A DNA stretch of 20,000 nt from assembly GCF_002087085.1 (NCBI RefSeq), contig NZ_MWQY01000020.1:47974-67973 (forward strand), given 5' to 3'. The position numbers and the translations under genes were made by a program. The notes beneath the pieces are model-generated. The model saw only the letters and a list, made by a program, of their open reading frames with translations, did no database searches and was not told the origin of the DNA. This document shows positions 1 to 20,000 of the stretch, in pieces (position 1 is the first letter of the stretch; every line of letters starts with the position of its first letter).

Positions 1-415
1 GACTGTCGGGGACCTCGAGGTTGGTCAGGTCCACCAGGCTTTCCACATCCTTCACCGAAACATAACCATGCTGAGGGATTACAAGTTCAAGCAGGGAGAG
101 GAGATACAGATAGGGAAGCCTGATACCCCGGACTGTTGCGTCTGCCGGCCCGGTACCGTCAAGGAGGGGAACCAGGGCAGAAAAGAACCCCGCGGAATCA
201 TCCTCGAAACCGCAGGCCCTGAGCAGTCCGGTGAAGCGCTCCGTCCCGTCTCCTTCGCCCAGGAGGGCTCTGAACTCCGGCCCCACCAGGTCAAAGGTGG
301 CGTAGTTCTCCAGAAACTCCCTGCTCTTGTCTTCCAGTAGGGAGAGCGGGACGCTCAGTTCCCTGCCCGAGTTCTTCAATACGATTCTGACTGCATCTGT
401 TCCGCTGTTCGTCAT
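1..415 (-). CDS. Partial CDS (N-terminal 138 codons, runs off the left edge); tentatively the N-terminus of a long KamA-family radical SAM protein
   Basis: Not in the ORF track because it has no stop in the window. I translated it by hand from the ATG at 415 (AAGGA upstream): MTNSGTDAVRIVLKNSGRELSVPLSLLEDKSREFLENYATFDLVGPEF...LPYLYLLSLLELVIPQHGYVSVKDVESLVDLTNLEVPDS, open to position 1. The frame is also open back to an ATG near 517. The KamA guess rests only on a recalled resemblance of the last segment; no CxxxCxxC motif is visible here. Confidence 0.6.
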   Translation of the reverse strand, partial: MTNSGTDAVRIVLKNSGRELSVPLSLLEDKSREFLENYATFDLVGPEFRALLGEGDGTERFTGLLRACGFEDDSAGFFSALVPLLDGTGPADATVRGIRLPYLYLLSLLELVIPQHGYVSVKDVESLVDLTNLEVPDS

Positions 416-549
416 TGGCCGTAATCCTTGTGTTGTTGTCGAAACCCAGTATAGGGGATGTCCGGGCGGATAACAAGGAAAGGGAGCTTCAGGCGAAGGT
501 ATTTCTGTTTCCCCCATAAACGGAAAACATGTTATTCTGAAGAGGAAAA

Positions 550-1815
550 ATGGTTCATGTCATAAAATCGTACTCCGAAGATCCTCTTCGTTCTGCGGCA
601 CTGGCCATATCTCTGCTGCTTCACGCTTCCACGGCCCTGCTCTTCCATTACGCATATATCGATTCAGGACAGCAGCATCTGATTCTGCAGGAGTTTGCCT
701 GGCATTTCCGCATTCTGCTGGCCCTATCCGCTGCCCTTTCGGTACTGCTGCGATTATTCCGGAAGAATGCTTCCCTGCTTCTCATTTTTAAAATAGGCCT
801 CTTTTTCCTGATTACCTACCCCCTCGGACTGGAGGTCGGTCTGTTCCTTGTTCTCCTGCTTACGGTTCTTACGGAGATTTTCGCTTATCTCCCGGTAAAA
901 ACAGCAGTTCTATACTGCGTGCTCTGTCTGGGAACGGCCGGAACCCTGGGCAAACCCGGGTCTGCATTCAACTACCCCCGGGACAGCGCCGAAATCCAGG
1001 AGCTGATCACAGTAGGGCTTACAAGCCTTCTCTGCTCCTTTCTTCTTCTGATATACCGGCAGACAAGGATAAACCTCTCCACGGAGAAACATAAAACCGG
1101 GCATCTGAATTCGGTCATTTCCCAGCTTTCGGACGCCAATCTCGACTTTCAGCGTTATGTACACAGCGTGGAATACTCGGCGGTTCAATCCGAGCGGCGA
1201 AGAATAAGCAGTGAGATTCATGACACCGTCGGTTACTCCCTGACAAATATTCTGATGACCCTGGAGGCCGTCAGCGACCTGATCGACAGGGATAGCCGGA
1301 GGGCACATGAGGCCCTCGAACGTTCCATACGGGAAGCCCAGAACTGCCTGGAGGAGACCCGCCGTTCAATGCAGGAACTCAGGTCGAAGGAACAGAATGA
1401 GGCGGTGGGGCTTCAGGCCCTGGCCCACCTGGTCCGTTCCTTCAGCGAAGCCACGGGAATCAGGGTGAAAATGGAGTTCGGCAACGCCCCCAACAGCTTC
1501 GGCAGCAGGATTGACCTTGTGCTTTTCAGGATAATACAGGAAGGCCTTACCAACGCTTTTCGCCACGGCCAGGCGGATACGGTCAGAATCGCATTATGGA
1601 TCGAAAACAGTGAGCTGCTTGTTTCAATACTGGATAACGGCCGGGGAACAAGCCAGATCGTCGAAGGAATAGGCATCAGCGGAATGCGGGAACGGGTGGA
1701 AAACATAAAGGGTACAATCAGTTTCAAAAACTATCCCGACGGTTTCAGTGTAAAGGCTGTACTGCCGCTTACGGAGGATGATAATGGACAGAATACGGGT
1801 AGTCCTCGTGGATGA
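550..1815 (+). CDS. Membrane sensor histidine kinase, HisKA_3 (NarX/DesK/UhpB-type)
   Basis: Multi-TM N-terminus; H-box ERRRISSEIHDTVGYSLT; N-box FRIIQEGLTNAFRHG; G-boxes DNGRG and GIGISGMRERV; GAGG upstream of the ATG. Confidence 0.95.
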   Translation: MVHVIKSYSEDPLRSAALAISLLLHASTALLFHYAYIDSGQQHLILQEFAWHFRILLALSAALSVLLRLFRKNASLLLIFKIGLFFLITYPLGLEVGLFLVLLLTVLTEIFAYLPVKTAVLYCVLCLGTAGTLGKPGSAFNYPRDSAEIQELITVGLTSLLCSFLLLIYRQTRINLSTEKHKTGHLNSVISQLSDANLDFQRYVHSVEYSAVQSERRRISSEIHDTVGYSLTNILMTLEAVSDLIDRDSRRAHEALERSIREAQNCLEETRRSMQELRSKEQNEAVGLQALAHLVRSFSEATGIRVKMEFGNAPNSFGSRIDLVLFRIIQEGLTNAFRHGQADTVRIALWIENSELLVSILDNGRGTSQIVEGIGISGMRERVENIKGTISFKNYPDGFSVKAVLPLTEDDNGQNTGSPRG

Positions 1816-2473
1816 CCAGGTTTTATTTGTAGAAAGCCTGCAGACCGTTCTGGAGCTCAGGTCCGACGACATCGAGGTCGTGGGGACTGCCCATAACGGA
1901 GAAGAAGGGCTGGAGGTCATCCGGGCTGCCAGACCGGACATAGTCCTGATGGACGTACGGATGCCCGGGATGGACGGCGTAGAAGCCACCCGCAGGCTGC
2001 ACCAGGAACACCCGGAAATCAAGGTTGTCATGCTGACAACCTTTGATGATGACGTCTACGTTCGCGAGGCCATGCAGTACAGCGCTGTAGGATACATTCT
2101 CAAGAATATCCCCGCCACCAACCTGATCAATTCGATCCGGGCTGTCATGGACGGAACGATCCAGCTTTCTCCCAGCGTCATGCACAAGATAGTCAGCCCT
2201 GAAATCGACCCTGAACCTGCTGTGAATGTCGGAAAAAAATCCCGGACTGAACTCCATGCCTCGGATTTCAGCCGCAGGGAGCGGGAGGTCCTCTACTTCC
2301 TGTCCAGGGGGCTGGATAACAGAACCATAGGAGAAAAACTCTTTATTGCAGAGCAGACCGTGAAGAACCAGATTTCAAGGATATATGGAAAGATCGGCAG
2401 CCACGACCGCTTCAAAGCAGCGGAAATCGCCCGGGAACTCGATATAGGCAGGTATATCTCCCGGGAGGACTAG
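1784..2473 (+). CDS. NarL/FixJ-family response regulator (REC + LuxR HTH)
   Basis: VVLVDDQ, phospho-Asp motif DIVLMDVRMPGMDG, MLTTFDD, GYILK, and HTH FSRREREVLYFLSRGLDNRTIGEKLFIAEQTVKNQISRIYGK. GGAGG at 1773-1777 favours ATG 1784 over 1778. Overlaps the kinase 3' end. Confidence 0.96.
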   Translation: MDRIRVVLVDDQVLFVESLQTVLELRSDDIEVVGTAHNGEEGLEVIRAARPDIVLMDVRMPGMDGVEATRRLHQEHPEIKVVMLTTFDDDVYVREAMQYSAVGYILKNIPATNLINSIRAVMDGTIQLSPSVMHKIVSPEIDPEPAVNVGKKSRTELHASDFSRREREVLYFLSRGLDNRTIGEKLFIAEQTVKNQISRIYGKIGSHDRFKAAEIARELDIGRYISRED

Positions 2474-3462
2474 ATCCGTACAAGGGCCTCATTTTCAAGG
2501 GACTGAAGAAGCCGGTGAATGCAATTCTGAGCTTCCCGGGCTTCCCGTATCGGGACCTTCGCGGCCTTCCCTTCCCTCACGGAATCGAGAAAATCCATCA
2601 GGGCCATCCTGCGAAGGTCGGTTTCCGGCGGGAACTCTTCCACGCCCCTCTCCTCACCTGCAGTCCGGCGAAGTGTTCCGGTTTTCAGAGATGAGTACTC
2701 AGCCATAAGACGGGAGCAGACAAGACGGAATCCCGCCTCCCACCTGCCGGGAACGGCACAGTTGGAGGCAGCCAGGGAGACCAGGGCCCCGGATTTCATT
2801 ACCAGGCAGGCTGTCGAGGTATCCTCGATGGTATAACCCGGTACCTCACGATGACAGATGTTGTCCCGGAACCCGACGACCCCGGCGGCCGGACCGAGAA
2901 GGTGCAGAACCAGGTCGAAAAGATGGATCACCTGTTCAAGAAGCTGTCCGCCGGAGATCTCCTCCCTTCGCCACCAGGAGGAATGAAGGGAATTGCACAG
3001 GTAAAAGCCCTGAAGCAGAGAAGCCGTACCGGCCTCCCCGGAGCGCAGCAGTTCCTTGATCCTGACAACCAGGGGATGAAAACGGTGCTGAAAATCAACC
3101 TGGGTAATCACCCCGGCAGCCTCCGCCGCCCTGACCATATTCTCCGCTTCATTCTCTTTGAGAGCCAGGGGCTTCTCCAGAAAAAGGTGGATGCCCCGCC
3201 CCGCGGCCTCCTCCACTTCTCCCTGATGCCCCCCGGGGGGCAGACAGACAAAGAGGGCATCGGGTTGTATCTGACCGAGCATTTTTCGGTGGTCCGTATA
3301 CAGCGCTACCTTCCTGCCCAGCCGGGAGGCCAGGGCTTCGGCGCTTTCGATACGGCGGGAACAGAGGGCGACGATGCGAGCCTTGCCGCTGGCTTCGGCA
3401 TTGAGGGCATGGGTCTGCCCCATGGAACCGGTGCCGATGACAGCGCATCGCAGTCTATTCAT
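2470..3462 (-). CDS. Gfo/Idh/MocA-family NAD(P)-dependent oxidoreductase
   Basis: Rossmann motif AVIGTGSMG, HLFLEKPLA, DFQHRF, GGQLLEQVIHLFD. Start MNRLRC at 3462 overlaps the upstream gene's stop. Its stop shares the CTAG at 2470-2473 with the convergent response regulator. Confidence 0.92.
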   Translation of the reverse strand: MNRLRCAVIGTGSMGQTHALNAEASGKARIVALCSRRIESAEALASRLGRKVALYTDHRKMLGQIQPDALFVCLPPGGHQGEVEEAAGRGIHLFLEKPLALKENEAENMVRAAEAAGVITQVDFQHRFHPLVVRIKELLRSGEAGTASLLQGFYLCNSLHSSWWRREEISGGQLLEQVIHLFDLVLHLLGPAAGVVGFRDNICHREVPGYTIEDTSTACLVMKSGALVSLAASNCAVPGRWEAGFRLVCSRLMAEYSSLKTGTLRRTAGEERGVEEFPPETDLRRMALMDFLDSVREGKAAKVPIREAREAQNCIHRLLQSLENEALVRI

Positions 3463-4534
3463 CCTGTTCTCCCTCTGTTCCTGATTCCGCTGCAGGGAAT
3501 ACCACCCCAAGCTTTATTGCCCGGGCCGGATTCTCCATGCACATCCGGTACTCCTCCTTTAGCTCCGCGTAGGGAACAAGCCGGTCGATTATATGATGCC
3601 CCGGTATGAGCCCCCGCCCTGTCAGATGCAGGCATTCGGCCTCTATGCGTTCGGCCCTCCAGCGGGGATGTTCCCTGTTGGGATCACTGGTGGCCCGGGA
3701 AAAGAGGATCTGCGGGCAGTTCATGTGGGCTTCGGCTCCCAGGTCCAGGCCGCCCCCCCAGGGGGGAGGAAAAGCTCCACAGACGACTCTTCCTCCGAAG
3801 GCAACACCGCGGAGGGCCTCCTGGAGGGCCTGCCGGGAGCCGGACATCTCAATAACCGCATCCGCGCCCATACCACCGGTACAAAGCTTCAACTCCCGTC
3901 CCACGTCAGAAGAACCCGGGTCCAGCACCCCGGTGGCACCCAGTCGCAGGGCCGCAGCCAGGCGCTCCTTCAAGGGATCGACAGCCACGACCTGCGCCGC
4001 TCCGGAGAGCAGAGCCATACGGATACAGAGAAGCCCGATGGCCCCCATACCGAATACGGCCACCCTGTCCCCCAGGCGGACCTGACTGTCCCGTAGGGCC
4101 GCCAGGGCAAAACGGGCCGGGTCAAGACACAGAGCGGAGCGCCAGTCAATCTTCGGCAGATGCCAGAGCCGGTCTGCGGGAACAAGCACATGTTCCGCAA
4201 AAGAGGAGAAGCCGAAAACACGCTCCCCTGCTGAAAAGTCCGTCACCCCCGAGCCGATGGCGGCAACCCTTCCTGCCACCATATTGCCGGCTAAAAAGAA
4301 GGATTCTCCACCCTCTTCCTTAATGTCCCCCGGTACTTTTTCATGGATTCGAAGTTCTTCGTTCCAGGTTCCCCTACGGGAAGGATACCCACGGGCCATG
4401 GAAAACTCGGTGCCATGTTTAATGGCCCCGTACTGAACTTTCACCAGAACCTCCCGCGGACCTGGATCCCGGCGGGGAATCTCCTTCCATTCCAGTCTTC
4501 CCGTCCCCTCCCCGACCTGCAGCACCCTGTTCAC
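3455..4534 (-). CDS. ycjQ: MDR (zinc-type alcohol dehydrogenase-like) sugar dehydrogenase, YcjQ-like (E. coli D-guloside 3-dehydrogenase subfamily)
   Basis: Motifs match my recollection of E. coli YcjQ: GAIKHGTE, GNMVAG, WRSALCLDPARFA, VRLGDRVAVFGMGAIG, LGAEAHMN, FSRATSDPNREHPRW, IKLGVVF. The GTG start overlaps the melA stop. Confidence 0.85.
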   Translation of the reverse strand: MNRVLQVGEGTGRLEWKEIPRRDPGPREVLVKVQYGAIKHGTEFSMARGYPSRRGTWNEELRIHEKVPGDIKEEGGESFFLAGNMVAGRVAAIGSGVTDFSAGERVFGFSSFAEHVLVPADRLWHLPKIDWRSALCLDPARFALAALRDSQVRLGDRVAVFGMGAIGLLCIRMALLSGAAQVVAVDPLKERLAAALRLGATGVLDPGSSDVGRELKLCTGGMGADAVIEMSGSRQALQEALRGVAFGGRVVCGAFPPPWGGGLDLGAEAHMNCPQILFSRATSDPNREHPRWRAERIEAECLHLTGRGLIPGHHIIDRLVPYAELKEEYRMCMENPARAIKLGVVFPAAESGTEGEQDE

Positions 4535-5838
4535 GGGATAATCCTGCAGTAGTCGCCGTGGGCCTCGAGCATGTCGTCGCAGAGGGAAACAATCTCGTCG
4601 ATACTGAGCTCCGCCGCGGTATGGGGGTCAAGAAAGGCAGCCTGGTAGAGGGCCTCCCGGCTTCCCTTAAGGGCAGCCTCGATGGTCATGAGCTGCACAT
4701 GCACTGCCGCACTGTTGAGGGCGGCACACTGGGTTGGGAGTTCCCCCGCATACACCCCCTGAACGCCGTTACGGTCAACCAGACAGGGAAGCTCCACCAG
4801 GGCTTTTGCCGGCAGGTTGGGAATGAGACCCCTGTTCGGCACATTCCCGTGGACCCGCCGGGGAGTTCCGCAAACGACTGAGTCCATTATGCCGGCGGCA
4901 TACTCGTAGGATAGGCCCCCAGCCTCTGCGCGGGAATCCAGGTCCTTACCTTTCTCCTGTTCCCACTCCCGGATCTGTTCCCTGCAGCGGCGGGGATATT
5001 CGTCCAGGGGGATATGGTATTCCTCGATCAGCCCGGGATGCGTGCGCTTTATCCAGTAGGGAGTATACTCCGCATTGTGCTCCGAAGATTCAGTTACATA
5101 ATAGCCGAAGCGCCTCATCATCTCGAAGCGCAGCCGGTCTTTATGCTCCCTGAGTCCTTGAGCCCTCCGCTTTATTTCCGGGTAGAGATCCCTGGCCTTG
5201 TGCTGTATTTCCAGCAGCCAGGCCATGTGATTTATCCCGGCAATCTTCCAACGGACTTCCTGCGGGTCGATGTCGATTCCGGTGTACTGCAGAAGCCGGG
5301 GGACGCAGATCTGTACGGAGTGGCACAGCCCGACGGTCCGGATCCCTGAAGCAGCCAGAATACCTCCGGTTACAATGGAGAGAGGATTTACATAATTAAG
5401 CAGAAGGGCATCGGGGCACTCCTTTTCCATCTCCTTAACGATCTCGAACATCACCTGCAGGGTCCGAATTCCCCGGAAGATCCCCCCGATCCCCAGGGTA
5501 TCCCCGATGGTCTGCCTCAGCCCGTAGCGGGCGGGAATTTCAAAATCAATCACCGTTGCCGGTTCGTAGCCCCCCACCTGTATCGCATTTATGACAAAGT
5601 CCGCACTCCGCAGGGCAGCCCGCCTCTCATGATCACCGCAGAATCCCCGGACCCGGGCCAATCCGGCATTCAGTTTCTGGTTCATCCTGCCGATGATCGC
5701 CAGGGATTCCTCCAGCCGGACTCCGTCGATATCGTACAGGTGTATCTCGACATCCTGCAGAGCGGGAGTCTGAAAAACATCCCCCAGAATATTACGCACA
5801 AAAACCGTACTTCCTGCACCCAGAAAAGTAATGATCAT
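4531..5838 (-). CDS. melA: GH4 NAD+/Mn2+-dependent alpha-galactosidase (MelA-like)
   Basis: GH4 motifs FLGAGSTVF, QTIGDTLGIGGIFRGIRT, LLNYVNP, GLCHSVQ, GINHMAW, VTESSEHNAEY, LDPHTAAELS. Confidence 0.93.
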   Translation of the reverse strand: MIITFLGAGSTVFVRNILGDVFQTPALQDVEIHLYDIDGVRLEESLAIIGRMNQKLNAGLARVRGFCGDHERRAALRSADFVINAIQVGGYEPATVIDFEIPARYGLRQTIGDTLGIGGIFRGIRTLQVMFEIVKEMEKECPDALLLNYVNPLSIVTGGILAASGIRTVGLCHSVQICVPRLLQYTGIDIDPQEVRWKIAGINHMAWLLEIQHKARDLYPEIKRRAQGLREHKDRLRFEMMRRFGYYVTESSEHNAEYTPYWIKRTHPGLIEEYHIPLDEYPRRCREQIREWEQEKGKDLDSRAEAGGLSYEYAAGIMDSVVCGTPRRVHGNVPNRGLIPNLPAKALVELPCLVDRNGVQGVYAGELPTQCAALNSAAVHVQLMTIEAALKGSREALYQAAFLDPHTAAELSIDEIVSLCDDMLEAHGDYCRIIP

Positions 5839-5892
5839 ATCCTTGTCCTCATACCCGCCATGCTAAAACAGCAGATTCCCGGGGTATATAGC

Positions 5893-5923
5893 AAAATGTG
5901 GAGTCCCATTGTAAAATGTGGAG
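5893..5923. promoter_or_regulatory. Perfect 11-bp direct repeat AAAATGTGGAG with a 20-bp period; candidate AraC-family operator
   Basis: Copies at 5893-5903 and 5913-5923 in the short divergent melA/araC intergenic region. AraC/MelR-type proteins typically bind tandem sites about two helical turns apart. Confidence 0.55.
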
Positions 5924-5924
5924 A

Positions 5925-6776
5925 ATGAAGTCCGGCGCTGAGTTTTTCAACACCATTGTTCCCTCCGCCGATATAAACCTTCTGTTCACAGGGTACGAAC
6001 AGTGTCCTCCGGAAAAAGCCTGCGGCGGCATTCGTGCCCATTTTCTTCTGCATTATGTACTGTCCGGCGGCGGAACGGTACTCACCGGAAAAACGACCTC
6101 CCGTATCTCCGCGGGGGATCTGTTCTGCTATTATCCGGAACAGCCCCTCTGCTACACGGCGGATCCTTTGCGGCCATGGAAGTTCGCCTGGGTGGGATTC
6201 ACCGGAACACGAGCCGGAGAAATTCTCAGGTCATCCTCCGGGGGAGCTCCTCTGACCATCCATACCCATCCCTCTCCGTCACGAATGGAGTCTCTCTTTG
6301 AATCACTCTTCCGGCAGCAGGAGAAACGACACGAGGGTTTTAACCTGGTTTCGGAAGGTATTCTCCTCGAGATTCTGGGAGAACTGTGCCGGGCTCGCCG
6401 CAGCTATCCCGAATCTGTTCCGGATCACGCCACTCCTGCCGATCCCGGAGCTGCTGACCTTCGGTCCTTTTATGTGGAAAAGATGAAGCAGTTCATCCAA
6501 TCCAATTATCAGAACGCCATTACCGTACAGCATGTGGTGGACTACATCGGGATTGACCGCTCCTACGCCTCCCGGATATTTCATCGCATCGAGAAGCGGA
6601 CGATACAGCGCTACCTCATCGATCTCCGGATGACCCAGGCCAGAAGGCTGCTTGCGGAAAAGAGACTGTCCATTGTAAACGTCGCCCGTTCGGTGGGGTA
6701 TCAGGATTATGCCACCTTCGAACGGCGTTTCAGGCAGGAGCACGGAAGATCTCCCGGTTCCTTTCCGGATGTGTAA
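5925..6776 (+). CDS. AraC-family transcriptional regulator (cupin sugar-binding domain + double HTH)
   Basis: N-terminal GYEQC...HFLLHYVLSGGG...PWKFAWVGFTG; C-terminal YLIDLRMTQARRLL...VARSVGYQDYATFERRFRQEHGRSP. Start uncertain (ATG 5925 or GTG 5898). Confidence 0.94.
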   Translation: MKSGAEFFNTIVPSADINLLFTGYEQCPPEKACGGIRAHFLLHYVLSGGGTVLTGKTTSRISAGDLFCYYPEQPLCYTADPLRPWKFAWVGFTGTRAGEILRSSSGGAPLTIHTHPSPSRMESLFESLFRQQEKRHEGFNLVSEGILLEILGELCRARRSYPESVPDHATPADPGAADLRSFYVEKMKQFIQSNYQNAITVQHVVDYIGIDRSYASRIFHRIEKRTIQRYLIDLRMTQARRLLAEKRLSIVNVARSVGYQDYATFERRFRQEHGRSPGSFPDV

Positions 6777-6781
6777 AACAG

Positions 6782-6804
6782 GTACGAAATCGGTACTTTC
6801 GTAC
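6782..6804. promoter_or_regulatory. Inverted repeat GTACGAAA-N7-TTTCGTAC upstream of the ABC operon; candidate regulator binding site
   Basis: Perfect 8-bp arms at 6782-6789 and 6797-6804, with GTAC occurring three times. There is no U-tract and the stem is AT-rich, so an operator is more likely than a terminator. Confidence 0.45.
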
Positions 6805-6875
6805 TATTGTTGCCCCGGAATACCGGCTTTATGCTGATGTATGGAACTCAACTATTTCAAGGAGGTAGTGACGTG

Positions 6876-8258
6876 ATGAAAAAGTTGACAGTTTTTATGA
6901 TGCTTTTGATCCTGCTCGGCACTTTCATGTGGGCCGGCGGCCAGTCCGAACCCGCCGCGGAGGCGGCAGAGGTATCCGGACCGGTTTCCATCGATTTCTG
7001 GACCACCCAGACCCAGTCGGACCGGATGGCCACCATCCAGGTACTGATTGATACCTTTGAAGCCCTTAACCCGGATATTTCGATCAACCTGGTGGCGGTC
7101 GACGAAAATGACATGGCCACCCAGCTGAACACCTCAGCAGCCGCCAATACCCTTCCGGCCATGATTGAGTGTGCTGCGGAAAACGCCGTAGCCTTCGGCT
7201 CAGAGGGACTTCTCAATGCGGAGGCGATTACCGAAGTAATCAGGGACATCGGAAAGGAGAGGTTCTATGCCGGCACCCTGCGGCTGAACGAGACTGCCCG
7301 GAAAGGGATGTACTATGCTGTTCCCTACCACGGCTGGGTGCAGGGAATCTGGTACCGGGCTGACTGGTTCGAAGAAGCGGGACTGAATCCTCCTTCCTCC
7401 TGGGATGACATTCTGAAGGCCGCACAGTATTTCTACAAACCGGCAGAAAACCAGTATGGAATCCTCGTTGGTACCAAGGCGGAGGCCTATGCGGAACAGT
7501 GCTTTACCCAGATTGCCATGGCCAACGGTGCCCAGCTCTTCGACGCCGAAGGAAACCTCATCTTCAATTCACCGAAGATGCGCGAAGCCGTCGAGTATTA
7601 CGCTGAACTGGCAAAATACAATCCTCCGGGACCCCAGACCTGGCGTGCACGGGACTATTACCTGCAGGGTAAAATGGCCATGTTCTTCTACTCCACCTAT
7701 ATTATGGACGATCTGGCAATAGAGGCGGCGGCAAAGGACTCCCTGACAAACGAGAACTTCGAGGATCTGGCGGGCAGGAATTTTGATCCCGAACTCGTCC
7801 AGAATACCCGGCTATCCCCGATCATCAGAAACACCCAGAATGCCGGATACGGAACCATTGTAAGCTTCGGAATCCCCGATCATGGCGACCAGGCAAAAAT
7901 CGCAGCAGTCCAGAAGTTCATCAAGTACCTCTTCACCCCCAATGCCTATATTACCTGGCTGCACATGGCCCCTGGGGGTATGAATCCAGTTCTTAAGGAG
8001 ATCGCCACCAATGCCCGTTTCCAGAATGATCCCAAGGGCCTTTTCCAGCACTACGGAAAAGACAAAATGGCGGAGATCATCCAGGGCCTGGACAGTATCG
8101 AAACCTTCAGCATTGTCGAAGGCAAGCGTATGGCCGCAGCGAGCACAATATACTCCAAGCAGATAATCCCGCAAATGCTCTACAAAATTACCCAGGAGGG
8201 GATGGATATCGACGCAGCCATGGAATGGGCCGAGGCCGAGATGAAAAAACTCATGTAA
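6876..8258 (+). CDS. Sugar ABC transporter substrate-binding protein (CUT1, YcjN-like)
   Basis: GGAGGT RBS at 6861-6866 (start GTG 6873 or ATG 6876); signal peptide MKKLTVFMMLLILLGTFMWA/GGQSE; WVQGIWYRADWFEEAGLNPPSSWDDIL, EQCFTQIAMAN, FYSTYI and WLHMAPGG resemble recalled YcjN. Confidence 0.92.
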   Translation: MKKLTVFMMLLILLGTFMWAGGQSEPAAEAAEVSGPVSIDFWTTQTQSDRMATIQVLIDTFEALNPDISINLVAVDENDMATQLNTSAAANTLPAMIECAAENAVAFGSEGLLNAEAITEVIRDIGKERFYAGTLRLNETARKGMYYAVPYHGWVQGIWYRADWFEEAGLNPPSSWDDILKAAQYFYKPAENQYGILVGTKAEAYAEQCFTQIAMANGAQLFDAEGNLIFNSPKMREAVEYYAELAKYNPPGPQTWRARDYYLQGKMAMFFYSTYIMDDLAIEAAAKDSLTNENFEDLAGRNFDPELVQNTRLSPIIRNTQNAGYGTIVSFGIPDHGDQAKIAAVQKFIKYLFTPNAYITWLHMAPGGMNPVLKEIATNARFQNDPKGLFQHYGKDKMAEIIQGLDSIETFSIVEGKRMAAASTIYSKQIIPQMLYKITQEGMDIDAAMEWAEAEMKKLM

Positions 8259-8282
8259 TACGCTTTGCGCAGGGGAAACAGT

Positions 8283-9176
8283 ATGAACATGCAGCATACG
8301 CTACAGGCAAAAGGACTGGATCTCAGACAGCGCGAAATCGTGCTGGGATGGTCGCTTGTTCTACCATCGGTTCTGATCATCCTGGCACTTATTCTGTATC
8401 CGATTCTCTACAATATTTATCTCAGTTTTTTCGATGTGGAACCTCTGGCGGCCAATACCTATATCGGGCTGGAAAACCACAAGAATGTCGTTCTCGATCC
8501 CGGTTTCTGGAACGCTATTGCCCTGACTGTCATCTATGTGCTCTTTACTACCCTGGGAACGACCCTGATGGGACTCTTTGTGGCCCTGGTCATGAACAAG
8601 GAGTTCCCCTTCCGGGGACTTGTACGCAGTCTCATACTGTTTCCCTATGTTGCGCCCGTAATCTCGGTGGTTTTTGCCTGGCAATTCATCTTTGATCCGG
8701 TAAACGGCATATTCATGGACCTTGCCTACGAAAAGCTGGGGCTTTTCTCCAGCCGCTTCAATCTCATCGGCTCCCCCTCCACCGCCGTGTGGGTGGCGGT
8801 TATCTTCAGTATCTGGAAGAATTTCCCCTTTTCCTACCTGATGATTCTTTCACGGCTGCAGGCCATCGACCAGAACCTGTACGAAGCCGCGGAGATAGAC
8901 GGGGCTTCCGGCTGGCAGAAGTTCCGCTACATAACCCTGCCGGAGGTATATTTTGTAATGGGAGCTATCGTCCTTCTCCGGATGATATGGAACTTCAACA
9001 AGTTTGAGGAGATCTACCTGCTCACGGATAACGTGCGGGTGCTTTCGGTATACACCTACTTCAAAGCCTTCGTGGGAACCATGGAACTCGGACAAGGTGC
9101 GTCCCTTGCGGTGATCCAGTTTCTGCTGCTCATCGGTTTTATCCTCTTCTACGTAAAACGGGTACTCAAATGGTAA
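8283..9176 (+). CDS. Carbohydrate ABC transporter permease (MalF-type, YcjO-like)
   Basis: Six-TM pattern; EAA loop LYEAAEIDGASGWQKFRYITLP; AGGGG upstream of ATG 8283. Confidence 0.94.
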   Translation: MNMQHTLQAKGLDLRQREIVLGWSLVLPSVLIILALILYPILYNIYLSFFDVEPLAANTYIGLENHKNVVLDPGFWNAIALTVIYVLFTTLGTTLMGLFVALVMNKEFPFRGLVRSLILFPYVAPVISVVFAWQFIFDPVNGIFMDLAYEKLGLFSSRFNLIGSPSTAVWVAVIFSIWKNFPFSYLMILSRLQAIDQNLYEAAEIDGASGWQKFRYITLPEVYFVMGAIVLLRMIWNFNKFEEIYLLTDNVRVLSVYTYFKAFVGTMELGQGASLAVIQFLLLIGFILFYVKRVLKW

Positions 9177-10132
9177 GACGTAACACTTTTTTGAGACGAA
9201 GCGGTTTTGCCCTTCTGGTGCTGGCAATAGTCCTTTTCAGCATATTCCCTTTTATTCAGATGCTCTCGATCTCCCTCAAGTATCCCGGGGAATGGGGCAA
9301 TCCGAGCCTGATCCCGGAAAAGATAAATCTGGAAGCCTACATGGAGCTTCTGAACATCGGCCAGAGTACAAAAAACGTTCCCGAATCCGTTCTGAACCTT
9401 CTGAATGAGACCCCTGACCTGACGAAGGAGCAAAGAGACGCGATACTGAGCAAATACAAAAGTACGGGAGACGTATTTCCCTTTCTCCGGTATTTTGGGA
9501 ACTCCTTCATGCTCTCCTTTTCAGCGGCCTTTTTTACCGTAATATTCGCCATCTTCGGCGCCTACTCCTTCAGCCGTCTGAGGTTCCCGGGGCGCTCATT
9601 TATTCAACGGGGGGTCCTTTTTGTCTACATGTTCGGAGGAATACTTCTTTTGATTCCCCTCTACAAGATGTTCGTCAGTATAGGCTGGATCAGCGTCCCC
9701 CCGGGAGCCTTCCTGAGCCTGCTGATAATCTATGTTGTCCAGACACTGCCGGTCTCCCTCTACATGCTGGGCAACTACTTCCGGACCATACCCTTCTCCA
9801 TAGAAGAGGCAGCCATGATCGAAGGGGCTTCACGGTTCGGGACAATCTGGCGAATTATAATTCCCCTTTCCATTGCGGCAATCGTTACTGTCTTCATCTA
9901 CTGCTTCATGATTGCCTGGAACGAGTACCTCTTTGCCTCGGTATTCCTGAAAAACTTCAAGGACCTCTACACCCTGCCCATGGGACTCAAGGCGCTTTTC
10001 ACCTCCAAGAATGCAATATGGGACCGTATCATGGCCGCATCGGTACTGACTGCGACGCCGGTAATTATTCTGTTTATCTCGATTCAGAGAAACCTGGCGG
10101 GAGGAATGGCCGCGGGGGGCGTAAAAGAGTAA
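9170..10132 (+). CDS. Carbohydrate ABC transporter permease (MalG-type, YcjP-like) with an enlarged first extracytoplasmic loop
   Basis: EAA loop IEEAAMIEGASRFGTIWRIIIPL; FMIAWNEYLFAS; C-terminal GMAAGGVKE. Overlaps the previous gene. Confidence 0.94.
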   Translation: MVRRNTFLRRSGFALLVLAIVLFSIFPFIQMLSISLKYPGEWGNPSLIPEKINLEAYMELLNIGQSTKNVPESVLNLLNETPDLTKEQRDAILSKYKSTGDVFPFLRYFGNSFMLSFSAAFFTVIFAIFGAYSFSRLRFPGRSFIQRGVLFVYMFGGILLLIPLYKMFVSIGWISVPPGAFLSLLIIYVVQTLPVSLYMLGNYFRTIPFSIEEAAMIEGASRFGTIWRIIIPLSIAAIVTVFIYCFMIAWNEYLFASVFLKNFKDLYTLPMGLKALFTSKNAIWDRIMAASVLTATPVIILFISIQRNLAGGMAAGGVKE

Positions 10133-10156
10133 GGGCTGCCCGTATACGGACAGCCC
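10133..10156. terminator. Intrinsic terminator hairpin between convergent genes
   Basis: GGGCTGCCCGTA/TACGGACAGCCC near-perfect inverted repeat immediately after the permease stop. On the minus strand it is followed by TTACTCTTTT. Confidence 0.7.
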
Positions 10157-10189
10157 CCGTGTTGACGATGGGAAACTATCTCTGAGGAA

Positions 10190-10966
10190 TCAGCGTTTTG
10201 CTCCTGCAAGGGCCTCTTCCACCAGGGAATAGAAGGTGTCATAGGAGATGGTTGCTCCGGTGACTGCATCAGGAACTGCAGTTTCCTGGCTCTCCAGGAA
10301 GGCCTTCTCTACGGCCTGGGCCTGCTCGTGCCACTCCCTGGTTGCATTGGAATTGGCCACCATGCCGTATTCCCCGTCCATGGAACGCTGAACCTTGTTG
10401 GTTCCGCCGTCTTCGGCCACGGCATCCCAGTGGGCGGATACCACATACCCGGAAGTTACCGTAAAATCTACAAAGTACTTCCATCCATTATGGAACTCGT
10501 CATCCGAAGCGGAGTAGGTACCGTCCTTGTAGGGACCATAGCCCACAGGACCTTTGGCCAGAGCTTCGGCGGCGAGTTCGTAGAACTCATTGTAGTGTAT
10601 GGTAGCTCCGCTTATGGCATCGGGCATCTCCGTGGAAGGATTTTCCCTGAAATACTCCTCCACCGCAGCGGCCTGAACATGCCAGTCTGCCTGGGCGCCC
10701 CCCTGGGCAACCATGGGATAATTACCTGCTTTGGAAACGGAAACCTTGTCGGGTCCGGCATTGATATTGGAGCCGTTCCACACAACCTCGGTGAACTCTC
10801 CGTCCTCAACCTTGAGGGTTACGTTATATTTCCATCCGCTTTTGGGGAATTCCGTCTGCTGGGCAAAGTAGATCCCGTCTTCGTAGCCTGTCCCCTTCGA
10901 ACTGCAGCTTACAAAAAGAGCGGCAGCGAGGGCCAGTACAACGGTAATTCTTACAATGTGTTTCAT
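10190..10966 (-). CDS. Lipoprotein with two tandem FMN-binding (flavinylated) domains, PplA/Tp15-like
   Basis: GGAGG RBS before ATG 10966; lipobox LFVS-C; two homologous domains YxDGxY...GWKY...W..QA.AVE...DAISGAT and ...DAVTGAT. Each matches the ApbE flavinylation motif DxxS/TGAT (at 10601-10621 and 10250-10270). Confidence 0.9.
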   Translation of the reverse strand: MKHIVRITVVLALAAALFVSCSSKGTGYEDGIYFAQQTEFPKSGWKYNVTLKVEDGEFTEVVWNGSNINAGPDKVSVSKAGNYPMVAQGGAQADWHVQAAAVEEYFRENPSTEMPDAISGATIHYNEFYELAAEALAKGPVGYGPYKDGTYSASDDEFHNGWKYFVDFTVTSGYVVSAHWDAVAEDGGTNKVQRSMDGEYGMVANSNATREWHEQAQAVEKAFLESQETAVPDAVTGATISYDTFYSLVEEALAGAKR

Positions 10967-11022
10967 AGAAACCTCCAATCCTCTTATATTGGCCTTTTAA
11001 TATAGTGTGAATAATATACTAT

Positions 11023-11051
11023 CTTATACCGACTTTGAATATATATTTCAA
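11023..11051 (-). promoter_or_regulatory. Putative sigma70 promoter for the FMN-binding lipoprotein gene
   Basis: Minus strand TTGAAA (11051-11046)-N17-TATAAG (11028-11023) within an AT-rich spacer. The -35 is part of a TTGAA-N7-TTCAA palindrome (11035-11051). Confidence 0.5.
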
Positions 11052-11154
11052 TATATTTAAAGCATATTATAGAGAAAATTCAGCATTATAAAGGTTGAGA
11101 CTTCTTTATCGCCCACAATATTCACAATTTACGATATTTAATCACATTAAATTA

Positions 11155-11183
11155 TTGACAGTATCTTATTTTACGTATACTGT
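11155..11183 (+). promoter_or_regulatory. Putative sigma70 promoter for the CxC-lipoprotein/rhodanese operon, overlapped by an inverted repeat
   Basis: Perfect TTGACA (11155-11160)-N17-TACTGT (11178-11183); TATACT at 11176-11181 is an alternative -10. An ACAGTAT/ATACTGT inverted repeat (11158-11164 and 11177-11183) spans the promoter. Confidence 0.6.
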
Positions 11184-11253
11184 AATCATGTTATATAAAT
11201 TTTCCTTGATGTTTTGTCCGCACAGAACAGAAACAGGGAAAAAGGAGTATTGC

Positions 11254-11856
11254 ATGAAGACTATCCGTTTGATGGCAGGAGCACTGGTTCTGATTATGGT
11301 ATTGGGCGCCTGCGGGGGCAATGCCGGGGCCGCAAAAGAGGAAGCCACCGCTGAAGCAGCCGAGCCTGCAAAGGGTATTACCCTGGAAAACGCCTTCTAC
11401 TATACCCATGTTGACGGGCACAAGAAGGAGACACAGATTCCCGCGGTTGTTCTTTTCGAGTATGAGCAGCTGAAAACAGTCCGCTACCAGGTGGCATATA
11501 TTGCCTGTACCTGCAGGGGACCGGAAGTAAACTACTGGTCCGTGGCGAATGTGGAAATCAATAAATCCAACCTCACCGTAGACCACATCTCCTATCACGA
11601 GGATTCCACCGACCATTACGTAGCCGGGATGTACGGCGACAGTACCGAATCCTGGGACGGTACGCCCGTGCGGGAGCTCTTTGACGGTTTTATCCAGGAC
11701 AGCATCCTTGGAAAATCGGAAAGCGAGATCGATGCCTATGTACCCATGCACGGGGAAGTTGATACCTACACCGGTGCAACAGTTACCCCCAACAACGCAA
11801 TGCGCATGCTCCAGGGGCTCTTTGAGTATCACAAAGAACACTACGGCAGCAACTAG
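11254..11856 (+). CDS. Uncharacterised lipoprotein with a CxC motif and a C-terminal flavinylation motif
   Basis: AAGGAG RBS before ATG 11254; lipobox VLGA-C; Ala/Glu linker; YIACTCRG (CTC at 11506-11514); VDTYTGATVTPNNAMRML (DxxTGAT at 11761-11781) followed by a helix, as in FMN_bind domains. Confidence 0.85.
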   Translation: MKTIRLMAGALVLIMVLGACGGNAGAAKEEATAEAAEPAKGITLENAFYYTHVDGHKKETQIPAVVLFEYEQLKTVRYQVAYIACTCRGPEVNYWSVANVEINKSNLTVDHISYHEDSTDHYVAGMYGDSTESWDGTPVRELFDGFIQDSILGKSESEIDAYVPMHGEVDTYTGATVTPNNAMRMLQGLFEYHKEHYGSN

Positions 11857-11889
11857 GGTTTCTGCCAAAAAAAATAGAGGAATAGAACT

Positions 11890-12786
11890 ATGATCAAGAA
11901 GACGACAATTATTCTGTTAACCTTAATGCTGGCTCTCTCCATTGTCTCCTGCGGCAAGTCCGGCGCAGATGCGGGTCTTACGGGAACCGAAGAGATCACC
12001 ATGGAGAATATCGACCAGTATATCGACAAAGACGCCAGATTCATCGATCTGCGGAATTTCGCCGACATGTTCAATGGCGGCTACATCGCCGGTTTCGAGG
12101 TAGTGCCCTTTTTCCAGTATCTGGAAGGCCGCGCCCTTGTCCGGAACAACGGATGGGAGTTCTCCGAGGCTGACGTGGTTGAACCGGCAATCCTGGAGAA
12201 CATCTTCGGTTCCAAGGAAGATGTAATCGTCCTGATGTGCGGTTCCGGAACCCGGGCCGGATACGTAAAGGACGCCCTGAACAGTCTGGGCTACACCAAG
12301 GTTATCAATGCCGGAGGGATTCGGGATTATAAGGGTGAAAACAAGGTCCTCGGGGACGGCAGCTACGCCGGCCAGATGGTCCTCCCCGCGGAGGTCACCA
12401 TGGAGAACATCGACCAGTACCTTTACCGGGACGGAGCCAAATACGTTGATCTGCGCAATGTCGCCGATAAATACGTGGGCGGATACATCGACAGTTTCGA
12501 GCTCGTCTCCTTCTTTGAATACCTTGAAAACAATGCCCTTGTCCGGAACAACGGATGGGAGTTTTCCGAGGCTGACGTGGTTGAACCGGCAATCCTGGAG
12601 AACATCTTCGGCTCCAAGGACCGGGAAGTATTCCTGATGTGCGGCTCCGGAACACGGGCCGGATACGTAAAAGATGCCCTTGAAAGCATCGGTTACACAA
12701 ACGTGTACAACGTCGGCGGGATTCGGGACTATAAGGGAGATCACAAGATCTTCGGCGATGAATCCTTCAGCCTGAACCTTCAGTAG
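11890..12786 (+). CDS. Lipoprotein with two tandem rhodanese-like (sulfurtransferase) domains
   Basis: GAGG RBS; lipobox IVS-C; each repeat has IDLRN/VDLRN, GYIxxF, an active-site loop LMCGSGTRA (Cys codons at 12238 and 12640) and LGYTKVINAGGIRDY/IGYTNVYNVGGIRDY. Confidence 0.9.
   Translation: MIKKTTIILLTLMLALSIVSCGKSGADAGLTGTEEITMENIDQYIDKDARFIDLRNFADMFNGGYIAGFEVVPFFQYLEGRALVRNNGWEFSEADVVEPAILENIFGSKEDVIVLMCGSGTRAGYVKDALNSLGYTKVINAGGIRDYKGENKVLGDGSYAGQMVLPAEVTMENIDQYLYRDGAKYVDLRNVADKYVGGYIDSFELVSFFEYLENNALVRNNGWEFSEADVVEPAILENIFGSKDREVFLMCGSGTRAGYVKDALESIGYTNVYNVGGIRDYKGDHKIFGDESFSLNLQ
12133..12620 (+). repeat. Intragenic direct repeat: 86-bp copies at 12133-12218 and 12535-12620 (84/86 identical) within a domain duplication of about 400 bp
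   Basis: GCCCTTGTCCGGAACAACGGATGGGAGTT(C/T)TCCGAGGCTGACGTGGTTGAACCGGCAATCCTGGAGAACATCTTCGG(T/C)TCCAAGGA occurs twice, 402 bp apart. Both mismatches are synonymous. Confidence 0.92.
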
Positions 12787-12806
12787 TATTCAGTTTATCC
12801 ACCCCG

Positions 12807-12844
12807 GCCCGGGTCCTTTCTCAAAGAGGATCCGGGCTTCTTTA
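12807..12844 (+). terminator. Intrinsic terminator after the rhodanese gene
   Basis: Stem GCCCGGGTCCTTT/AGAGGATCCGGGC (two G-U pairs) followed by TTCTTT; lies between convergent genes. Confidence 0.7.
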
Positions 12845-13912
12845 TGGAATCAGCTGAATTCCCGCCATAAGCTGGTGTCCATACGTCCTTATCAAGCCCG
12901 GATAATCCATGTGGTCAGACCCCAGGCCGTAGATTCCGAAACTCGCTATCCTGGGGCTGTAACGATACTCCAGGAAGAGGTTCAAGGAATCTCCAAGCCC
13001 CATGCTGTATCCCCCCAGAGCGGAAGCCCTAAGTCCGAAGCTTGTATAACAGTCACCTTCCCCCTCGGTGACAGAGAGTTCTCCGGCACCCGCCAGACCG
13101 AGGTATGCATGGCTGAGCTGAGGAAGGACTTCGAAATAGCGCCACAGGGGAAGCCGCATAAGGAAACGCTGCCCCAGGGAGAAGGTATGGACTGTAAGAT
13201 GAATCTGATCGTCGGTCTGTGACTGAAGGTTGTAGAGGAATTCCCATCCGCCGGAAAAAAAGCCTTCGCCCCCCTCAAGATACGATATCCCTGCCAGAAA
13301 TCCCGGTCCGTCGGTCTTTTCAGCGTCTTCATGATCGAAATCATCATCGTAGCGGACAGTCTGAAAGCTTCCTCCCAGCTTGAATTCAAGAAAATCCGGG
13401 TATTCCGCTCTGCGGGAATATTCACGCCGTTGATAGGGAGATGTCATGTCGCTCTCCTCCACCTCTGCTGAAGCCGAGGCGATTACATTCCCCTGCTGAA
13501 CATCAACAAGCTGCAGCAGAATTCTCATTCCCCTGTTAGTGTATCCGGGTCTGGAAAAACCCCGTACGGAACCGAACACCAGGTACTCCGCTCCCAGGGC
13601 ATTCCCGATGCTCACCGCTGTTTCGCTGTCCACAGCACCTGAAAGCTGGTATTCCAGCTCCTCCGTTATCCGGTCAATATTCTCGCGCTCAACGACCGCG
13701 ATGCCGGCGCGTATAAATGCCCGGGTTATTTCGTCGGCTACAAAACGCCCATTCTCCGGTTTCCCGTCAGTATCCATCTCGGCTACTGCAACGGTGGAAG
13801 TCCGCTGAAAACCGCTGATACATAGATCCTGTACCAGAGTGTCGTAGGTATCACTGTAAAGCAGAATTGATGATACCATTGCAAGCATCATAATAACGAA
13901 TTTCCTGGACAT
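12842..13912 (-). CDS. Exported protein with an N-terminal CsgG/HfaB/FlgO-like domain and a probable C-terminal outer-membrane beta-barrel
   Basis: Signal peptide; VAVAEM...VVERENIDRITEELEYQLSGAVDSETAVSIGNALGAEYLVFGS...LQLVDVQQGNVI is typical of CsgG/TolB-N-like domains. The C-terminal half has amphipathic aromatic strands (LNLFLEYRY, LMAGIQLIP). Confidence 0.75.
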   Translation of the reverse strand: MSRKFVIMMLAMVSSILLYSDTYDTLVQDLCISGFQRTSTVAVAEMDTDGKPENGRFVADEITRAFIRAGIAVVERENIDRITEELEYQLSGAVDSETAVSIGNALGAEYLVFGSVRGFSRPGYTNRGMRILLQLVDVQQGNVIASASAEVEESDMTSPYQRREYSRRAEYPDFLEFKLGGSFQTVRYDDDFDHEDAEKTDGPGFLAGISYLEGGEGFFSGGWEFLYNLQSQTDDQIHLTVHTFSLGQRFLMRLPLWRYFEVLPQLSHAYLGLAGAGELSVTEGEGDCYTSFGLRASALGGYSMGLGDSLNLFLEYRYSPRIASFGIYGLGSDHMDYPGLIRTYGHQLMAGIQLIP

Positions 13913-14067
13913 TTTTTCCCTCTTTTCTATCGCTTTTTGGGCATTATAATACCATATATACAGCCCTTATATACCGGATTTTTACTTCTCCATGAACTAT
14001 ATTGTACGAAAACGGGACAGGATATCAGGCCGGTCCCCGTTCAATGCAGTTCGACAAGGAGGAAGAA

Positions 14068-14373
14068 ATGGCGGAATATACCTTCGACGGAACAACCCTG
14101 CGGGACGGCAAGGGAACAAAGATGGGCGAGATTGACAGGAGCTACATTCGCGGATGGAACGCAGCCCTGCTGGGGCAGCTTGACCGGAAGAATATACGGG
14201 ATCCCAGGGGAAAGAAACTGCTGGAGTTTGACGGAAAAACCGTAAAGGATGATCTTGGAAAGAAGGTCACTACCATAAAGGAAATTCAGGAGCTGATAGA
14301 CGGCGAAGCGGACATTTCCCTGGTGGCGGCCTGGTATTTTCTAATTAAAAAACAGCAGGCCAACATGACATAA
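14068..14373 (+). CDS. Small hypothetical protein with four 16-residue beta-hairpin repeats (beta-flower-like)
   Basis: AAGGAGG RBS before ATG 14068; repeats FDGTTLRDGKGTKMGE / IDRSYIRGWNAALLGQ / LDRKNIRDPRGKKLLE / FDGKTVKDDLGKKVTT. Confidence 0.75.
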   Translation: MAEYTFDGTTLRDGKGTKMGEIDRSYIRGWNAALLGQLDRKNIRDPRGKKLLEFDGKTVKDDLGKKVTTIKEIQELIDGEADISLVAAWYFLIKKQQANMT

Positions 14374-14374
14374 T

Positions 14375-14842
14375 TCAGATCTCGCTCTCTTCCTCGTCGG
14401 GAACAACCAGCACCGGGCAATGGGCCTTTCGTATAACCTTCTCGGTAAAATTTCCGAGCATTCGGTTAATTACATTCGAGCCCGCTCCCCTCCCGATAAC
14501 AACCAGGCTGACCGATTCTTCCCGGGCCTTCCGCAGGATCTCCTCTCCGACATTGCCGACGGAAAAATCCGAGGACCATTGTACCCCCTCAGGTATGGCG
14601 GGAATATAGACTTCGGCGATCTTGCGGTCGATGTCCTGCCTGGCCTTGGCATCGACATCCTCCACCTCGTATATATAGGACTTCCAGAACTGCGCGTCCG
14701 GCTCCGGTATGGCGTGAAAGATAATAAGTTCGCTCCCCTCATTGGCGGCGGCAATATTCAAGGCGTAGCGAAAGGCTCTCAGGGCGTCGGTGTTGAAATC
14801 GGTACAAAAGAGAATCTTTTTAAAAATATTCCTGTGGGGCAT
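14375..14842 (-). CDS. Universal stress protein (UspA family; TRAP-associated, TeaD-like position)
   Basis: FKKILFCTDF...ALRAFRYA...LVVIGRG...LGNFTEKVIRKAHCPVLVVP; AGGAGG RBS directly after dctM. Confidence 0.93.
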   Translation of the reverse strand: MPHRNIFKKILFCTDFNTDALRAFRYALNIAAANEGSELIIFHAIPEPDAQFWKSYIYEVEDVDAKARQDIDRKIAEVYIPAIPEGVQWSSDFSVGNVGEEILRKAREESVSLVVIGRGAGSNVINRMLGNFTEKVIRKAHCPVLVVPDEEESEI

Positions 14843-14854
14843 CCTGTTCCTCCT

Positions 14855-16156
14855 TTACCGAAGCAGTCCGGGCAGAAAAAGAGAGAGCTGGGGAAACACA
14901 ATCAGAATAAGTGCGGAAATCAGCAGCATCAGAAGATACGGCAGGGCACCTTTGAAGATGACCGTAAGCGGAATATCCCGTTCTATACCGCTGACCACGT
15001 AGACATTCACCCCCACGGGAGGTGTAATTACCCCCATCTGAGTGATGACCACCACGATCACGCCGAACCATACAGGATCGAAACCGAGTTCCAGAATTAC
15101 CGGATAAAAGATCGGTATCGTCAGCAGAATAAGCGCCAGGGCGTCGATAAAACAGCCCGCGAACAGAAAAAAGAGTATGATTATGATCATGACCCCCCAG
15201 CCCGGCAAAGGCAGGGAGACAAAGAAACCCGCCACAGCAAAGGGAATCCGGGACACGGCAAGAAACCTGCCGAAGATAACCGCCCCGGCCACGATAAAGA
15301 AGATCATGCTCGAGGTCCGCACGGTCTCGAAGATTATCATCTTCAGTTTATGCAGGGACATCTCCTTCTGAAAGATGGCAATGGCAAAACTGCCGGCTGT
15401 TCCCACGGCCGCGGCCTCGATGGGGGTGAAAATCCCGAAGAACATCCCTCCCATGACCAGGAAAAAGAGAATCAGGGTCTCGATAACTCCGGTGAGGGAC
15501 TGGAAACGCTCCTTCCAGCTGTGCCGGGGCCCCGCGGGACCGAGCCTGCTGTTGCCGATGCAGCTGAAATAGATGGACAGGCAGAAGAGCAGGGCAATCA
15601 GTATTCCCGGAATGATGCCTGCCAGAAAGAGATCTCCGATGGACTGCTCTGTCATAAGGGCGTACACGATAAAGACAACCGAGGGGGGAATCAGCATACC
15701 CAGGGAGCCTCCTGCTGCAACGGTCCCGGAGGCCAGGGAGTCCGCATAGCCGTAGCGCTTCATCTCCGGCAGGGCTACAGCGGACATGGTTGCCGCGGTA
15801 GCGGGTCCCGAACCGCAGATTGCACCGAATCCTGCGCAGGCGCCCACCGTGGCCATGGCAAGACCTCCCCTGAGATGGCCGATCCACACATAGGCGGTAC
15901 GGAACATGCGCCTGCTTATTCCGGCATGAAAGGCGATCTGCCCCATCATTACGAAGAGGGGAATCACCGTCAGGCTGTAGGAAGAAAAGGTCTCATACAG
16001 ATCGGCGCTGACCATGCTGAAGGCCGCCGCGGGATTCACGATCAGGGCAAATCCGATTACCCCCGCGGCCAGCATGGCGAATGCGACGGGCATGCTGGTC
16101 AAAAGCAGCCCGAGAAGGATCAGACACCCGATTACACCGATTTCCACAGGACTCAT
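14855..16156 (-). CDS. dctM: TRAP transporter large permease
   Basis: Highly hydrophobic; IPLFVMMG, FGAICGSGPATAA, GSLGMLIPPS, ITPPVGVNVYV. Confidence 0.96.
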   Translation of the reverse strand: MSPVEIGVIGCLILLGLLLTSMPVAFAMLAAGVIGFALIVNPAAAFSMVSADLYETFSSYSLTVIPLFVMMGQIAFHAGISRRMFRTAYVWIGHLRGGLAMATVGACAGFGAICGSGPATAATMSAVALPEMKRYGYADSLASGTVAAGGSLGMLIPPSVVFIVYALMTEQSIGDLFLAGIIPGILIALLFCLSIYFSCIGNSRLGPAGPRHSWKERFQSLTGVIETLILFFLVMGGMFFGIFTPIEAAAVGTAGSFAIAIFQKEMSLHKLKMIIFETVRTSSMIFFIVAGAVIFGRFLAVSRIPFAVAGFFVSLPLPGWGVMIIIILFFLFAGCFIDALALILLTIPIFYPVILELGFDPVWFGVIVVVITQMGVITPPVGVNVYVVSGIERDIPLTVIFKGALPYLLMLLISALILIVFPQLSLFLPGLLR

Positions 16157-16635
16157 GGTTTGATAAACTCCCTGCCCGGATGCGTAAGATGGTAGAGAAA
16201 AACGATCATCATCAGTATAAAGTTAAAACTGACCAGCATGGGTATCCAGAAAACCGGAAGTCCCAGATTGGGGAAAACCTCACCTGAAGCCAGCAGGGCA
16301 AGGCCGTGGCGGTACAGCTGAACCGTAAGTACACCGAAGATGGCCAGGGCGGACAGGCGCAGAAGGGAGTCCAGGATCAGACGGCCGAGCCTGCTGCACT
16401 TATGGTAAAAGAACTCGATGGCAATGTGGCCCTTGACCGCCGTCAGATACGGCAGGGCACAGGCCACGGCGACGACTCCGCAGGCACGCACCAGATCATA
16501 GGCACCCGTGATCCCGGTGCCGAAGAGGCGAAGCAGAACGTCGATAACGGTAATACCCATCATGAGAAGAACCGCTCCGCCGGCGATAATGGCGAGAGCC
16601 TTTATAAGCTGCCTGATGATGGAGAAAAACACCAT
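16153..16635 (-). CDS. dctQ: TRAP transporter small permease
   Basis: Four TM helices, DVLLRLFG and KGHIAIEFF motifs; lies between dctP and dctM with an ATGA overlap. Confidence 0.92.
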   Translation of the reverse strand: MVFFSIIRQLIKALAIIAGGAVLLMMGITVIDVLLRLFGTGITGAYDLVRACGVVAVACALPYLTAVKGHIAIEFFYHKCSRLGRLILDSLLRLSALAIFGVLTVQLYRHGLALLASGEVFPNLGLPVFWIPMLVSFNFILMMIVFLYHLTHPGREFIKP

Positions 16636-16642
16636 GGGGCGC

Positions 16643-17656
16643 TTACTTCAACAATGCCAGAAGATCTTTCAGAAAGGCTTCTCCGGGAAGCCCCTTCTCT
16701 TCCGTGGACCGTATATATTCGGCATAGATGGGGTCCATGGCCGCGACCAGAGCGCTCTGCTCTGATTCCGGCAGATCGACAAACTCCTTGCCCAGCTCCT
16801 TTACAAACGCTTCGCCTTCCCGGTCGCTCTGGTCCCAGGCCTCCCCGTGACGATCGATCCATTCATCACTGACCTCATTGATAACAGCCTGAAGGTCTTC
16901 GGGCAGGGAGTTCCAGGTATTTTTGTTCATAACGGAAAACATTGCCGTTGTGTAGCCGATTGCCCTGGTATCGACAACGTAGTCGATTACCTCCCCCTGC
17001 TTCCAGCCCTTCAGGGTTTCAATAGGGCAGAAGGTGGCGTCAACGACCCCCTTCTGCAGGGCTTCATAGGTGTCTCCCTGACTCATGGAAACAGGCGTAG
17101 CCCCTAAAGCCGTCACAATCTTGGCGGAAAGTCCGGTGGCCCGGATCTTCATGTTCGCTATCTCATCCACACTTCTGACGGACTTCTTTGACGCCAGTAT
17201 TCCCGGGCCGTGGGCGTGAAGATAGATTACGTGGACATCGGAGAGCTCTTCGGGCTGGTATTTCTTTACCATCTCGTTGGCCACCCGGGTAGCCGTCAGC
17301 CCGTCGGGATAGCCCACAGGCAGGTCCAGGCCTTCCAGCAGGGGAAAGCGTCCCCGGGTATAGGCAAAGACGCTCATACCAATATCCGCGACACCGGAAA
17401 CTACGGCCTCGTAGGTTTGCGCCGCGTTGGAGAGGGTTCCGCCGTGAAACATGGTTATCCTGATTCGTCCACCGCTTCTTTCTTCCACCTCCCTGGCCCA
17501 CGCTTCGGCAGTCTGGGCCTGCAGGTGGGTGGCGGGAAAGAACACCGCGTAATTCAGTTCATAGCTTTCTTTTTCAGCAGAATTTTCAGTTTCTGTCTTG
17601 CTGCAGCCCGACAGCACGATAAGAACAGCGATCAGAAGGACGAGACATCTTTTCAT
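16643..17656 (-). CDS. dctP: TRAP transporter substrate-binding lipoprotein
   Basis: Lipobox VLSG-C; EERSGGRIRITMFHGGTL, KIRATG, LGATPVSM, YEALQKGVVDA, MNKNTWNSLPEDLQ; GGAG RBS. Confidence 0.95.
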   Translation of the reverse strand: MKRCLVLLIAVLIVLSGCSKTETENSAEKESYELNYAVFFPATHLQAQTAEAWAREVEERSGGRIRITMFHGGTLSNAAQTYEAVVSGVADIGMSVFAYTRGRFPLLEGLDLPVGYPDGLTATRVANEMVKKYQPEELSDVHVIYLHAHGPGILASKKSVRSVDEIANMKIRATGLSAKIVTALGATPVSMSQGDTYEALQKGVVDATFCPIETLKGWKQGEVIDYVVDTRAIGYTTAMFSVMNKNTWNSLPEDLQAVINEVSDEWIDRHGEAWDQSDREGEAFVKELGKEFVDLPESEQSALVAAMDPIYAEYIRSTEEKGLPGEAFLKDLLALLK

Positions 17657-17835
17657 TTTTACTCTCCAATTTTTCTACTGGAATAGTTAGAAGATTATTC
17701 GGAATGGAAAACTATTTCAATGGGTGCAGCATCATGATATACTATCCGGGAAATTGCGCCGGAGCTTCGGCCGCATGTAAAAATCGTCATTGTGTTAATG
17801 CATCCCGCCGGACTCAAGCATACGGGGGTGCGGAT

Positions 17836-19905
17836 ATGCTGCTTTTAAACCACAGTTCCAGGTTACAGGTTCCGGGATTCCTTACAGTTATTACGGTCAT
17901 GGCGGTTTTCCTCGTTTTCCCTGGATGCCCGACAGGAGGAAGCGGGGACAGGGGAGGAAGTAATGGGGAAGCGGACCAGACTTTTACTGCTGATCCCTTA
18001 AGCCTTGAAACATCCGCCGCCATTTCCGAGTCATGCGCAGAGGTGGAGCTGCTGTTGATGTCCCGGGGAATCTCCCAGGCAATGCTGGCAGCTGTTCCGA
18101 TACTGGAAAATCATGACTGTGTAAACGACGTGTCCTGGGTGGAACAGCCTGGAAGGGATCCGTACCTTCTGGTGGAGTTCAGCAACGGCATGCTGTTCCT
18201 CATGGATATCATCCGCCTGACCGATATCAGGCCTCCCGTGACAGGCGATCAGGGAATTCCTGCTTCAGGATCAACGGAACCTTTGTCATCATCCCTGATT
18301 CAGGGAATCGTGCAACCCCATGGAACCCGGGCCCAATTCTTTGATCTGCCGGAGTTCTCGACTGATACATGTTTGTGGATGAACTTGTTCGAAGATGCGG
18401 GGTATTCCTGGGAGTACCTTCCCGACTGGCGGGTAGAAGACTTCAGGAACCTTCACCAGAACGCTTTTACCTATGTTGCCACCCATGGATCGGTATTTCA
18501 GCATGGGGACGAAGAGTATTTTGCCTTCCATATTCCCAGCCATATGCGTTGTACCGATGATGACCTCAGCTATATCGCCAACGGCGATTTCTGGGACATT
18601 GCTGTCATACTGCAGCGAGGAATATATATCGTCGAAAATGAGGACCCCTTTGTCTCTGAAGACACCCGATACATGATTACAAACAAATATATCGAAAAAT
18701 ATTCCTCCGCTTTTTCAGACGGCAGCATTTTCTACGCCGATTGCTGCTATTCGGCGGAACCGAATCCCTATGATGAAGAATCGATTCCCCTTGTAAATAC
18801 CCTTCTCGGCATGAATGTTGGCCAGGTGCTGGGCTGGAACGCCCAGACCGGTAACCGGGGATCCATACGGGCGGCAAATTTTCTGGTTGGACAGATGATG
18901 GGAGATCTTTCCGGTCTTGATCTGCTTGATGAGGATTTTTCCGGCAAGCCCTTTAAACCTTACTCTCTGCTGGACTCTTTTACCGCGCTGCAGCATTTCT
19001 TCTGGCACTATTCAGTTCCCGGAGAGCTGATTCTTTTCGGAAACGGCGGAACGATACTCCGTCCGTCGATAAAGCACCTTCATGTAAATGTTGACGTTGA
19101 GGGAGGAGAAGACGATGAACTGTCGCTTCTGGGAAACTTCGGTGACCGGAGCGGAATGGTTATGGTATCGGAGGTTCAGGATAATCCTGCCGCAGGGACT
19201 TCACTTTCGTGGACCGATTGGCAGGATGACGGAATCATGGCCACACTGGATAACGAAACCGCCGGTTATATCACCGTAGTCGTAGACGGGGTTCCGAGTA
19301 ATGCCTTCCCCCTTTCCCGCTGGGAAATAACTGACCTGGAAGTGACAGGTATTCATCCCGGTGGAATCGGTCCGCAGCTCGAACTGACAATAAACGCCTC
19401 CTGGCGGGGGGAAATCCTTGATGAACGGGACGGGATTTTATCCGACGAAAGTGAGACATTCATGGAACCCGCCTGGTCGGAGCCGAATCCCGAGAACAGC
19501 AGAACAGCGACAGAATTCAGTATATCCTCCAGCTGCTATTACAGCTTTTCCGGAACCTTCGAGGACAGCAGGTACCGGTATGAGTATCCCGACGGCGCCA
19601 ACCAGGGATCCATGCCCCTTTCCTTTAACGGAATGCAAAACTTTCTCGGTACTGTAACAATGCGCCCGGATGAGGGAAAAGCACTTTTCAATATTCTCCT
19701 GACAAGGGAAGCCTTTGTTCTGAAGACCGACAAGCAAAGCGGTGCAACCACTGCGGATGAAATCTTCGTATCCGTCGGACTCATATTCGAAACCGGGATG
19801 GACAAAGACGGCAATATTTCCAGTCACGAGGAGCTAAGTCCCTATCAGTTCACCCTGCCCGACATAGAACCTGAATACCCTCCCCTTCAGGAGACATGCC
19901 GTTGA
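17836..19905 (+). CDS. Large acidic hypothetical lipoprotein; possible clan CD (caspase/gingipain-fold) cysteine-peptidase-like domain followed by an IPT/TIG-like domain
   Basis: Long ORF (track start 17704; ATG 17836 follows GGGGGTG). A hydrophobic stretch ends in VFPG-C and is followed by a Gly/Ser linker. Motifs TYVATHGS, IFYADCCYS and VLGWN; Ig-like GNFGDRSG...W.DWQDDGI...GYITVVVDGVPSN. Confidence 0.7.
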   Translation: MLLLNHSSRLQVPGFLTVITVMAVFLVFPGCPTGGSGDRGGSNGEADQTFTADPLSLETSAAISESCAEVELLLMSRGISQAMLAAVPILENHDCVNDVSWVEQPGRDPYLLVEFSNGMLFLMDIIRLTDIRPPVTGDQGIPASGSTEPLSSSLIQGIVQPHGTRAQFFDLPEFSTDTCLWMNLFEDAGYSWEYLPDWRVEDFRNLHQNAFTYVATHGSVFQHGDEEYFAFHIPSHMRCTDDDLSYIANGDFWDIAVILQRGIYIVENEDPFVSEDTRYMITNKYIEKYSSAFSDGSIFYADCCYSAEPNPYDEESIPLVNTLLGMNVGQVLGWNAQTGNRGSIRAANFLVGQMMGDLSGLDLLDEDFSGKPFKPYSLLDSFTALQHFFWHYSVPGELILFGNGGTILRPSIKHLHVNVDVEGGEDDELSLLGNFGDRSGMVMVSEVQDNPAAGTSLSWTDWQDDGIMATLDNETAGYITVVVDGVPSNAFPLSRWEITDLEVTGIHPGGIGPQLELTINASWRGEILDERDGILSDESETFMEPAWSEPNPENSRTATEFSISSSCYYSFSGTFEDSRYRYEYPDGANQGSMPLSFNGMQNFLGTVTMRPDEGKALFNILLTREAFVLKTDKQSGATTADEIFVSVGLIFETGMDKDGNISSHEELSPYQFTLPDIEPEYPPLQETCR

Positions 19906-19940
19906 ATATCTGGAGCGGGGATTATTTTATGGACACCTAT

Positions 19941-19977
19941 AAAAAGGGGCTGTCTATTAAGTAGGCAGTCCCTTTTT
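19941..19977. terminator. Intrinsic (probably bidirectional) terminator
   Basis: AAAAAGGGGCTGTCTA-TTAAG-TAGGCAGTCCCTTTTT, with an A-tract before and a T-tract after the stem. Confidence 0.85.
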
Positions 19978-20000
19978 AAATTTACATGTGCTATAGGTTA

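Follow-up and report, generated by a model that had tools for sequence, protein, structure and literature searches.

A conserved B–C gene pair for a flavinylation-motif lipoprotein with a Cys-x-Cys (putatively Cys-x-Sec) centre and a double-rhodanese lipoprotein: a candidate periplasmic sulfane-sulfur reductase

The locus lies in a stretch of 20,000 nucleotides, the whole of which was analysed and is here called the window. It comprises three genes for predicted lipoproteins, hereafter A, B and C, arranged around a divergent spacer and bounded on both sides by terminator-like hairpins:

10131-10158: G+C-rich terminator-like hairpin of 12 pairs, 8 of them G-C, with a loop of 4
10190-10966, minus strand: gene A, open reading frame of 258 aa
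10967-11253: divergent spacer between A and B, AT-rich, 27.9% G+C
11254-11856, plus strand: gene B, open reading frame of 200 aa
11890-12786, plus strand: gene C, open reading frame of 298 aa
12806-12838, plus strand: terminator-like hairpin 3' of C, 14 pairs, 8 of them G-C, with a loop of 5

Each of the three proteins has an N-terminal signal peptide whose last residue is a lipobox-like cysteine (FVSC, LGAC and IVSC in A, B and C respectively). For A, a TTG start at 10978 was set aside in favour of the ATG at 10966, which has a GGAGG 5 nt upstream. The first hairpin separates A (stop at 10190) from a convergent ABC-permease gene (stop at 10132), the second is followed by a T-rich tail, and C begins just 33 nt past B. 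The G+C content of the spacer, 27.9%, compares with 53.6% for the window, and the promoters of both A and B presumably lie within it; promoter-like hexamers are not enriched there (4 found against 3.3 expected from shuffles). Open reading frames, signal peptides and base composition thus bear out the original prediction of three lipobox genes with an AT-rich divergent spacer, and the terminator hairpins that it placed on both sides were also recovered. The remaining open reading frames of the window encode ABC and TRAP transporters, regulators, dehydrogenases, a Usp protein and an LpoB-like protein; as predicted, neither apbE nor a membrane electron donor is among them. The A-B-C locus is present in sediment RNA libraries: metatranscriptome contigs from 3 studies, with at least 99% identity, cover A, B and C, which falls short of proof of transcription, and contigs from two of these studies bridge the B-C gap, a kind of evidence by which a single transcript is not provable.

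All the sequence motifs that had been predicted for the three proteins, namely three Dxx[ST]GAT motifs, one CxC and two CGSGTRA loops, were located by regular-expression searches. Protein A is a lipoprotein recognised by the Pfam FMN_bind model (36.3 bits against a cut-off of 22), and consists of an internal repeat, the halves of which are 45% identical and each carry one Dxx[ST]GAT motif (DAVTGAT, 10250-10270; DAISGAT, 10601-10621). With its two FMN_bind repeats bearing flavinylation motifs it resembles the PplA-type multi-FMN lipoproteins of Listeria, and the PplA model NF041941 is indeed its best NCBIfam match. Unlike PplA, it scores far under the cut-off of that model (60.8 bits against 325) and is not embedded in an extracellular-electron-transfer locus, as no Ndh2/EetAB/DmkA/FmnB locus was found among the open reading frames of the window.

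Protein C is a lipoprotein matched in two stretches by the Rhodanese model PF00581 (48.5 bits against a cut-off of 22.2), with halves 72% identical to each other. Each domain has a six-residue C-X4-R loop, CGSGTR, within the CGSGTRA motifs at 12238-12258 and 12640-12660, and Cys117 is invariant in all 16 aligned sequences. Its nearest named relatives are the PspE models, to which it scores 52-53 bits and hence under their cut-offs of 126 (TIGR02981) and 102 (NF007627), and the PspE structure 2jtq. C shares its extracytoplasmic location and the C-X4-R type of rhodanese loop with Sud of Wolinella and PspE of Escherichia coli, but it differs from both in being tandem and lipid-anchored; furthermore, the partner of Sud is the molybdoenzyme Psr, whereas the constant partner of C is a flavoprotein-like lipoprotein, B.

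The most unusual of the three proteins is B, which combines a CTC motif (11506-11514) with a C-terminal DTYTGAT motif (11761-11781; residues 170-176). Residues C85-T86-C87-R88 of the former, and G174, A175 and T176 of the latter, are invariant across all 29 aligned sequences. The second motif agrees with the definition of ApbE targets as [S/T]GA[S/T]-like (PMC8238504), and we predict Thr176 to be the site of FMN attachment. B itself scores 18.7 bits against Pfam FMN_bind PF04205, under the cut-off of 22; some relatives exceed this cut-off (P0124, 24.8; P0127, 25.0; P0121, 23.6), and a precomputed PF04205 match was present for 15 of 120 B homologues, among the matches listed. This position of most of the family under the FMN_bind threshold may be why surveys of flavinylation gene clusters did not report B. 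An hhalign comparison of the B profile with A aligned only the signal peptides. The AlphaFold2 model of B (mean pLDDT 78) matched nothing at E<=0.001 in Foldseek alone, and VIA-align returned as its top match RnfG (7zc6_G, Z 9.4 over 112 residues, rmsd 2.9), with a further RnfG (8ahx_G, Z 7.6), TM0246 (3dcz, 6.7) and NqrC (4xhf, 6.3) among the other matches. Going by this model, the unnamed family to which B belongs has a fold like that of RnfG and NqrC. As in these two proteins, which are extracytoplasmic like B, a [S/T]GA[S/T]-type motif immediately precedes the C-terminal helix; unlike them, B stands alone as a lipoprotein instead of being a subunit of a complex, and possesses the invariant C-x-C-R, with putative Sec variants in relatives, along with many further invariant residues that are missing from the relay domains.

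Comparison of genomic neighbourhoods established that the conserved unit is B-C and not A-B-C. In 26 of 27 related genome loci the gene immediately downstream of B encodes a C-like rhodanese. B is sporadic, being present in 7 of 401 genomes of a phylum-level sample, and in all 6 of these other than that of the window a rhodanese adjoins it. C-like rhodaneses (E<=1e-15) occur in 4 of the 401 genomes, always beside B and never in a genome without it, while the other three genomes with B have a more divergent rhodanese lipoprotein beside it. The two proteins are also found fused in both orders: B-then-rhodanese in L027/P0121, P0125, P0126, P0153 and P0151, and rhodanese-then-B in P0127 and L043 (fusions were counted in 5 of 22 long representatives scanned, plus P0121). 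A adjoins B in only 4 of the 27 loci. It diverges from B in L002 and L003, as in the window, whereas in L010 and L015 it precedes B-C on the same strand. Of the 401 genomes, 10 have A-like genes; 7 of these lack B, and in two of the three genomes with both they are unlinked (about 870 kb apart in G633; on separate contigs in G411). Hence, of the three-gene module proposed originally, a functional unit of B with the rhodanese is supported and the membership of A is weakened; A, being mostly apart from B, probably has further acceptors, for instance the FMN_bind-flavocytochrome-type lipoproteins in the window's genome.

A second line of evidence on B comes from relatives in which the second Cys codon of the CxC motif is replaced by an in-frame TGA, as seen in seven loci (L028 and L038-L043). 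In L028 the reading frame and the motifs continue past the TGA, and all 6 matches of a TGA-specific pattern search (L038-L043, from metagenomes) have the in-frame TGA at this site, with a rhodanese adjacent or fused to B in every one of them. Moreover, 7 of 16 short representatives that were fetched stop exactly at [AS]CT, the codon before the TGA site. Genes neighbouring the TGA forms are intact under table 11 and use TGG for Trp, so TGA does not generally act as a sense codon there, and the genome of L028 (G001), which belongs to a class in which 1 of 400 scored genomes had B, encodes selB (336.9 bits against a cut-off of 242.25). In a tree of 47 rows the TGA forms need 3 changes, of which well-supported branches force at least 2. 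SECIS elements give weak support: of 6 distinct TGA genes, 4 have a predicted hairpin at +19 to +42 whose loop is of the GGU type (-7.1 to -10.7 kcal/mol), the hairpin downstream of the TGA in L041 is a different one, L028 has almost none (-4.1 kcal/mol), and no compensatory pair changes were found. These observations suggest that, in two or more clades, the TGA encodes a putative selenocysteine, and that the B relatives form a selenoprotein family for which we found no earlier listing. The family appears separate from the LYCAU selenoprotein, listed as 'Rhodanese form 3, CxU' in the available text of PMC13188914: the corresponding model (NF041203) did not match the TGA-form proteins at E<=0.01, and its genome-wide matches in G001 and in the window's genome (G000) lie away from B and C and are under the cut-off. 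The B of the window is itself a Cys form. The clade richest in TGA forms has [AT]GSS in place of [ST]GA[ST] as its C-terminal motif, which makes flavinylation less sure there. The Cys/TGA exchange marks the second Cys as a catalytic redox residue, and in this respect the sequence comparisons favour the redox-catalytic role earlier proposed for the CxC.

Gene context also points to flavinylation and, in some lineages, to a source of electrons. The window's genome has one apbE elsewhere, ApbE was found in 7 of 7 B genomes examined, and in L050 apbE lies inside the B-rhodanese cluster itself, in keeping with the predicted link to flavinylation. The anticipated membrane donor has a counterpart in L038 and L039, where the cluster is immediately preceded, on the same strand, by rnfE, rnfA and a short rnfB. 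The window's genome has two Rnf-type clusters. However, 24 of 26 loci with scanned neighbours have no membrane donor within 3 kb, which leaves the donor a conjecture for the window's genome; nor was ApbE, Rnf, DsbD or FMN_bind seen among the 118 neighbour open reading frames scanned. The di-FMN protein A is not a constant partner, but the wider idea of an FMN relay is kept alive by three genomes (loci L049, L050 and L051) in which B is joined to a canonical FMN_bind domain in one protein. As to molybdoenzymes, the sole PF00384 match in the window's genome is of the DmsA/YnfE type (919.6 bits against 777.7) and scores 212 bits against the PhsA model (cut-off 694). Neither a PhsA/PsrA-type enzyme, with the models used, nor AsrC was found in that genome. 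These results are only compatible with molybdopterin-independence of B-C.

From these features we propose, with a confidence somewhat short of even, that B-C is a membrane-tethered, periplasmic two-protein enzyme that reduces sulfane sulfur without molybdenum or haem. What the analysis shows is the genes and motifs, the fold of the modelled B, the co-occurrence and fusions, the exchange of Cys and TGA, and the occurrence of the locus in RNA libraries; flavinylation, substrate, direction and electron donor are what we infer, and the cycle could run as follows: 1) A periplasmic lipoprotein ApbE would load FMN covalently onto Thr176 of the RnfG/NqrC-like B. 2) The redox-active Cys85-x-Cys87, putatively Cys-x-Sec in some relatives, would be placed beside this flavin. 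3) By the chemistry of its family, the loop cysteine of C would take up sulfane sulfur from thiosulfate, polysulfide or persulfides as a persulfide. 4) Cys87 or Sec in B, acting as the nucleophile, would attack this persulfide, so that sulfide leaves and Cys85 and Cys87 (or Sec) end up as a disulfide or selenenylsulfide. 5) Reduced FMN would then re-reduce this bond. 6) Judging from gene context, electrons from the membrane would reach the flavin of B via an FMN-binding relay domain, which might be A in the window or the domain fused to B elsewhere, and/or via the periplasmic flavin of Rnf. The net role would be that of an electron sink or of protection in sulfidic sediment. The reduction potential of thiosulfate is very low, about -400 mV, and its use would therefore need electrons at the level of ferredoxin.

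Other readings of the same features have to be weighed against this. An obligatory three-protein chain, one module in which the di-FMN protein A serves B-C as its dedicated electron donor, would agree with the adjacency of A in the window, L002 and L003, with its same-strand position upstream of B-C in L010 and L015, with the FMN_bind-B fusions of three genomes and with the RNA-library contigs that cover all three genes; we nevertheless consider it doubtful in view of the small share of loci in which A adjoins B and of the A-like genes in genomes without B or unlinked to it. It is also conceivable, if rather unlikely, that B-C runs in reverse and oxidises sulfide or thiols like SQR or flavocytochrome c sulfide dehydrogenase, with sulfide oxidised at the Cys-Cys/Sec pair, the sulfane sulfur passed to the rhodanese, and electrons leaving via FMN to A, Rnf or another acceptor. 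Sulfide-oxidising systems share the logic of flavin, cysteine pair and rhodanese, which fits oxidation equally well, and the occurrence of the locus in sediment libraries suits it too, as does the selenoprotein subtype of type III sulfide:quinone reductase described in the available text of PMC13188914. Against it, no scanned neighbourhood has a quinone-binding or cytochrome partner, and the rnf links, together with the [FeFe]-hydrogenase-bearing anaerobes of L038 and L039, favour a reductive electron sink.

A role in thiol-disulfide housekeeping of the envelope, PspE- or Dsb-like, strikes us as improbable. B would here be a flavin-dependent sulfhydryl oxidase or reductase and the single-Cys rhodanese a shuttle, making, breaking or repairing disulfides, sulfenates or persulfides of periplasmic proteins. 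PspE rescues disulfide formation, and C has its nearest named relatives in the PspE models (53 bits against 102) and 2jtq; CxC and CxU motifs are, in addition, known in thiol oxidoreductase selenoproteins (available text of PMC13188914). The sporadic distribution of B in both the phylum- and class-level samples is, however, odd for a housekeeping folding system, and no thioredoxin-fold partner recurs, Thioredoxin_9 being seen only in the related loci L008 and L014. The handling of metals or metalloids appears very improbable. It would have the Cys-x-Cys/Sec and flavin bind or reduce selenite, tellurite, arsenate, Hg(II) or Cu(II), with the rhodanese as a carrier of Se or S. The combination of a flavin and a Cys pair recalls the logic of MerA, a B paralogue in L004 lies near DUF1007/NicO metal-transport genes, and metal transporters and MerT-like proteins with Sec or Cys pairs figure among the selenoproteins in the available text of PMC13188914. 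Yet the loops of C are of the six-residue C-X4-R sulfurtransferase type and not the seven-residue Cdc25/Acr2 type, and metal-resistance genes do not recur around B-C.

The preferred reading, sulfane-sulfur reduction by B-C, has its closest functional analogue in Npsr, a cytoplasmic fusion of CoA-disulfide reductase and rhodanese with non-covalent FAD, a Pyr_redox_2 fold and NAD(P)H, which reduces persulfide or polysulfide sulfur by means of a flavin, a redox-active cysteine and a rhodanese cysteine. B-C unites the same three elements and may work like Npsr, but B, a lipoprotein, has an RnfG-like fold, is predicted to bind its FMN covalently and lacks a nucleotide-binding domain. Membership of B in the Npsr family was considered and rejected, as Pfam detects no Pyr_redox_2 domain in A, B or C, and the Npsr-type structures 3nt6 and 6pfz match the B model only weakly (Z 4.2-4.3). 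The B paralogue of L004 lies beside a 706-aa Pyr_redox_2-rhodanese gene. A further likeness is to MccSep of Geobacter, a multihaem, Sec-dependent polysulfide reductase, which also pairs an extracytoplasmic redox cofactor with a Cys/Sec pair and uses them for polysulfide reduction; it differs from B in its haem c and unrelated fold, and the available text on it reports no rhodanese partner (PMC13510729). Rhodanese-based thiosulfate reduction has been described in fermenters, a spirochaete included (PMC3035371, PMC5497025), and in the available text of PMC3035371 spirochaete sulfur reduction is ascribed only to 'a rhodanese-like protein'.

Extracytoplasmic flavinylation is mostly known for electron relay; in B, a domain of the flavinylated type seems to have been turned into an enzyme with a thiol/selenol active site of its own. 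It is possible, and we put it forward tentatively, that B represents at once an unrecognised enzyme class and a selenoprotein family, flavinylated by ApbE, with a gained Cys-x-Cys/Sec centre and fed from Rnf or FMN relays, and that together with the rhodanese it constitutes a reductase of thiosulfate, polysulfide or persulfide, free of molybdenum and haem; this would be the sulfidogenic enzyme that is still missing for fermentative spirochaetes and some Firmicutes. If this is true, the prokaryotic selenoproteome would gain a new family, and there would be a new sulfide-forming route from thiosulfate, S0 or persulfides that dispenses with molybdenum and haem. B-C would thereby also provide a candidate, open to testing, for the way in which fermentative spirochaetes reduce sulfur.

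The three lipoprotein genes on which the original prediction rested were borne out by their open reading frames and by signal peptides ending in a lipobox-type Cys, and all the motifs that it named were located within them. They encode a lipoprotein with two FMN-binding repeats (A), an RnfG/NqrC-like lipoprotein (B) and a double-rhodanese lipoprotein (C), arranged as follows:

10190-10966, minus strand: gene A, 258 aa
10601-10621, minus strand: DAISGAT motif of A
10250-10270, minus strand: DAVTGAT motif of A
11254-11856, plus strand: gene B, 200 aa
11506-11514, plus strand: CTC motif of B
11761-11781, plus strand: DTYTGAT motif of B
11890-12786, plus strand: gene C, 298 aa
12238-12258 and 12640-12660, plus strand: the two CGSGTRA copies of C

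Each gene has a Shine-Dalgarno-like GGAG/GAGG just 5' of it. Pfam recovered FMN_bind in A (36.3 bits) and Rhodanese over two stretches of C (48.5 bits), and the FMN_bind match in B was sub-threshold (18.7 versus 22 bits). The predicted AT-rich character of the A-B spacer (27.9% G+C versus 53.6% for the window) and the flanking hairpins (strong ones at 10131-10158 and 12806-12838) were recovered; the proposed sigma-70-like promoters lacked statistical support, with 4 promoter-like hexamers against 3.3 expected. As had been stated, ORF annotation found neither apbE nor a membrane redox protein within the window, whose other genes encode a sugar ABC transporter, regulators, dehydrogenases, an LpoB/CsgG-like lipoprotein, a Usp protein and a TRAP transporter. 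Among the neighbouring ORFs, that at 12842-13912 (minus strand, 356 aa) is convergent on C and combines an LpoB/CsgG-like N-terminal part with a C-terminal half that has no family match. Another at 14002-14373 (plus strand, 123 aa), with weak, sub-cut-off 'beta-flower' Pfam matches, is kept in the close relative L002, and a 733-aa ORF at 17704-19905 (plus strand) matches no Pfam family at E<=0.001.

Metatranscriptomic libraries from three sediment studies contain contigs of at least 99% identity that cover all three genes, and contigs from two of these studies bridge the B-C gap, which is compatible with expression and co-transcription of the locus and proof of neither. Positions 10863-11183, in the A-B spacer, and those beyond 12896 were uncovered in all four RNA-library runs, a gap that carries no meaning. 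The A-run of the B-C spacer at 11867 is one base shorter in contigs from two RNA libraries, probably reflecting homopolymer strain variation.

The AlphaFold2 model of B (mean pLDDT 78) places it close to the RnfG/NqrC-type fold. Over residues 44-200 its best structural matches were RnfG chains (7zc6_G, Z 9.4; 8ahx_G, Z 7.6), with the RnfG-like TM0246 at Z 6.7, NqrC at Z 6.3 and single FMN domains from multi-flavinylated proteins ranking lower. Foldseek returned no PDB match to the model at E<=0.001, and a B profile found nothing meaningful among PDB sequences. Thr176 directly precedes the long C-terminal helix of the model, and the flavinylated Thr of RnfG/NqrC-type folds sits likewise just ahead of the C-terminal helix. 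When the B profile was aligned to A with hhalign, only the signal peptides aligned. A complex prediction for B residues 40-200 with C residues 30-298 scored 0.01, a value that weighs neither way on binding.

We identified about 150 close homologues of B, the majority from spirochaete assemblies and nearly all unnamed or labelled 'hypothetical' or 'FMN-binding'; a protein atlas search likewise gave only unnamed or 'FMN-binding' clusters. Across an alignment of 29 homologues the invariant residues are C85-T86-C87-R88, Y127-G128-D129-S130, M165-H166-G167, G174-A175-T176-V177-T178 and N180-N181, a set far larger than is required of a domain that simply relays electrons. Scanning one genome per species yielded 27 B loci, and in 26 of them a close C homologue (57-92% identity) lies directly 3' of B; the remaining locus, L004, holds the second of two B copies in its genome. 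An A-like gene accompanies B in just four loci: in L002 and L003 it is divergent, and in L010 and L015 it precedes B on the same strand. Thus, of the three-gene co-occurrence originally proposed, the B-C pair held and A as a constant member did not. Neighbours were mined within 3 kb of B-C, with ORFs below 90 aa dropped (118 of 178 kept) and L002 omitted because it nearly duplicates the window. Among these 118 flanking ORFs Pfam revealed no third conserved gene and no family in more than three loci. Of the neighbours that the original prediction proposed to look for, ApbE, Rnf, DsbD and FMN_bind were absent from this set (0/118). A sample of 401 genomes from one phylum contained B in 7 genomes, an A-like protein in 10, of which 7 lack B, and a C-like rhodanese (E<=1e-15) in 4, adjoining B in every case and never occurring without it. 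In the genomes G633 and G411 the A-like protein is unlinked to B-C. These linkage counts and the phylum sample together indicate that the unit is B-C, with A a looser associate.

The B paralogue of L004 (6666-7292) has no rhodanese gene behind it and DUF1007/NicO and PNPOx genes upstream. Adjoining it is a convergent gene (7443-9563) for a 706-aa Pyr_redox_2-rhodanese protein resembling CoA-disulfide reductase.

The two components are also joined in natural fusions, with B preceding rhodanese in L027, P0125, P0126, P0153 and P0151 and following it in P0127 and L043, so that both orders occur. Three genomes of another spirochaete family (L049, L050 and L051) have a B domain preceded, in the same protein, by a canonical FMN_bind domain that bears a flavinylation motif of its own, and a rhodanese lipoprotein gene comes next downstream. 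L050 has the order FMN_bind-B, rhodanese, ApbE, rhodanese, and L052 has rhodanese followed by B. On two low-G+C metagenome contigs, L038 and L039, rnfE, rnfA and a short rnfB precede rhodanese and B on the same strand, and the ORF preceding rnfE in L039 has an RnfG-like motif at its end. ApbE was present in all seven B genomes examined, which is weak evidence because ApbE is common. The window's own genome encodes one lipoprotein ApbE, two Rnf-type clusters and two proteins of the FMN_bind-flavocytochrome type. A gene some 21 kb upstream of the window (G000:C13:26600-26812; L047:1375-3108) encodes a 577-aa lipoprotein in which FMN_bind is fused to a flavocytochrome-c/fumarate-reductase-type domain, likely another ApbE client and possibly a client of A too.

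A further set of relatives carries an in-frame TGA where C-T-C-R has the codon for its second Cys. One of them is L028, from a Lachnospirales assembly: its frame runs on through all downstream invariant motifs, and the same genome has selB above cut-off. An exhaustive search with a profile retrieved 96 representatives, and 7 of the 16 short ones examined terminate precisely with ...[AS]CT, one codon ahead of the TGA position. A DNA pattern requiring TGA at this codon retrieved six metagenome loci, all full-length homologues (five distinct) with a rhodanese adjacent or fused. L038 has Cys-form (C-G-C-R) and TGA-form paralogues in tandem; its rhodanese-B pairs lie behind rnf at 1867-2532 and 3291-3869, the second B being the TGA form. 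A 47-row tree splits the TGA forms into two well-separated clades and requires three label changes, at least two of them forced by well-supported branches. All 29 sequences of the alignment have Cys in this column; among 24 more distant Cys-form relatives the Cys is missing only in P0133 (SCTSR) and P0149 (SCNTR), and Trp or Gly takes its place in no case. In four of six distinct genes the UGA is followed, at 19-42 nt, by a SECIS-like hairpin with a GGU-type loop; the remaining two depart from this pattern, and no compensatory changes supporting the hairpin were found among the six. Cys/Sec exchange at one aligned position is an accepted mark of a redox-active catalytic Cys (PMC1794560). Taken together, these comparisons suggest that the second Cys of C-x-C-R is catalytic and is replaced by a putative selenocysteine in some lineages.

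An alternative genetic code as the source of the TGA was rejected, long neighbouring genes being intact under table 11. Trp near the TGA forms is encoded by TGG (53 and 26 codons), and TGA does serve as a stop, closing one long ORF in each of two sets (1 of 28, 1 of 11). The set of 28 spans about 48 kb of the low-G+C, selB-bearing L028 genome (L028-L036 and L058), and its other ORFs end in TAA or TAG. B occurs in at least 1 of 301 genomes of the corresponding order and at least 1 of 400 scored genomes of the class (one left unscored), in both cases the L028 genome alone; these are lower bounds, since the best 8 candidates were scored per genome.

For B-C we infer the following flavinylation, substrate, direction and donor. 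ApbE would load FMN onto Thr176 of B, and the rhodanese loop Cys would take up sulfane sulfur. Cys87 or Sec would then resolve the persulfide to sulfide, resulting in a disulfide or selenenylsulfide with Cys85, and reduced FMN would restore the pair, itself being recharged via a canonical FMN_bind relay (A or the fused domain) and/or Rnf. Two papers describe thiosulfate or S0 reduction by fermenters, one spirochaete included, with 'rhodanese-like' proteins (PMC3035371, PMC5497025), and another reports that the Sec residue of a Geobacter polysulfide reductase is essential (PMC13510729); the proposed mechanism fits both. CoA-disulfide-reductase-rhodanese persulfide reductases are cytoplasmic, whereas B-C would apply the same logic extracellularly, with another type of flavin scaffold. 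In the window's genome no AsrC was found above cut-off and no PhsA-type enzyme, the sole molybdoenzyme being of the DmsA/YnfE type. The main rivals to this reductive scheme are that B-C works oxidatively, as in sulfide oxidation, that it serves envelope thiol repair, or that it reduces a metal or metalloid.

Neither B nor its TGA forms match any NCBIfam model. The 'rhodanese form 3, CxU' selenoprotein NF041203 was ruled out as a different protein. The four CxU entries of the 2026 prokaryotic selenoproteome review are families other than B, and its main text mentions neither FMN, flavin, Rnf, NqrC nor PF04205 (PMC13188914). 'Rhodanese' is absent from the main texts of the eLife flavinylation survey (PMC8238504) and its 2024 follow-up, and from part of the survey's supplement, whose large gene-cluster table might include such clusters. 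Among the papers listed in full-text searches outside subscription journals, none combined flavinylation with rhodanese, and no selenoprotein/rhodanese work mentioned 'FMN-binding'. The original observation is thus confirmed and its interpretation, a single extracytoplasmic flavin-to-sulfur redox module of A, B and C, supported in part. Sequence comparison suggests a sharper picture: a conserved flavoprotein-rhodanese pair with a putative selenocysteine at the active Cys in some lineages.
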